A stretch of 63,297 nt of DNA, the filler included. It is 8 parts of 8 records of this genome, joined end to end, with 100 filler letters (N's around TTAATTAATTAA, not from the genome) between each part and the next. Parts side by side here need not be neighbours in the genome. Positions count along the whole stretch, not along the records: positions 31,407 to 41,482 come from SRR2962707_3403; 7 more parts are not named here. The stretch is one strand, 5' to 3'. A model generated the notes under the pieces. It made no database searches and was not told where the DNA came from. It was given only the letters and a program-made list of their open reading frames with translations. Below, in pieces: positions 1-63,297 of the stretch; position 1 is the first letter of the stretch, and each line of letters opens with the position of its first letter. Made by a program: the position numbers and the translations under genes.

Positions 1-1101
1 GTCCCAAAAGAGATTAAAAACAATGAAAACAGGGTGGCTGTAGACCCTTCAGGTGTGGTCGAATTTACCAAAAGAGGTCACGAGGTTTACATCCAGTCGA
101 CTGCAGGCAATGGAAGCGGATTCACAGATGAGCAATACATAGAAGCAGGCGCTAAAATTCTTCCAACCATCGAGGAAGTTTATGAAATAGCTGAGATGAT
201 CATGAAGGTTAAAGAGCCGATTGAGCCTGAATATAAACTTTGCAAGAAAGATCAGCTCATTTTTACTTACTTCCACTTTGCTTCTTATGAACCCCTGACT
301 AAAGCAATGATTGAGAGTGGGGCCGTGTGTCTCGCTTATGAAACCGTAGAAAAGGCAGATCGATCTCTTCCTCTATTGATCCCAATGTCTGAGGTAGCCG
401 GAAGAATGGCTGTACAAGAAGGAGCAAAATATTTGGAAAAACCGCTTAAGGGAAGAGGTATTCTCCTTGGCGGTGTTCCTGGTGTTCGTCCAGCTAAAGT
501 AATGATTTTAGGTGGGGGTGTTGTTGGTACCAATGCGGCCAAAATGGCTGCAGGAATGGGAGCAGATGTAACCATTTTGGATTTGAACTTGCAACGTTTA
601 AGGTATTTAGATGATGTGATGCCAGCCAATGTGAACACATTCATGAGTAGTGAATACAACATCAGAGAGTTGATTTCAACTCACGACCTTATCATTGGAG
701 CGGTTCTGATTCCGGGAGCTAAAGCGCCGCATTTGATTACTAAGGACATGCTGAAAGAAATGCAGCCAGGAACTGTCCTGGTGGACGTAGCTGTAGACCA
801 GGGTGGTTGTATTGAGACGTGTAAACCAACTACGCACCAGGACCCGACTTTCATCATCGACGATGTTGTGCACTACTGTGTGGCTAATATGCCTGGCGCC
901 GTTCCTTACACGTCAACGTTGGCTCTAACCAATGCTACTTTGCCTTATGCTATTCAATTAGCGAACAAAGGCTGGAAACAAGCTTGTAACGATAATGAGG
1001 AATTAAAGCTTGGATTGAATGTGATCAACGGAGAGGTAGTATATAAAGGGGTGGCGGACGCTTTTGATATGCCTTACACTCCGGTAGATAAGTTTCTTTA
1101 A
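1..1101 (+). CDS. ald: Alanine dehydrogenase, 5'-truncated by the window edge
   Basis: Frame is open from base 1 (VPKEIKNNENRVAV...). Motifs KVKEP, MSEVAGR, GGGVVG and DVAVDQGGC...YCVANMPGAVP are typical of Ald. Confidence 0.97.
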   Translation, partial: VPKEIKNNENRVAVDPSGVVEFTKRGHEVYIQSTAGNGSGFTDEQYIEAGAKILPTIEEVYEIAEMIMKVKEPIEPEYKLCKKDQLIFTYFHFASYEPLTKAMIESGAVCLAYETVEKADRSLPLLIPMSEVAGRMAVQEGAKYLEKPLKGRGILLGGVPGVRPAKVMILGGGVVGTNAAKMAAGMGADVTILDLNLQRLRYLDDVMPANVNTFMSSEYNIRELISTHDLIIGAVLIPGAKAPHLITKDMLKEMQPGTVLVDVAVDQGGCIETCKPTTHQDPTFIIDDVVHYCVANMPGAVPYTSTLALTNATLPYAIQLANKGWKQACNDNEELKLGLNVINGEVVYKGVADAFDMPYTPVDKFL

Positions 1102-1116
1102 GAAAATCAAGTTCTC

Positions 1117-1155
1117 AAAAAAGGCCCATTCATCATATGATGGATGGGCCTTTTT
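1117..1155 (+). terminator. Rho-independent terminator after ald
   Basis: Hairpin AAAAGGCCCATTCATCAT/ATGATGGATGGGCC followed by a T run. Confidence 0.85.
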
Positions 1156-1159
1156 ATTT

Positions 1160-1190
1160 CCATTCATCTGTGGCTTATGACCATTCGCCT
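1160..1190 (+). promoter_or_regulatory. Putative LytTR-binding direct repeat
   Basis: CCATTCATCT (1160) and CCATTCGCCT (1181), 21-bp period, directly upstream of the LytS/LytTR pair. Confidence 0.5.
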
Positions 1191-1247
1191 CAAAGCTTTC
1201 GTGAAGGAATAGAAAGGCTGCTTTATTTGCATTACCAAATCTGATAT

Positions 1248-2279
1248 ATGACCAGAAATACATCATATTGGCTTTTCCAATCAATTGGTTGGTTTATGTA
1301 TGGGATGATCGGAGTAATCATCGCCCTGCTTTTCTATGAGAATGTAGATGTCTGGGTGATTTTAGCCCAGTTTTTCAGTGCTGTGGTTATGCTTCTATCC
1401 ACTCACTTACTTCGATATAAAATGAAGTTGGAAGGCTGGCTGAAGTTGAAAATCAAGAAATTGATAGTCAGGTTGTTACCTGCGTTAGTGATTCTTGCTC
1501 TGTTGGCAAATGGCATCACTGTTGGTTACACCATTTTGACGACTGATATTATTCCATTGGACAAAATCAGTCCCACGGTTTTTTTACTTTTTTCATTCCA
1601 GACGTTCGTTTATTTCTGCTTATGGACTGCCGTTTATCTGATCATCTATTTCTTTAGAAATTATAAGAAAGAAGAAGTGGAAAAGTGGCAACTTCAGACG
1701 GCCGTAAAAGACGCTGAGCTGATTGCTTTAAAAGCTCAGATCAACCCTCACTTCTTATTCAATGCATTAAATAATATTCGTGCACTCATTCTGGAGGATC
1801 ATATGAAAGCTCGTGATATGGTATCGCATCTATCCGAGCTCCTGAGGTACAGTATCCAATTCAATGATAATGAGAAAGTAACCGTAGAGGAGGAGCTTGA
1901 AATTGTAAATAAATACCTTGAGTTGGAGAGCATCCACTATGAAAACCGACTCCACTATGAAATCCTTCCCAACAAGGATTTGAGTCGTTGCAAAATCCCT
2001 CCAATGCTGATTCAATTAATGGCCGAAAATGCGATCAAACATGGTATTTCTCAGGTAAAGAATGGCGGAGATATTCTAATTTCAATTGATAAGGAGGGGA
2101 ATGATCTGGTGCTTGAAGTCAGTAATACAGGAAAGCTGAAGAAGAACTTAGGTAATGGAATAGGGTTAAGAAATGCAACCGAAAGGATTCGGATACTATT
2201 TGACAGTGAGCCTGACCTTGAGCTATTTGAGCAGGGGAACATGGTTCGGTCCAGACTTAAACTACCAATAGAAAAATGA
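1248..2279 (+). CDS. LytS/YehU-family membrane sensor histidine kinase
   Basis: About four N-terminal TM helices, LKAQINPHFLFNALN H-box, ENAIKHG and GIGLRN. Confidence 0.93.
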   Translation: MTRNTSYWLFQSIGWFMYGMIGVIIALLFYENVDVWVILAQFFSAVVMLLSTHLLRYKMKLEGWLKLKIKKLIVRLLPALVILALLANGITVGYTILTTDIIPLDKISPTVFLLFSFQTFVYFCLWTAVYLIIYFFRNYKKEEVEKWQLQTAVKDAELIALKAQINPHFLFNALNNIRALILEDHMKARDMVSHLSELLRYSIQFNDNEKVTVEEELEIVNKYLELESIHYENRLHYEILPNKDLSRCKIPPMLIQLMAENAIKHGISQVKNGGDILISIDKEGNDLVLEVSNTGKLKKNLGNGIGLRNATERIRILFDSEPDLELFEQGNMVRSRLKLPIEK

Positions 2280-2986
2280 AAGCAATAATCGTAGATGATA
2301 CCAGATTGGCTCGACAGGAACTACAATTTTTGTTGAAAAACTACAAGGATGTGGAAATAATTGATGAAGCTGAGAATGTAGATGAAGCCAAAAAGAAAAT
2401 AGAGGAGTTAAAGCCTGATCTTGTATTTCTGGATATTCAGATGCCGGATAAAAATGGGTTTGATTTGCTGGAGATGTTGGATGAGGTGCCGCAAATTGTT
2501 TTCACAACAGCGTACAGCGAATATGCTATCAAGGCGTTTGACTATAATGCGCTGGATTACTTAAAAAAGCCGATAACAGATGATCGTTTAGCCCTCGCAC
2601 TTCAACGGGTTAGGGAAAATCTGGAAAAGCTCGACGAACCTAAAGATGTATTGAATGTGAATAGCCAGGTGTTTGTAAAAGATGGTGAAAAGTGTTGGTT
2701 CGTGACTTTGAAAGATGTTCGATTATTTGAAATTTGGGACAATTATACCCGTATCTATTTCGATGAACACAAGCCGATGATTCCTAAGACTCTTCAATAC
2801 ATGGAGAGTAGGCTGGATCCAAAAGTGTTTTTCAGAGCCAACCGTCAGCAGATTGTCAATATGAAGTGGATTGACAAGATTGAGCCATGGTTTAGTGGAA
2901 CCATCAGGCTATATCTAAAAGATGGAACGGAAGTTGAAGTAAGTAGACGTCAAACCTCAAGGTTTAAGGAGTTGATGAGCTTTTAA
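2276..2986 (+). CDS. LytR/AlgR-family response regulator (REC + LytTR)
   Basis: IVDD, FLDIQMP, FTTAY, FFRANRQQIVN, EVSRR; ATGA overlap with the kinase gene. Confidence 0.95.
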   Translation: MKAIIVDDTRLARQELQFLLKNYKDVEIIDEAENVDEAKKKIEELKPDLVFLDIQMPDKNGFDLLEMLDEVPQIVFTTAYSEYAIKAFDYNALDYLKKPITDDRLALALQRVRENLEKLDEPKDVLNVNSQVFVKDGEKCWFVTLKDVRLFEIWDNYTRIYFDEHKPMIPKTLQYMESRLDPKVFFRANRQQIVNMKWIDKIEPWFSGTIRLYLKDGTEVEVSRRQTSRFKELMSF

Positions 2987-5231
2987 GTAGATTCTGTAGT
3001 TTCTTTATTGATTTCCTGTTGCTTTCAATATTGATGTTGTTGATGATATGTTGTTTCTCCTTGGTGGTCAGATGCCAACTAAGTGAGGCGCGTTCTACAT
3101 CCGAAACTTGTTTGTCTTTTTCAAACGAATCATAAGCTATCTCTACAACATCCATATCCCCCTCAAACCAAAGCTTCATTTGTTCCAGACGGAAATCGTT
3201 GTTAATATCCTGCATGTTGGTGAGGTTATTATAGACACTAGCTATAGGGTAAGTTAAACGATCTATTACAGAGGGATTTGGTCTTTTTTCTATTGGTGCA
3301 TTTGATTTTGTATCTCGTACAACAAGGAACACCACACCGCCAGTATTCTCTGTTATCCAGTCTTTGAATACGTTCACAAACCTGATAGCATCCGAAACGC
3401 CAAAATTGTCGGAGATACCCGCATCCATTATTTCGACACGTGGGTCTGCAGGAAGGCTAATGTTTGGGGTGATGTAAGGAAAGCTTGCAGACATTCTCAG
3501 GGCCGTTAAAAAGCTGAGTTTTTCCGGCTCATTGTGTCTGAACAGGGCTTGAAAATCAACTCCTCGGATGTTTCCTTCATTTCCATCCAATACCGAGGAA
3601 GATACCCCCATATACGAAATAGGTTGTGATGAGATGTAAAGCTTTCGGCCATCATTAGCAATCGTAGGTGACATGATCAATGTAGGGGTTTCTGCATTTG
3701 CTTCAGGCACCTGGTAGTCGCTTATTTGTTTGTCAAGAACCTGTCCAAGATTCTTATTTAAATTTTTTTCAAATACAAAGCCACGATCTACATTGTAAGT
3801 TCTGCCGGCATACTCGTGTTGCCTGATTTTGAAAAACAGGTCATTGACTAACAGCCCGAAAATGACGGGGTTTAGATTGTCTTTGCCAATTCTGTTGAGT
3901 AGCTCTTTTCCCTCTTCTTTCAAAGCGATGTTTGAGATTTGCCTTTGTACCTCTCGATAATATGCTGCTCCAATCACTCCACCGGAAGCTCCGGTGATCA
4001 GGAAGGTTTGATCCATGAGCTGACCGTTGAGAGCACTGTCAGCTTTTAGTAATGAATTGACAGTCCAAAGAGCAGCACGCTGACCACCACCACTCACACA
4101 TAGAAACACCATTTTTTGTTCTTTGGGATTTTTCCATTTGACTTTCCATTTTTCCAATGTTTCCAACATGTGCAGTCGGTCATGAATGTACTGTTCTTTC
4201 GAATGTACACGAGCAAGATTTTCAATCGTGTATTCCGTTTTTGTTGTGTCATAATTCAAGCCAGTGGCCTCATTCACACCTTTACCAAGGCCGGTTTTTA
4301 CTCCGGTGTTGACGAGCATAAATATGCCAAAGGCAAAAGTCAATCCCCATCCTTTAAACCAATAACTGATGGCACCAACCAGCATTACAGCGATAGCAAA
4401 GATCAGGAGTGAGCTTGCTGCAGCTGGTATTTGTAGAAACTCAATATTCATAAAAAAGCCGAGCAGCAAAATGACTCCAATGATGCATAATTCTACTACC
4501 ACAGAGTTGAAGTGGTTTTGATCAAATACTCGAATGATTGCTTCCTTATTTTTAAAATCAACGATGTGTTCAGTTGATCGTACACTCAAATTGAGGTCTA
4601 AATAGTTAGTTACATTGTATTCATCGGCCTTATTCTCCTGAATTTTTTTCATGACCCGATCACGACTAAGTCCGCTCTTACGGAGACGCTTATCAAGTGA
4701 GCCCGCCAGGAATATGAATATGTCTTTATTCGTGAAACGAAAGTAGAAGATCATCAAAATTTGCATCGTGATAATTCCTAAGATCAAACCGATGACATAG
4801 AGGAGAATGTCTGTCGTTTGAGCAAGTCCGTTTTCTACCTGAAATCGTACTAGAAAAATGATGTATGCGATCAGCGTGATTAATGGAATAAGGCTATTGT
4901 TAATCGAAAACTTGGTAAATGGTCGTTGCAAGGTTCCTATGAACCGGAACCGGTGGCCATCCAGGATATAGGTTGTGATATGCCAGGCCATGATCAGGTT
5001 TCCGAAGCTTATGCCCACAATGTAAAAACTCCAGAAGCCAACTTTGCCCAAATACTCCGGATCTAAGAACAGGTAATGAATCCCATATACCCTGCCAAGC
5101 CCTCCTGTAAATGCAGCAACAATAATGAACCAGACTGCCAGTAATGCCAGATTTTTCTTGAAATGATGAAATGTCAATTGCATCATCAATGAATGGATTA
5201 CCTGATTTATGGCTTTTTTAAGTTTGTTCAT
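2964..5231 (-). CDS. Multi-TM membrane protein with a C-terminal patatin-like phospholipase domain
   Basis: Hydrophobic N-terminal ~310 aa, then SGGGQRAA (oxyanion), GASGG (nucleophile) and DAG motifs. Confidence 0.8.
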   Translation of the reverse strand: MNKLKKAINQVIHSLMMQLTFHHFKKNLALLAVWFIIVAAFTGGLGRVYGIHYLFLDPEYLGKVGFWSFYIVGISFGNLIMAWHITTYILDGHRFRFIGTLQRPFTKFSINNSLIPLITLIAYIIFLVRFQVENGLAQTTDILLYVIGLILGIITMQILMIFYFRFTNKDIFIFLAGSLDKRLRKSGLSRDRVMKKIQENKADEYNVTNYLDLNLSVRSTEHIVDFKNKEAIIRVFDQNHFNSVVVELCIIGVILLLGFFMNIEFLQIPAAASSLLIFAIAVMLVGAISYWFKGWGLTFAFGIFMLVNTGVKTGLGKGVNEATGLNYDTTKTEYTIENLARVHSKEQYIHDRLHMLETLEKWKVKWKNPKEQKMVFLCVSGGGQRAALWTVNSLLKADSALNGQLMDQTFLITGASGGVIGAAYYREVQRQISNIALKEEGKELLNRIGKDNLNPVIFGLLVNDLFFKIRQHEYAGRTYNVDRGFVFEKNLNKNLGQVLDKQISDYQVPEANAETPTLIMSPTIANDGRKLYISSQPISYMGVSSSVLDGNEGNIRGVDFQALFRHNEPEKLSFLTALRMSASFPYITPNISLPADPRVEIMDAGISDNFGVSDAIRFVNVFKDWITENTGGVVFLVVRDTKSNAPIEKRPNPSVIDRLTYPIASVYNNLTNMQDINNDFRLEQMKLWFEGDMDVVEIAYDSFEKDKQVSDVERASLSWHLTTKEKQHIINNINIESNRKSIKKLQNLLKSSSTP

Positions 5232-5376
5232 TTTACGTTTATCGAGTAATTAACCTGATGAAGTAGACTCAAGTACTTGTTGATCGAAATTGAATCTATC
5301 TCTCCGAATATAGTCACTATCTTCATACCACAATTCACAACTAATCCCGAAAAAACAAGTCTTTTCGACTAAGCAT

Positions 5377-5404
5377 AAAGAACCCCGCAATAGCGGGGTT
5401 TATT
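5377..5404 (-). terminator. Terminator downstream of the cystathionine gamma-synthase/lyase gene
   Basis: AACCCCGC-AATA-GCGGGGTT hairpin. Confidence 0.75.
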
Positions 5405-5424
5405 GTTTTACTAACAGCAACTTT

Positions 5425-6564
5425 TTATCCGATGGCTTGTTCAAGGTCTGCGATCAAATCATCTATGTCTTCAATTCCTACACTTAGTCTTATCAATGAA
5501 TCAGTTAATCCAACTGAAAGACGTTGTTCCCTCGGCACACTGGCATGAGTCATACTTGCAGGATGTCCGACGAGTGATTCTACACCTCCCAGTGATTCGG
5601 CAAGACTGAAAATCTTAAAGCTACTCAGCGTTTTATTGGCTTGTTCAATCGTATCCTCTGTCTGAATAAACGAAATCATTCCACCAAATCCTCTCATCTG
5701 GCTTTTTGCTACCTCATGGTTAGGGTGATCTTTGAAACCCGGCCAAAATACCTTTTCTACCTTATGATGATTTTTGAGGTAATTGGCTATTTGCTCTCCA
5801 TTTTCGCAGTGACGCTGCATACGTACATGCAATGTTTTGACTCCTCGAAGCACAAGGAAGCAATCCTGCGGGCCCGGTATTGCTCCGCTTGAGTTTTGAA
5901 TGAAAGCAAATTCCTTATCCATAACAGGATCATTTGTCCCCAGGAATCCCATGACCACATCCGAGTGACCTGCAATGTATTTTGTAACCGAGTGCATCAC
6001 TATATCAGCACCAAGATCCAATGGATTTTGAAGATAAGGTGAGGCAAAAGTGTTATCCACCGCCACCATTACATTTTTCTTTCGTCCCAAATCTGCAATC
6101 GCCCTGATGTCCAGAATGTTCATCATGGGATTGGTTGGGGTCTCTGCCCAAATTAGCTTCGTTTTGGTGGTAATTGCACTTTCGACATTGCTTACATCTT
6201 GCATATCCACAAATGTGAATTTGATGCCGTATTTGGCGAATACTTTGGTGAATAACCTGTAAGTGCCGCCATAGAGATCGGAGGTACTGATTACCTCATC
6301 TCCGGAATTTAGTGTTTTGATTACTGTCTCAGTGGCACTCATGCCAGACCCAAAACACCTGCCAAACTGTGCGTTTTCCAGAGCAGCCAGGTTCTTTTCA
6401 AGTGCATCGCGGGTTGGGTTTTTTGTTCGGGCATATTCGTAACCCTTGTGAATGCCGGGTGCATCCTGGACGTAAGTGGATGTTTGAAAAATGGGAGTCA
6501 TAATTGCTCCGGTTGAGGGGTCCGGCTCAATGCCGGCATGAAGGGCTTTTGTTCCAAATTTCAT
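5425..6564 (-). CDS. Cystathionine gamma-synthase/gamma-lyase (Cys/Met PLP enzyme)
   Basis: YEYARTKNPT, DNTFASP, HSVTKYIAGHSD (PLP lysine), AESLGGVESL, RLSVGIED. Confidence 0.93.
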   Translation of the reverse strand: MKFGTKALHAGIEPDPSTGAIMTPIFQTSTYVQDAPGIHKGYEYARTKNPTRDALEKNLAALENAQFGRCFGSGMSATETVIKTLNSGDEVISTSDLYGGTYRLFTKVFAKYGIKFTFVDMQDVSNVESAITTKTKLIWAETPTNPMMNILDIRAIADLGRKKNVMVAVDNTFASPYLQNPLDLGADIVMHSVTKYIAGHSDVVMGFLGTNDPVMDKEFAFIQNSSGAIPGPQDCFLVLRGVKTLHVRMQRHCENGEQIANYLKNHHKVEKVFWPGFKDHPNHEVAKSQMRGFGGMISFIQTEDTIEQANKTLSSFKIFSLAESLGGVESLVGHPASMTHASVPREQRLSVGLTDSLIRLSVGIEDIDDLIADLEQAIG

Positions 6565-6777
6565 GCGTTCTATGTCTTTGTTATTTCCAAGAAAGAGGGA
6601 ATTTATGCATTAAGTAGTTCGCAATGAAATCTTCTTATTTTTAGTTCATTGGTGATTTTCGTCATTTTATCGACCCGTTGGAGCAGGTGACCTAATTCCT
6701 GTCAAATACGCAATTTTTTGTGCTATCCTTGTTGCATCAATCAGCTATTCATTATTGACACCTAATATCGAATAGCA

Positions 6778-7248
6778 ATGAAACAAGTCACCACACTAAT
6801 TCTTTTCTTACTGTCATTTTACGCCTCTTCTCAATACTATTCCGGCTATTATGTGAGCGATCCACAGGTCCATGCCTTCGATCATTTTAAGATCAAGCAT
6901 AAACATGACCATACGAAACTGGATGGTGATCTCACCATTCATGCTTACATCGAGCATAATGAACTGTGGGAACAAACTGCTCATTATGTTTCGGATGAAA
7001 AACTACGTGAAAAGCTAATTACCGATTACGGCCATGGGGAGGAGGTTATATCTGTTCATGTGCTGAAATTCATGTGGGATGGAAACGAATGGGAGTATAT
7101 CATGCTTGGATATATTGCTACAGATAACCATCGTCATTTTATTGTAATTGAGGAAATCTTCAACAATGAGACTGAGACCAGACTACTGGAATTCAATCGT
7201 TTTGACTGGGTAAAGGGCCATCATTTGACTGCTATTGGGAGTCATTGA
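6778..7248 (+). CDS. Secreted hypothetical protein, His-rich
   Basis: Signal peptide MKQVTTLILFLLSFYASS-Q; 15 His in 156 aa. Confidence 0.7.
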   Translation: MKQVTTLILFLLSFYASSQYYSGYYVSDPQVHAFDHFKIKHKHDHTKLDGDLTIHAYIEHNELWEQTAHYVSDEKLREKLITDYGHGEEVISVHVLKFMWDGNEWEYIMLGYIATDNHRHFIVIEEIFNNETETRLLEFNRFDWVKGHHLTAIGSH

Positions 7249-7745
7249 ACCTTTGGTTGGGGTAGTTTTATCTTAGCATCTTTAAAGTAGGCAACCCGGA
7301 GCTGCACTCCTCGCGAGTCGAAACCAACGAATATGAGGTTTCGGGTACCCCATATGGCCTCTTTGATTTGCTGGAGGTGTGGGTTCTCAAATGCGCATAA
7401 AATGCCGATGATATCATGTGTCTGATAGGCTTCTTCTTTGTTAAGGGTATCAAATACTGTTTGAAAAAGACGCATGGCTACTTTCTGTTGCCTGTATGGA
7501 CTTGAAACATAAGACCTGTAGACAAGAAAATTATTTTGAAGCAAGGGGTAGGTGGATTTCACCCCGGTAGCAACACCCACAATAGCATCTTTGTATGTAC
7601 AAACCGCAAGTAACTCATCCGATCTTTTTTTAGCATCTTCTTCTTTTGTAATGGCTCCTTCTTTAAGCCAAAATTCCACTACGGACTTCTTTAGGTCATC
7701 GGTTACATTTTGCCATACAAATTCAATGCTCAGGTTTTTATTCAT
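7242..7745 (-). CDS. Hypothetical protein, possible GNAT-like fold
   Basis: IVGVAT beta strand and YVSSPYRQQKVA resemble GNAT motif A (V..x.RxxGxA). Confidence 0.55.
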   Translation of the reverse strand: MNKNLSIEFVWQNVTDDLKKSVVEFWLKEGAITKEEDAKKRSDELLAVCTYKDAIVGVATGVKSTYPLLQNNFLVYRSYVSSPYRQQKVAMRLFQTVFDTLNKEEAYQTHDIIGILCAFENPHLQQIKEAIWGTRNLIFVGFDSRGVQLRVAYFKDAKIKLPQPKVQ

Positions 7746-7829
7746 TTTTTACATTGCTTTGAGTAGCCAAGATATTGTAAACTTTACAATTAATAACTTT
7801 AGAGCCAATCGATAATTTTCACCACATTT

Positions 7830-8774
7830 ATGTACGATCTAAACGCCAAATCTTCACAAGACGACACTCAGAAGTTAGAAAAGGAGAATCCCTTTAACTA
7901 TCAACATACAAAATCATTTGCACAAATTCTCCATGCACTGAAGAGTAGTTTGGTTCTCAGTACCTACCAGACTGGGAAGGTGGTTATGTTTAGTCCTAAG
8001 AACGATTCTCAAATGATCCAGCTACCCAGGAATTTCAGGAAGCCGATGGGAGTTGCTTCTCATGACAAACACCTTGCGATCGCATGTTTAAATGAAATAG
8101 TCTTAACCCATAGATCGGCAAATGCTGCAAAATCATACCCTAAGAAGCCTGATGTCTATGATGCGATATACCTGCCTAGGTCAACCCATTTTACAGGAAT
8201 CGTAGACACACATGATATTTCTTATGGTAAGGGAGGTCTTTGGGCTGTGATTACACAATTCTCATGTATTGCGCAGCTAGACCCTCGCTTTAGCTTTTTA
8301 CCAAAATGGAAGCCACATTTCATTTCAGATTTAGCTCCTGGTGATAGATGTCATCTCAATGGAATGACCTTAAAGGATGGAGTGCCTAAATATGTAACAG
8401 CGCTTGGCAAGTCGGACAAACCCGGAGGGTGGAGAGAAAATAAGCTCAACGGTGGTATTCTAATGGACGTTGAGACCAATGAAATTTTATTAGATGGGCT
8501 TGCAATGCCGCATAGCCCACGTTTAGTGGGGGATGATATTTATTACCTTCAATCAGCAGATGGTGAGCTTTGGAAATACCATATTCCTTCTAAGTCTAAT
8601 GAACGTATTTGCGAAGTTCCCGGATTTGCCAGAGGGATGTCTTTTTATCAAAACTTCTTATTTGTCGGCCTATCAAAAATCAGGGAGGATAGCAAGGATT
8701 TTGGTAAGATGCCAGTCGCATCAAAAAATCCAATTGCCGGAGTAGCAATAGTAAATCTTAGAACCAAACGTGTA
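7830..8774 (+). CDS. TIGR03032/DUF4915 family protein, 3'-truncated
   Basis: STYQTGK, WKPHFISDLAPGDRCHLNG, GLAMPHSPR, PGFARG and FVGLSKIR are hallmark motifs of this family. Confidence 0.88.
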
Positions 8775-8874
8775 NNNNNNNNNNNNNNNNNNNNNNNNNN
8801 NNNNNNNNNNNNNNNNNNTTAATTAATTAANNNNNNNNNNNNNNNNNNNNNNNNNNNNNNNNNNNNNNNNNNNN
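8775..8874. other. Artificial contig spacer (N44-TTAATTAATTAA-N44)
   Basis: Identical 100-bp linker with stops in all frames; genes are truncated and composition changes across it. Confidence 0.98.
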
Positions 8875-9201
8875 TTGCTCGAAGCTCACTACTTTTTGCA
8901 ACCAGTTTTTATGCTTGCGTAAGTAACTAATAGCAATATTGCTGGTTACACTGTGCAACCAAGTAGAAAACTGCGACTGCCCTTCAAAGCTGGCGATTTT
9001 GTGCCACAGTTGCACAAACACTTCCTGAGTTGCATCTTCAGCGTGTTCGCGATCTGCTAATAAACGTAAGCACAAACCATAAACCCGCTTTACATGTAAC
9101 TCATAAAGTGCCGCATAGGCATTTTGATCGCCGCTTTTAACACGTGTTATAAGTGTATCTTCACTTAGCTGTGTAAAGGCCTGTTTTGCATCTATCAACA
9201 T
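8875..9201 (-). CDS. ECF RNA polymerase sigma-70 factor, 3'-truncated
   Basis: GDQNAYAALY, AEDATQEVF, FEGQSQFSTWLHSV (region 2). Confidence 0.9.
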
Positions 9202-9245
9202 CTTAGATGTTGTCCCTTTATGATTATTGTTCTGAATTTAGTGTA

Positions 9246-9275
9246 TTAGACGCAAGGTAGGATCGAAAAGGTTTA
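9246..9275 (-). promoter_or_regulatory. Putative ECF-type (autoregulatory) promoter
   Basis: Minus strand TAAACC-N17-CGTCTAA, matching the AAC/CGT pattern of ECF promoters, 45 bp upstream of the sigma gene. Confidence 0.55.
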
Positions 9276-9297
9276 AATGAAATAAAATTATTTTGAT

Positions 9298-9325
9298 AAA
9301 ACGGCTAACTGAAAAATTAACCGTT
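9298..9325 (-). terminator. Probable terminator of the minor-pilin operon
   Basis: Minus strand AACGGTTAAT...GTTAGCCGTTTT hairpin just after the pilX stop. Confidence 0.5.
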
Positions 9326-9339
9326 ATTAGAGAGGAGGA

Positions 9340-11175
9340 TTATATTGTCGGTTCTATTGGCTCTTCAACAGGCTCTTCTGTTCGTGGTGTTGGAGCTTTA
9401 TAAGACCAGCCAAGAAAAACCAATTTACCTGTAGTGGCATTACCACCGCCATTACTCACATTTGATAAATTTAAATCATGGTGAATACCACCTAGCCCAG
9501 AGGCTGTTACAGTCTTTCCGCGAATAGAGCCACTAAATCCGCCATTAGCCACAACACTTACATCCGTTTTAGGTGCATAAATTGCTGCATATAAATCAGA
9601 ATCAGCACTAATATCTATGCCATTAGCGTCTGAATAACCTGAGTAAATACTAAAAACAGGCTTACCCGTTACAGTTAAACCATGCTTCATAGTGATGGCA
9701 CCTTCAGCTGCATTGATAGCAACAGTACCAGATATATAAAGCGTTAAACTACTGCCAGGTGTGATATCAATATACGAATCACCTGTCATGGTAAAATTAC
9801 CATTTACAATTAGAGTAACATCACCACCGGTTACTTTTAAAATGCCATTATTTAAAGTGAAACTACCGGATTTAAGTACTTTTTGATCAATTTGCTGGTT
9901 AATCGTCGCCAGTTGATAATTTAACGTTGCCGGTGGCTCACCTAACCAATTTTCCCATACATAAGTCCCTGGGTTCTCTATTTTAGATTGACCAATTTCA
10001 GGGGTTAGTTCATAAATCACTCGTGTTTCAGGCTTGCCGACAACCAAGGTTGTGGTACTGTGCTTTACTAAAATATCTTCTGCTGCAGGATCAGTAAGCG
10101 CATTTACAGCGCTTACTATATCAATAGGATCGCATTGCACTTTACTGGCTTCAAAGTTATCTGGATCTTGAAAAGGCACCAATTCAACATTTGGCGATTG
10201 CTTAAACTTAGCATCAGAATACGCAATACCATCTTGCTCTAAGTGCCCTGCTAATCCTGCCGGCGCTTTTAATGCATTACCATACATAACATCAAGTGCT
10301 TCATTATTTTTATTTACGAGGATTGTGCTTGCACTGTTATTTGGAAAAATTAAATCATTATTAGCGCGAATAACCCCCAACACTTTACCTTGTTTCCATA
10401 TTACATCACCAGCCGATAATACGTCACCGCCAACAGCCGTATCTAAGGGAAAGCCTTCAGGTAAAAGTGGGTCTGTAGACACCGTGAAATTAGAATCTAT
10501 GGTGATAGTATTATTTGCACGCAGCGAACCTGTGATAGGTGATGAGCCACTGAAAATAATGCTACCCGTAGCATGTACACTACCCCAGATAGTGGAAGCG
10601 CCTGATAATGTTACGTCTTTGTCTTTATAAACAGTGCCAATAACGGCTGCGGCTTCTGCATTATCTGGATCGTAGTCGCCCAAACTTGAGTCATAACTAT
10701 CGATACGGCCACTTGCACTTAATGAAACCCCTTCACAACCCACAATTGCATTTTCAAAAACAGAGCCTCCTTTACCTGGTGTAAAACCAAACCGTGCCAC
10801 TAAGTTGCTCTGCGCATCGCCTTCATAACGTTCGCCAATACTGGCGATTTCCAGCTCGCCTGCTGCATTTTTACTAATACTTGCGTTGTAGGTTGCATCA
10901 CTACCAATTAAACCTGTGCCTGAGGCATTACCTGTTGCAGCAATTAAGCCATCGATATCTAGAGTTTGATCATTTAGTAAAGCTTGCTGCAATAATTTGG
11001 CTTCTTCAAAAACACCTTTTTCAGCCAGTAACCGACTATTCATTTTCTTTTGAAAGTTACCGCTCATTCGCTCTTGAACAATGTTTTCACGTAATGAATT
11101 AAGTACCACAATACTTGCCATACTGGTGAGGATCAATACTGTTATTAATGTAAAACCGTGCTGTCTTTTATTCAT
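9340..11175 (-). CDS. pilX: Large PilX-like minor pilin (611 aa) with a beta-rich C-terminal extension
   Basis: Class III signal G|FTLITVL lacking Glu5 (PilX/GspK trait), ERMSGNF..K PilX N-terminal helix, position after pilW. Confidence 0.75.
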   Translation of the reverse strand: MNKRQHGFTLITVLILTSMASIVVLNSLRENIVQERMSGNFQKKMNSRLLAEKGVFEEAKLLQQALLNDQTLDIDGLIAATGNASGTGLIGSDATYNASISKNAAGELEIASIGERYEGDAQSNLVARFGFTPGKGGSVFENAIVGCEGVSLSASGRIDSYDSSLGDYDPDNAEAAAVIGTVYKDKDVTLSGASTIWGSVHATGSIIFSGSSPITGSLRANNTITIDSNFTVSTDPLLPEGFPLDTAVGGDVLSAGDVIWKQGKVLGVIRANNDLIFPNNSASTILVNKNNEALDVMYGNALKAPAGLAGHLEQDGIAYSDAKFKQSPNVELVPFQDPDNFEASKVQCDPIDIVSAVNALTDPAAEDILVKHSTTTLVVGKPETRVIYELTPEIGQSKIENPGTYVWENWLGEPPATLNYQLATINQQIDQKVLKSGSFTLNNGILKVTGGDVTLIVNGNFTMTGDSYIDITPGSSLTLYISGTVAINAAEGAITMKHGLTVTGKPVFSIYSGYSDANGIDISADSDLYAAIYAPKTDVSVVANGGFSGSIRGKTVTASGLGGIHHDLNLSNVSNGGGNATTGKLVFLGWSYKAPTPRTEEPVEEPIEPTI

Positions 11176-11699
11176 TACACACCACCAAATGCATTGTTTA
11201 AAATTACATTAGATACTGCAATATCAATGGCAATGGTGTTACCAAATTGAGCTGGTAAATTTTCAGGCCCAACATTAATGGTGACAACATTATTATTAAG
11301 CGCAAAACTCAACTGCGTGACCCCAGTTAGCAACCGCTCGGCAGGTTCAGCCCCTATGGCACACATTAAATTATTACCGGTTAGGCTATAAATCTCAGTA
11401 ACATCAGCACCCGATACGCTGCCATTACAGGTAATAACTCCAGTAGGCTGAGAAATAGTTATTGATGAACCATCTGCGGCAATGGTTGGAGCACTAGGTG
11501 TTTGTTTAATGCTACGCGTAAATACTTTACTAGTGTAACGGATCACTTCTTGCGCATTTTCAAGCTCTTTGCCCACCAAAATAGTACTTTTGATTGCTGA
11601 GTATGACAGGCTAACGCCAGCTAATAAGAAAGCCCCTGCGGCAAGTGCCACCATTAATTCGACAAGGGTATAACCGCATGTTCGTGATGGTACGTTCAT
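11175..11699 (-). CDS. pilW: PilW-like minor pilin
   Basis: G|YTLVELMVA prepilin motif; start set to the ATG in a TAATG overlap with the pilV stop. Confidence 0.75.
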   Translation of the reverse strand: MNVPSRTCGYTLVELMVALAAGAFLLAGVSLSYSAIKSTILVGKELENAQEVIRYTSKVFTRSIKQTPSAPTIAADGSSITISQPTGVITCNGSVSGADVTEIYSLTGNNLMCAIGAEPAERLLTGVTQLSFALNNNVVTINVGPENLPAQFGNTIAIDIAVSNVILNNAFGGV

Positions 11700-12112
11700 T
11701 AAATACACTCTGCAGGTAATTCAGGATAACTGGCATTTAAAGTAATTTGGTTCTCTAATTGAGCAGGATCTTGCTGTTTAATTCTCTCATCGCTCCAAGA
11801 AACTGTAATTTGCATATCATTCGCGTACGCCGCAGGTAAGCTCAGCTGGTAGTCATCGATTTGTGGGTCTAAAGAAGCACGAAAATTAGCATCCGTGAAT
11901 AATGCTGGATTTGTTGTTTGTAATTCACACAATCGTGGCCAAATGCGCTCCAAGGTATTTTGCCCTTGCACCAAAGACACAGTGTAATTAAAACTATTGG
12001 TCGCATATTGCAACGACTTCAGTTGCGCCGCCGCCAAGCCTAATAAAGCAATACCGGCAATAACCACTGAAAGCATTACTTCTAACAACGAAAACCCATT
12101 TTGCTTATTCAT
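11699..12112 (-). CDS. pilV: PilV-like minor pilin
   Basis: G|FSLLEVM, GLAAAQLKSLQ, ITVSW; TAATG overlap with the fimT stop. Confidence 0.78.
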   Translation of the reverse strand: MNKQNGFSLLEVMLSVVIAGIALLGLAAAQLKSLQYATNSFNYTVSLVQGQNTLERIWPRLCELQTTNPALFTDANFRASLDPQIDDYQLSLPAAYANDMQITVSWSDERIKQQDPAQLENQITLNASYPELPAECI

Positions 12113-12561
12113 TACGCACACGCCGCTGACTGTTCAGCCAACCAATTTTGGCCGCTTTTTAAGATACAAAGGTAATAATCTACCGTGTTGTCGTTACCAT
12201 CTTTAATCAATATTTCGCTAGCCGCAGATATTTCACCTGTAGACCATACGGTACGATCGACTAACCCAACCGTTACACCTTGGTGTTGGATCACAAATTC
12301 TTTTAAAACAGTGTCAACGCCATCAACAGCTGCTTTTACTTGCCAATTAGTACCGCTGACCACCAACTTCACATCACGGTCACGTTTGACGGCTTCACTG
12401 CGCGCATATTTATAGACACTGTTGAGTTGATTAGCGGTAGTCACTACACGATCTTGCATTATTTGCTGACTAAATGATGGAAACGCTAACACCGCCATAA
12501 TTGCGACAATACCAACTACGACCATTAGTTCAACTAATGTAAAACCAGTTGTTCGAGTCAT
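12112..12561 (-). CDS. fimT: FimT/FimU (GspH-like) minor pilin
   Basis: G|FTLVELMVV, AFPSF, ARSEAVKR. Confidence 0.82.
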   Translation of the reverse strand: MTRTTGFTLVELMVVVGIVAIMAVLAFPSFSQQIMQDRVVTTANQLNSVYKYARSEAVKRDRDVKLVVSGTNWQVKAAVDGVDTVLKEFVIQHQGVTVGLVDRTVWSTGEISAASEILIKDGNDNTVDYYLCILKSGQNWLAEQSAACA

Positions 12562-12563
12562 TG

Positions 12564-13001
12564 TTATTCCCAGCAGTTATTCGCGTCAGCTGATTGTGTT
12601 CCATCATGCTTGATCACTAAAGCACCACAGCGATCTCCCGCTTGGGCAGAGCCTAGTTTTGGGGTTGCAGTTAAGGTAAACGCGCGGCTTTTAAAATTAG
12701 CGTCCGCTGCCGCACCTGTAGCACGGTTTAACGCTGTATAAGTAAACGTGTAAAAATCTGTACTTACGCCTGCATCAAAAGTATTTGGATAGCCACCATT
12801 GCGTGAATAAATACGTTCCAGTGATGCGCCATGTTGCAGCATAACTTGTTGAATATCAGCACGACGGCTACGCTCCATATGTTCGACATATGAAGGCATG
12901 GCAACGCTATATAAAATGCCTAAAATGGCGACTACGATTAGTAACTCTATTAATGTAAAACCAGCAGGTGGTTTGGTATTTCTCATCATGTGTTGTTTCA
13001 A
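12564..13001 (-). CDS. pilE: PilE-like type IV minor pilin
   Basis: G|FTLIELLIVVAI, PSY...RSRRAD, FTLTATP, Q..DRCG...CW. Confidence 0.88.
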   Translation of the reverse strand: MKQHMMRNTKPPAGFTLIELLIVVAILGILYSVAMPSYVEHMERSRRADIQQVMLQHGASLERIYSRNGGYPNTFDAGVSTDFYTFTYTALNRATGAAADANFKSRAFTLTATPKLGSAQAGDRCGALVIKHDGTQSADANNCWE

Positions 13002-13037
13002 TTCTTACATCCTTAACACTATGCCCAGTGCACAAAC

Positions 13038-13067
13038 AATATACACTGACAGCGCTGTCACTGTCAA
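13038..13067 (-). promoter_or_regulatory. sigma70 promoter of the pilE operon with a LacI/NagR-type operator in its spacer
   Basis: Minus strand TTGACA (13067-13062)-N18-TATATT (13043-13038); perfect palindrome TGACAGCGCTGTCA at 13047-13060. Confidence 0.75.
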
Positions 13068-13241
13068 TTAACTGAAACATTGTTACAACATAGCCACATT
13101 TTAGCAGTTATAAATCATTAGTTTTAATTATTTGAATTTTACAACAGGTAACATAGTTAACCAAGGTAGGTACAATACTGTATTTTACCCAATTTTGATA
13201 CTAAAGAGTGATGAGGCTTGGATGTGGTAATCATTTTAAAC

Positions 13242-13273
13242 AAAAAAGCCGCGCTTTTCAGCACGGCTTTTTT
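13242..13273 (-). terminator. Rho-independent terminator after rplI
   Basis: AAAAAAGCCGCGC-TTTTCA-GCACGGCTTTTTT bidirectional-type hairpin. Confidence 0.85.
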
Positions 13274-13287
13274 CGCTTAATTAAAAA

Positions 13288-13740
13288 TTAAGCTTCAGCG
13301 ATCACGATTACTTTGATAGTAGCCGTTACTTCTGAATGAACTGCGATTGATACGTCAAATTCGCCAGTCTCACGGATAGTACCTAGAGGTAAACGAACTT
13401 CTGACTTAGCAACTTCAACACCAACAGCTGAGATAGCGTCAGCGATGTCGCGAGTACCGATAGAACCGAATAACTTACCTTCGTCACCGGCTTTTGATAC
13501 TAATGTAACTTCAGCTAATGCTTCAAGTTTATCAGCGCGTGCTTGTGCAGCAACAAGCTGGTCAGCGATTTTCGCTTCAAGCTCAGCACGACGTGCGTCA
13601 AAAGTTTCAATGTTAGCTTTAGTTGCAGGAACTGCCTTACCTTGTGGGAAAAGGAAGTTACGTGCGAAGCCAGATTTAACTACAACCTGGTCACCTAGGC
13701 CACCTAGGTTTGCGATCTTATCTAGTAGAATAACTTGCAT
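13288..13740 (-). CDS. rplI: 50S ribosomal protein L9
   Basis: [39 protein letters not shown]. Confidence 0.99.
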
Positions 13741-13776
13741 GTTTCTACACCTTTTAAAAACGTGTTAATCCGCTGC

Positions 13777-14004
13777 TTACTTATGTAAGTCAGTGTATGG
13801 AAGAAGGGCTAAGTAGCGAGCACGCTTGATAGCAGTTGCTAGCTGGCGCTGGTATTTAGCGCTAGTACCTGTGATACGGCTAGGTACGATTTTGCCACTT
13901 TCTGTAACATAGTTTCTAAGAGTAGCTAGATCTTTATAATCGATTTGTTGTACGCCTTCCGCTTTAAAGCGGCAGAACTTACGACGTCTGAAATAACGTG
14001 CCAT
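13777..14004 (-). CDS. rpsR: 30S ribosomal protein S18
   Basis: [13 protein letters not shown]...IDYKD...[10 protein letters not shown]. Confidence 0.99.
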
Positions 14005-14016
14005 GAGATAAATTCC

Positions 14017-14334
14017 TCAAATAATTCTTTCTATATGCTGAGCATGCAAAACCAATTGGCTAAGGCCGTTACGACCTTCGTGACGGTTTAAAAAACCGCT
14101 CACTTGCAATGCCTGCCCAACGTGCAAATGTTGAGTCTGTTGTTGCATTTGCTTACCACTGGCAACCACTTGAAGCCTAACATAACTATTACGGTTAAGG
14201 TCTGCTTCAACTTGCATTGATTTATGTTCTACAACAAAAATACAATGCGGGATACCAGCAGGGCTTTGGCTAAACTTAGGTGTTTTACAAACAACCCCAG
14301 AGATAATCAGCTGATTCATAAAAGGACTGACCAT
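14017..14334 (-). CDS. priB: Primosomal replication protein N
   Basis: SPAGIPHC..V.EH.S.Q.EA and LVLHA..IE; lies between rpsF and rpsR; start placed at the ATG behind AAGGT (alternative ATG at 14319). Confidence 0.93.
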   Translation of the reverse strand: MVSPFMNQLIISGVVCKTPKFSQSPAGIPHCIFVVEHKSMQVEADLNRNSYVRLQVVASGKQMQQQTQHLHVGQALQVSGFLNRHEGRNGLSQLVLHAQHIERII

Positions 14335-14388
14335 ATGGTTTACCTTAAAATTCTCGCGGATCAAACGCCATGCTTGGACTCAAAACAA

Positions 14389-14730
14389 TTAAGCAGCTGG
14401 TGCTTCTTTCTTCTCTTCTCTTACAAGAGGAGATGCTTCAGTTACAGCGTCTTTAGTACGCATAACTAAGTTACGAAGCACTGCATCGTTGTAGCGGAAA
14501 GTAGTTTCTAGCTCGCTGATTACTTCAGTAGGTGCTTCAACGTTCATAAGAACATAATGAGCTTTATGAAGCTTGTTGATTGGGTATGCCAATTGACGGC
14601 GACCCCAGTCTTCAAGACGGTGGATAGTACCACCAGCTTCAGTGATAGAACCAGTATAACGTTCGATCATACCAGAAACTTGCTCACTCTGATCTGGGTG
14701 AACCATGAATACGATTTCGTAATGACGCAT
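14389..14730 (-). CDS. rpsF: 30S ribosomal protein S6
   Basis: [18 protein letters not shown]...[12 protein letters not shown]. Confidence 0.99.
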
Positions 14731-14792
14731 GGATATTCCTTACGGTTAATAGAGCCTTCTACCGTTTCAGCCGGTCGGTTTAAGGCAAGGAA
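14731..14792 (-). promoter_or_regulatory. S6:S18 ribosomal-protein leader (autoregulatory RNA)
   Basis: TTCCTTGCCT...AGGCT...CCGTAAGGAA..ATG; 5' end pairs with the SD, and there is a CCG next to the SD as in the gammaproteobacterial rpsF leader. Confidence 0.75.
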
Positions 14793-14814
14793 TTAATATT
14801 AATTAGGCCGAAAT

Positions 14815-14828
14815 GAGCGCGCATTTTA
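14815..14828 (-). promoter_or_regulatory. -10 box with GC-rich discriminator of the rpsF promoter
   Basis: Minus strand TAAAAT followed by GCGCGCTC; the -35 box is cut off by the contig end. Confidence 0.55.
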
Positions 14829-14836
14829 CGCTTAGT

Positions 14837-14936
14837 NNNNNNNNNNNNNNNNNNNNNNNNNNNNNNNNNNNNNNNNNNNNTTAATTAATTAANNNNNNNN
14901 NNNNNNNNNNNNNNNNNNNNNNNNNNNNNNNNNNNN
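14837..14936. other. Artificial contig spacer
   Basis: N44-TTAATTAATTAA-N44. Confidence 0.98.
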
Positions 14937-14974
14937 TACTTTCAAGGACAGCAAAGTAATGCCTGTGCCTGAAA

Positions 14975-15463
14975 ATGAGCGATAATCTGATTTTATCCCA
15001 ACCCAAAGTCGATCAAATCATTCGACGCATCGCCTATCAAATCCATGAAAACAACATGGACGAGGAGCTGGTATTGGTAGGTGTGGATACAGGCGGGAGA
15101 AAGCTGGCAGATCAGATCAATAAAACACTCAAGGAAGTGGCAGGTAATAAGGCCATCTGCCTCACTATTTCTCTGGACAAAGAGAATCCGTTGAATAAAG
15201 ACATACTTATCGATGGAGATACAAGTGATTTGAGCGGAAAGACAGTAATCCTTTGTGATGATGTGCTCAACAGTGGACGGACACTAGCATACAGCCTTAC
15301 CAAACTATTAACCCTGAAAGTAAAGAAAGTAGAAACAGCCGTTCTGGTACTCAGAACACATGGCCGATTCCCGATTTATGCCAACTACAAAGGGTATGAA
15401 CTCTCCACTACCATCAAAGAGCATGTGGAGGTAAGATCTGGTGAGGGCGTATTCCTCAACTAA
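14975..15463 (+). CDS. PyrR-like phosphoribosyltransferase-domain protein
   Basis: IRRIAYQIHE, VILCDDVLNSGRTL PRPP-binding loop, AVLV.R.H..FPI. Confidence 0.85.
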   Translation: MSDNLILSQPKVDQIIRRIAYQIHENNMDEELVLVGVDTGGRKLADQINKTLKEVAGNKAICLTISLDKENPLNKDILIDGDTSDLSGKTVILCDDVLNSGRTLAYSLTKLLTLKVKKVETAVLVLRTHGRFPIYANYKGYELSTTIKEHVEVRSGEGVFLN

Positions 15464-16503
15464 TAATCTTTGTACAAATTTGGCTTTCTGGTGAGCATTT
15501 CCAGACTCATTGCTACCATATCTCCCATGCACTCACAAGTTAGGAAGTCCTCTTCTTCATAAAAGTCTGCTAGTTCTTTTCTTAGCCTTTGAATGTTTTC
15601 AGGTTTGGAAAGTCGCTCCTTCTTCATAGCACTCAAAAGATCATCTATTCGTTTCTTTTCAACCTTAAGCCTGTTGGCAATGTTGGAGCGTTCCTCTCTT
15701 TGGTACTGTCTTACCGTCTCAGGCGTCATGTGCTTCAGCCCAATCTTAATGATCGGATTATTCTGCGTATAATATTGAGGCAAATAGATTGCACGTCGAC
15801 CCTCATAAGACTGCTGGTCAAAATCAATGGCCCTCAACCGGTAATCTACATCCTCGAAATCAGGAGTGATGTCAATGACAAAGTTGCTACTGTGCATGTC
15901 ACCTAATAAGCGAACAAAACATCGCTCATTGAACTTGACAAACTCTTTGGAGAGTCGAATCTCGTTGACATTAGGATCTCCAAGGTATTGTTTGATAAAA
16001 AGCTCAGCCGGTACACCAACGATGTGTTCTTCTATCAGCGTTTCTTGATTAACTACGTAGCTGATTTTATTGGGAGAGAGCAGATGCTCCAACTCAAGCC
16101 CATAGATTCTAGATGCATCCGCTTTTTTGATGTAGAAATAGTCGAAGTTGTCATTGATTTGGTTCACCACTCGCACCCGAAAAGGTTGCGTATTTCCATA
16201 CACACATAAGTCGACCCGATCTATGATCAGATGATCCATTACCGACAAGTCACCATCGGCCTTCATGATCGCATACACTTTTTTCAGAGATGCGTTAATA
16301 TGCTCCATGTCACCCTGCGGAAAGAAAATCGTCTCCCAGAGCGTATCATTGCCCTTTTTGTCATAGAGTGGGATGGAATTGTCGTACCTAAGCAAGTCTG
16401 CATAGTAAATAGGCAAGTCAATTTCACGATCGTATTTTTTGATATACGATCTCAGATGTTTGCTCACAGGAAAAATTTCCTTCTTCTTACTAATAATGGC
16501 CAT
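15460..16503 (-). CDS. Hypothetical protein with atypical (HipA/PI3K-like) kinase motifs
   Basis: FYIKK, LELE, LLGDMHSSNFV and RAIDFD in kinase order. Confidence 0.6.
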   Translation of the reverse strand: MAIISKKKEIFPVSKHLRSYIKKYDREIDLPIYYADLLRYDNSIPLYDKKGNDTLWETIFFPQGDMEHINASLKKVYAIMKADGDLSVMDHLIIDRVDLCVYGNTQPFRVRVVNQINDNFDYFYIKKADASRIYGLELEHLLSPNKISYVVNQETLIEEHIVGVPAELFIKQYLGDPNVNEIRLSKEFVKFNERCFVRLLGDMHSSNFVIDITPDFEDVDYRLRAIDFDQQSYEGRRAIYLPQYYTQNNPIIKIGLKHMTPETVRQYQREERSNIANRLKVEKKRIDDLLSAMKKERLSKPENIQRLRKELADFYEEEDFLTCECMGDMVAMSLEMLTRKPNLYKDY

Positions 16504-16512
16504 AAGATTCCA

Positions 16513-17589
16513 CTAGTTGGTCAGGTTTTCCAGGAATAGTTGCTCCGTTTGAGCACTCCAATCCTGAAATTCAGTACTGATGTCTTTGTGAGTAGGAAGA
16601 TAATTTAAGAGCAACTCCAAATCAAACTTATCACTCGAAATACCTGCACCGGCTTTTTTAGCATCCAATGCATTGCATGCCTGCTCATAATGTCCTTCCA
16701 CTGGCACCATCAAAACGGGTTTGCCTAAATACATGGCTTCACACACCGATTCAAAACCTGCTGTAGTTAAGTATCCTCTACATGAAGCCATGTAGTCGAT
16801 AAACTTTTTGTCATCAAGTCGATGGAAGGTCAGCGTGTCGTCTATTTTGAGCTCGGTTGGAGCATCTTTTTTATCCCAGAAACAGTGAATGGGAATATCA
16901 GGGTGCTTTTTATGAAAATTTTCTACCTGGGTGGAGTACCCATGATTGACCATATAGGCAAGAAAATGAGCTCCTTTGGTCGGTGAAGACTGCTTGATGA
17001 TATCCCGAAGAAGAGGTGGAACGACGATCAGCTTCTTTTTAGGTTCATCATTCATCTTATGAAATGAAAGACATAGAAGCTTCTTGGCTCCATACCCGGC
17101 TAGTTTATTTCCCTTGAGCAACGAATTGCGATCATAGATTCTACCTTTTGGAAATTCAAATTCAGAATGATTTAGCAAAAACTGGTGAGCTATTGCGATG
17201 TGATCAATTTTTGGACGCTTCAGTATGAAAAATAGACCTCCCAAAAAATCATAAAAATTGATGATCGCATCCGGGCTTTCTTTTTTAACTATTTGATCTA
17301 TTTGATTGACACTCTTGAAAAATGTTCTAACCCTTGAGAGATTCACCAGCAGCGTTTTGAAAACACTAACCGATTTATTTTGTCTGTCAGTTACAAAATT
17401 CGGACTCTCCAGTTGGGTAATAGGAGCTTCAATTTTGTTGGAAAAGAAAGCTGGAAGTTCCCTTCGTTTACTTTTCCCAACAATTACATGAGAAACAGTA
17501 TGCCCATTTGAGGTAAGCATTTGAAACAGCGAAATCGCCTGGGTCATATGACCTCTACCTTCTCCCTGGACTATAAAAATGAAATTCAT
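16513..17589 (-). CDS. GT-B glycosyltransferase (MJ1255/VC2487-like, GT28-related)
   Basis: VQGEGRGHMT, TTAGFESVCEAMYLGKP, GHYEQACNA. Confidence 0.85.
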   Translation of the reverse strand: MNFIFIVQGEGRGHMTQAISLFQMLTSNGHTVSHVIVGKSKRRELPAFFSNKIEAPITQLESPNFVTDRQNKSVSVFKTLLVNLSRVRTFFKSVNQIDQIVKKESPDAIINFYDFLGGLFFILKRPKIDHIAIAHQFLLNHSEFEFPKGRIYDRNSLLKGNKLAGYGAKKLLCLSFHKMNDEPKKKLIVVPPLLRDIIKQSSPTKGAHFLAYMVNHGYSTQVENFHKKHPDIPIHCFWDKKDAPTELKIDDTLTFHRLDDKKFIDYMASCRGYLTTAGFESVCEAMYLGKPVLMVPVEGHYEQACNALDAKKAGAGISSDKFDLELLLNYLPTHKDISTEFQDWSAQTEQLFLENLTN

Positions 17590-17697
17590 ATTTGCAGTTG
17601 TGGTTGGGTATCAGTCTGGTTTTAAATGATCTGAAGAAATAGAGAATTGCAAAGCACTAATTGATTCTATCTCCTGTCTTCTGTCTTCTGTCTACTT

Positions 17698-19062
17698 TTA
17701 TGACGCAAACTTAAGTAGAAACTCAGTGCCTTCTCCTATCTGGGACTTTGCGGAAATGTTACCTCCATGGTTCCTCATGATTTGTTTGGAAAGGCTTAAT
17801 CCGATACCGGAACCATTCTTTTTAGTCGTAAAAAATGGAATGAAAATCTTCTTAAGCGCCTCTTCCTCAATGCCTGTACCATTGTCGGCAATGGTGATAA
17901 AGGCACCTCCTGAGGGGGATGACATAGCGGTAATGGTAAGGATCTTATTTTCTTTTTCTCCTGCTGTCAATGCCTGAACAGCGTTTTTAACCACATTGAT
18001 GATTACCTGCTCGATTTGTTCTTTATCAATGTTGATGGTCAGGTCAGGTTTCACGGATAAATCAACTTGAATGCCATTCGTTTCAATATCCTGTCGTAGT
18101 AGCATGAGTACGTGACTGAAAATTTCATCCACTTTAGTGTTTTCAAGAGTAGGTAGCTTGATTCTGGTCATGTTTCTAAAGTCAGATACAAACTTGATCA
18201 AGCTTTCACTGCGATTGTGAATAGTTTTGACAGCCAGGTAAAAATCCTCGATGGTTTCATCCTCAATCTGATTGATGTTAGTTCCATTTTCCAGGAATTC
18301 TGAAAGATCCGATTCAACAGTTGCAGCAAGTGATGAAATGGGTGTTACCGAATTCATGATTTCGTGAGTAAGCACACGGATCAGGTTTTGCCACGCTTCC
18401 ATTTCTTTCTCCTCCAATTCCGATTGAATGTTCTGGATTGAAATCAGTTTGAATGCTTTGCCTCGGAGTGAAAGTTCAATGGCATATACAGCTAGCTGCA
18501 CCTCATCATCATTCTTGGAGATTTTAATCAGATCTCTTCCGCCGGTTTTCAGATCAAGAATTGATTCGGTTAAGGCAGGATGATCTTTGGAAATCTGCCT
18601 AATATTTTTGATTAGCTTGATTCCAAGAAGTTTCTTGGCAGCATTATTTATTATTTGCACCTCACCATCACTATCGAATGTGATGATGCCTATCCCAATG
18701 TGCTGAACAATGGTTCTTAAATACTGGTGTTGTGCCTCTTTATCAGCTCGTATTTCCCTGAATTTTCTCAGAATCTCATTGAATTCATGATAGAGTAAAT
18801 CCCTACTAGAACCGGTATCTCGTTCCGGATAGGTATTTGTGAAATCATCGTAGTGAATGCTTTCAAGGAAGTGAATGATCTCTCGGTTAGACTTCTCTAA
18901 GAAATTATATAGGTAGTATACCTCGATACTAATGAGGATGAATACCAAAAATTTGGTGAAGAAGTAGGTTTCTGTGTAATACAAAGATGTAAACAAAAAA
19001 ACTGTCGCCAGCAGAACGACCAATCTGACAAGGAGCTGAAACCGAAAGGATTTATAAACCAT
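17698..19062 (-). CDS. NtrY-like sensor histidine kinase (2 TM, PAS, HisKA, HATPase)
   Basis: LTHEIMNSVTPI, NVVKNA, DNGTGI, FIPFFTTKKNGSGIGL. Confidence 0.92.
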   Translation of the reverse strand: MVYKSFRFQLLVRLVVLLATVFLFTSLYYTETYFFTKFLVFILISIEVYYLYNFLEKSNREIIHFLESIHYDDFTNTYPERDTGSSRDLLYHEFNEILRKFREIRADKEAQHQYLRTIVQHIGIGIITFDSDGEVQIINNAAKKLLGIKLIKNIRQISKDHPALTESILDLKTGGRDLIKISKNDDEVQLAVYAIELSLRGKAFKLISIQNIQSELEEKEMEAWQNLIRVLTHEIMNSVTPISSLAATVESDLSEFLENGTNINQIEDETIEDFYLAVKTIHNRSESLIKFVSDFRNMTRIKLPTLENTKVDEIFSHVLMLLRQDIETNGIQVDLSVKPDLTINIDKEQIEQVIINVVKNAVQALTAGEKENKILTITAMSSPSGGAFITIADNGTGIEEEALKKIFIPFFTTKKNGSGIGLSLSKQIMRNHGGNISAKSQIGEGTEFLLKFAS

Positions 19063-20429
19063 GCTTCTCTAATCTTCTATATAATGAAGCGCGTGTGAGC
19101 CCAAGCTCTTTGGCAGCCTTCGAAATATTACCTTCATGCTTGTTCACAACCTTTTGGATCATGGTTTTCTCCATGTCTTCCAGGTTGTAGGAGTTCGGTT
19201 CAAGCGAGACATTGCTATCCGGTTTTTGTGCAAGGAAGAAAAAATCTTCTGGCATCAACTGGGCATTGTCGCTCATGATGATGGCGCGCTCTATAGCATG
19301 TTGCAATTCCCGGATGTTACCAGGCCATGGATATTTCTGGAGTTTAGATACAGTTGATGGAGCTACCCCACTAATGCTTTTTCTGTATTTTCCGGCATAC
19401 ATTTTCACAAAGTGATTGGCAAGCTCTTCCATATCTTCCATTCGTTCTCTGAGTGGAGGTAGGTGAATTTCTACCGTGTTAATTCGATACAATAGATCCT
19501 GACGGAATGTATTTTCATTCACCATTTCGTAAACCGGCATGTTTGTAGCACTGATGAGGCGAATATCCACCGGGATTTCCTGATTGCTACCTATTCTCGT
19601 GACTCTTCTGTTTTGGAGAGCCGTCAGAAGCTTCGATTGCAATGGTTGGCTCAGGTTGCCAATTTCATCCAGAAAAAGCGTCCCGCCGGAAGCTACCTCG
19701 AAACGACCGGCCCGATCTTCTTTGGCATCTGTGAATGATCCTTTTTTGTGCCCGAATAGCTCACTTTCAAATAAAGATTCGGTTATTGCTCCCATGTCTA
19801 CACCAATAAATGGCATGTCTTTCCTTAGTGATTTTTGATGAATAGCCCGGGCGATCAATTCTTTTCCGGTACCATTTTCGCCAAGAATCAACACGTTGGC
19901 ATCAGTGGAGGCTACTTTATCAATTAGCTTGAAAACCTTCTTAATCGCATCACTTTCACCAATAATGTCTTTAAATGCTTTACTGCTATCGGCCTGAAGT
20001 GTCTTAGAGGTTTGCTTTAGTTGACTAACTTCTTTGTAGCTCTTCTTAAGCTTAGAAGCGCTTGATAGGGTAGCCAACAATTTTTCATTTTGCCATGGTT
20101 TGAGTACAAAATCGGTTGCGCCAGCTTTTAAAGCTCTCACAGCCATTTCCACATCACCGAATGCTGTGATCAGGATGACAACAGCTTGTGGGTCTTTTTC
20201 AAGAATTTGTTCTAACCAATAAAATCCCTCTTTCCCGCTAGTGGTATCCTGGCTGAAATTCATATCCAGCAGGATTACATCGAAGCTGTCATTGTTTACC
20301 AGGAATGGAATCTTCCTGGGGTCCTTTTCAATCACCACCTCTTTGATGTGTTTTTTCAGGAGCATTTTGGCTGCCAATAACACATCTTCATCATCATCTA
20401 TTATGAGTATTTTATTTATTTCTTCTTCC
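19052..20429 (-). CDS. sigma54-dependent (NtrC-family) response regulator, start truncated
   Basis: ILIIDDDED, LLDMN, GENGTGKE, ESELFGH..GSFTDA, FLDEIG, WPGNIRELQH and a Fis HTH; frame is open to the contig end. Confidence 0.93.
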
Positions 20430-20529
20430 NNNNNNNNNNNNNNNNNNNNNNNNNNNNNNNNNNNNNNNNNNNNTTAATTAATTAANNNNNNNNNNNNNNN
20501 NNNNNNNNNNNNNNNNNNNNNNNNNNNNN
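20430..20529. other. Artificial contig spacer
   Basis: N44-TTAATTAATTAA-N44. Confidence 0.98.
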
Positions 20530-20559
20530 CCTCGTAGGCTTGCCTCGAGGGAGTTGATT
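20530..20559 (-). repeat. Partial copy of a Flavobacteriaceae REP/MITE-like repeat
   Basis: Reverse complement AATCAACTCCCTCGAGGCAAGCCTACGAGG matches the copies at 37106, 49127 and 54588. Confidence 0.75.
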
Positions 20560-20565
20560 GTAAGT

Positions 20566-20601
20566 AAAAAGCCCTTTGAAAGTTGACTTTCAAAGGGCTT
20601 T
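20566..20601 (-). terminator. Terminator after pruA
   Basis: AAAGCCCTTTGAAAGT-TG-ACTTTCAAAGGGCTTT inverted repeat with a T tail on the minus strand. Confidence 0.85.
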
Positions 20602-20623
20602 AACGACAGTATTTATAAGATTT

Positions 20624-22252
20624 TTATTCTCCTAAAAAAGGATATCTATAGTCCTCTGGAGAAACAAAAGTTTCTTTAATTAATCTCGGTGACACCCAAC
20701 GTAGAAGGTTTTGAGAAGAACCAGCCTTGTCATTTGTGCCAGAAGCTCTTGCTCCTCCAAATGGCTGCTGACCTACCACGGCACCTGTTGGTTTATCGTT
20801 AATATAGAAGTTTCCAGCACAGTTTTGTAAAGCAGTAGTGGCTTCTTCTATAGTATATCTGCATCCAGAGAAAACGGCTCCAGTAAGTGCATACTCAGAG
20901 GTTCCGTCTACCAATTCTAAAGTTTCGCTCCATTTGTCGTCTTCATATACATAAATGGTAACAATAGGACCGAATAGCTCGGTAGTCATTGTTTTGTATT
21001 TTGGATCTGTTGTGCGAATAACTGTAGGATGAATAAAATATCCTTTTGATTTATCATAGGTTCCTCCAACAACAATTTCAGCTTCTTTATCTTCTTTTGC
21101 TTGGTCAATATAACTAGCAAGCTTGTCAAAAGATCCTTCGTGGATTACTGCAGTAATAAAGTTCTCCATATTATTAGGAGCACCAATTTTAAACGACTCT
21201 ACATCTGTTTTAACAAAAGCTAGCACTTCATCAGCTAAAGATTTTGGTAAATATACACGAGATGCAGCACTACATTTCTGACCTTGGAATTCAAAAGCAC
21301 CTCTAGTAATAGCAGTTGCTACTTGTTTAGCATTAGAAGATGGATGAGCGATAATGAAATCTTTTCCTCCAGTTTCTCCAACAATTCTAGGGTATGTTTT
21401 ATAGGTATCAATGTTGTTACCTATTTTTTTCCATATTCCTTTAAATACATTTGTAGAACCAGTAAAATGAATTCCAGCAAAATCTGGACTAGCAAGAACT
21501 GTATCGGTAATCATTTCTGGGTCTCCATAAACAACGTTAATTACGCCATCTGGTAGTCCAGCTTCTTTAAAAATATCTACAATTACTTTAGCAGAAAAAA
21601 TTTGACTATCACTAGGTTTCCAAATAACTACATTCCCCATCATAGCTGCACTTGCAGGTAAATTCCCAGCAATTGCGGTAAAGTTGAAAGGAGTAATGGC
21701 ATAAACAAAACCTTCTAAAGGTCTGTATTCTACTCGATTCCATAAACCTTTGTCGGATTCTGGTTGATCGTCGTAGATTTTTGACATATACTCTACATTG
21801 AATGTAAGGAAATCAATCAACTCACAAGCACTATCAATTTCTGCTTGATGAATATTTTTTGATTGCGCAATCATAGTAGCTGCATTTATCTTATCTCTGT
21901 AAGGACCTGCAATTAAATCTGCAGCCTTTAAGAAAATTGCAGCACGTTGTTCCCAATTTAAAGCAGCCCATTTCTTTCTTGCTTCTAAATTGTTTGCAAT
22001 AGCTTTTTCAACATGTGATTTTTCCGCTAAATGATATTTTCCTACAATGTGTTGGTGATCATGTGGAGGAGATAAAGGTTTTGTATTACCTGTTTTAATT
22101 TCCTCGCTACCGATATACAACGGAACGTCAACGGTGCTATTAAAAAATTCGTCATACTGCTTCAACACAGCCTCTCTTTCTGTTGAGCCTGGAGCATACG
22201 ACTTTACGGGTTCGTTAACTGCCGCAGGAACATGAAAAAAGCCTTTTCCCAT
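20624..22252 (-). CDS. pruA: L-glutamate gamma-semialdehyde (P5C) dehydrogenase
   Basis: NEPVKSYAPG, ITPFNFTAI, GETGGKDF, FEFQGQKCSA, QQPFGGARASGTNDKAGS. Confidence 0.96.
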   Translation of the reverse strand: MGKGFFHVPAAVNEPVKSYAPGSTEREAVLKQYDEFFNSTVDVPLYIGSEEIKTGNTKPLSPPHDHQHIVGKYHLAEKSHVEKAIANNLEARKKWAALNWEQRAAIFLKAADLIAGPYRDKINAATMIAQSKNIHQAEIDSACELIDFLTFNVEYMSKIYDDQPESDKGLWNRVEYRPLEGFVYAITPFNFTAIAGNLPASAAMMGNVVIWKPSDSQIFSAKVIVDIFKEAGLPDGVINVVYGDPEMITDTVLASPDFAGIHFTGSTNVFKGIWKKIGNNIDTYKTYPRIVGETGGKDFIIAHPSSNAKQVATAITRGAFEFQGQKCSAASRVYLPKSLADEVLAFVKTDVESFKIGAPNNMENFITAVIHEGSFDKLASYIDQAKEDKEAEIVVGGTYDKSKGYFIHPTVIRTTDPKYKTMTTELFGPIVTIYVYEDDKWSETLELVDGTSEYALTGAVFSGCRYTIEEATTALQNCAGNFYINDKPTGAVVGQQPFGGARASGTNDKAGSSQNLLRWVSPRLIKETFVSPEDYRYPFLGE

Positions 22253-22283
22253 ACTTTCTGGATTTAATACATTAAAATTTTAT

Positions 22284-22291
22284 CAAAGGTA
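22284..22291 (-). promoter_or_regulatory. Bacteroidota -7 promoter element (TAnnTTTG) for pruA
   Basis: Minus strand TACCTTTG about 30 bp upstream of the start. Confidence 0.55.
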
Positions 22292-22338
22292 GTAAATGCC
22301 AGAGGGTTTAAAAAGTAAAATTGTGTTAAAGAGAAGGC

Positions 22339-22725
22339 TTAATTTAAAGCGAAGGGAGCATGGAGTTTAAATGTAGGAATAATCACTCGAAACCTTCTTG
22401 TTGAGGTAAAATTGACCATATTGTAATGACCTCTCATGGCTCCAATTGGGGATGTTAATAAACAGCCAGAACTGTATGTGTGAGATTCTCCTGGTTTTAA
22501 AACTGGTTTTTTTCCTATAACTCCTTCGCCATCAATTATTTCAATTTCATTTAAAGCATCAAAAATTTGCCAATGTCGAGAGGTGAGTTGTACGGAATCC
22601 TTGCTTTGATTCTCAATAGTAATTTTGTAACCAAAGGCATAGTGAAGCTTGTAGTTTTTGAAGAAAGTGCCTTCAAAACTAGTCTTTACAGAAATCTTTA
22701 TGCCTTTAGTAATTTGAGTAATCAT
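22339..22725 (-). CDS. apaG: ApaG protein
   Basis: VQLTSRHWQI.D, GEGVIG..P.LKPG....YSSGC.L. Confidence 0.95.
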   Translation of the reverse strand: MITQITKGIKISVKTSFEGTFFKNYKLHYAFGYKITIENQSKDSVQLTSRHWQIFDALNEIEIIDGEGVIGKKPVLKPGESHTYSSGCLLTSPIGAMRGHYNMVNFTSTRRFRVIIPTFKLHAPFALN

Positions 22726-22730
22726 ATATA

Positions 22731-23819
22731 TTAAAACGTAAATGCGCCCACTAAAACTATTATAGTTGTTGATATTGTAGCTAAAATAATGAAAATAGTA
22801 TTAATGTATATGAATTTAACAATAGTTTTTGTTCTGCTTTCCTTATAAAAACCTCGCATAGATTTATATAGGTATAGAAAGAATATTAAAATTGCCACTC
22901 CATGAAGGTTAATATTGAAAAGCCATTTAATAAGCAAAGTAAGGGTTAATAGGATGGTGAAAAGTGTTTGGGTGTGAAAACTAAAAATGATGTGATCTAT
23001 ATAGTGGAATTTTTCTGACGAATATACAAGCCATATAAAAGCAGAAAAAATAGGAAGAAGAATAAAAATAATAAATGGTAATTTAGCTATTAAAGTTGCA
23101 AAAAAGCTTCCTGGGTGGTGATATGTTTTGTAAAAGCTTTTAGCTAGTTTAAATGTAATCTTATTTTCAATGCTACTTTCTATTTTTAGGTGTTTTAGCG
23201 CTTCATCATATTCATAATATTTTTTTCGCTTAATATCATCATAAAAAAAATCAATCTTATCGTAAGTTCTGTTAATAAAGAGTTTGTTGTTTAACTTTTC
23301 AAATTGAATTTTTGGTGCTGTAGTTGTCTCTAGGGCTTCTTTTGGTTGGTATTTTTTTATGAGTTGATCTATTTCTTTTTTGTCTTCATCAGAAATAGAA
23401 CTTTCTTTTAAGGAGGCAAGAGTGTTTTCAATAAATAAAGAGTCTTTAGTAATATAATCGTTTACGGTATTATCTATATTATCAAAGTCGCTACTGTAGC
23501 TTATCATTAAAAAGTAAACAATGGTAACGCTTAAAAAGAAGCGGAATGGATTTGTGTAAGTGGCTCTTTTTCCGCTAACAAATTCCGTAGTTATTTTTCC
23601 AGGTCTTAAAATTAAGGCAGTTAGCGTTTTTCGAAGTTTGGAATCGTAAGAAAAAATGCTTGAAAAAAACTCTTCTACCATGTCTAGTAGGGTAAGTTTT
23701 TTTGTGCTATTTATTTGTCCGCAATAAGGGCAGTAGGAGTCGCTTTTCTCAAGAGGAAGTTCACAATTCAAACATTTTGTACCCCTATATTTTAAAGATG
23801 TTCTGTCGCTTTTGTTCAT
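22731..23819 (-). CDS. DUF3667-family membrane protein
   Basis: N-terminal CLNC...YCPYCGQ zinc ribbon, L..RPG..T.E...GKR..Y..PFR.F and C-terminal TM helices. Confidence 0.85.
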   Translation of the reverse strand: MNKSDRTSLKYRGTKCLNCELPLEKSDSYCPYCGQINSTKKLTLLDMVEEFFSSIFSYDSKLRKTLTALILRPGKITTEFVSGKRATYTNPFRFFLSVTIVYFLMISYSSDFDNIDNTVNDYITKDSLFIENTLASLKESSISDEDKKEIDQLIKKYQPKEALETTTAPKIQFEKLNNKLFINRTYDKIDFFYDDIKRKKYYEYDEALKHLKIESSIENKITFKLAKSFYKTYHHPGSFFATLIAKLPFIIFILLPIFSAFIWLVYSSEKFHYIDHIIFSFHTQTLFTILLTLTLLIKWLFNINLHGVAILIFFLYLYKSMRGFYKESRTKTIVKFIYINTIFIILATISTTIIVLVGAFTF

Positions 23820-23833
23820 TGTATAGGGTTTTC

Positions 23834-25090
23834 TTAATTGGAGATGTTTACAGAAGAGGCACTTCCAACCCCAATTAGGCTGTCGTAATTATCTCCAAAG
23901 TCTCTATAGTAAACTAAAATAGTGTAATTGTTTTCTGTTTCCCAGAAGCTACCGCTTATAAAATTGAAATCTACAATTCCTTTTTCGTTAACTTTTACAA
24001 ATTTATAATTGTAAAAACCTTGTTTTAGTAAAATAGCAGTATTAAGGGTGTTTGTTTTATCGTTTAATTTGAGTCGGTTTTCTTCTGTTAATTGGTAGTT
24101 ATTAAATTTTCCGTATACATAAATATTGTCTAATCCTATGGCGTTAGTATAGGCTAGGCTAAAGCGAACAAATGAATAATCTGCTTCTCTGTCAACATTC
24201 TGTTCAACACCATCAATGGTTCTTATGTAGAAATCTCCATTGATATCTGGATTGTAGGTGTAAGCCTTGTCTTTTCTAGACTCGTTAGTGTATAGGTAAT
24301 GATTGTATCTATTAGTAAGATCTACTCTTGCAATGGCATTACTAGAAACACGAATTTCCTTAGTGTCGAACCAAAAATATTCATTCCCACCTTCAAAAGA
24401 AGTCTCTTTGTCGTATTTGTAAATAAGTTGGTTCCCCGACATAAATTGGGGTTTAATACCAGAAATAATATAGTTGAAGTTGCTGTTTTGAAGAATTGCA
24501 ATTTTTACTTCTTGTTGCGGATTTATGAGTTCGTAATCTGGATGATTAATTGTGAATTGCAAGCGCTGAAGCTTGTCAATATTTTTCATGTCTCGAGAAC
24601 GTTTAACAACCGTGCCAACGCCAACAGCATCTTTATAAACCAAGAAGCGCCTAGAGAAAATGAGGTCTCCTTTGTTGTCTTTTACTTTTAGAATGTAATT
24701 ACCAGTAACGCGTAATTTTGTTTGCTGATTTGGAAGTGTGAGTTGGTAATTAGTATAGGGTTGGATGGTGGCAAGAGAATTTTCATAATTCATAATTCTT
24801 TGGTTATCAACACCAGTTAGGAATTGCGATTTCAATAATTTGGAAGGAGTCCAGTTGTAATTGCAATGTTCAATTTCATAATAATAATCTTTTTCATCAG
24901 CATATAAATCGTCAAAAGAGAGCGTCATTTTTTCGCCAATTTTAACAATAGGAAATTGGTCTCCTTCTTTGTCCGATTTAAATACAATCGACTTTATGTT
25001 TTCGGGCGGAGGAACTTCGTTTTGAATTTGAGAAAAAGAGAAGTTACTCAGGAGCAATATGGTAACGAAAAGGTTGTAGTTGAGCTTCAT
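23834..25090 (-). CDS. DUF5103-family periplasmic protein (T9SS plug-like)
   Basis: Signal peptide, LSFDDL, HCNYNW..S, F.GGNEY..FD, DING, LLKQGFYNY, ETENNY.ILVYYR; start placed at MKLNYN. Confidence 0.8.
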   Translation of the reverse strand: MKLNYNLFVTILLLSNFSFSQIQNEVPPPENIKSIVFKSDKEGDQFPIVKIGEKMTLSFDDLYADEKDYYYEIEHCNYNWTPSKLLKSQFLTGVDNQRIMNYENSLATIQPYTNYQLTLPNQQTKLRVTGNYILKVKDNKGDLIFSRRFLVYKDAVGVGTVVKRSRDMKNIDKLQRLQFTINHPDYELINPQQEVKIAILQNSNFNYIISGIKPQFMSGNQLIYKYDKETSFEGGNEYFWFDTKEIRVSSNAIARVDLTNRYNHYLYTNESRKDKAYTYNPDINGDFYIRTIDGVEQNVDREADYSFVRFSLAYTNAIGLDNIYVYGKFNNYQLTEENRLKLNDKTNTLNTAILLKQGFYNYKFVKVNEKGIVDFNFISGSFWETENNYTILVYYRDFGDNYDSLIGVGSASSVNISN

Positions 25091-25201
25091 CAGCAAAAAA
25101 TATTTTGGGATAAATATACGCAAAATACATTCTGGATTGATTTCAGGTAAATTCACTTTGAAAAATATAGGTTTTTATTATGCGAACTCTGTTTTAATTA
25201 T

Positions 25202-25209
25202 TAAATTTG
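25202..25209 (+). promoter_or_regulatory. Bacteroidota -7 promoter element of the nqr operon
   Basis: TAAATTTG about 40 bp upstream of nqrA. Confidence 0.6.
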
Positions 25210-25249
25210 CACGAATTTTTGAGTTAACTAATTTCATTAGATAGATAGC

Positions 25250-26593
25250 ATGTCAAACGACATTAAGATTAGAAAAGGCTTAGATATTAAGCTAAAGGGT
25301 GAAGCAGAAAAATTGGTTTCTGACGCGCCAAGATCTAAAAACTTCGCTATTAAGCCAACTGATTTTCATGGTGTTATGCCTAAAATGACAATCAAGGAAG
25401 GTGAGTCTGTAAAAGCCGGAGATATTATTTTTTATTCTAAGTACAAAGAGCAGGTGAAGTTTGTTTCGCCAGTTAGTGGTACATTGAAGGAAATTAAGCG
25501 CGGTGCAAAGCGAAGAATTTTAGAGGTTGTCATTGAAGCTGATACAACTGATACGTACAAAGAGTTTGGTCAGAAAGACGTAGAAACTATGTCTGGAGAC
25601 GAGGTAAAACAGCATTTGCTAGAAAGCGGATGTTGGCCTTTTATCAAGCAGAGGCCTTATGATATTATAGCAGACCCAGAGGATGCACCTAAAGCAATTT
25701 TTATTTCAGGAATGGCAACAGCGCCGTTGGCTGCAGATGTTGAATTTGCATTAGGAAAGCGTAAAGAAGATTTCCAGTTAGGGTTAAATGCAATATCAAA
25801 ACTTACCTCAGGAAAAACCCATCTTTCCATAGATAAAAGATCGGCTTCGTTTTTTAATGAAGTAAAAGGTGTACAGATTCATAAAGTTTCTGGACCGCAT
25901 CCAGCAGGAAATGTAGGAGTGCAAATACATCATATAGATCCTGTAAATGCTGGAGAGCGTGTTTGGGTTATAAATCCAGAAGATGTAGCAATTATTGGTT
26001 CTTTATTTAGAACTGGTAAGTTTGATGCAACTCGTGTTGTAGCAGTTGCTGGAACTGAGGCACCAAAAGCACAGTATTTTAGATTTAAAATCGGTTCTAA
26101 TGTAAAAGACATTGTAGGGCAATTGCCAGCAAATGTTAGAATTATTAGTGGAGATGTGCTTACTGGAGATAAAATTGCTAATGATGGTTTTGTTAGCTAT
26201 TACAGTTCTACAATTTCTTTGATTCCTGAAGGAAATGAATATAGAATGCTAGGATGGTTGCCGTTTAAAGACAACAATATTCCAAGTATGTCTAGAACTT
26301 CGTTATCATGGTTGTTCCCTAACAAAAAACACAAAGTAGACACTAATTTGAATGGTGAAGAAAGAGCTTTGGTTGTTACTGGGGAAATGGAAAAAGTATT
26401 GCCAATGGATGTATATCCAATGCAACTTCTAAAAGAATGTATGGCGCAGAATATTGAAAAAATGGAAAGCTTAGGGATTTACGAAGTAGCTCCGGAAGAT
26501 TTTGCATTAATAGACTACGTTAATACTTCTAAGCTTGAAGCTCAAGTTATTCTTAGAGAAGCTTTAGATGTAATGATAAAAGAAGTTGGGTAA
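25250..26593 (+). CDS. nqrA: Na+-translocating NADH:quinone reductase subunit A
   Basis: IKIRKGLDIKL.G, SPVSG, GPHPAGNVG, EVAPEDFAL. Confidence 0.97.
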   Translation: MSNDIKIRKGLDIKLKGEAEKLVSDAPRSKNFAIKPTDFHGVMPKMTIKEGESVKAGDIIFYSKYKEQVKFVSPVSGTLKEIKRGAKRRILEVVIEADTTDTYKEFGQKDVETMSGDEVKQHLLESGCWPFIKQRPYDIIADPEDAPKAIFISGMATAPLAADVEFALGKRKEDFQLGLNAISKLTSGKTHLSIDKRSASFFNEVKGVQIHKVSGPHPAGNVGVQIHHIDPVNAGERVWVINPEDVAIIGSLFRTGKFDATRVVAVAGTEAPKAQYFRFKIGSNVKDIVGQLPANVRIISGDVLTGDKIANDGFVSYYSSTISLIPEGNEYRMLGWLPFKDNNIPSMSRTSLSWLFPNKKHKVDTNLNGEERALVVTGEMEKVLPMDVYPMQLLKECMAQNIEKMESLGIYEVAPEDFALIDYVNTSKLEAQVILREALDVMIKEVG

Positions 26594-26605
26594 ATAAAAG
26601 AAGAT

Positions 26606-27763
26606 ATGAGCGCTTTAAGAAATAAATTAGATCAGCTAAAAAAACCTTTTAATAAAGGAGAGAAGTGGGAGAAATTTGCTCCTGCTTTTAATGCATTCGA
26701 TACCTTTTTGTATGTGCCTAATCACACCACAAAAAAAGGAGCACATATTCGAGATGCAGTAGATTTAAAGAGAACAATGATTACCGTAGTTATTGCTTTA
26801 TTACCAGCTTTATTCTACGGAATTTATAATGCAGGTTTTCAACATTACTCTCAGTTAGGAGAAGCATTTACTTTTTGGGATGCTTTTGCACATGGAGCAT
26901 GGAAAATATTGCCAATGGTTGCGGTTTCCTATATTGTTGGTTTAGGTATTGAATTTGTATTTGCAATATATAGAGGACATGAAGTAAACGAAGGGTATTT
27001 AGTTACAGGGTTATTAATTCCAATGATTATGCCAGTAGATATTCCATTATGGATGGTGGCAGTATCTGTAGCTTTTGCCGTTTTAATTGGAAAAGAAGCC
27101 TTTGGAGGAACTGGGATGAATATTCTAAATCCTGCGCTTACTGCAAGAGCATTTGCATTTTTTGCATACCCTACTTTTATGTCTGGGAATAAAGTATGGG
27201 TTTCTGATGCTACACACATCGATGCCATTTCTGGAGAAACAATTTTAGGAACTCTAGCAGCAGGAAAAGAAGTTACTTATGATGCTTGGACAATGTTTTC
27301 AGGAGCAATTCCAGGATCTATAGGAGAAACATCTACTTTATGGATTGTAATTGGTGCTGCTATTTTAATCCTTACTGGTATTGGTAGTTGGAGAATTATG
27401 GCAGGAGGTTTAATAGGAGGTGCATTTATGGGCTTTTTATTCAACTTGTGGAGTGCAAACGATTTAATGGCTTTTCCATGGTATCAACAATTATTAGTTG
27501 GTGGATTTGCTTTCGGACTCGTATTTATGGCTACAGATCCAGTATCTGCAGCACAAACACAAAAAGGGAAATGGATATATGGAATCTTAATCGGTATTTT
27601 CTGTATTATGATACGTGTATTTAACCCAGCTTATCCAGAAGGAGTAATGCTTGCTATTTTATTAATGAATGTATTTGCACCGACAATAGATCATTATGTA
27701 ATTCAGTCAAGTGTTAAAAGAAGAAAGAAACGTTTATCTACCGCTACGGTTAAATCTGCTTAA
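26606..27763 (+). CDS. nqrB: Na+-NQR subunit B
   Basis: HIRDAVDLKR.M, HEVNEG, FGGTGMN, DAISGET (FMN site), MATDPVS, PAYPEG. Confidence 0.97.
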   Translation: MSALRNKLDQLKKPFNKGEKWEKFAPAFNAFDTFLYVPNHTTKKGAHIRDAVDLKRTMITVVIALLPALFYGIYNAGFQHYSQLGEAFTFWDAFAHGAWKILPMVAVSYIVGLGIEFVFAIYRGHEVNEGYLVTGLLIPMIMPVDIPLWMVAVSVAFAVLIGKEAFGGTGMNILNPALTARAFAFFAYPTFMSGNKVWVSDATHIDAISGETILGTLAAGKEVTYDAWTMFSGAIPGSIGETSTLWIVIGAAILILTGIGSWRIMAGGLIGGAFMGFLFNLWSANDLMAFPWYQQLLVGGFAFGLVFMATDPVSAAQTQKGKWIYGILIGIFCIMIRVFNPAYPEGVMLAILLMNVFAPTIDHYVIQSSVKRRKKRLSTATVKSA

Positions 27764-27765
27764 TT

Positions 27766-28488
27766 ATGAATAGAGATAGTAACGCATATACTTTTATATT
27801 CGCTGGAATAATGGTTGTTATTGTGGCATCGGCTTTGGCCTTTGCAGCAACTTCATTGCAACCTATTCAGGCTAAAAATATAAAAATCGAAAAGATGCAA
27901 AACATTCTTGCTACTATTGGTATCGAAGCTTCAAAAGAAGAAGCGGAAGAAACATACCATAAGTATATAAAAGAAGAAATTGCTTTAGATAACAATGGAG
28001 AGGTAAAAACAGATGTAAAAGCATTTGATGTTGACCTAGCCAAAGAACTTAAAAAGGATGTTGAAAAACAACGTTTTCCTTTGTATGTAGCAGATGTTGA
28101 AGGAAAGAAATTCTATGTAATTCCATTACGTGGAGCTGGACTTTGGGATGCTATTTGGGGGTATGTTTCATTAGAAGATGATATCAATACCGTAAAAGGA
28201 GCTGTTTTTGATCATAAAGGAGAAACTCCTGGTCTTGGAGCTGAAATTACACAAGCATGGTTTCAACAACGATTTGAAGAAGAAAAAATATTTGACGAAT
28301 CAGGGGATTTTGTAGGAATTACAGTTCAGAAAGGATATTCTGGAGGAAGTAATAAGGATGATAATGCTGTAGATGCTATTTCTGGAGCTACCATTACTGG
28401 AGACGGTGTTACTAAAATGATACACGACCGATTGGAATTTTATCTTTCTTACTTAAAGAAACAAAATACTAAAGTAGCTTTAAAATAA
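27766..28488 (+). CDS. nqrC: Na+-NQR subunit C
   Basis: G.GLWD.IWG, H.GETPGLGAEI, VDAISGAT (FMN site). Confidence 0.97.
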   Translation: MNRDSNAYTFIFAGIMVVIVASALAFAATSLQPIQAKNIKIEKMQNILATIGIEASKEEAEETYHKYIKEEIALDNNGEVKTDVKAFDVDLAKELKKDVEKQRFPLYVADVEGKKFYVIPLRGAGLWDAIWGYVSLEDDINTVKGAVFDHKGETPGLGAEITQAWFQQRFEEEKIFDESGDFVGITVQKGYSGGSNKDDNAVDAISGATITGDGVTKMIHDRLEFYLSYLKKQNTKVALK

Positions 28489-28491
28489 TAT

Positions 28492-29217
28492 ATGATGGCC
28501 GATACTAAAAACAAAAAAGAGAAATCACCAGTGGTGCTTTTTGTTGCTGAAGAAAAAGAGCCACTTTTCTCTAAGAAAAATAGAAAGTTATTATCTGATC
28601 CTTTAAATGATAATAACCCAATTACTGTTCAGGTACTAGGTATATGTTCTGCATTAGCAATTACTGTTCAGTTAAAACCTTCTATCGTAATGGCAATTGC
28701 CGTTATGGTTGTAATGGCAGCTAGTAACGTAATAGTTTCTTTGATTAGAAATTTAATTCCTAACCGTATTCGTATTATTGTACAGTTAGTTATTGTTGCA
28801 GCTTTAGTAATTTTAGTTAACGAGGTGCTTAAAGCCTATGCTTATGATGTTAGTAAAGAGTTGTCGGTTTTTGTCGGACTTATTATTACTAACTGTATTG
28901 TAATGGGGCGTTTAGAAGCTTTTGCACTTGGAAATGGTCCTTGGAAATCTTTCTTAGATGGAATAGGAAATGCTGCGGGTTATGGATTAATCCTTGTTAT
29001 TGTTGCTTTTTTCCGTGAATTGTTAGGTTCTGGTAAATTATTAGGATTTGAAGTTTTAGGACATAAAGGAGCTACGGTAGCAGAATCTACTGGATTGTAT
29101 GCTATGGGGTATGAGAATAACGGATTGATGTTATTGTCTCCAGCAGCACTTCTTGTAGTAGGGGTTATTATCTGGATACAGCGTTCAAGAAATAGAGAAC
29201 TAATCGAAAAAAATTAA
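28492..29217 (+). CDS. nqrD: Na+-NQR subunit D
   Basis: [33 protein letters not shown]. Confidence 0.97.
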
Positions 29218-29242
29218 GCAATAAGCTAAAAAACATTAAAAA

Positions 29243-29857
29243 ATGGAATACGTAAACCTTTTTGTAAGAAGTATTTTTATAGAGAACATGATTTTTGCCT
29301 ATTTCTTAGGGATGTGTTCTTACCTAGCGGTTTCTAAAACAGTTAAAACTGCAGTAGGTTTAGGAGCCGCTGTAATTTTTGTTTTAGCAATTACGGTGCC
29401 TATTAACTTCTTATTAGATAATTATTTATTAAAACCGGGTGCGTTAACTTGGTTAAGTCCAGAGTACGCAAACATCGATCTAAGCTTTTTGAGTTTTATC
29501 ATGTTTATAGCCGTAATTGCATCAATGGTGCAATTGGTGGAAATGATAGTAGAAAAATTTGCACCTGCATTATACGGAGCTCTTGGTATTTTCTTACCGC
29601 TAATTGCTGTAAACTGTGCTATCCTTGGAGGTTCTTTATTTATGCAACAAAAAGATTTCGGAGGAGTTTCGGAAGCTTTTACTTATGGATTAGGATCTGG
29701 AATAGGTTGGTTCTTGGCAATTTTAGCTATTGCTTCAATTAGAGAGAAAATTACTTACTCAAATGTTCCTGCACCATTAAGAGGGTTAGGAATTACTTTT
29801 ATCATAACAGGACTTATGGCTCTTGGGTTCATGAGTTTTATGGGAATCAAATTATAA
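29243..29857 (+). CDS. nqrE: Na+-NQR subunit E
   Basis: [35 protein letters not shown]. Confidence 0.97.
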
Positions 29858-29879
29858 ATCTTATTAGTTAAATAGCAAT

Positions 29880-31172
29880 ATGGATTATTCAGTAATCATA
29901 GCAAGTTTAATAGTATTCTTAACACTAATATTTGTGTTGGTAATTATATTATTACTTGCCAAGGCAAAATTGGTGCCTTCTGGTCCTGTAACCTTAAAAA
30001 TTAATGGTGAGAAAGATGTAGAAGTTTCTTCTGGAGGGACTTTATTGTCTACCTTAGGAAATAATAAAATATTTTTACCATCTGCTTGTGGTGGTGGTGG
30101 TACTTGTATTCAGTGTAAATGTATTGTAACCGAAGGTGGAGGACAAATGCTTCCTACGGAAGAGCCTCACTTTACACGTAAAGAAGCTGCTGAAGGGTGG
30201 CGTCTTGGATGTCAAGTAAAAGTAAAACAAGACATGGTTATCGAAGTGCCAGAAGAGGTATTCGGTATTAAAAAATGGGAAGCAGAAGTTGTTCGTAACT
30301 GGAACGTTGCTTCGTTTATTAAAGAGTTTGTAGTACGTATTCCAGAAGATATGGATTACCAAGCTGGAGGATATATTCAAATTGAAATACCACCAGTTGA
30401 AGTAAGTTATTCTGATATAGATATTACTGCACACCCTGAAGAGCATGACGATCCTAAGAAGTTTCAATTGGAATGGGATAAGTTTAATCTTTGGCCATTA
30501 ACCATGAAAAACACAGAAACTGTAGAAAGAGCATATTCTATGGCTTCTTACCCTGCAGAAGGAAGAGATATTATGCTTAATGTACGTATTGCAACTCCAC
30601 CATGGGACCGAAATAAAAACGGATGGATGGATGTAAATCCTGGAATAGCTTCTTCTTATATTTTCTCAAGAAAAGCAGGAGATAAAGTGGTTATTTCTGG
30701 ACCTTATGGTGAATTCTTTATCAACCATAGTGAAGCAGAAATGCTTTATGTTGGTGGGGGAGCTGGAATGGCACCAATGCGTTCTCACTTATATCACTTA
30801 TTCAAAACTTTAAAAACAGGAAGAAAAGTTACTTATTGGTACGGGGGACGTTCTAAAAGAGAACTTTTCTATATGGAGCACTTTAGAGAATTGGAGCGTG
30901 AGTTCCCTAACTTTAAGTACTATATTGCACTTTCTGAGCCTTTAGAAGAAGATAATTGGAAAGTAAAAGAAAGTTTAGATGGAGAAGGAGATGGTTTTGT
31001 AGGTTTTGTACACCAAGTGGTTATTAATAACTATTTAAACCACCATGAAGCTCCAGAAGATATAGAATTCTATTTCTGTGGACCTCCATTGATGAATAAA
31101 GCAGTTGAAAAAATGTGTGACGATTTTGGTGTTCCACCAGAGAATGTGCGTTTTGATGACTTCGGAGGATAA
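29880..31172 (+). CDS. nqrF: Na+-NQR subunit F
   Basis: [12 protein letters not shown] 2Fe-2[25 protein letters not shown]. Confidence 0.98.
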
Positions 31173-31219
31173 CCCTCTCATTGTTTATATACAATAGAAC
31201 TAATGTTCTTTAAATATAC

Positions 31220-31248
31220 AAACGGCTACTGTTTCAGTAGCCGTTTTT
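31220..31248 (+). terminator. Terminator after nqrF
   Basis: AAACGGCTACTG-TTT-CAGTAGCCGTTTTT. Confidence 0.9.
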
Positions 31249-31306
31249 GTTTTTCTAATTATTTTGCATCTTGTCTGATAAAAGTTAACGGAATTTATTA
31301 GACTCC

Positions 31307-31406
31307 NNNNNNNNNNNNNNNNNNNNNNNNNNNNNNNNNNNNNNNNNNNNTTAATTAATTAANNNNNNNNNNNNNNNNNNNNNNNNNNNNNNNNNNNNNN
31401 NNNNNN
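31307..31406. other. Artificial contig spacer
   Basis: N44-TTAATTAATTAA-N44. Confidence 0.98.
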
Positions 31407-31463
31407 AGGCTCAGAATACAAAATCTATATGCTCTTCTCTTTATTCTTGCCTCTCCCCTTATA

Positions 31464-31518
31464 CTTCCGGCTTCGGCCTTCGGTCTTCTGACTTCTTCAA
31501 TCTTTCAATCTTTCAATT
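31464..31518. repeat. Short degenerate tandem repeats (7-mer CTTCnnn x5, then 8-mer TTCAATCT x~3)
   Basis: CTTCCGG CTTCGGC CTTCGGT CTTCTGA CTTC TTCAATCT TTCAATCT TTCAATT. Confidence 0.7.
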
Positions 31519-31571
31519 ATTAAAAAATAAACATACTTATATATAGTGTTGTATGCGTGAAGACTTCGACT

Positions 31572-31579
31572 TATCTTTG
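31572..31579 (+). promoter_or_regulatory. Bacteroidota -7 promoter element for thrS
   Basis: TATCTTTG about 24 bp upstream of the ATG. Confidence 0.6.
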
Positions 31580-31602
31580 CAAACTGAAAAACAACATATA
31601 TA

Positions 31603-33543
31603 ATGATTAAGATTACTTTACCCGATGGATCGGTTAAGGAGTTTGAAAAAAACACAACTCCAATGGATGTTGCCAAAAGCATTAGCGAAGGCCTAGCCCG
31701 CAATGTTATTTCGGCTAGTTTTAATGGTACAAAAGTTGAAACGGTTACCCCTTTAACCACCGATGGGAGTCTTATATTATATACATGGAATGATGACGAA
31801 GGGAAACAGTCTTTTTGGCATTCTACTTCTCATATTATGGCGCAGGCGCTTGAGGAACTTTATCCTGGAGTAAAACTTACTATTGGACCTTCTATAGATA
31901 ATGGGTTTTATTACGATGTTGATTTAGGGGAGCAAAGTATTTCCGAAAAAGATTTTCCTGCTATTGAAGCTAAAATGCTTGAAATAGCTCGTGGAAAACA
32001 CGATTATAAAATGCGTGCTGTTACTAAAACAGAGGCTTTAGACTTTTATAAAAAGCAAGGAAATGAATTTAAGGTTGAACTAATAGAAAACCTTGAAGAC
32101 GGAACCATTACTTTTTGCGACCATGATACGTTTACCGATTTATGTCGTGGTGGCCATATCCCAAATACTGGAATAGTAAAGGCTGTAAAATTATTGTCGG
32201 TTGCTGGAGCTTATTGGAGGGGTGATGAAAACAAACCACAACTTACACGTATCTATGGGATCTCGTTTCCGAAGCAAAAAGAACTAAAAGAATATTTAGA
32301 ACTTTTAGAAGAAGCAAAAAAGAGAGATCATAGAAAGCTTGGGAAGGAGCTTGAGCTATTTACTTTTTCGCAAAAAGTAGGGCAAGGATTGCCATTATGG
32401 CTTCCTAAAGGTGCTGCACTAAGGGAACGCTTAGAGAACTTTTTGAAAAAAGCACAAAAGAAAGCTGGATACGAACAAGTAGTTTCTCCACATATTGGAC
32501 AGAAAGAATTATATGTTACTTCTGGCCATTATGCTAAATATGGAGAAGATAGCTTCCAGCCTATTCGAACTCCTAAAATGGATGAAGAGTTTTTGTTGAA
32601 ACCTATGAACTGTCCGCATCATTGCGAAATATATAATAGTAGACCTTGGAGTTATAAAGAACTACCAAAGCGTTATGCAGAATTTGGTACCGTATATAGA
32701 TATGAACAAAGTGGAGAACTACATGGTTTAACTCGCGTTCGTGGTTTTACTCAAGATGATGCGCATATATTTTGTACACCAGACCAATTAGACGAAGAGT
32801 TCAAGAAGGTAATCGATTTAGTACTTTATGTATTTGGTTCTTTAGGATTTGAAAACTTTACTGCACAAGTATCTTTACGCGATCCAGAAAATCCAGAAAA
32901 ATATATTGGTAGCGATGAGAATTGGGAAAAAGCGGAAACTGCTATTATTAATGCCGCTAATGAAAAAGAGCTTAATTATGTAATAGAAACTGGAGAAGCT
33001 GCCTTTTATGGTCCGAAGTTAGATTTTATGGTGAAAGATGCTTTAGGTAGAAGCTGGCAGCTAGGAACTATACAAGTAGATTATAATTTACCAGAGCGTT
33101 TTGACCTTAATTACAAAGGAAGTGATGACAAATTACACAGACCTGTAATGATACATCGAGCGCCTTTTGGAAGTTTGGAACGTTTTATTGCAATTTTATT
33201 AGAGCACACAGCAGGGAACTTCCCTCTGTGGCTAATGCCTGAGCAGGCTATTATATTGTCTATCAGTGAGAAATATGAAAAATATGCCGAAAAAGTTTTA
33301 AATTTATTGGAAAATGCCGAAATTCGCGCCCTTGTAGATAATAGAAACGAAACAATTGGCAAGAAAATACGAGATGCAGAAATGCAAAAAACTCCGTATA
33401 TGCTAATTATAGGCGAGCAAGAAGAGAAAGACGGTACGGTTTCTGTAAGGAAACATGGTGAGGGCGACATAGGTACTATAACAATAAATGAGTTCTCAGA
33501 TTTGATAAATTCAGAAATCAATCGTACATTAAAGAAGTTTTAA
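31603..33543 (+). CDS. thrS: Threonine--tRNA ligase
   Basis: TGS domain [48 protein letters not shown]. Confidence 0.99.
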
Positions 33544-33571
33544 AATAAAGTTTAATTAAAAATTATAAGCC

Positions 33572-34126
33572 ATAGCAATTAAAAGATTTAACAGAAACGC
33601 TCAAAGAAGAGAGATTAAAAATCCGCACAGAACCAATAGAGAGATTCGTGTACCAGAAGTAAGATTGGTAGGCGATAATATTGAAATGGGTGTATATCCA
33701 ACCAAAGATGCTTTAGTAAAAGCTGAGGAATTAGGTTTGGATCTTGTTGAGATTTCACCAAATGCCAAGCCTCCTGTTTGTAAAATAATGGACTATAAAA
33801 AGTTCTTATACGAGCAAAAAAAGAGAGAAAAGGTAATGAAGGCGAAAGCCTCTAAAGTGGTTGTAAAAGAAATTCGTTTTGGTCCGAATACAGACGACCA
33901 TGATTACGATTTCAAAAAGAAACACGCAGAGAAATTCTTAAAAGAAGGAGCCAAATTAAAGGCTTATGTATTCTTTAAAGGACGTTCTATTGTTTATAAG
34001 GATAAAGGAGAAATTTTGTTGCTTAAGTTAGCATCAGAATTAGAAGATATTGGAAAAGTAGAACAAATGCCTAAATTGGAAGGGAAACGTATGACTATGT
34101 TCATTGCTCCTAAGAAAACCAAATAA
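33572..34126 (+). CDS. infC: Translation initiation factor IF-3 with a non-canonical ATA (or ATT at 33578) start
   Basis: IF3 motifs ([21 protein letters not shown]); the in-frame segment upstream of the ORF-track start has no ATG/GTG/TTG and is closed by TAA at 33566. Confidence 0.9.
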
Positions 34127-34196
34127 GGTAAAAGTTTTATACTTTCCAAAGGAATAAAAAAATAATAAGCGGAACAATTAAATAAATATTAGGATT

Positions 34197-34394
34197 ATGC
34201 CTAAAATGAAAACTAAATCCAGTGCTAAGAAGCGTTTTAAGCTTACAGGTACAGGTAAAATTAAAAGAAAGCACGCTTTTAAAAGTCACATCTTAACAAA
34301 GAAGTCTAAAAAGCGTAAGCTTGCATTAACTCATTCTGGTTTAGTAGATAAAGCAGATGAGAATAATATCAAAGAACAATTACGTTTAAAGTAA
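34197..34394 (+). CDS. rpmI: 50S ribosomal protein L35
   Basis: [20 protein letters not shown]. Confidence 0.99.
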
Positions 34395-34512
34395 ATTGTT
34401 CTTTCGGTTCAATTAAAATTGTTTAACCCTGGAGTTAGGCTTTTAAAAGAATTCTGAATTCTGAATTTATATTCTGAATTATAGAATCGCCTGCTACAAA
34501 AAATTAAAAATT

Positions 34513-34857
34513 ATGCCAAGATCAGTAAATTCAGTAGCTTCAAGAGCACGAAGAAAAAAAGTGTTGAAGCAAGCAAAAGGCTACTACGGTAGACGTAAAA
34601 ACGTTTGGACGGTTGCCAAGAATGCGGTTGAGAAAGCAATGTCTTACTCATACAGAGACCGTAGAAATAAGAAAAGAACTTTCCGCGCTTTGTGGATTAC
34701 TCGTATTAATGCGGGTGCTAGATTACACGGAATGTCTTATTCTCAGTTTATGGGGAAAGTAAAAGCTAACGATATCGAACTTAACCGTAAGGTTTTAGCC
34801 GATTTAGCTATGAACCACCCAGAGGCTTTCAAAGCAATTGTTGAAAAAGTAAAGTAA
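34513..34857 (+). CDS. rplT: 50S ribosomal protein L20
   Basis: [33 protein letters not shown]. Confidence 0.99.
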
Positions 34858-34888
34858 ACGTTTAACAACATATTTTTCCGCTTATTAT

Positions 34889-34923
34889 AAAAAATCCAGT
34901 CTTTTCAAAGACTGGATTTTTTT
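34889..34923 (+). terminator. Terminator after rplT
   Basis: AAAAAATCCAGTCTTT-TC-AAAGACTGGATTTTTT. Confidence 0.9.
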
Positions 34924-35018
34924 ATGTTTAATTTTCTTCGGAATACCAATAAGGCATTTATAAAATTCCTTTAAACTAATGCTGTACTGAGTTCATACGT
35001 AAACTAAATATGCATACA

Positions 35019-36128
35019 TTACTCTACAATAGTTGGCAACTCAGCTACAAAAGCATTATGAACTGCTTCTGGACTTAAAATATGTCCCTTTTTTTGAGCA
35101 CTCTGCGCAAGTAAGTATCCACGGTGAGCGGCATCCATTCTTTGTAAAGGAGTACCATGATGACCATCTGCTTCAAAACCACAATCTCCGATGTTAAAAA
35201 ATAAGTCAAAAAACGCTTCTACACGCTTCCAATTGTATGTAGCTCCTCTTTTATGTGTCATAAAATAAGCAGCAAAGAAATCGGCTTCTAATTCTGTTGA
35301 ACGGGTAGCCTCTGGTATATTTCCTGCTTCTGTTGGATAGCCCCAAGTATTATTAAATTGGATTTGGTGCCCCCACTCGTGTGCTAAAATTCCAGTCCAT
35401 ACTATATTAGCATCTATTCCTGCCTTTTCCATAACAGAAACTATTCCGTCACTAATAACAATAATATCTCCTTGTCCTTTACCAAAGAAGTTATCAATAT
35501 TGATTGCAAAACCATCAAAAGAAACAAAAGGATTTTCTATTAAAAAAGTACTTTCTTCATTAATAGCAGAAATCTCAGCAATTAACGCATCTATATCTGC
35601 GGTAGGTCCATATAGAAAAGGAAGTGTTTCTCTCAGCAAACTTTCATTTTCAAAATTACTGTTATGCTGCCCTTTTACTGCTACCTCATTAGGCATATCC
35701 CAAAACTTCTCATGTTCTCTTACTCGTTTTTTCATCAAGCTTGTATATCTCCCATTCTCTCCAAAATATTGAGGACTTGTATCTACCAATGACATATAAA
35801 AATTAATATCGCTATAAATACTATAGAATTCCGCTCCTAATTGATCTAGATTCTCTGCTATAGTTTCATTAATTGCTGCATCAAAATCTGTTGTACTACA
35901 CTCAGAGGGCGCAACTGCACGAGATAAATCGTCATAGAATGCGAAATCATTTACGCTCAAATCTAAATTTACACTCCTATCTTGTATTAATTCAGAATAC
36001 TTATTGGCTGAAGAAGTTGTGACATACACTGCATTTAATTCGTCTTCAACATAAGTTTCTTCTTTTGAGCATGATACAAGGATTACATTTACTAAAATAA
36101 TACTTGCTAAAAAATGGATTTTCTTCAT
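35019..36128 (-). CDS. Lipoprotein, putative neutral zinc metallopeptidase (YpfJ-like zincin)
   Basis: Lipobox LVSC with an acidic export-type segment (SKEETYVEDE); LAHEWGH, ELEADFFA and HGTPLQR. Confidence 0.75.
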   Translation of the reverse strand: MKKIHFLASIILVNVILVSCSKEETYVEDELNAVYVTTSSANKYSELIQDRSVNLDLSVNDFAFYDDLSRAVAPSECSTTDFDAAINETIAENLDQLGAEFYSIYSDINFYMSLVDTSPQYFGENGRYTSLMKKRVREHEKFWDMPNEVAVKGQHNSNFENESLLRETLPFLYGPTADIDALIAEISAINEESTFLIENPFVSFDGFAINIDNFFGKGQGDIIVISDGIVSVMEKAGIDANIVWTGILAHEWGHQIQFNNTWGYPTEAGNIPEATRSTELEADFFAAYFMTHKRGATYNWKRVEAFFDLFFNIGDCGFEADGHHGTPLQRMDAAHRGYLLAQSAQKKGHILSPEAVHNAFVAELPTIVE

Positions 36129-36292
36129 AATAGCTGGTTTTAGATTATAATCCTATGAATATAGGACAAATACCTTTATAAAGCAATTTTTACCGATGAA
36201 ATACATATTTACAGAGAAAATATAATTCCTAACAAACTATTAACTTACAGTTGGACAAGAAACCCTATTTTTGCATCTTATAATTATAGCAT

Positions 36293-37126
36293 ATGGATTT
36301 ATCTAAAGTAAGATTAGTAGTAACAGACATGGATGGAACTCTTTTAAATAGCAAAGGAGAGGTTAGCACCACCTTTTTTGATTTATTTAAGAAATTTAAA
36401 GAAAACGACATCCATTTTGTTGCCGCAAGCGGAAGACAATATAATAGCATTACTAATAAATTAAATTCTATTGTTGACGATATTACTATTATTGCTGAAA
36501 ATGGAGGAATTGCAAAACAAGGTACCGAAGAATTATTGGTTACCAATTTACCCGAAGAAAGTACCAATGAAATTATTGAGCTTTTAAGAGGAATTGAAGA
36601 TGTATTTGTTGTTTTATGCGGAAAGAAATCGTCTTATATTGAAACCAAAGATGCTACTTTTACAAAATTATTTAACGAATATTACGCTGCTTATGAAGTA
36701 GTAGATGATTTAACAAAAGTTAGCAAAGATGATTTTGTAAAGATTGCAGTATATCATTTTGAAAGTTCTGAAGATCATATTTACCCATCTGTAAAACATT
36801 TGGAAAACAATTTACAAGTAAAAGTATCTGGGAAAAACTGGTTAGATTTATCCCATCCAAATGCAAATAAAGGATATGCATTAAAAATGCTTCAAGATAG
36901 ATTAGGAATTTCAAAGGCAGAAACGATGGTTTTTGGAGATTACAACAACGACCTTGAGATGTTGGCACTTGCTGATTTTAGTTTTTCTATGGAAAACGCA
37001 CATCCAAATGTAACAAAGGCTGCCAATTATCAAACAAAAAGTAATGATGAGAATGGTGTTGAGTATATTTTAGATAAGTTAATTGTTGCCAAACAAAAAA
37101 TTCAAAATCAACTACCTAAGGGCTAG
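36293..37126 (+). CDS. Cof-type HAD-IIB hydrolase
   Basis: TDMDGTLL, ASGR, NKG.AL, FGDYNNDLEM; upstream TATTTTTG -7 element at 36266. Confidence 0.95.
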   Translation: MDLSKVRLVVTDMDGTLLNSKGEVSTTFFDLFKKFKENDIHFVAASGRQYNSITNKLNSIVDDITIIAENGGIAKQGTEELLVTNLPEESTNEIIELLRGIEDVFVVLCGKKSSYIETKDATFTKLFNEYYAAYEVVDDLTKVSKDDFVKIAVYHFESSEDHIYPSVKHLENNLQVKVSGKNWLDLSHPNANKGYALKMLQDRLGISKAETMVFGDYNNDLEMLALADFSFSMENAHPNVTKAANYQTKSNDENGVEYILDKLIVAKQKIQNQLPKG

Positions 37127-37202
37127 CCTCATGAGGTATTCAAAAAAAAACAATTCATTTCAACGCAAAACGTCGGTCAATTGAACCCTCTATGAGGGAT
37201 TA
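37106..37202 (+). repeat. Near-complete copy of a Flavobacteriaceae REP/MITE-like repeat
   Basis: AATCAACTACCTAAGGGCTAGCCTCATGAGGTATTCAAA...TTTCAACGCAAAACGTCGG...AACCCTCTATGAGGGA, similar end to end to the copy at 49127-49247. Confidence 0.75.
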
Positions 37203-37622
37203 ATTTCCGAAAGCAGTAATGACCACAGATCTTGAGCCGCCAAAATCTCGATGTTCGCATAAATAAATTCCTTGCCAAATACCGAGATTTAAGCGTCCAT
37301 TAGAAATAGGAATTTGTACAGAAGCTCCCATTAAAGATGCTTTTATATGTGCTGGCATATCATCGGCACCCTCATAAGTATGGATATAATAAGGTGCATT
37401 TTCTGGCACCATTTTATTAATATGACTTTCAAAATCTGTCCGTACGGAAGGATCGGCATTTTCATTTATAGTTAAACTAGCAGACGTATGTTTTATAAAT
37501 ACCTGTAATTGTCCGATATTAACTTTTTTTATGTCTGGAATTGCCTGTAAAACCTCATCAGTAATAATATGAAAACCTCTTTTTCTAGCTTTCAATTTTA
37601 TTTCAGTTTGTAAAAAAATCAT
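37200..37622 (-). CDS. yjbQ: YjbQ/UPF0047 family protein
   Basis: HTSASLTINENADP.VR.D, EG.DDMPAHIK, G.WQGIYL.EHR. Confidence 0.95.
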   Translation of the reverse strand: MIFLQTEIKLKARKRGFHIITDEVLQAIPDIKKVNIGQLQVFIKHTSASLTINENADPSVRTDFESHINKMVPENAPYYIHTYEGADDMPAHIKASLMGASVQIPISNGRLNLGIWQGIYLCEHRDFGGSRSVVITAFGN

Positions 37623-37633
37623 GAAGTAGATAA

Positions 37634-38962
37634 TTATGTTTTTTGCTTTTTCTTTTTTGCTGCTGGAAACAAAACATTGTTTAAAATAAGTCGGTAACCA
37701 GGAGAGTTGGGATGTAATTCCAATTCCGTCTTAGGGTCTCCTACTCTATGTTGATAATCTTCTGGATCATGACCTCCATAGAAAGTAAAAAAGCCTTTTC
37801 CTTTTATTCCATGAATGTAACGAGCCTCTCCATTTACCTTATTTTCTGCTAAAGTTAAAACTGTAGAACGGATTGTATTTGGGTCATAAGCAGTAGTTTG
37901 CCCCATAAAACCTTTTACCAGCGCGGTATGATTTTGACAAAGCATGGTAGGAATAGGATCCCATTTTGCTGAAAACTCCATCAATGTAAAATAGTCTGTT
38001 TCCTTCTGAACAGTTTTTCTTTTTGCGGTCATATCAATTGATGAAAACTCGTATTCCAAAGGATTTCTTTCCAAGATAAAATCTCGAAAAGCAAAGGTTT
38101 TAGAAAAATCGAGATGCGATTGATAATTTGGTGCGGAAGGGTCGCCATCAAACATAGGTTCACAAATATCGGTATCTGAAGCTGCCAAAGCAATATCAAA
38201 ACTATCGGTAGCAGAACACATTGCAAACATAAAGCCCCCCCCAATAACATAATCGCTTATACTGGTAGCTACCGCCAATTTTTCTTTAGAAACTTTTTCA
38301 TAACCTAGCTTAGCAGCCAAGGCTTCGGCTTCTTTTTTGTCGTTAATATACCAAGGTGTAGCGCGGTAAGCACCATAAAATTTCCCAAACTGTCCAGTAA
38401 AATCTTCATGGTGTAAATGCAACCAATCATACAGCAAAAGCTCCCCTTCAAGTACCTCAGTGTCATAAACAACATCATAAGGAATTTCTGCATAGGTAAG
38501 TACCATTGTTACGGCATCATCCCATGGCTGACTCCCTTTTGGGGAATATACTGCAATTTTAGGGGCTTTTTCTAAAATAACCGCCTCTTGGTTTTTAGAG
38601 GGACTACTAATTTCATCTAAAATTTGCGCTGTTTTAGCATCAGAAAGAACTTCAAAAGAAACCCCTCGAATTTGACATTCTTTTCTTATTTCTTCTGAAT
38701 CCTTTAGTAAAAAAGAACCTCCACGATAATTTAGTAGCCAATTTACTTTTTCATTTTTTGCCAATACCCAATAGGTTATTCCGTAGGCTTTTAAATGATT
38801 TTCTTGAGTTTCTGCATCCATCGGGATTAGAATATAGGATGCAAAGGAAAATTGTATAGTAAATAGTAACAAAAAAAAGAGCACCCATTTCTGAATGGAA
38901 TACTCTTTTTTGGTTTTATATATTTTAAATTTAGGTAATACCATTAAATCTTTCAGTTTCAT
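37634..38962 (-). CDS. Conserved Bacteroidota secreted protein (often labelled asparagine synthetase B); function unknown
   Basis: Signal-like segment, then ILIPMD..Q..HLKAYG, PWDDAVT.VLTYAEIPY, DWLHLHHEDFTGQ, GGHDPED; upstream TATCTTTG (38986-38993, minus strand). Confidence 0.75.
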   Translation of the reverse strand: MKLKDLMVLPKFKIYKTKKEYSIQKWVLFFLLLFTIQFSFASYILIPMDAETQENHLKAYGITYWVLAKNEKVNWLLNYRGGSFLLKDSEEIRKECQIRGVSFEVLSDAKTAQILDEISSPSKNQEAVILEKAPKIAVYSPKGSQPWDDAVTMVLTYAEIPYDVVYDTEVLEGELLLYDWLHLHHEDFTGQFGKFYGAYRATPWYINDKKEAEALAAKLGYEKVSKEKLAVATSISDYVIGGGFMFAMCSATDSFDIALAASDTDICEPMFDGDPSAPNYQSHLDFSKTFAFRDFILERNPLEYEFSSIDMTAKRKTVQKETDYFTLMEFSAKWDPIPTMLCQNHTALVKGFMGQTTAYDPNTIRSTVLTLAENKVNGEARYIHGIKGKGFFTFYGGHDPEDYQHRVGDPKTELELHPNSPGYRLILNNVLFPAAKKKKQKT

Positions 38963-39228
38963 ATAAACATTCTGTAATGTCTAGACAAAGATACAAGACC
39001 ACTTCGCTGTAAGAAAAAAAAGGAAAGACTATATTGTAATTACCATAAAATCTTTAGCTCCTAGAGAACCACTTTTTAAATTATGCTTTCCGTTTCTATT
39101 TTTTATATAACAGAGGGATTCCTAAAAATGTCTTATAATCCTTAAAATTAGTATACTTTTCAGTATTTATACTCATTTTTATCGGACTATAATGATAAAC
39201 ATTACCATATTCTAACTGAAAAATACAA

Positions 39229-40500
39229 TTATAAATCGAAACCTAAGTCTTTTCTGTAGTTCATTTTATCGAAAGCTATTTTCTCCATGCTTTTGTAAGA
39301 AGTTTTCAAGGCTTCTTTAAAATCATTTCCGAAAGAAGTTACAGCCAACACACGCCCACCAGACGAAACAACCTCATCATCCTTCAACTGAGTTCCTGCA
39401 TGAAAGACTATAGAATCTTCAACATTTTCAAAACCTGTAATTACTTTTCCTTTTTCGTATGCTTCAGGATATCCACCAGAAACTGCTACAATTGTAGTTG
39501 CAGTTCTATCGTCTAAATCTAACTTAATAGTATTTAAAGTTCCATTTGCTGTAGCCTGTAGAAGCTCCACCATATCATTCTTTACACGAGGTAAAACCAC
39601 CTCGGTTTCTGGATCTCCCATACGTACATTATACTCAATAACATAGGGTTCCTCCCCTACTTTTATGAGTCCGATAAATACAAAACCTTTATATGGTATT
39701 TCGTCTTTTTGAAAACCTTCAATAGTAGGTTTTACAATACGGTCTTCTATCTTTTGCATAAAGGTAGCATCTGCAAACGGCACTGGTGAGATTGCTCCCA
39801 TTCCACCCGTGTTTAAACCAGTATCTCCTTCCCCTATACGCTTATAATCTTTTGCTGTAGGAAGTGTTATATAATTCTTACCGTCTGTTAAAACAAAAAC
39901 ACTAAGCTCTATCCCGCTTAAAAATTCTTCAATAACCACTTTAGCACTAGCATTTCCAAATTTAGCATCTACCAACATGCTTTTAAGTTCTGCTTTTGCT
40001 TCTTCTATATCGTCTAAAATTAAAACCCCTTTCCCAGCGGCTAATCCATCTGCTTTTAAAACATACGGCGGATTCAAAGTTTCTAAGAAAGCATATCCTG
40101 CTTCTAAACTCTCGGAAGTAAAACTTTGATAAGCTGCAGTAGGTACATTATGGCGCGCCATAAATTCTTTAGCAAACTCTTTGCTTCCTTCTAGAATAGC
40201 TCCTTTTTTTTCTGGGCCTATTACAGGAATATTTTTTAATTCATCATCTTTCAAGAAAAAGTCATGAACCCCTTGTACTAATGGATCTTCTGGGCCTACT
40301 ACTACCATTTCAATATTCTCCGCCAGCACTAATTTTTTAATAGCAGGAAAATCGGTTACCGAAATTTCCACATTGGTAGCTATTTTAGCGGTTCCAGCAT
40401 TACCTGGAGCCACAAAAAGATTAGTTAGTTTATTGCTTTGCGCAATTTTCCATGCGAATGTATGTTCTCTACCGCCAGAACCGAGTATAAGGATGTTCAT
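39229..40500 (-). CDS. purD: Phosphoribosylamine--glycine ligase
   Basis: GSGGREH, APGNAG, LEGSK.FAK, KADGLAAGKGV, NTGGMG, GDPET. Confidence 0.98.
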   Translation of the reverse strand: MNILILGSGGREHTFAWKIAQSNKLTNLFVAPGNAGTAKIATNVEISVTDFPAIKKLVLAENIEMVVVGPEDPLVQGVHDFFLKDDELKNIPVIGPEKKGAILEGSKEFAKEFMARHNVPTAAYQSFTSESLEAGYAFLETLNPPYVLKADGLAAGKGVLILDDIEEAKAELKSMLVDAKFGNASAKVVIEEFLSGIELSVFVLTDGKNYITLPTAKDYKRIGEGDTGLNTGGMGAISPVPFADATFMQKIEDRIVKPTIEGFQKDEIPYKGFVFIGLIKVGEEPYVIEYNVRMGDPETEVVLPRVKNDMVELLQATANGTLNTIKLDLDDRTATTIVAVSGGYPEAYEKGKVITGFENVEDSIVFHAGTQLKDDEVVSSGGRVLAVTSFGNDFKEALKTSYKSMEKIAFDKMNYRKDLGFDL

Positions 40501-40863
40501 TTTTACTGAATTTAATAGTCTTTGTATTAAAGTTCCAAAGGTACATTCAGTAGAGGCAAAAACATAATTTATGAATGAAAAGTTTATTTGTTTTTTACAA
40601 AAGCTAAAACGCTACGTTCTTTGTTCTTTAGCTTCTTCTATGGTTGTACTTTTACTTTTTAACAATAACCTCCTAAATAACTCTTGCTATTCATCTTTTT
40701 TATCGATAAAAAATGTTCAAACTACAACTTAAGAATGCTTAAAATAGGATAGTCCATGAAATATTGAAACCCAAATTACGGAAAGTCATAACTTCATAAA
40801 AACAAAAAAGCTAATCACTAAGGACTAACTAACTTTCTCTTGTCAATTGAATATATTTATATT

Positions 40864-41115
40864 TCAGATAGTATCATCTTTATCTAACTCAAAGTCGACA
40901 TCTAATAATTCCTTAGGTTGAACTTCTAATGCCTTAGCCAATGCCAATAAAGTTGTAAATTGAAAATTCCTATCTCCATTTTCAATAACACTTATATTTC
41001 CTTTAGTGACTCTACATCTAGTAGCTAAATCATCTTGGGATAGCCCTTTCTCTTTTCTTATTCGAAGCAAGTTCCTTCCAAATATTAATTGTCGCTTTTT
41101 ATCTAGATTACTCAT
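40864..41115 (-). CDS. XRE-family helix-turn-helix regulator
   Basis: FG..L..IR.EKGLSQ..LA......ISVIENG.RN....TL..LA.ALEV. Confidence 0.92.
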   Translation of the reverse strand: MSNLDKKRQLIFGRNLLRIRKEKGLSQDDLATRCRVTKGNISVIENGDRNFQFTTLLALAKALEVQPKELLDVDFELDKDDTI

Positions 41116-41160
41116 TTATCGGCACATCTTTCAACAAAATCACTAATTATTTTTTAAAAT

Positions 41161-41184
41161 TTTGTTACAAGAACTTGTAACAAA
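41161..41184. promoter_or_regulatory. Perfect palindromic operator upstream of the XRE gene
   Basis: TTTGTTACAAG-AA-CTTGTAACAAA (11-bp arms). Confidence 0.7.
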
Positions 41185-41305
41185 GCATTTTTTTTAATAC
41201 TTTAGTCAAAATTAATCTTCATTCTAATGCCTTAGAAGGATGGAATGAATAGTATATTTGCAATTCTTCAAATAAGAAAATATTAGAAGCAATTGCTTTG
41301 AGTCT

Positions 41306-41432
41306 CGGATTGAAAACTGGTAATTTTTATGCAATGAGATGATAAGTAAATTTGCTCACGACCCGGGCGTGGGCTCTCTTATCGTTGCACGGTATACCAG
41401 TACCTCAATCCGTTAAGTTGAGTTTCACGCCC
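41306..41432 (+). ncRNA. Putative structured cis/antisense regulatory RNA (C4/CI-like architecture)
   Basis: Five nested complementary segment pairs plus a mutually exclusive closing stem (41365-41376 with 41420-41432). Confidence 0.55.
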
Positions 41433-41482
41433 ATTCGTTTTTATACATTAGGCTTCTCAACTATTCTTAGCATTGGTTTCTT

Positions 41483-41582
41483 NNNNNNNNNNNNNNNNNN
41501 NNNNNNNNNNNNNNNNNNNNNNNNNNTTAATTAATTAANNNNNNNNNNNNNNNNNNNNNNNNNNNNNNNNNNNNNNNNNNNN
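41483..41582. other. Artificial contig spacer
   Basis: N44-TTAATTAATTAA-N44. Confidence 0.98.
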
Positions 41583-41760
41583 AGCAGCAGCAGCAGCAGC
41601 AGCTACTGCTGCTGCAACAACAACAACGAGAAGCGCCGAAGCATCCATTCCGACCGCATCTTCGTCCTCTTCGTCAAAAAAGCGCAAGGCTGCTGCAACA
41701 TCATCGTTGTCGCCACCACCACCACCACCATCATCATCGTCATCATCATCATCTTCTTCT
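41583..41760 (+). repeat. Trinucleotide low-complexity tracts (GCA, ACA, CCA, TCA) encoding poly-A/T/P/S
   Basis: (GCA)n at the contig start, then ACA, CCA and TCA runs. Confidence 0.85.
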
Positions 41761-44700
41761 AAATCTTCATTTTTGTCATCAGTTGCAGCAGCACCGGCGG
41801 TGCCGCCTTCAGGCAGCAGCCCCGCAAATTTTGGCGCTAGTCGAGGACGTGGACAGTTGCCAACGAGAACGACGACGACGGGCAATAGGCCCGGGGTTAA
41901 GCGCCCGAGACCGAGCATTCCTGTGCCCAAGTTCTCTCAAGAGGCTTCACCGTCCGCTGCTGCTGCTAATTCGCAGGGACGAGAGTCTCAGACTTTGTCG
42001 CAGGACAGTATGGACGGCACACGCCTGCCGAGGCCGCCGATTAGGGAGCCAATTTTGTGCCTGAGGAGCGTGCAAGATACGCGCACGGCGTGGCCGTTGG
42101 ACTCGGCTCGGCAACGCATATTTTCAATTGGGAGGAACGCGAACGTTGTGGACATTGTGGCCACTGGACAGCGTGTCAGCCGGGAGCATGCAGAATTGCA
42201 TTGGGATGCCAAAGATGCATGCTGGCGACTGGTAGACAAGAGCTCGGGTGGTGTCTGGGTCAACGAGAGGCGTATTCCGAAAGCAAGCGTTTTGTCAGGC
42301 AAAAGCAACGGGGACCTGCCAGTCACGCAGGGCTACCCGCTTCAGATTTTAGATCGTATTTGCTTCGGGCACAACCTGCCGGAGTCCACATTTACTCTTG
42401 AGTGTTGGACAAGCCCGCTGGCGAGACTGGTCGTATTGCAGCAAGATTCAACTGGCATTGCTGGGTCGGTGCCGCAACACTTTTGCCTGGATGCACGTAC
42501 CCGCCGCACTTATGCCATCGGTGAGCACGTTGCGCGCATTGTTGTTTGCCCTCGTGCAACGACTACGTGCGAGCAGTCTGCTTGTCAGAAATGAGACCAC
42601 AACTTTACGCCCCTCCCCGTTCCTGTATGCTTGATGCGTCCAGGCCGCAGCCAGAAAATGGTTCAAATTGCTGTTGTGCACGCAATGCTTTCAAGGGTAC
42701 ACATGCAGGTATGTTCAACAGCTTGCTTCTGAACGAAGAGAGCACCTCAATTGCCCACATGCATGTACCACTCGTGTGTCATTGAATGTACTGCGAGTGA
42801 CCTTTTCCATGAGCTCATGGGGCGTTTTTTTTGTGTCCCACGCCGATGAATGCAGCTGGAGTACACAGTGACAACCTCCGAAGGCGCTCGCAACATCCAC
42901 AAAAAGCCGGTCAATGGTGCCTCCGCAGCTCCAATAAGCACACCACCTATCTGCCATTGGACTGCGACGGATCGCGTGAGCCGCAACGGAACGTTCCTCA
43001 ACGGATCTCGCATATCTCCACGGGCGTCGCACACCCTGAGTCATGGTGATCAACTTGTTCTGGGAGACATTTCGTGCCCAGCAGTGACACTTCGTTTCGA
43101 ATACCTCGCAGGTGCTTTAGGTTGGTGCTTTGTTGGTGTGTCGCGCATGTTGCAATGCTTCCCCCATTGCCCCATGCCGGGACCTGCGGTCCAAATGCGG
43201 TCCAAATGCGTGGCTTCAGATTTTGCTTTTTTGCTTCGTTCTAGGGCGGGGAATTCAGAGGCCAACTGGCGGATTTGCCAATGCTGGCCACACAACAGGA
43301 CCTCCCATACAACGGAAACGGGCTAGGGACAGTGATCTAGTATCGTGGAAGGTTAGAACACGTCGTGCACGCTTCATGTACCTTCGCATTTCGACAAGGC
43401 GCTCGCATTTGTGCCTGGGTGCATCAAGGCCTCGTGTGCTGCATGATTAAGTAATGCTGTTGGAAAACTCTGCCAACCTCAACCCCTGCAGGTACAGCAG
43501 CAAGCCCTGCAACAGCAAATTCGTGCCTTGGAGGCCAAAGCACAAGCAGCGGACTTGAAGGCCCAACAGTTAGAGCGTAAAGCTAGTGAGGTGAAAGAAG
43601 TAGAAAAGGTTGTGATTCAAAAAGTTGTGGAGAAAGACACGGAGATGGAGGCAAAAAATGCTGAGCTACAGCAGCAACAGGCCGCCTTGCAAGGTGCGCG
43701 GACCTCATCAGCGTGGCAGCGTCAATATTTGTTGAAACACCCTTGAATAGGTTTGACTCTCGCAACTGTTCTGTTGATCCGTTCAATTTTGTTTGCTTGT
43801 TTTGTTAAAATCCAACTCATCGGCCAGCTCAAATTGCAGCCCTCCAGCAGCAAATGAAAGCAGCGGCTGAAAAAGAGGTGATTAAGGAGGTCGAAGTTGT
43901 CAAAGAAGTCGAAAAGGTGGTTCCGCGAGAGGTCATTAAAGAAGTCATCAAAGAGGTGTGTTTCCTCCCACAGCACGGTTGCCTGCCGACATGCCAGAAT
44001 TCGCGCCAACAACTTTTTTTGTGGTGGTGTCGAAGGTAGAGAAAGTGGTCAAGGACCCTGAGACCGAGGCTCAGAACGCACAGCTGCAAGCACAGCGGGC
44101 TGAGCTACAACATCAGATCGAGATGCTCGAGGCGAAGCAAAAGGAAGTGGCAGCAGTTGCAGAGCGCAATGCTCGCGTGAAAGCGGACATGATTGAATAT
44201 AGTTGGTCATGCTGCATTTGCACTGAGTACTTGGTCAAGTCACGGCTATTGGCGTGCGGTACGTTGCAGCAGCTTGGATCAAGTCGCTCGTTGGGAATAT
44301 GGGAGTATTCTTGCGCCCAACTGTGTGGCGCTTTACGATGTGCGTAGGCCACACGTTTTGCCAATCTTGTATCGAGGAATGGCTCGAAGTCAACAGCGTC
44401 TGTCCGAAGTGTCGTGAGCCAGTCAAAAGCCCGCCTTTGCCGAACACAGTGCTCGACGAAACTTTGTCCAAAATCATTTTGGAACTGAAGGACTGCGGTG
44501 AGCAAGCCGCAAAAGACTACCAAGAGAGACTTGATGAATGGGAAGAGACATATTCAGAATCTAAGAAAAGGACAATGGAACGACAAGGCGGTGAGGGTGC
44601 TCAGACTGCCGCTGCTGGAGCAGCTGCTCCCGCCAACACCGCATACACTTCACCACACCCCAATGATGCCGGAGCCACAGCGCCCTCATCAAGTGGCACT

Positions 44701-44993
44701 TCCTCGGACGCTGCTGGTCATGCTGTCGATCTCACTGGTGCAGTTCAAGTTCACCTGGAAAAGAACACTCGTCGCAATAAGCGATGTGATGTTTGCAAGC
44801 GCGTAGTTCGTCTTGGAGAGGCAGTGGTGAGTGGCGTGGCGGAAATCACTACTTTTTTGCAGAATATGGGCGCATGTGATGCATGCGGTGTTGCAGACTC
44901 TTGCATACTCAGCACGATGTCGTGCGTGCTCTAGGTTCGATCCCATCCAACTGTGAATAACTCCAACGAGCGACGGACGACTTATGCCCACAA
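41583..44993 (+). CDS. Eukaryotic multi-exon gene: FHA-FHA-coiled coil-C3HC4 RING (RNF8/CHFR-like E3 ligase); 5'-truncated, 3' end uncertain
   Basis: Proposed exons <41583-42520, 42644-42708, 42856-43111, 43245-43351, 43492-43693, 43828-43955, 44036-44258, 44348-44826 and 44935-. All introns are GT..AG and keep frame. Splicing rebuilds FHA2 (IGRS...SRVH...SRNGTFLNG...GD) and the RING (CCIC...CGHTFCQSC...CPKC). Confidence 0.78.
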
Positions 44994-45752
44994 GTGTGTT
45001 GACTCGTATTTTCGCATTGTAGCAGCCACTCGGCAGCAAGAGTGCTTCGGGAATTGTCTTATCGAGACTGATTTGTGCTTTGCATGTGCTTTCGTGTATG
45101 ATTCAACGCAGTGCATGCTGGCACCAAACTCACCAACATTCCCTTAACACCATCAGCGAGTTGACTTCGACGGTGTTCCGATACCGCGAGTTGCGAAGCA
45201 TGGGGTGGTAGTTCCAAGATGGCATGCTTTTACCCAGCTAGTGAGTACACTCGTGTCGAACTACAATGTTATCCTTTGTGTGTTTATAAAATAATTATGA
45301 TCGCAGTTTTTTTTTAAAATTAAGGAAATAAATTGACAAGTATCACGGCCGCAGTTGCACAATTCTTGCGGAGAAAGTCCGCACTGCGTCCGTGGCAATG
45401 ATGGCATACCCTGTGTCGAACAATTACTGTGGGCACGTGTCGGCAGCGTGCAGCTGCACTTCATCGAGCCGCACGCCAAAGAGTCTTTGGACGCACGATG
45501 TTAAATGGCATTGCTGGACATGCAAGTCCCTCTCGATAAGGCACTGCCCTGGAATGCGAGTGAGCCTTGAGGACAAAAGAATGTACAAGCAGAGATACAG
45601 CGACCGTAACAGCTTTGACAAGCAAATAATTGTTAGGGCAGTGGCAGTCGAACAAATAGCTGAGCAATCAATCAACAACTATTTTTTTCGTCGATGTTTC
45701 CCACAGTCGGAAGTGATTCGCCGAAATCGCATTGCTCCCAGCAAGGCTCGCC

Positions 45753-48662
45753 TCACTCCTTCACCAACTCCACGTGAAAGCAACCAGAGCTGTCCGTGCA
45801 GTGAATGGAGCTTCCTGTGCCACCAAAACCGGAGCAGACAAACTCATGCTCCGGGTTGTGGGTATTCGTGCAGAACGAGTAGTCGACGATAGAGTCGCCG
45901 TCCGTGGCCACCTCTGTCAACACGTCGACGTCGTCGGCAGAGTCCAAGTCCCACGCGAACACGCTGCCACAAAATATCAGCGAAACGATTGGCGAAACGT
46001 TAGCGGTGGTGCATTCACGGAACACAATGCCCACTGCTATTCTTTGCAAGCTGCAACTCACCGTTGGTACAGACAGGAGAACGGTTCGGCGCCGGTAACA
46101 TTGCCAACGTCGCTGTAGCTAAGGCTAGCCGCGGCTGTGATCTTATCCTGGCCAGGCTTGTCGCCATGCTGGACGCTCATCACGCGCAGGTGCATGTGCA
46201 GCTCCGTTGCCTAGCAACCAACCACGTGTGTGCGAAACACGTTAACCGTACTTCTTTGCAAGTGCACGAGAAAAAATGCTCAATGTGGCACGCAGCACGT
46301 GAGTAATGACCGCCCCGAAAATCCAAAAGCTCGCACCCCACACACACACACGCGCAAGCGTCGGAGCGCCGCACAGCACACGTGTCCTGAATCTAAAGGT
46401 ACGTACCTCACCGCCGAACAATGCAGCACACTCGCCAGAGGATGTGTAGCCCGAGTCCGTCGCTGCGCCGGAGAAGAGATCGCCAACCTCGACGGTGGAA
46501 TACGCCTTTGTTTGCGCAAAGCTGGAGGCTTGCCGAGCTGTTGCCGACACGGTCTCAAGCGAAGTTCCCTTGACATTTTGCTTGTTTGCTTCGCCGTCGT
46601 CGAGCGCCTGCAACCGGCGCATTGACGACATTGGGAAGCATTTGGCGGGACTGATGGGTTTGCTCACCGAGAACAGAGTTGCTGGCTTGGTGCTGGCGTT
46701 AAATAGCGTGAGACCGAGGATGGTGACGTCGATTTCGAAGCCGATGGATCCTGAGAAACCCCAGGAGAGAGCTGCGCTGATACCATTAGGGCAAGGATCG
46801 CCATTGGCAGCTTCCAGAGCGCGCGGCTCGGTGCCATAACTGTTGCGGTCGGCGTCCTGGGAGTAGTCGACGTCATACCAGGAGAAGGCACCGCCGGAGC
46901 CGGAGTACGATCCGCTGGACTGATACGCCACAAAATCGTAGAGACTTGGCGATTGGCTGGGCCCAGCACTCGGACTGGGGGTTGGCGACGAGCGCTCGGG
47001 GGTTGGCGACGTGAGCCCGGGGGAGGACGATGGCGCGCTGGAGGGTGAAGCGTCGGATCCATGAGCCGCTCGTGTGAAACTCTTGTCAATTTCGCCAATG
47101 GCGACGCCGTCGATGTGGGGCTTCAGTCCGAAAGTGGGCCCTCCGATATGCTCGGCAACAATACTAACAACTGGCTCAACATACACGCTGATTGCAGCGG
47201 TTGCGGAGCCAGATAGCTCGGTGAAATTTCCGTCGCAGTTAAACGACTTGGTCTGGAGCAATGACCAGCCCGATGCACTGGCGTTGTACTGAACACCGTA
47301 GAGCACTGCGCCGGAAGCTTGGCCAAAGCCAGCTACTACGGCGTTGGCCTGTATCGTGGCGTCCAGGCCCACCGAAACAGGGACTGTGATCGAAAAGGAC
47401 ACTGGGATACCCAAGATTGGCAAGTCAAAGTCCGGCACATGGAGGGTGGCCACGGTTTTGGATGCGTTGAAACTTTTCGTGGCGCTCGCCTCGGCATGCA
47501 CCCCGACGCGCCCCGCAATCGAACCCTCGGCAGCAATCTTGAGATAGTGCATCTTGTATTCCACGATGTCCAGTTCGAAGATCAGGTCCAGGTTGGTGTC
47601 CAGGAAGCAGTCAGTACAAGTGGCGCTCGCTGAGATGCTGTCGTCAGCGCCGGTGTACCCGAGTGAAATGGTGTGGTTTTTGGCTCCGCCGTTGCCGTCT
47701 GAGTTCCAAGAAATGGATTCGATTACCCAAGTCTTATTGGCGCTCAGACCGCCGTCCACGAGCAGGTCGATGGTGTCTTCCACGACATCTTTTACCACAT
47801 TTACGACTGTGGCGACTACGGCCTCTGCCTTTTTGACCACGAACGACACGGCCTTTGCGATGTCGCAGCCAACGTCCCACCAACTGCAACCGTCAAGACT
47901 GCGACGCGTGCTTGGCGCACCGGGCGCAGCAGCATCAAGAGTGTGCTCCACAACGCCATAGTTCGCCGGCATGTCGTGGTCGTACTGCTTGCAGGGCGGG
48001 AGGGCGCCTGACCGGAAACGAATCTTGGCGTTCTTGAAGACGTCCGTGTATCCGGCAGGCTGGGTGGCGATGGTCACAGTGGCCGACGTCGTGCTGCCTG
48101 AGCTGGTGGCAACGGGCCACGCGCCTGGCTTTGCGAACGAGGCTTTGCGCAGAATAATGCCGTGCGGAGAGGACAAGGGGTGGTGCTGGTGGCCTTCGTA
48201 GAGAGGCTTCTTGGCGCAACCCCATTTAGCGGTGCCGCTGATGATTACCTTCGTGTGCGGGGAGGCAGAGACCTGCGCCAAGAGCGCGTTTGCCGCGGCA
48301 GTCGAGGTAAACTCCAGCTCAAGCGAAGCTGAATCGTCGCTGCACACCACAGCGTCGAGACCCAAAACGTCGTCCAGCGAGAGCATGAAGGCATCGTGGG
48401 CGTGCTCGACGTCGTAGGTCATCTGCAGCACGCGGTCGTCTCCTTTGTTCTTCGTTGGAAATCTCCGTGTGACGTTCAGCTTGCCGTGCCGTTTACTTGT
48501 GAACGTGGGGTGCAGCAGTTCCTCGACGCCCATGAAGGGGCCACTTGTGCGAGCGGCATCAGCATCACGGTTGAGAACCCCATCGTTTGCGTGGACAGCA
48601 GCAGCGCACTGCGTGGACGCCAGGACGGCCGCGCTCAGGAAGGCAGCTAGCCAGCCCTGCAT
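45753..48662 (-). CDS. Eukaryotic secreted protein, 3 exons (48662-46407, 46210-46062, 45963-45753), about 871 aa
   Basis: Signal peptide MQGWLAAFLSAAVLA. Introns GTACGT..TAG and GTGAGT..CAG keep frame to TGA at 45753. Beta-rich core with CTDC and a Ser/Pro linker; resembles fungal DUF7029/DUF7223-type proteins (from recall, unverified). Confidence 0.72.
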
Positions 48663-48997
48663 CTTTGACGAGACTTGGCGGTGGCTGGTGGTGGCTGGTC
48701 GGTCGAGTACGCAGCAGCGGTGTGGTGGTGGAGCTGGTTTGTTGGACTTGACGACTTACTTGCTTGATGACTTACTTGCACTTTTCTTTTGAAAAAAGAG
48801 ACAACAAAAACGAGGAGAGGAAAAGACGACGGCGTAGACGACGCACGACAGGCAGGGCGGCGGGCGCGGGGGGGTCGACACAGCAGGCAGGCTGCAACAA
48901 CCTGAACGAACGAGGAACAACGCGTGGATTGAGGGTGCCCCACACCACACACAGAGAGCCTGACTCCTGACTGCTGGAGAGGGAGGAGGCAGCGGAT

Positions 48998-49026
48998 GAG
49001 GGAGGGAGGGAGGGAGGGAGGGAGGG
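48998..49026. repeat. (GAGG)n microsatellite at the contig end
   Basis: GAGGGAGGGAGG... up to the gap. Confidence 0.9.
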
Positions 49027-49126
49027 NNNNNNNNNNNNNNNNNNNNNNNNNNNNNNNNNNNNNNNNNNNNTTAATTAATTAANNNNNNNNNNNNNNNNNN
49101 NNNNNNNNNNNNNNNNNNNNNNNNNN
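49027..49126. other. Artificial contig spacer
   Basis: N44-TTAATTAATTAA-N44. Confidence 0.98.
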
Positions 49127-49247
49127 CTACTACCTCGGGGCAAGCCCACAAGGTAGTCAAAGGAAACAAATTTAATTTATTTCGACGCAGAGTCCTTCGG
49201 TAAACTCAGGACAGGCTCTGGAGAATAAAACCCTCTATGAGGGACTA
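49127..49247 (+). repeat. Flavobacteriaceae REP/MITE-like repeat with an internal extra segment
   Basis: ACTACCTCGGGGCAAGCCCACAAGGTAGTCAAA...TTTCGACGCAGAG[TCCTTCGGTAAACTCAGGACAGGC]...AACCCTCTATGAGGGA. Confidence 0.75.
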
Positions 49248-49272
49248 ATACTAATCTTACAATTTTTAAATT

Positions 49273-49650
49273 ATGGAACAACTACTTCAACAATATCAAT
49301 CGGTTACACAAAATAAAGTTATGCATTGGTTCAACGCTGGAAATATTAACGATTTCCCAGAAAATGGAGGCGCTTGTGTTAAATACAAAACAAAGCAAAT
49401 TGCGGTATACAATTTCACCCGAAAATCGGCTTGGTATGCCTGTCAGAATTTATGTCCTCATAAAATGGAAATGGTACTTTCTCGAGGTATGGTGGGCGAT
49501 TTAAGTGGGATTCCAAAAATTGCTTGTCCGCTACACAAAAAAACATTTTCCTTAGAAAATGGAGAAAATTTAAACGGGGAAGATTATAAAATTGCTACCT
49601 ATCCTGTTAAAATTGAAAATGAAAATGTGTATATTGGCTTCACAGATTAA
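49273..49650 (+). CDS. nirD: Nitrite reductase (NADH) small subunit
   Basis: Rieske-like N.CPH...VLSRG.VGD...P..ACPLHK..FSL..G. Confidence 0.92.
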   Translation: MEQLLQQYQSVTQNKVMHWFNAGNINDFPENGGACVKYKTKQIAVYNFTRKSAWYACQNLCPHKMEMVLSRGMVGDLSGIPKIACPLHKKTFSLENGENLNGEDYKIATYPVKIENENVYIGFTD

Positions 49651-49661
49651 GAAAACAATAT

Positions 49662-50246
49662 ATGAGCCAGCCCAATTTTAAAGAAGCCATTGAAAAAATA
49701 GATCGTGCAAACGCTCAAGATCCGAATACAGAAACCTATCAAGGAAAAGAATACCCAAAAGAATTGTTGTACTCACAACGTATGACAGAAACCTTGCTTT
49801 CTTTTGAGCCTAATGCTAGTGAAGAATTACAAATTGCTGCCAGAGCTCAACATATAGAGCGTTGGAAAATAGACAGAAACTCTTACCCTATGGACCGAAT
49901 TGGGTATTTAAAATGGAGAGAAGAACTCAAAAAAATGCATGCTGAAATTACTGCTGATATTTTAAATGAAGTTGGATACGATGACAGTTTTTCTGAAAGA
50001 GTTTCTTTTTTAATTAAGAAGAAATTACTTAAAAAAGATGAAGAAACTCAAACTTTAGAAGATGTAGTATGTTTAGTCTTTCTTCAGTATTATTTTGAAG
50101 ATTTTGCCGACAAACATTCCGATGAAAAGATAATTGACATTCTACAAAAAACATGGGGAAAAATGTCGGATAAAGGTCATAAAGCAGCTCTAAAACTCCC
50201 CTTGAACAACAAGAGTTTATCGCTTATTAAACAAGCATTAGCTTAA
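49662..50246 (+). CDS. DUF4202-family protein
   Basis: ID.AN..DP, ELLYS.RM, AAR.QHI.RW...R..YP..R.GY..WR, Q.LEDV.CLVFL, KTW.KMS. Confidence 0.9.
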   Translation: MSQPNFKEAIEKIDRANAQDPNTETYQGKEYPKELLYSQRMTETLLSFEPNASEELQIAARAQHIERWKIDRNSYPMDRIGYLKWREELKKMHAEITADILNEVGYDDSFSERVSFLIKKKLLKKDEETQTLEDVVCLVFLQYYFEDFADKHSDEKIIDILQKTWGKMSDKGHKAALKLPLNNKSLSLIKQALA

Positions 50247-50251
50247 AAACT

Positions 50252-52063
50252 ATGAGCACAAAGGTCACTTCCTTAGACCAAAATACTTTTAACAAACTTA
50301 GAAAACTGTACATTATAGCCTTAAGTGCTATTGCGGTGTCTGTTATTCTAAGTCAGATTTTAGTACGTAAATATTTAAGGGACCAACAAGATGATGCTAA
50401 AATTATTAACATTGCTGGAAGGCAGCGAATGTTAAGTCAGAAACTTACCAAAGAAGTATTATTATACACAAATGCAAACCTTACTACTAATAAAGGAGAG
50501 GTTTTAGACAATATCAAAAGTACGCTCCAATTGTGGGAATCCTCTCACCAATCTTTACAAAATGGGAATGATAGTTTACAAATAGAAGGTAATAATTCTG
50601 AAGCTATACAACTTATGTTTAAGGAGCTACAACCTTCTTTTACAAAAATCCAAACTTCTGTAAAAAACATACTTCAGGAGTCAAGTATTGATGCTGCAAT
50701 TTTTAAAAAGCAAATTCAGCAAGAAACCGCTAATTTAAGAATTCAAGAACAACAGTTTTTAACTATTATGGATCGTATTGTAAATCAATATGATAAAGAG
50801 GCAACACTAAAAGTAGAAAAACTTCAGAAGTTAGAATTCATTTTACTTATTGTAACCCTCGCCATTTTATTAGCCGAGTTTTTATTCATCTTTTGGCCAG
50901 CAGCAAAACGAACAAAACAAACAATTAAAAACCTATTAGTTTCCGAAGAAAAAGCAAAAGAAATGGCTTTTAATGCAGATGCCCTTAGTCAGGCAAAAGA
51001 AAAATCTGTAAATCAATTAAAAGCATTAAGTTTAGTTATGGAGCAAACATTATTATTTGCTCGTATCTCCTTAGACGGCTATTTAATTCATCTAGGAAAT
51101 AAATTTTCCAGTCGGTTTAATTATAGAAGTTTTAGCAGTACAACAAAGTTTTCTGAAGTAATTTCTACGGATAAAAAAGAACAAGAATATATTGAAACCC
51201 TCCTTGCAAACCATCAAAATACGGGCTGGCAGGGAGAAATAAAAGGAACTCTAGCCAATGGTGAAGCTATTTGGTTAGAAATGTCTATTATTCCTTATCA
51301 TTCTGGCGAACAAAAAGATGAATTATTGCTTATTTGCTTTGATATTACGGAACGTAAAAAAGCGCAGCTTCAAATAGAACGTCTCACTAAAGAGCGTTTC
51401 GAAGCTAAAATTGATCAACAAAAAACACTTTCAGCAAAAATAATTGAAAACCAAGAACAAGAACAAAATCGGATTGCCAAAGATATCCATGACGGAATTG
51501 GACAAATGCTAACTGGATTAAAATTTAATATTGAAAGTATTGACGTTAAAAACACAGAGAGAACCGCTGAAAAAATTGAGCATTTAAAAGAGCTAACAAC
51601 TAATATTATTAAAGGAGTTAGAACAGCTACTTTTAATTTAACACCACCAGAATTAACCGACCATGGTATAGTTCCAGCACTTACAAAGCTCTCTCAAGAA
51701 TTAGCAAAGTTTACGGGCAAGAATATAGTATTGTTTAATAAAACTGAGTTTAACGATCGGTTGGATTCTCTTACAGAAATTAACATATACAGAATTACGC
51801 AGGAGGCTGTTAATAATGCCATTAAATATGCCGAATCTACTCATATAATTATTACAATTTCTCATAGTAAAGAGTTACTTAGCATTACTATTGATGATAA
51901 CGGTAGAGGGTTTGATACTAATAAATTAAAACCAAGAGAAAATGGCGAGGGTGGTATGGGGCTCACCTTTATGAAAGAGCGTATTAACTACATCAACGGA
52001 CGATTATTTATGAGCTCTAACCCTGGAGAAGGAACACGAGTAACCATGAATGTGCCTATTTAG
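50252..52063 (+). CDS. NarX-like nitrate/nitrite sensor histidine kinase (PilJ/P-box, PAS, HisKA_3)
   Basis: DAKIINIAGRQRMLSQK P-box after TM1; PAS/PAC ending DITERK; RIAKDIHDGIGQ; YRITQEAVNNA; DDNGRGF. Confidence 0.85.
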   Translation: MSTKVTSLDQNTFNKLRKLYIIALSAIAVSVILSQILVRKYLRDQQDDAKIINIAGRQRMLSQKLTKEVLLYTNANLTTNKGEVLDNIKSTLQLWESSHQSLQNGNDSLQIEGNNSEAIQLMFKELQPSFTKIQTSVKNILQESSIDAAIFKKQIQQETANLRIQEQQFLTIMDRIVNQYDKEATLKVEKLQKLEFILLIVTLAILLAEFLFIFWPAAKRTKQTIKNLLVSEEKAKEMAFNADALSQAKEKSVNQLKALSLVMEQTLLFARISLDGYLIHLGNKFSSRFNYRSFSSTTKFSEVISTDKKEQEYIETLLANHQNTGWQGEIKGTLANGEAIWLEMSIIPYHSGEQKDELLLICFDITERKKAQLQIERLTKERFEAKIDQQKTLSAKIIENQEQEQNRIAKDIHDGIGQMLTGLKFNIESIDVKNTERTAEKIEHLKELTTNIIKGVRTATFNLTPPELTDHGIVPALTKLSQELAKFTGKNIVLFNKTEFNDRLDSLTEINIYRITQEAVNNAIKYAESTHIIITISHSKELLSITIDDNGRGFDTNKLKPRENGEGGMGLTFMKERINYINGRLFMSSNPGEGTRVTMNVPI

Positions 52064-52234
52064 AAATAAGGGATTTGTTATAATTGACGAAAAAATTTAC
52101 TAGCCACCAATTTACAAATACATCTATATTATTTTTTTAATCCTACCATGAACCCCTACAGGAAAAGGGAAAATTTATATCCGTGAATCTGTGGCTAAAA
52201 TTTATGAGCTCAATAAAAGCATTACTTAGTAGGT

Positions 52235-52250
52235 TAAGTATTTTTCCGTA
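52235..52250 (-). promoter_or_regulatory. Putative NarL-type binding site
   Basis: Minus strand TACG-N6-TACTTA; also a TACTTA-N6-TAAGTA palindrome at 52223-52240. Confidence 0.45.
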
Positions 52251-52281
52251 TTTTCGTACTTAGAATACGACTAACGCAACT

Positions 52282-52938
52282 ATGGAACATATTAATATTA
52301 TTCTTGCAGACGACCATGTTCTTGTAAGAGATGGAATCAAATCTTTATTGGAAGACGATAAATCAATACATGTAATTGATGAAGCTTCTAATGGCAAAGA
52401 AGCATTGGAAATTATTGCGAAAAATAAACCTGATTTATTAGTTGTAGATATTAGAATGCCAGAAATGAATGGTATAGAAGTTGTAAAACGACTCAAAAAA
52501 TCAAACCCCGAAGTAAAAGCCTTGGTACTTTCTATGCACGATTCTGAAGAATACGTAGTACAATCCATACAATCTGGAGCAGACGGTTATTTATTAAAAG
52601 GTTCTAGTAAAGAAGAATTCTTAAAAGCTTTACATACCGTTGCGGAAGGTGGGAAATATTTTTCTGGTGATGTTTCTTCTATAATCATCAATAATTTTGT
52701 TGATGGAAAACCTAAAAAAGTTACTGATACTTCTGTTGAAAACGACTTTAATCTTACCAAAAGAGAAAAACAAATTCTGAAACACGTACTTAAAGGATTA
52801 AGTAACAAAGAAATTGCCGAAGAATTAAAAATTAGTAAACGGACAGCAGAAGTACACCGCTTCAACTTGATGAAGAAATTAGAAGTGAAAAATCAGATGG
52901 AGCTTGCTAACAAAGCAAATACTTATAACCTACTATAA
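52282..52938 (+). CDS. NarL/FixJ-family response regulator (REC + LuxR HTH)
   Basis: LADDH.LVR.G, DIRMP, LSMHD, LTKREKQIL...GLSNKEIA..L.IS.RT.EVHR. Confidence 0.95.
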   Translation: MEHINIILADDHVLVRDGIKSLLEDDKSIHVIDEASNGKEALEIIAKNKPDLLVVDIRMPEMNGIEVVKRLKKSNPEVKALVLSMHDSEEYVVQSIQSGADGYLLKGSSKEEFLKALHTVAEGGKYFSGDVSSIIINNFVDGKPKKVTDTSVENDFNLTKREKQILKHVLKGLSNKEIAEELKISKRTAEVHRFNLMKKLEVKNQMELANKANTYNLL

Positions 52939-53038
52939 CCTCTCCCTCATAAGGAATTCAACTTAAAAACTACGTATTTACAACAAAACCTTCATCTACA
53001 TCTTTCTTGGTTTTTTAAATATTATTCAATTTAAAACC

Positions 53039-53070
53039 AAGGAATTAAATAGTTTTTTATTTAATTCCTT
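53039..53070. promoter_or_regulatory. 13-bp perfect inverted repeat (operator or terminator hairpin)
   Basis: AAGGAATTAAATA-N6-TATTTAATTCCTT. Confidence 0.45.
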
Positions 53071-53091
53071 TAAAATTCAATATTTCATAAT

Positions 53092-53140
53092 TCCGCTCAA
53101 ATACTTACTTATTATTTTAATTATTACGTATTAATACTTA
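53092..53140 (+). promoter_or_regulatory. Two putative NarL-type sites upstream of the nitrate transporter
   Basis: TCCG-N6-TACTTA (53092-53107) and TACG-N6-TACTTA (53125-53140). Confidence 0.45.
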
Positions 53141-53166
53141 ATTTTATAAAAGAAAATTTAAGTTTT

Positions 53167-54588
53167 ATGAAGACAACAGTAACAACCAAAGCAACCAAGT
53201 TAAATTTAACAAATTTAAAGAGCATTCCAATTAGAACATTTTGGATCTCATCAATTGCCTTTTTCATGTGTTTCTTCGCATGGTTTGGTATTGTTCCCTT
53301 TATGCCCGATGTGGTAAAAGAATTAGGATTAACTCCAGACCAAAAATGGAATGCAGTGATATTAGCGGTAACAGGAACTGTATTTGCACGCTTACTTATT
53401 GGAAAGTTGTGTGATAAATACGGCCCACGTTTATGCTATACATGGCTATTAATAATTGGGTCTATTCCAGTAATATTAAGTGGTTTAGCACAAACTCCTA
53501 TGCAATTTTTAATTTGTAGGTTTTTAATAGGTTTTATAGGAGCTTCTTTTGTAATTACTCAAGTACACACCTCTTTAATGTTTGCTTCCAATATTGTAGG
53601 AACTGCAAATGCAACTTCTGCAGGATGGGGAAATCTTGGTGGTGGTGCAAACCGATTAGGAATGCCTTTAATTGCGGCGGCAGTAATAAGTTTTGGAGTA
53701 GCAGAAACCGACGCCTGGAGGTATGCTATGATTATTGCTGGAACCATTTGTTTTTTGATGGGAATTGTATACTTCTTTTTCACTCAAGATACTCCTGAAG
53801 GAAATATAAAAGCGCTTAAAGAAAAAGGTAAGAAAATACCGAATGGAAAAAAAGACGAAGTAGGGTTTCTTGAAGCCATTAAAGATTATAGAGTTTGGAT
53901 TTTATTTATTGTATATGCCGCGTGTTTTGGTATTGAACTTACAGTGTATGGTACTATGGACGACTATTTACAAAACACCTTTCAATTAGAAAGAATTACA
54001 GCAGGTAACATTGTTTTATCATTTGCTTTGATGAATATTTTTGCTAGAACTCTTGGGGGATTCTTTGGAGATAAATTTGGAAAAACAAAAGGCTTACGTG
54101 GTCGCGTACTCTTTTTGGTAGCCATATTAGCTATAGAAGGCGTTATGCTAACCGTATTTTCTACCATGACGAGCTTGATTGCAGGAATCGTATTCTTAGT
54201 TGCCTTTAGCTTGTCTGTACAAATGGCAGAAGGAGCAACATTTTCGGTAGTTCCATTTATAAATAAAAAAGCTATTGGTTCTATTTCTGGAATTGTAGGA
54301 GCTGGAGGAAATGTAGGAGCTTTTTTAGCGGCTATTCTCTTAAAATCTAAATCGGCTATTGCAGAAAAAATTGCAATTGAAGATCATCAAGGTATGGGAG
54401 AGGCTGTTATAAAAGCAGCACAATCAGAAGCAGCAGCTTCTGCAGTATCTAGTGGTTATTTAATGATTGGAATGTTAGTTGTAGCTACTGGAATTTGTGC
54501 GCTAGCAATTAGATTTTCCGCTCAAGATGAAAAAATTGCCCAAAAGGAATTACATCAAACATCTAGAGAGTTTGCAACTGTCAATTAA
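53167..54588 (+). CDS. narK: NarK/NRT2-family MFS nitrate/nitrite transporter
   Basis: F..CFFAWF, G.LCD.YGPR, nitrate signature GTANATSAGWGNLGGG, ARTLGG, G.VGAGGNVG. Confidence 0.92.
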   Translation: MKTTVTTKATKLNLTNLKSIPIRTFWISSIAFFMCFFAWFGIVPFMPDVVKELGLTPDQKWNAVILAVTGTVFARLLIGKLCDKYGPRLCYTWLLIIGSIPVILSGLAQTPMQFLICRFLIGFIGASFVITQVHTSLMFASNIVGTANATSAGWGNLGGGANRLGMPLIAAAVISFGVAETDAWRYAMIIAGTICFLMGIVYFFFTQDTPEGNIKALKEKGKKIPNGKKDEVGFLEAIKDYRVWILFIVYAACFGIELTVYGTMDDYLQNTFQLERITAGNIVLSFALMNIFARTLGGFFGDKFGKTKGLRGRVLFLVAILAIEGVMLTVFSTMTSLIAGIVFLVAFSLSVQMAEGATFSVVPFINKKAIGSISGIVGAGGNVGAFLAAILLKSKSAIAEKIAIEDHQGMGEAVIKAAQSEAAASAVSSGYLMIGMLVVATGICALAIRFSAQDEKIAQKELHQTSREFATVN

Positions 54589-54639
54589 ATCAACTACCTC
54601 GGGGCAAACCTACGAGGTATTCAAAGAAAAATAATTTAA
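54588..54639 (+). repeat. Partial copy of the REP/MITE-like repeat at the contig end
   Basis: AATCAACTACCTCGGGGCAAACCTACGAGGTATTCAAAG directly at the narK stop. Confidence 0.8.
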
Positions 54640-54739
54640 NNNNNNNNNNNNNNNNNNNNNNNNNNNNNNNNNNNNNNNNNNNNTTAATTAATTAANNNNN
54701 NNNNNNNNNNNNNNNNNNNNNNNNNNNNNNNNNNNNNNN
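54640..54739. other. Artificial contig spacer
   Basis: N44-TTAATTAATTAA-N44. Confidence 0.98.
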
Positions 54740-55330
54740 GAGTTTGGCTTCGGGCATGTTGGTCATGCCGATGACGTCGCAGCCCCACTGGCGATAGAGA
54801 TTGGACTCGGCAATGGTCGAAAACTGCGGCCCTTCCATCACCAGGTACGTGCCGCCCCGGGCATGCGGAATGTCCAGTGCCGCAAGGCTTTCCGTCAGCG
54901 CATCGCCGAGACGCGAACATACCGGATGCCCGAACCCGACATGGGCCACCAGACCCTCGGCAAAAAAGCTTTTGGTGCGGGCGAAGGTGCGGTCGATGAA
55001 CTGATCGACGACGACGAACGTCCCCGGCGGGTATTCATCCTTCAGCGAGCCGCACGCCGACAATGACAGGACTTCCGTGCATCCGAGCCGTTTCAGCGCA
55101 TCGATGTTGGCGCGGAAGTTCAGGTCCGACGGCGGGATGCTGTGGCCGCGGGCATGGCGCGGCAGAAAGGCCATTTCGACGCCGTCCAGGGTGCCGCGCA
55201 GTATCTCGTCGGACGGATCACCGAAGGGGGTTTTCACGCTTTCCCAGCGGGCGTCTTCCAGACCGTCGATTTCATAAAGACCGCTGCCGCCGATCACGCC
55301 GATCATCGGTGTTGGCGCCGCATCGCTCAT
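54740..55330 (-). CDS. mtnP: S-methyl-5'-thioadenosine phosphorylase, 3'-truncated
   Basis: IGGSGLY, TPFG.PSD, FLPRH..GH, RANI.AL, DQFIDRT, EGPQFST.AES, GMTNMPEAKL. Confidence 0.95.
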
Positions 55331-56013
55331 ACGCTCTCTCCACGCCGCAGAACCGCTTCGAACAGCTGGGTCGTGCGCATCCCGGCAATGGCAGCCGCAC
55401 GTGGATCGAAGCTGCCCCGCATGTCGCAGTGAAAGCCGTGGCCGGCTTCATAGACGTGAATGCCGACCCCCGGTTGTGCCTTGCGCACGGTCTCGACATC
55501 GCTCATCGGGATCGAGCCATCGCTGTCACCGAAATGCAGGATCGTCGGGCACGTCGGGGATTCGCCGGCGACCTCGTGAATGCCACCGCCGTAATAACCG
55601 CTGGCGGCCTGGATATCGAGCCGGCAGGCGGCCAGATACGTCACGAACCCGCCCCAGCAGTAACCGACGGCGCCGACCCGGCCGGCATCGGCAATCGCCG
55701 CGCGGGCGGCATCGACATCCGCCATGACACCGTCCAGATGCTCGTTGGCGGTCGCCTTGTGGGCGCGTCCCTTTTCGATATCGGCAGGCTCATAGCCGAC
55801 CTCGAAGCCCGGTTCCCAGCGGTCGTACAGCGCCGGGGCGATCGCCGTGTAGCCGACCGCCGCCCAGCGTTCGACAAGGTCGCGAATGTGCACGTTCACG
55901 CCGAAAACTTCCTGAATGACGATGATGCCGCCATAAGGCGTGCCGTCCGGGTCGGCGCGGTAGGCATCGAACGCGTGACCGTCGGACGCCGTTAATTTGA
56001 TGGTTTCGGGCAT
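55327..56013 (-). CDS. Dienelactone hydrolase family protein
   Basis: IQEVFGVN, GYCWGG nucleophile, YYGG, HFG..D, AGHGFHCD. Confidence 0.93.
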   Translation of the reverse strand: MPETIKLTASDGHAFDAYRADPDGTPYGGIIVIQEVFGVNVHIRDLVERWAAVGYTAIAPALYDRWEPGFEVGYEPADIEKGRAHKATANEHLDGVMADVDAARAAIADAGRVGAVGYCWGGFVTYLAACRLDIQAASGYYGGGIHEVAGESPTCPTILHFGDSDGSIPMSDVETVRKAQPGVGIHVYEAGHGFHCDMRGSFDPRAAAIAGMRTTQLFEAVLRRGESV

Positions 56014-56183
56014 TTTTTCATGATCCTCCCTGAAGTGGTCGCAAAAAACAGCCTAAAGTTATGCATAGGGTAATCAAGGGATAACAGCCAGGATTCTAGG
56101 TTGCAGATGACAACACTTTTATTGATGATAACTAGAAAATACCATCATAGGTATTCATGAGGGAATTAAGGGGGCGATTGAGT

Positions 56184-56906
56184 ATGAAGCTATTCCGCGG
56201 GCGCTTTGCCAAAAATCTAGCCGGCATCACGATTGTCGCATTTCTACTGTCAGCCTGTCAGACGACGGCTGTTTATACCAGTGATGTCCTCAAGCGGTCT
56301 GAGGAGAAAGTGCGGATTCTGGTCATGCCGATGGACGTTGAGTTGAGCGAGGTTTCCCTGGGGGGCGTTGCAACGATCCGCGCAGACTGGACAGAAGCGG
56401 CACAAACCCACCTCAAAACCTCACTGGATCAATTTCTGGCTGAGCGGAACGCGGAGATCGTCTTTTATACGCCCCCTGCCGAAACTTCCGAGTTCAAGGA
56501 AGACGACGAACAACTGGTGAAACTGTTCGGCGCCGTCGCGAATGCAATTTCCGTTCACCACTATGTGCCTGGCTTTGCGTTGCCGAGCAAAAAGGAACAG
56601 TTTGACTGGACCATGGGCGACACCATCGACGGCATCAGCGAACGCTATGATGCCGACTACGCCTTGTTCATTACGGTGAAGGACAGTTATGCAACGGCAG
56701 AACGTGCCGCCGCGATTGCCGTTGCGGCGATTCTCTTCGGCGTTGCCTTGCAGGGCGGCATTCAACAGGGTGCAGCGGCGCTCGTCGATCTGGATTCCGG
56801 TGAATTTGCCTGGTTCAATCAGCTGGCCCGTGGCGCAGGTGACATTCGAACCGAGAAGCCTGCAAAAGAAACCATGACCTCGCTGATGCTGGAATTCCCC
56901 AAGTGA
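56184..56906 (+). CDS. Uncharacterised lipoprotein
   Basis: SD AAGGGGG before ATG 56184; lipobox LSAC; C-terminal AALVDL.SG...WFN......GD.R. Confidence 0.78.
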   Translation: MKLFRGRFAKNLAGITIVAFLLSACQTTAVYTSDVLKRSEEKVRILVMPMDVELSEVSLGGVATIRADWTEAAQTHLKTSLDQFLAERNAEIVFYTPPAETSEFKEDDEQLVKLFGAVANAISVHHYVPGFALPSKKEQFDWTMGDTIDGISERYDADYALFITVKDSYATAERAAAIAVAAILFGVALQGGIQQGAAALVDLDSGEFAWFNQLARGAGDIRTEKPAKETMTSLMLEFPK

Positions 56907-58258
56907 TTTTTTCCTGCTCACGGCTGGCCTGCCTGATCGCAGCATCTGTTGCCATTTCAGCGTGCCAGACAACCGGGACCAGCAAATGGGTCCCGGCCAG
57001 TTCGTCAGCAGCGGATATCACGACTTCCGATAATCACGTTCTTGCCGGCCAGGAGGCGGTTGGCATTCAGGATATCAATTTCGAGATCGGCAAGAACCCA
57101 TATGCTTACAAGGATATCCCGCCCGGTGTCCGGCCGGCCCTCGACACCCGTGAAGCCGGCATTTGGCTGCAACTGGACAAGATCGAGGAAAAACAGAAAA
57201 GCGCCGGAAACCGGATCAATGATGATGAATTAAATTCATACCTTACCGAAATCGCCTGCAAAATGAGCGGCCCTTACTGCAAGGACATCCGGGTCTACAC
57301 GCAGCGCATCCCTCTGTTCAACGCGACCATGTCGCCGAACGGCATGATGACGATCTATACGGGATTCCTGCTCCGAACCCAGAACGAAGCTCAGCTGGCG
57401 TCCGTTATCGGCCATGAAGTCGGACACTACATCAGACGGCACAGCATTCAGGGTCTGGATGATACCATCGCGAAATCCGACTTTAGCGCAGTTTTTGGCA
57501 TACTTGCGGCAGGCATGGGCGCGCCGGGTGCCGCAGACCTGATGAACCTGGCTTTGATCAGTTCCCAGTTTTCATTTAACCGCGACCATGAACGTGAAGC
57601 TGACCTGATCGGCATCAACCTCTTACACCTCCGCGGATATGATACACGCGAGGCTGCAAATGTCTGGAAACTGCTGCTGCGAGAGCGCGATCCCGACAAG
57701 AATCCGGATGAAGTTTCCACATCGACCCCCTTTTCCAGTACCCACCCCTCTGACGGTGAACGTCTGAAATCCCTCACATCGATTTCCAACAAGTTACAGG
57801 GACCGGATAAGTGGGGAGTCACGAATGAAGAGCGGTTTGACAAAATCGTCGGCCCCTGGAAGTTCCGTTTTTTGCAGGATGAAGTCCGGCTTCGGAACTG
57901 GAAAACGTCATTGGCGTTGCTCGATATTCTTGAAGAATATGGCCACGACAAAGCGGAGATCGCGTTCTTCCAGGGTGAGATTTATCGCAACCGGGATAAA
58001 AAAGCGGACAAGGATGCCGAGGACGAAGATGACCGGATCGCCGACATCGACCGGGCTCTGGAAGCTTATGAGAAATGCCTCTCGTTACCGGGTGCACCGG
58101 CAGAAGCATACCGGGCGGCGGGGCTGATCCATTACAAGAAATCCAATCATGAAAAATCGCGCGCTGCGTTAAGCCGCTATCTGCAGCTCAAACCCAACGC
58201 AAAAGACAGAAAATTGATCCAGTATATGATCAACAATGCAGGGAGTGTTTCCTCTTGA
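56903..58258 (+). CDS. M48-family zinc metalloprotease lipoprotein with C-terminal TPRs (BepA-like)
   Basis: Lipobox ISAC; FNA.M.PNG, GFLLR..NEAQLA.VIGHEVGH, E.EAD..G, STHP; TPR-like tail. Confidence 0.88.
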   Translation: MIFSCSRLACLIAASVAISACQTTGTSKWVPASSSAADITTSDNHVLAGQEAVGIQDINFEIGKNPYAYKDIPPGVRPALDTREAGIWLQLDKIEEKQKSAGNRINDDELNSYLTEIACKMSGPYCKDIRVYTQRIPLFNATMSPNGMMTIYTGFLLRTQNEAQLASVIGHEVGHYIRRHSIQGLDDTIAKSDFSAVFGILAAGMGAPGAADLMNLALISSQFSFNRDHEREADLIGINLLHLRGYDTREAANVWKLLLRERDPDKNPDEVSTSTPFSSTHPSDGERLKSLTSISNKLQGPDKWGVTNEERFDKIVGPWKFRFLQDEVRLRNWKTSLALLDILEEYGHDKAEIAFFQGEIYRNRDKKADKDAEDEDDRIADIDRALEAYEKCLSLPGAPAEAYRAAGLIHYKKSNHEKSRAALSRYLQLKPNAKDRKLIQYMINNAGSVSS

Positions 58259-58815
58259 AGAAGCTTATCGTCATCTGTGCTCTGATCCTGAACGCCTGCA
58301 CGGCCTTCACATTGGTGGAACCCGGCAAAATCGATGTGGGTGGGGCGTATTATGTTACCGTCGATTCGGCCTGGAGCCGTTCACAACATGGTCACATCCA
58401 CTCTCTGACAAAGGATGGGTTTGCGATCCAGGCCCTGCAACTGTCTACGGGCGTCAAAGAAAAAGAGCACTTGTTTACGGGTCAGACACAACTTGAACAG
58501 CCGCCCTACAAATCAGACCTGAGCCTGATCGAGCTTCAGCAGTTTATTCATGACAGCTTTGTCGCCAGTGGTGTCGAGAAGATTTCGTTCAGCGAAATCC
58601 GCCCCGAATCCTTCGGTGAGGCGCAGGGCATCCGGGCCGAATTCGACTTCTATACAAAAAGTGGCCTACATAAACGCGCAATCATCGCCGGAGCACAGAA
58701 TGACGGAAAATTCTATTTTATTCTGTACCATGCCCCAGCCCTGTATTTCTTCGACAAGAACAAGCAGGATGCGGAAGATATCATTCGCTCGGTGACGTTT
58801 AAAAAAGAGACCTGA
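58255..58815 (+). CDS. Uncharacterised lipoprotein (possible PsbP/DcrB-like fold)
   Basis: TTG start overlapping the M48 stop; lipobox LNAC; C-terminal Y.ILY.AP...F.......II.SV. Confidence 0.72.
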   Translation: MKKLIVICALILNACTAFTLVEPGKIDVGGAYYVTVDSAWSRSQHGHIHSLTKDGFAIQALQLSTGVKEKEHLFTGQTQLEQPPYKSDLSLIELQQFIHDSFVASGVEKISFSEIRPESFGEAQGIRAEFDFYTKSGLHKRAIIAGAQNDGKFYFILYHAPALYFFDKNKQDAEDIIRSVTFKKET

Positions 58816-58818
58816 TCT

Positions 58819-59445
58819 CTACTCTGCCGCCGATTTCATGTTCGGGCGCATCAGTGTGAAGACGTCCTCGACGGATGTGTAGTCCATGTAACCGAGCCGG
58901 GCGACCGGACGGATTTTCAGGACATCGACCATGCCGTCCTTGAGGAACTCGTCCTTGATATGCACGCCGATGACACGGCCGACGCAGAGCGCGTTACCGC
59001 CGCCGTTGCTGTCCGCAGGCAGGTCCATCTTGCCGATGAACGTACATTCGAGATGGATCGGCGCCGCCTTGACCCGGAGCGGTTTGACCAGTTCCGAGGG
59101 CTCCATTTCGATACCGAGCAGTTCCGCTTCATCCACATCTGCCGCGTAGCCGGCGCTGGAATCGTTCATGGAATCGATCAGTTCATAGGACACCATCGAG
59201 CAGACGAACTCACCCGTCTGTTCGGCGTTGTAAATACTGTCCTTGGGTTCACCCGGCCCGCGGCTGCCGCTGGCGAACATCACCATCGGCGGCTCGCCGG
59301 AGACGCCGTTGAAGAACGAATACGGCGACAGGTTCCCGACCCCGTCCGGGCCGATCGTTGAAATCCAGCCGATCGGGCGCGGAATGACACAGCTCTTGAA
59401 CGGGTTGCGCGGCAAGCCGTGCGGTTCATCGGTTTTCCAGAACAT
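58819..59445 (-). CDS. Flavin reductase family protein (DIM6/NTAB-like)
   Basis: PRPIGWIST....G..N.SPYSFFN, KDS..N...TGEF, P.ARLGY. Confidence 0.92.
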   Translation of the reverse strand: MFWKTDEPHGLPRNPFKSCVIPRPIGWISTIGPDGVGNLSPYSFFNGVSGEPPMVMFASGSRGPGEPKDSIYNAEQTGEFVCSMVSYELIDSMNDSSAGYAADVDEAELLGIEMEPSELVKPLRVKAAPIHLECTFIGKMDLPADSNGGGNALCVGRVIGVHIKDEFLKDGMVDVLKIRPVARLGYMDYTSVEDVFTLMRPNMKSAAE

Positions 59446-59447
59446 GG

Positions 59448-60242
59448 TCAGTGATCCTCTGTTTCATCAATGGGAGCATCGCCCACATAGGGAACGGTTT
59501 CTTCGACAATATCCCATATGTGACGCGCCGTCGGGTTGGTCTGTTCTTCGCGGATATGCGCGACCAGGCCGGCGGCCCGGCTGATCACGGAAAAGCCGCG
59601 CATGATTTCCGGCTCGACGCCGATCTCCAGCATCACCGCCGCGACCCCGCCGGTGGCGTTGATCGTCAGGTGCCGGCCCAGTTCATCGTCGACGATCCCG
59701 GACAGCCGCTGCATGGCGTCGATATAAATACCGTCGATGCCGTCCTGCGACAGGGCGATTTCGAACAGCCGTGCCGTTCTGGGATCATCGGGCTTGTGCA
59801 GGTGATGGCCGAACCCGGGCAGCGGTTTCTTGGCCGCCCTGAGGGCGCGGATTTCCCGGCGCGCGGCGACGTCGAACCCGTCTTCATCCTGCAAAAGGCT
59901 CATCAGCAGCTTGGCGGCATTTTCCATGGTGCCGACGAATTGCGAGCCGACGTTGAGCAGACCTGCCGCAACGGCAGACTGCAGCGCTTCCGGGGCGGAA
60001 TGATAGGTCAGCCGCGTGGCGATGGCGCTGGGGGTCAGACCGTGTTCCATGAGGGTGACAAGGACCGCATCCAGAATGGCGATTTCGCCGGCTGTCCCCT
60101 TCCGTCCCATGATGTGCATGAACATCATGTCGGTGAACGAGACCTTGCCCATCAGTTCCCCGACAAGGCCGTCGTCGCGGTAATACAGTTCCTCGTTGGT
60201 GTGGGTCGCCAGTCTTGTCGTCGGTTTTCCGTTGGCGCTCAT
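59448..60242 (-). CDS. Citryl-CoA lyase-like / citrate-synthase-family protein
   Basis: LVTLMEHG.TPS, PGFGHHLHKPDDPR, INATG, RAAGLVAH..EE; short, single-domain type. Confidence 0.85.
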   Translation of the reverse strand: MSANGKPTTRLATHTNEELYYRDDGLVGELMGKVSFTDMMFMHIMGRKGTAGEIAILDAVLVTLMEHGLTPSAIATRLTYHSAPEALQSAVAAGLLNVGSQFVGTMENAAKLLMSLLQDEDGFDVAARREIRALRAAKKPLPGFGHHLHKPDDPRTARLFEIALSQDGIDGIYIDAMQRLSGIVDDELGRHLTINATGGVAAVMLEIGVEPEIMRGFSVISRAAGLVAHIREEQTNPTARHIWDIVEETVPYVGDAPIDETEDH

Positions 60243-61762
60243 GCTGCCGTTTCTCCGTCCTTGGGGGTGAACCTGTCCTTGGCTTCCCGGCGCAGCACCT
60301 TGCCGACCGGGGAACGAGGCAGTTCGTCGACGATGTGGACGACTTTCGGGGTTTTCACCGAGTCCAGCCGCTCCTTGACGAATGCGGCGATCTCGTCGCC
60401 GCTGACGTCACTGCCGGGGCGGACTTCGACCGCCGCCGTCAGGGCTTCGCCCCATTTCCGGTCCGGCACACCGAAGACCACGCATTCGCTGACCATCGGA
60501 TGCTGGCCCAGCACGGCCTCGACATCGCTCGGATAGACATTGAAGCCGCCGGTGATCACGACATCGCGGATGCGGTCCTTGATATAGACGAACCCGCGTT
60601 CGTCGATGACACCGACATCGCCGGTATGCAGCCAGCCGTCGATGATCGTCTCGGCGGTCTTGTCGGGCATGTCGAGATACCCCTTCATGACCAGATCACC
60701 CTTGAGCACGATCTCGCCGGTTTCACCCGGTCCAAGGATATTGCCATCCGGGTCCATGGTTTCGACACGGGTCATGAACGTGGCGCGGCCCGTGGACGCC
60801 CAGTTTTCCGGCTCGGCCCATTCCCTGGCCCGCATGCAGATCGCAATCTGCGGGGCTTCTGTCTGTCCGAAACAGGTTTCGACCGCGTTGTTGAACACCT
60901 TCATCGCACGCGGCACTTCGTCCTTGCGGATCGCGGCGCCGCCGACGATCAGATGCCGCAGGGCGCTGAAATCCCGTTTTTCGATCCCCGGCTCGTCCAG
61001 CATCATGTAGACCACGGTCGGCGGCACGAAGAACATGGTGATCCGGTCGCGTTCCATGGCTTCAATAATGGATGCCGGTTTCGCCGGCCCCATGAACACC
61101 TGCATACCGCCGACCGCGAACGTCGGCATGATCAGGGTATTCGTGCCATGGGTCATCGGCGCCGCCAGAAGGTGGCGGTCATCAGCATCGAAGTCGAATT
61201 CATGCAGCATCGAGGCGACGCAGGTATTCCAGACCCGGTAGGTCTGCATGCATCCCTTGGGCTGTCCGCTTGAGCCGCCGGTGAACTTGATCGCCTGTAT
61301 ATCGTCGAGGCTGAGGTCATGGCGCACCGGTTTCTGACCATCAAAACGGCTGACGAGATCGGCGATCGATGTTCCTTCGGCCCCTGCCCCCTGCTTACCG
61401 ATCAGTCGCACGGCGTTGCCGCTGTCGACCTTGTCCCAGCAGTCGGCATCGACGACGACGATGCCGGGGGCCGTGACTTCGCAGATCCGGTCCAGCTCCG
61501 GCTTGCCGTTGCGCGGGTTCAGCGGAATCCAGGTTTTGCCGGCAGCGAACACCGCCAGCCAGGCAAGAAGATGCTCGAACGTATTGTAGCCGCAGATGCC
61601 GACCCGGGTCTGCGGCGCGGGGTCGATATCCTGCAGCGCGGCGGCCAGGGCATTGGCCTTGCGCGCCAGTTCCGCATAGGTCAGTTCCATATCACCGTCG
61701 CGAACGGCAATCCGGTCCGGGAAGCGCTGCGCGGCCCTCAGAAAGTGATCAATCGGCAGCAT
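60239..61762 (-). CDS. Acyl-CoA synthetase (AMP-binding enzyme)
   Basis: FTGGSSG.PKG, FGQTEA, WLHTGD.G, DR..D.VITGG.NVYP, LPRS..GK; start placed at MLPID just after the upstream gene's stop. Confidence 0.92.
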   Translation of the reverse strand: MLPIDHFLRAAQRFPDRIAVRDGDMELTYAELARKANALAAALQDIDPAPQTRVGICGYNTFEHLLAWLAVFAAGKTWIPLNPRNGKPELDRICEVTAPGIVVVDADCWDKVDSGNAVRLIGKQGAGAEGTSIADLVSRFDGQKPVRHDLSLDDIQAIKFTGGSSGQPKGCMQTYRVWNTCVASMLHEFDFDADDRHLLAAPMTHGTNTLIMPTFAVGGMQVFMGPAKPASIIEAMERDRITMFFVPPTVVYMMLDEPGIEKRDFSALRHLIVGGAAIRKDEVPRAMKVFNNAVETCFGQTEAPQIAICMRAREWAEPENWASTGRATFMTRVETMDPDGNILGPGETGEIVLKGDLVMKGYLDMPDKTAETIIDGWLHTGDVGVIDERGFVYIKDRIRDVVITGGFNVYPSDVEAVLGQHPMVSECVVFGVPDRKWGEALTAAVEVRPGSDVSGDEIAAFVKERLDSVKTPKVVHIVDELPRSPVGKVLRREAKDRFTPKDGETAA

Positions 61763-61763
61763 C

Positions 61764-62291
61764 TCAGTTTCCGTCCTCGACCATGTCGGTCTTAAAGCGT
61801 TTCCAGCGTTCGACGTAATGAACCGCGATCCGGTGCACGTCGGCAATGGCCTCTTCCTTGAGCTGGCGGATCACCCGGCCGGGCGCACCGACCACCAGCG
61901 AACCGTCAGGGATTTCGGTGTTTTCCGTGATCAGCGCCTTGGCGCCGATGATGCAGTTCTTGCCGATTTTGGCGCCGTTGAGCACCACCGCGCCGATCCC
62001 GATCAGCGTATTGTCGCCGACCGTGCAGCCATGCAGCATCGCCATGTGACCGATCGTCACGTCCTTGCCGAGCGTCAGGGTATATCCGGGGTCGGTATGC
62101 AGAACGCTGTTTTCCTGGATATTGGTGCCTTCACCGACAATGATCGGATCGTTGTCGCCCCGAAGCACGGCGCCGAACCAGACACTGGCCCCCGCTTCCA
62201 GGGTCACCTTGCCGATCACCGATGCATTGGGGGCAATCCAGTAATCGTCGCCATGGGTCGTAACCCGGTCTTCACCGAGTGTATATTTCAT
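61764..62291 (-). CDS. Gamma-carbonic-anhydrase-like hexapeptide-repeat protein (YrdA/PaaY/CaiE family)
   Basis: LRGDN..I, NIQE..VLH.D, TIGH.AMLHGC, G.PG.V.R. Confidence 0.92.
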
Positions 62292-62348
62292 CGCTGTCCT
62301 CCGTTGGGTCAGGAGATATTGTCGTCGGTCAGCCAGCCTGGAAAAAGG

Positions 62349-63297
62349 CTAAACTGACCATGTCTTTCCGGATTTTATCAGTGCAAGGGCGTCTTCGGCG
62401 GGCTGCGGCTTGGCAAACAGGTAACCCTGACCAAAATGACAATCGAGATTTTTGAGGCGTTCCTGCTGGGCTTCGGTTTCAATGCCCTCGGCGACGATGT
62501 TCATATCCAGTGCCTGGGCCAGCCCGATGATGCTGTGAACGATGCGTTTACTGTTTTCGGTTTCGTCCATACTGTTGACGAAGGCCCGGTCGATTTTCAG
62601 CGTATCCAGCGGGAACATATGCAGATAGCTGAGGCTTGAATACCCGGTGCCGAAATCATCAATGGCCAGCGATATGCCGAGGGCTTTCAGCTTTTTCAGC
62701 GCATTCGCCGCATGGTCGGGATTTTCAACCATCAGGGTTTCGGTGATTTCCAGCTTAACCTGATCTAGATCGACGCCGCTGGCGTGAATGATCTCGCCGA
62801 TCCGGTCGATCTCGTCCAGATCCGACAATTGCAGCCCCGAGACGTTGGTGCTCATGAACGGCAACGGGTCGTTCGGATGCAGTTCGGCAAATGCCGCTGC
62901 GAAAAGATTTTGATCTCTCAAGCTGGATTCCAGAGCAAACCGGCCCAGCTCGACAATCAAACCTGTGTTTTCAGCGAGCGGGATAAACCGGTCCGGCGGC
63001 ACGAACGAACCGTCGTCCTTCTGCCAGCGCATCAGGGCCTCGAAGCCGGCGATCTTGCCGGTCGCGAGGGATATGATCGCCTGGTAGTGCATCTGGAACT
63101 GCTGCTTTTCGAGACCGTGCAGCAGGTCGCGCTCATCATGGATTCGCTGGAACGCCATGGCGCGGATTTCTTCAAGCGAAGAATTCTGCCCGGAATCTTG
63201 CATGTTCAGACCGGAATATCTGTTCTGCGCGTTTCTGAAACGTGTCAGCACGACCCGCAAAATCAGGTTCATCATCGGATCGGCGGACGTCAGCGGC
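62349..63297 (-). CDS. EAL-domain c-di-GMP phosphodiesterase, 5'-truncated
   Basis: YQ.I, FEALMRW, FIPLAE, LEITE, DDFGTGYSSL.YL, LKIDRAF, AEGIE, QGYL; frame is open to the window end. Confidence 0.93.
   Translation of the reverse strand, partial: PLTSADPMMNLILRVVLTRFRNAQNRYSGLNMQDSGQNSSLEEIRAMAFQRIHDERDLLHGLEKQQFQMHYQAIISLATGKIAGFEALMRWQKDDGSFVPPDRFIPLAENTGLIVELGRFALESSLRDQNLFAAAFAELHPNDPLPFMSTNVSGLQLSDLDEIDRIGEIIHASGVDLDQVKLEITETLMVENPDHAANALKKLKALGISLAIDDFGTGYSSLSYLHMFPLDTLKIDRAFVNSMDETENSKRIVHSIIGLAQALDMNIVAEGIETEAQQERLKNLDCHFGQGYLFAKPQPAEDALALIKSGKTWSV

Follow-up and report, generated by a model that had tools for sequence, protein, structure and literature searches.

The site described here lies in a 63-kb stretch of DNA, hereafter the window, made up of eight contigs joined by seven 100-nt linkers. 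Each linker consists of a run of N, the sequence TTAATTAATTAA and a second run of N. The GC content of the pieces ranges from 0.33 to 0.58. The contig carrying the site spans positions 8875-14836 (5,962 nt) and is the only stretch of the window matched by the closest loci in BLAST comparisons. It shares 99% identity with a contig of Pseudoalteromonas sp. 9NakV-03 (L001) and 91% with P. prydzensis DSM 14232 (L002), which confirms the Pseudoalteromonas-like origin suggested by a first, sequence-only reading of this DNA. The following features are carried by this contig:

8875..9201, minus strand: partial gene of an ECF sigma factor, cut by the contig end (Sigma70_r2 domain only)
9340..11175, minus strand: predicted large tip pilin of 611 amino acids, PilX/ComZ-like, with a pilin helix followed by a beta-solenoid (Pfam DUF7305)
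11175..11708, minus strand: pilW-like minor pilin (Pfam N_methyl; named from its position in the operon only)
11699..12121, minus strand: pilV-like minor pilin (Pfam N_methyl; weak match to TIGR02523 PilV, 33.7 bits for a cutoff of 52.2)
12112..12561, minus strand: fimT/gspH-like minor pilin (Pfam GspH and N_methyl)
12564..13001, minus strand: pilE-like type IV pilin, PilBac1-like (Pfam ComP_DUS and N_methyl)
13038..13043, minus strand: -10 hexamer TATATT (consensus scan and promoter alignment)
13047..13060, no strand assigned: 14-bp CG-centred palindrome TGACAGCGCTGTCA, putative LacI-family (NagR-like) operator in the promoter spacer, kept in 68/68 syntenic loci
13062..13067, minus strand: -35 hexamer TTGACA of the operon promoter, invariant in 12/12 aligned promoters
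13236..13280, minus strand: intrinsic terminator of the upstream rpsF-priB-rpsR-rplI operon, hairpin and U-run (-25.8 kcal/mol, z = -6.2)
13288..13740, minus strand: rplI, encoding ribosomal protein L9; this gene upstream of the operon serves to define synteny (both terminal domains of Pfam Ribosomal_L9)

Downstream of the palindrome, five open reading frames follow one another on the minus strand with spacings of 2, -10, -10 and -1 nt. Their order had been read as pilE-fimT-pilV-pilW-pilX, and the Pfam and TIGR matches, together with the layout of the reading frames, support this order. Prepilin N-termini (Pfam N_methyl) are found in four of the five genes. The head domain of the first pilin matches PDB entry 4D40, the PilBac1 protein SO_0854 of Shewanella oneidensis, with E = 1.7e-8. 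Translation of this pilin likely starts at the TTG codon at 13001, which stands 8-9 nt past an AAGGA motif, rather than at the ATG at 12989. Indeed, the TTG is favoured because P. prydzensis shows CTG-ATA where the window has ATG-ATG, while TTG/GTG is kept at the upstream position.

The fifth gene encodes a much larger protein, whose relatives are named “pilus assembly PilX family” in their sources. Pfam Bactofilin matches occur among these relatives. An AlphaFold model calculated from the alignment of PilX-like proteins (mean pLDDT 79.6, pTM 0.71) displays a long helix at the N-terminus, after which come beta-solenoid domains. The best fold match in the PDB is Thermus ComZ (6QVI; E = 3.9e-8, probability 1.00), with a TM of only 0.18-0.24 and a sequence identity of about 10%. 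The next matches are the C-terminal domains of Caldicellulosiruptor tapirins (E = 0.02, probability 0.72). The model supports the view that the 611-residue protein is a large pilin of the tip containing a beta-solenoid, and it gives a hint of a binding role, whatever the ligand. With its four prepilin genes and, after them, a large pilin-like protein modelled with a beta-solenoid, the operon is of the PilBac type.

The GRxR motif, which is the C-terminal DNA-binding motif of the FimT DNA-receptor pilins (Braus et al., 2022), is absent from the fimT-like protein, whose C-terminus reads ...NWLAEQSAACA. DNA binding of the FimT type was dismissed for this protein, which does not have GRxR.

FimU-PilVWXY1E-type sets prime the assembly of the pilus and come to lie at its tip. 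For this reason, and by analogy, “alternative pilus-tip set” appears a fair description of the operon. The description is strengthened by the existence of paralogous sets devoid of the palindrome, presented below, and of a separate PilY1 cluster in P. prydzensis (PPRY_a0947-0949).

Read along the minus strand, the promoter region consists of TTGACA (13067..13062), one g, TGACAGCGCTGTCA (13060..13047), gtg and TATATT (13043..13038). The perfect 14-bp palindrome had been described as lying between a consensus -35 and a -10 hexamer separated by an 18-bp spacer, and the consensus scan agrees. The TTGACA/18 nt/TATATT pair matches the consensus at 11 of 12 positions and ranks first among the six promoter-like sites of region 12800-13400. 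Upstream, the rpsF-priB-rpsR-rplI genes, identified with Pfam, are closed by the terminator at 13236..13280, and none of 200 shuffled sequences folds equally well. Because this terminator insulates the pilin operon from the rplI side, the operon needs its own promoter.

Within the window, TGACAGCGCTGTCA has a single exact copy, and four matches with at most three mismatches are found for 1.8 expected. Nine perfect 14-nt palindromes are present in the window, three of them CG-centred, for an expectation of about 4.6. Taken by itself, a perfect palindrome of 14 nt is within chance.

The conservation of the palindrome (the box) was then considered across related loci. Thirty PilX-like proteins were aligned and the resulting profile was used to scan genome contigs. 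This returned 115 relatives, of which the best 80 loci were used. A locus was called syntenic when rplI lies upstream or, where the contig is cut, when the ECF sigma gene lies downstream (tblastn table). Among the best 80 of the 115 relatives, 68 loci are syntenic and all 68 come from Pseudoalteromonas. In syntenic loci, rplI precedes the operon and an ECF sigma gene always follows it. The latter is full length in locus L072, where both r2 and r4 are present. The idea that the short ECF sigma gene of the window results from an insertion was ruled out, as the gene simply ends at the contig boundary.

In all 68 syntenic loci of these best 80, the box precedes the first prepilin motif by at most 150 nt, with PilX-like proteins down to 32% identity and unconserved flanking intergenic sequence. 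Over the 12 fixed positions of TGACANCGNTGTCA, 25 of the 68 loci have no mismatch, 36 have one and seven have two. The seven loci with two mismatches (L023-L029) form the P. phenolica group and carry TGACAGCGCTGTTT. Since no syntenic locus lacks the box at this place, the site stands above chance. The sequence-only reading had named a lack of conservation in orthologous promoters as one refutation of its proposal, and the comparison speaks strongly against such a lack.

No box is found upstream of the first pilin in the non-syntenic loci (0/12 among the best 80 of 115 relatives). Some of these loci are additional PilBac-like sets (L031, L048, L080, L051, L053, L057, L079), that is, second or third copies in genomes also holding a syntenic one. 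The others belong to other genera, namely Shewanella sp. (L036, L039), Thalassotalea (L037), Colwellia (L063) and Alteromonas (L074). The two Shewanella sp. loci have the same five-gene operon with no box in its promoter. Box matches in these two loci lie inside the fimT-like reading frame and were removed from the count of promoter sites. Off-target matches with at most one mismatch amount to four in 1,596,318 bases, with about 3.5 expected for a uniform composition.

In a set of 60 unique 74-nt segments anchored on the box, ten of the 14 box positions reach 1.8-2.0 bits and values elsewhere are at most 1.1. The consensus of these segments is aaTGACAGCGtTgTCatTt. The left half, TGACAGCG, is near-invariant and the right half reads TGTCA, TATCA, TGTCT or TGTTT. 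Only two of the 68 sites are perfect palindromes, those of the window's species and of L012. Twelve site variants alter one side of a base pair only, and compensatory double changes number zero. Hence, the conservation of sequence without compensation, and its collapse outside the 14 bases, argue for a protein reading DNA rather than for an RNA stem. Altogether, the box is almost certainly a conserved binding site for a regulatory protein, as judged from sequence comparison.

The position of the box relative to the promoter varies from clade to clade. In the spacer layout of the window, the -35 TTGACA is followed by one base, the box, two or three bases and a TAnnnT -10. Twenty of the 68 syntenic loci follow this strict pattern, to which L014, with TATAGT, may be added. 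In the window's clade, the box lies upstream of the predicted transcription start. In the other 48 loci, the box is located 32-72 nt before the prepilin Gly codon. Its end is 10-25 nt before the start codon, directly 5′ of the ribosome-binding site. These loci include rubra, luteoviolacea, piscicida, citrea, aurantia and phenolica. In two of them, L072 and L040, a simple scan finds no consensus promoter around the box. Thus, the geometry first proposed, with a repressor sitting between -35 and -10, holds for the window and some 20-21 of the 68 loci and fails for the others, where the box is close to the ribosome-binding site. An operator of constant sequence that shifts relative to the promoter would fit a repressor, and both positions could block transcription.

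The nature of the binding protein is suggested by the box itself. Its even length, central CG and TG...CA ends are a LacI signature. It fits the cre pattern TGWNANCGNTNWCA given in PMC10992428, which bears out the CG-centred LacI-type site recognized at the outset, and in the window it overlaps the promoter, in the 18-nt spacer. The exact 14-mer was found in the literature only in a Bacillus cre-design paper, where the same sequence as TGACAGCGCTGTCA is a designed ideal CcpA site that is shifted by CcpA (PMC10992428). The 14-mer is, in other words, near generic for LacI-type sites. The box is very probably a LacI-family operator.

Within this family, we favour NagR as the binding protein and GlcNAc as the signal, with a probability of about 0.6. 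The core of the box matches what we take to be the NagR box, and flanks of the form AA-box-TT presumably belong to it as well. In clades where the flanks are free of promoter hexamers, they read (A/T)AA-box-TTt. Literature searches with this presumed NagR consensus and its core fragments gave nothing relevant. As a printed NagR matrix or consensus was not found, the match to NagR in particular relies on the presumed consensus and on the listing of a Shewanella regulon. In S. oneidensis, NagR is described as a repressor that is released by GlcNAc in gel-shift assays. Xanthomonas NagR controls GlcNAc-induced genes. Within Pseudoalteromonas, orthologues of NagR have been catalogued in strain TW-7 and in P. 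tunicata (Ravcheev et al., 2014, PMC4052901). P. haloplanktis TAC125, for its part, has entries for GalR, GntR and MalR and none for NagR. There is no LacI or nag gene across the window, an absence that carries no weight because the window consists of eight unrelated contigs. Signatures of LacI-type helix-turn-helix or of GH18 were found zero times in the 10-kb flanks of the 80 loci, which is a weak negative given that the motifs were drawn from general knowledge.

The Shewanella precedent makes the NagR reading plausible. SO0854-SO0850, annotated “type IV pilin assembly”, are assigned to the predicted NagR regulon in Shewanella MR-1, MR-4, MR-7 and ANA-3, the operon being present in four of 16 genomes (Rodionov et al., 2011, PMC3223726). 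The same genes are listed under NagR as SO0854 PilE, SO0853 FimT, SO0852 PilV, SO0851 prepilin-like and SO0850 PilX, with pilin genes in one taxonomic group only, of 4-5 genomes (Leyn et al., 2016, PMC5343134). They correspond to PilBac1-5, described as one pilin, three more that are putative and an adhesin pilin carrying a bactofilin motif (Gorgel et al., 2015). An operon orthologous to that of the window is thus already listed in a NagR regulon, homology being supported by the 4D40 match and by the shared architecture. Hence, the novelty implied by the sequence-only reading was overstated.

Some caution is suggested by the data from Shewanella. In the nagR deletion of S. oneidensis, SO0854 goes up by only 2.2±1.6-fold (Rodionov et al., 2011), compared with 14.5-fold for nagP, 50.2-fold for nagK, 15.8-fold for mcp, 10.6-fold for omp and 5.3-fold for cbp. 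The SO0854 fragment appears among the labels of the gel-shift figure, and the text and legend name binding for five other fragments, not for this one. The idea of a NagR-controlled pilin operon in Shewanella is 15 years old, and the sole measurement there is weak. Concerning Alteromonadales, the RegPrecise NagR regulog covers three genomes, two of them from Pseudoalteromonas (PMC4052901). It differs from the pilin group of Leyn et al., because the latter counts 4-5 genomes, and it did not list these pilin genes despite its two Pseudoalteromonas genomes. In the literature searched, pilin genes of Pseudoalteromonas are nowhere linked to NagR or to a LacI box of any kind. On sequence grounds, the present data would extend the predicted link between GlcNAc and the pilus from Shewanella to a new genus, with much stronger conservation.

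The mechanism can be pictured as follows. A repressor of the LacI family, most probably NagR with its response to GlcNAc, would bind the box and control the PilBac-type minor-pilin operon. In the window's clade, a dimer held in the spacer of the near-consensus sigma-70 promoter would block RNA polymerase. In most other species, the dimer would stand between the likely start of transcription and the ribosome-binding site and act there as a roadblock. In the presence of the effector, the repressor would leave and the alternative pilus-priming and tip proteins would be made. If the protein is NagR, the effector would be GlcNAc derived from chitin breakdown. In this scheme, we infer the binding protein, the sign of the regulation, the effector and the ligand of the tip protein.

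A first alternative keeps the LacI operator and replaces NagR with another protein, either a GntR-like gluconate repressor or another LacI paralogue, responding to a different sugar signal. The near-generic character of the 14-mer, that of an ideal LacI/CcpA site, leaves room for such a protein, as does the confinement of pilin genes under NagR to one taxon group in the RegPrecise-based table. The LacI-family regulators listed for Pseudoalteromonas are BglR, MalR, ManR1, ScrR, GalR, GntR and TreR. In addition, Pseudomonas GntR, a gluconate repressor of the LacI family, protects AGACAGCGCTGTCT and GAGACAGCGCTATCT, and AGACAGCGCTGTCT shares the inner 12 bases of the box. However, the outermost bases are T...A here and A...T in the GntR site. 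Moreover, among the chitinolytic Pseudoalteromonas strains tested, P. prydzensis included, none grew on gluconate whereas all grew on GlcNAc (Jiang et al., 2022, PMC9537276), and the homologous Shewanella operon is assigned in the regulon listing to NagR and to no other LacI regulator. We therefore regard a LacI-family protein other than NagR as rather unlikely.

More improbable still is a regulator outside the LacI family, or another role of the box at the DNA level, for instance as a target of the downstream ECF sigma system or as a site of recombination or methylation. In favour of such a role are the constant presence of the ECF sigma gene after the operon in syntenic loci, the scanned flanks, in which no cognate regulator gene was identified, and the 47-48 of 68 loci where a consensus sigma-70 promoter does not flank the box. 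Nevertheless, ECF promoters are well known to be non-palindromic, the conserved stretch of 14 bp has the size of a dimer site, and the box bears the LacI signature already described. Binding by a LacI-family dimer remains the preferred reading.

An RNA hairpin, acting as a terminator or attenuator of rplI read-through or as a leader structure, is hardly credible. It is true that a terminator scan flags the box, with a 10-pair stem followed by a T-rich stretch, and that the box folds as RNA at -14.5 kcal/mol (z = -2.6). However, the far stronger terminator at -25.8 kcal/mol already stands past rplI, and in the window's clade the box precedes the predicted start of transcription. In addition, 66 of the 68 sites are imperfect, with one-sided and uncompensated changes, so that what is conserved is the sequence and not the pairing. 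Finally, a chance palindrome without function, which the excess of perfect palindromes in the window might have suggested, is effectively refuted by the conservation of the box in 68/68 syntenic loci whose proteins have diverged down to 32% identity and whose flanks are unconserved.

Returning to a NagR-type switch responding to chitin breakdown, some information on expression is available from P. prydzensis ACAM 620, a chitinolytic strain. Among the proteins of its secretome on colloidal chitin is PPRY_a4161, annotated as a “type IV pilin” and carrying ComP_DUS and N_methyl domains. The protein was detected with two unique peptides, in both repeats, at 0.015% riBAQ, in a secretome obtained on chitin only. 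The adjacent tag, PPRY_a4162, is ribosomal protein L9. Because PPRY_a4161 adjoins this L9 tag, it is the orthologue of the first gene of the operon. The first pilin of P. prydzensis locus L002 is 93% identical to that of the window. Thus, an orthologue of the first pilin is made on chitin, as seen in this one condition. A “hypothetical protein”, PPRY_a4156, represented by six peptides in the same secretome, may also belong to the pilin cluster.

Attaching to particles of chitin is among the key steps by which carbon is turned over in the sea, and Pseudoalteromonas ranks as a major degrader of chitin. Pili, attachment and the uptake of DNA are under the control of chitin signals in Vibrio. In Alteromonadales, the corresponding idea was until now a weakly supported prediction in four Shewanella genomes. 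An operator present in every syntenic locus is a much firmer lead and suggests that a sugar repressor decides which proteins are placed at the pilus tip. If the regulator is not NagR, the site would still be a conserved switch for an alternative pilus tip.

The ComZ-like beta-solenoid pilin also stands out as a candidate receptor for chitin or DNA. A more ambitious scenario, which we consider a long shot, is that the release of a repressor by GlcNAc provides the type IV pilus with the ComZ-like pilin as a new tip during chitin degradation, this tip gripping chitin or capturing DNA. DNA capture would represent chitin-induced competence outside Vibrionaceae, via NagR and not via ChiS/TfoX. If the scenario is true, selection on what the tip protein binds would lie behind the rapid replacement of its alleles between close species.

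Comparison with known systems helps to place the operon. The 611-residue model resembles Thermus thermophilus ComZ in combining a pilin helix with a beta-solenoid, within the limits of the low TM and the identity of about 10% given above. Its match to the tapirins of Caldicellulosiruptor concerns their C-terminal domain (E = 0.02), and a chitin-gripping tip, if real, would parallel tapirins gripping cellulose. The FimU-PilVWXY1E set of Pseudomonas aeruginosa has four small pilins of similar order and sizes. Unlike that set, the present operon has no PilY1, and its PilX-like protein is itself large.

The closest known case is the operon SO_0854-SO_0850 (PilBac1-5) of S. oneidensis. The five-gene order is common to both, and both operons are tied to a predicted NagR site of the LacI type. 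In contrast to Shewanella, the operon is here located between rplI and an ECF sigma gene, and the likeness of the operators is one of predicted type. The Shewanella operon occurs in four of 16 genomes, whereas the boxed operon occupies 68/68 syntenic Pseudoalteromonas loci. More generally, NagR sites of Shewanella, Alteromonadales and Xanthomonadales are CG-centred palindromes overlapping a promoter, as is the present site, known from its sequence. The known core targets of NagR comprise genes for nag functions, chitinases, TonB receptors and chemotaxis, and pilins are not known to be among them.

Finally, in Vibrio cholerae, the chitin-regulated pilus and competence depend on the sensor ChiS and the activator TfoX, which control the major pilin and the assembly genes. 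If our proposal holds, both cases would show products of chitin breakdown turning on a function of the type IV pilus in a marine gammaproteobacterium. Unlike the ChiS/TfoX system, however, the switch in Pseudoalteromonas would rely on a repressor-type operator and would concern only the minor pilins and the tip set.

In Pseudoalteromonas haloplanktis, P. arctica and P. rhizosphaerae (loci L010, L011 and L012), the four small pilins share 78-94% identity with their counterparts in the window and the flanking sigma factor shares 96-100%, and the PilX/ComZ-like tip protein (9340-11175 in the window) shares just 42-43%. From these sequence comparisons, the tip-protein gene looks as if it had undergone allelic replacement between close relatives. 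Every complete locus has, downstream of the operon, a full-length ECF sigma gene, then a small ORF that possibly encodes an anti-sigma factor, and a gene for a DUF4097 protein (for example, L072:12066-14059 in the Pseudoalteromonas locus L072). In the window, the ECF sigma gene is at 8875-9201, where the contig end cuts it short.

At the other end of the operon, the ATG at 12989, which has the look of an annotated start for the first pilin gene, is not conserved. Translation of this gene likely begins at the TTG/GTG codon at 13001, with an AAGGA motif 8-9 nt 5' of it, giving a 14-residue leader ahead of the prepilin glycine. On the minus strand, the 5' leader at 13003-13037, TGTTTGTGCACTGGGCATAGTGTTAAGGATGTAA, is near-identical across ten species of the window's clade, unlike the sequence 5' of the -35 element, which is variable in that clade. 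These species may share a recent ancestor, or the leader may hold a second regulatory element.

The window consists of eight separate contigs joined by linkers of 100 nt each (N-run, TTAATTAATTAA, N-run). The GC contents of these contigs span 0.33-0.58, which means that they derive from different organisms. Arguments from neighbourhood that span a linker are void. The contig at 20530-31306 (GC 0.35) looks Bacteroidota-like and is without relation to the Pseudoalteromonas contig.

Linkers and a marker gene of the window
8775-8874, linker
14837-14936, linker
20430-20529, linker
23834-25156, type IX secretion "plug" protein gene (NCBIfam NF052315, E = 5e-141), adjoining the nqrA-F operon
31307-31406, linker
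41483-41582, linker
49027-49126, linker
54640-54739, linker

Several genomes carry second or third PilBac-like sets elsewhere (L031, L048, L080; L051, L053, L057, L079), which encode a ComP_DUS pilin, a GspH-like pilin, a DUF7305 protein and sometimes two more prepilins; the palindromic box is absent from every one of them. In L079, a gene encoding a phage-integrase domain (15217-18357) is located close to the set.

Five loci of the P. luteoviolacea clade have a second box-like site, TGACAGCGCTGGCA (one mismatch) or TGACAGCGCTGGTA (two mismatches), which precedes a PAS-GGDEF-EAL gene by about 160 nt. This site could link the pilin-box regulator to c-di-GMP turnover, or be due to chance.

Positions of the second box-like site (distance to the pilin box, about 12.7 kb)
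L072:20828
L075:15045
L071:20827
L078:20824
L070:14896

The box was not found in the promoter of the operon in two Shewanella sp. (10N.286 isolates), where a perfect-core match, TGACATCGCTGTCA, lies within the fimT-like ORF and not in the promoter. Both isolates have the same five-gene operon (L036:3965-7479 and L039:8150-11662), with a PilX-like protein that is 38% identical.

Follow-up and report, generated by a model that had tools for sequence, protein, structure and literature searches.

Covariation supports two mutually exclusive folds in a structured RNA beside an hth/XRE gene: a candidate attenuator and landing pad for RNA-guided transcription

What lies between a divergently oriented hth/XRE gene and the end of the contig that carries it, and what might it control? 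A sequence-only reading of the locus had proposed a two-state RNA switch with the antisense architecture of the phage C4 and CI RNAs. The stretch of DNA analysed (63,297 nt in all, the window) consists of eight contigs chained via N/TTAATTAATTAA linkers, and the RNA element is found in the contig at 31407-41482 (34% G+C), 50 nt off the contig end. On its 5' side, the same contig carries purD (39229-40500, - strand) and an ORF called as an 83-aa hth/XRE gene (40864-41115, - strand), divergent from the RNA gene. The 83-aa product gave XRE-type NCBIfam matches, every one of them under the cut-off, and is 39% identical to the hth product adjoining an rpoE-dcas12f locus. A perfect 11-bp inverted repeat, TTTGTTACAAG-AA-CTTGTAACAAA, could be read between hth and the RNA promoter (~41160-41184); it accounts for a weak mir-338 match to Rfam. 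This repeat (41161-41184) lies 45 nt from the hth start codon and 69 nt upstream of the TAnnTTTG box of the RNA, nearer to hth. The sequence-only reading supposed an XRE-controlled promoter for the RNA, a suggestion to be weighed against this position and against the RNA having a box of its own. Inverted repeats immediately upstream of hth have been described as HTH-bound (Hoffmann et al. 2026, PMC13472631, in the text available), and the repeat of the window is a candidate operator, likely to be bound by the HTH protein. The eight contigs span a G+C content of 0.33-0.58; two of them, 41583-49026 and 54740-63297, are rich in G+C, contain long coding-like stretches of low complexity and look different from the contigs of Flavobacteriaceae type. 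This spread, together with the odd G+C-rich contigs, suggests a mixed assembly or bin.

On the + strand, the predicted fold is a long hairpin (fold A, 41306-41412) with an energy of -40.8 kcal/mol. It consists of five nested helices: a (41306-13/41405-12), b (41316-22/41395-01), c (41330-35/41384-89, with one G-U), d (41341-46/41378-83) and e (41354-60/41368-74, with one U-G). The z value of -2.39 obtained for this single sequence, with 6 of 200 shuffles equally good, was modest; homologues were therefore sought, and the comparative evidence was decisive. A covariance model built from five copies was applied to 151 related genomes and to 151 genomes sampled across the class, and 34 copies were aligned to a model based on fold A, which biases the resulting counts towards that fold. 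In this alignment, 94.5% of the 1555 cells of fold A (helices a-e plus P0, a 5' hairpin at 41262-41294) were paired, as opposed to 35-40% with the partners slid. Changes on both sides were found for 39 of 47 pairs, a result reached by none of 500 shuffles. Stem a has retained its pairing even though almost every copy has its own sequence there, and all 12 pairs of P0 have changed on both sides, with 84-87% of cells paired.

The second fold (fold B) has a 5' domain (41302-41340), in which helix P1 (41302-07/41335-40) encloses helix P2 (41313-16/41324-27, loop CUGGUAA), and a 3' unit (41365-41444) formed by a terminator hairpin (T1/T2/T3) and a U-rich tail. In the 3' unit, which has an energy of -28.6 kcal/mol on its own, 41365-76 pairs with 41420-32; the long hairpin so formed (41365-41432) contains an apical hairpin, GGTA-TACCAG-TACC, with the loop UACCAG (41391-41404). 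The sequence-only reading had placed helices a-e, the second state and this apical hairpin exactly where we find them. Fold B, including P1 and P2, which the sequence-only reading had not listed, was paired in 90.7% of 1075 cells across the 34 copies (slid controls: 41-60%), with 12 of 32 pairs changed on both sides. Three of the six pairs of P1 (86% paired) and three of the seven pairs of T1 (99.6% paired) have changed in this way, and T3 also shows such changes. Helix P2 is paired in 95.6% of cells and nearly invariant; the near-invariance of P2 and of helix H counts neither for nor against their reality.

The two folds compete for the same nucleotides. Positions 41306-07 are common to P1 and helix a, making folds A and B mutually exclusive, and the strand CGUGGGC is common to helix e and T1, with three-way changes in some copies. 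In L002, the segments GCUCACA, UGUGGGC and CACACCC have been altered jointly, and in L008 and L009 a G>A change in the shared strand is accompanied by C>U in the 3' strand. The G-U to A-C ratio was 88:25 for fold A and 117:15 for fold B, an excess of G-U indicating that the structure is that of a + strand RNA. The element is therefore a structured RNA whose two folds covary and exclude each other; the two states claimed from the sequence are both borne out by compensatory changes in the 34 aligned homologues. In the window, the energies are close (-47.7 kcal/mol for fold A versus -47.9 kcal/mol for a fold-B-like minimum). When the e strand was simply made unavailable, fold A proved the more stable in 31 of the 34 copies, by a median of 6.7 kcal/mol, so that fold B may be transient only. 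Folding of successive prefixes gave P1/P2, then fold A, with fold B prevailing only after the tail has emerged.

The RNA element covers ~190 nt (41261-41452). Its promoter box, TATATTTG (41253-41260, + strand, TAnnTTTG), is kept directly before the model start in relatives (21 of the 22 closest copies), and homology with the copies of the nearest genome (G001) begins exactly at this box. We take TAnnTTTG to be the -7 promoter consensus of Bacteroidota. Motifs at -7 and -33 are also mentioned in the available text of Hoffmann et al. (PMC13472631). At the other end, a run of at least four T residues follows the 3' hairpin in 27 of the 34 copies. The predicted structure thus has what is expected of an intrinsic-terminator attenuator: a G+C-rich stem, a U-run and an alternative pairing of the 5' strand. 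Contigs of relatives from RNA libraries span 41275-41433; such contigs neither reveal ends nor prove transcription. Tiny ORFs within the RNA lack conservation across the aligned copies, and a leader peptide was rejected accordingly, as was an internal promoter for the 3' unit, given that a TAnnTT(T/G)G box precedes stem e in only eight of 34 copies. Within the window, a simple scan also rated stem e and the following UCUCUUAUCG (41354-41383) as terminator-like; a stop there would yield an RNA of ~115 nt.

Searches of known families did not place the RNA. With cmscan against Rfam, there was no relevant match in 40400-41483 at E≤10 or in four homologous loci at E≤1, the sole overlapping match being snoR66 (E 1.4), and ARAGORN found no tRNA or tmRNA. 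The known riboswitch classes, FopS/GibS and Flavo-1 were rejected because none of their Rfam models matched 40400-41483 or the four homologous loci; FopS/GibS also differ in architecture.

The family is widespread. Among the 151 related genomes, 73 model matches were obtained in 34, with one to six copies per genome, and G001 contains four copies with 78-86% identity to the window RNA. In the class-wide sample, 29 of 151 genomes matched, 25 of them labelled only as 'same class'. The closer copies have an opposite-strand ORF 8-146 nt upstream of the RNA, and a Pfam HTH family was confirmed in 11 of 14 such ORFs tested (L038, L040 and L046 being the exceptions); the window RNA itself lies beside an XRE gene. 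Downstream genes on the RNA strand begin at a distance of 128-957 nt, mostly 480-710 nt. At many loci, they are susC and susD followed by a peptidase S9, a peptidase M16 or a TlpA-like redoxin, as in the G001 locus syntenic to the window (susC-susD-peptidase S9), and at others rpoE and a Cas12f-like gene. In the window, only the start of the conserved leader is retained (41445-41482, + strand); alignments and blastn showed that in relatives it continues to a small ORF and susC, and here it is cut by the contig end. By blastn, the susC, susD and peptidase continuation was absent from the rest of the 63,297-nt window, and no gRNA scaffold was found within the window. The regulated operon of the window is beyond the contig end at 41482, as the sequence-only reading had supposed, and relatives carry a susCD-peptidase or rpoE-dcas12f operon in this place.

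A search with one dCas12f protein query (E≤1e-10) gave matches in 10 of the 151 relatives, in one as a fragment only, and in five of the 10 genomes of the window's genus. All 10 of these dCas12f genomes are among the 34 RNA-positive genomes, and 24 of the 34 had no dCas12f match. The confinement of dCas12f to RNA-positive genomes, with the RNA present in more, indicates that the RNA is the wider and probably the older module. The greater breadth of the family points to an unrecognised class-wide leader RNA before susCD-type operons and before mobile-element cargo.

Several features of the surroundings recur. In L037, L038, L039, L042 and L044, defence genes follow the hth gene on the hth strand, the hth being confirmed by Pfam in L037, L039, L042 and L044, but not in L038. 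These genes include SIR2 with HerA, a 1052-aa SIR2 protein, HEPN/DUF4145 with a methylase and HATPase, Thoeris ThsB/ThsA with a PRTase and a reverse transcriptase, and a KwaB-family gene (Kiwa-like), and the flank on which hth lies resembles a variable defence-island hotspot. On the other side, a conserved small ORF of 33-40 codons starts ~60-110 nt past the terminator (L001 1765-1866; likewise in L003, L007, L009, L010, L012, L013, L014 and L017), ending in ...LF(P/A/K)KKPK(C/G/W)P(I/V)* and, in most cases, with a QYN..FTV core. The ~500-nt leader before susC contains further conserved hairpins (L001 ~2000-2030 and 2150-2200, and aligned loci), one of which is CATGGC-ATCCG-GCCATG, and a stem GACCC...GGGTC ~45 nt before the susC start that shows compensatory changes between loci. 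A cluster of susC, susD and a peptidase S9/M16 or TlpA-like redoxin recurs in L036, L037, L040, L041, L042 and L048, followed by genes on the opposite strand that encode a small DUF6520 protein and a membrane protein with a MauE domain. It may be a peptide-related uptake locus; no mention of DUF6520 was found in the literature searched. More distant RNA copies (L025, L031, L032, L034, L035, L051 and L089) occupy mobile-element settings without an hth neighbour. Their neighbourhoods are of several kinds: integrase genes upstream; a ParA-like gene upstream, together with a DUF5712 protein; small ORFs and a type I restriction-modification system downstream; and, in L089 (genes named by eye alone), conjugative-transfer-like genes upstream and a response regulator downstream.

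RNA-guided transcription by dCas12f has been reported in Bacteroidota (Hoffmann et al., Nature 2026, PMC13472631). The available text of that study describes an abundant 'hth-associated ncRNA' between hth and rpoE-dcas12f, also upstream of susCD, together with a low expression of rpoE and dcas12f. The targets of dCas12f gRNAs overlap the 5' end of this ncRNA on the same strand, transcription starts 46 bp (45-48) past the TAM, and neither dCas12f binding nor activation in E. coli requires the ncRNA (PMC13472631). Its role and promoter are called unknown, with a negative regulator suggested (PMC13472631). As far as the available text goes, neither a terminator nor antitermination nor processing of the ncRNA is mentioned there, and the ncRNA is not mentioned in the portion consulted of a companion structure preprint.

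The window element corresponds to this ncRNA in position, orthology and guide match. Our model matched over its full length, at 138.6 bits, precisely within the spacer between hth and rpoE at an orthologue of the published Fta locus, in a genome with an Fta-like gRNA and with hth, sigmaE and dCas12f proteins close to those published for Fta. In G364, matches to the Fta-like guide were no commoner than for the control. In the mature gRNAs of Supplementary Table 4, the scaffold ends in ...AUACAAC and is followed by the guide, which in Chryseobacterium gleum (Cgl) is GGCGUGGGCUCUUU (PMC13472631). In the genomes searched here, the guide after ...ATACAAC begins with (G)GCGTGGG at six of 14 dcas12f loci, among them both loci of G001 (guide GGCGTGGGCTTTCT). 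Between the G001 guide and positions 41366-41379 of the window, 13 of 14 nucleotides agree, including the entire seed; the TAM position is occupied by G, a base found there in only 19 of the 34 copies. The putative landing pad (41365-41379, + strand; TAM G41365 followed by GGCGTGGGCTCTCT) is thus the invariant 5' strand of the predicted terminator. From position, orthology and guide match, set against the published account as available, we identify the window element as the hth-associated ncRNA of Hoffmann et al. (PMC13472631). The discrete 3' unit of ~70 nt anticipated by the sequence-only reading begins where these authors place the 5' end of the abundant ncRNA.

From the structures, covariation, promoter box, U-run, guide identity and geometry established here, we infer three steps, termination, read-through and bypass. 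We consider it fairly probable that the hth-associated ncRNA gene is a bistable terminator/antiterminator and doubles, at DNA level, as a landing pad for transcription guided by RNA. The RNA would start at ~41266 from a promoter of the housekeeping type at TATATTTG (41253-60). In fold B, the P1/P2 domain, the 3' hairpin (41365-41432) and the U residues would act as an intrinsic terminator and set free a short and stable ncRNA. Helices a-e of fold A would instead sequester the 5' strand of the terminator, and with that strand tied up, polymerase would read through into the downstream operon. The complementary loops CUGGUAA and UACCAG could initiate the switch between folds. Where present, dCas12f-sigmaE would initiate ~46 bp beyond the TAM, inside the terminator loop. 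Under the published rule, the predicted RNA-guided start (TAM+45 to +48) falls at 41410-41413 on the + strand. In every one of the 34 copies, TAM+46 (~41411 in the window) is followed by the end of a' after 1-7 nt and by the terminator's 3' strand after 14-23 nt. An mRNA starting inside the loop would lack the terminator 5' strand and thereby escape termination. Relative to the published text available, the new elements of this proposal are that the guide-matching strand would be the 5' strand of an intrinsic terminator, the long hairpin an antiterminator and the guided start located within the terminator loop.

A broader proposal, which we put forward only tentatively, is that the ncRNA supplies the sensor and gate so far missing from RNA-guided transcription. 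On this view it would be an old, bistable attenuator spread across the class, also in many genomes without dCas12f, and its invariant switch strand would subsequently have been taken over as a universal landing pad. If this were true, one guide could activate every operon with the leader, from a start inside the terminator loop; read-through of the terminator would trigger the positive feedback of rpoE-dcas12f, with the released RNA perhaps titrating the guide. In the text available, Hoffmann et al. leave open the role of the ncRNA, the driver of its expression and the inducer of the system, and the anatomy described here makes these questions directly testable.

Other explanations fit parts of these data. 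We judge it unlikely that the RNA acts in trans as a decoy (an anti-guide) with fold B merely terminating transcription, an explanation compatible with the terminator/antiterminator reading. The released RNA would refold to fold A, and its free 3' tail, GAGUUUCACGCCC, would pair with the guide of the gRNA, keeping dCas12f-sigmaE off its targets in the manner of an anti-sigma factor. The guide equals region 2 of the RNA, making regions 1 and 3, the cis partners of region 2, complementary to the guide; the greater stability of fold A in 31 of 34 copies and the negative regulator proposed by Hoffmann et al. (PMC13472631, in the text available) also speak for a decoy. However, the same text puts the 5' end of the abundant RNA at the target, which is region 2, and this species would then be the 3' hairpin alone, in which the anti-guide strand is paired; moreover, 24 of the 34 RNA-positive genomes gave no dCas12f match. 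We regard it as distinctly improbable that the element is no more than an ordinary small RNA or an insulator terminator, with the long hairpin as its mature shape and a second fold devoid of regulatory meaning. The scarce variation of helices P2 and H would suit such an RNA, as would the reported abundance of the ncRNA beside lowly expressed rpoE and dcas12f (PMC13472631, available text), but P1, T1 and T3 have changed on both sides, the shared strand shows three-way changes, and conserved nucleotides 'unpaired' in one fold pair in the other.

The phage-type interpretation, in which an antisense RNA of the C4/CI kind is processed from a leader and pairs with a second a/b site elsewhere in its transcript, now appears very improbable. 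The two-state shape, a likely discrete 3' unit and exposed complementary loops do resemble that architecture, but the Rfam comparison in 40400-41483 at E≤10 gave no C4, c4-2, c4-a1b1 or P4 CI match, and the second a/b target that this interpretation predicted was lacking within 900 nt downstream in 33 loci (0.61 for the locus's own sequence versus 0.62 across loci). The neighbours are susCD, rpoE-dcas12f and defence genes, rather than ant/icd-type immunity genes, and kinship with C4/CI was abandoned. Distant copies adjoin integrase, ParA and relaxase-like genes, as might be expected of a structure acting at DNA level (a recombination site, for instance, or a single-strand promoter carried by mobile DNA); we find this hardly tenable, as the G-U excess is strand-specific, a promoter box and a U-run flank the structure, and an RNA has been seen at the orthologous place (PMC13472631, available text). 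The terminator/antiterminator with its landing pad remains our preferred reading.

The RNA can be set against four known systems. The C4 RNAs of phages P1 and P7 and the CI RNA of P4 are, like the window RNA, small structured units in a leader with complementary loops; the window RNA differs from them in gene context and shows neither a match in sequence or model nor a second target site. The FopS/GibS sRNAs of Bacteroides are similarly multi-copy and tied to susC control (PMC11697453), although FopS, as far as the text available describes it, has a single-stranded 5' seed and a terminator, is in Rfam and belongs to Bacteroidaceae (PMC11697453). The hth-associated ncRNA, as described in the available text (PMC13472631), is divergent from an hth/XRE gene and has a same-strand, gRNA-matching target, as does the window RNA; it also shares with the family described here a position upstream of susCD-peptidase or rpoE-dcas12f operons (for the window, via its homologues) and the presence of multiple copies per genome. 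The window RNA reaches ~105 nt further 5' than the published 5' end (PMC13472631), and beyond that account, so far as available, the family has a conserved promoter box, two covarying folds and many member genomes without a dCas12f match. Finally, intrinsic-terminator attenuators and riboswitch platforms have, like the window RNA, a terminator stem with a U-run and a 5' strand able to pair upstream; the window RNA differs from these in having no known ligand, leader peptide or tRNA partner, and in a switch strand that would double as the DNA target of an RNA-guided sigma factor.
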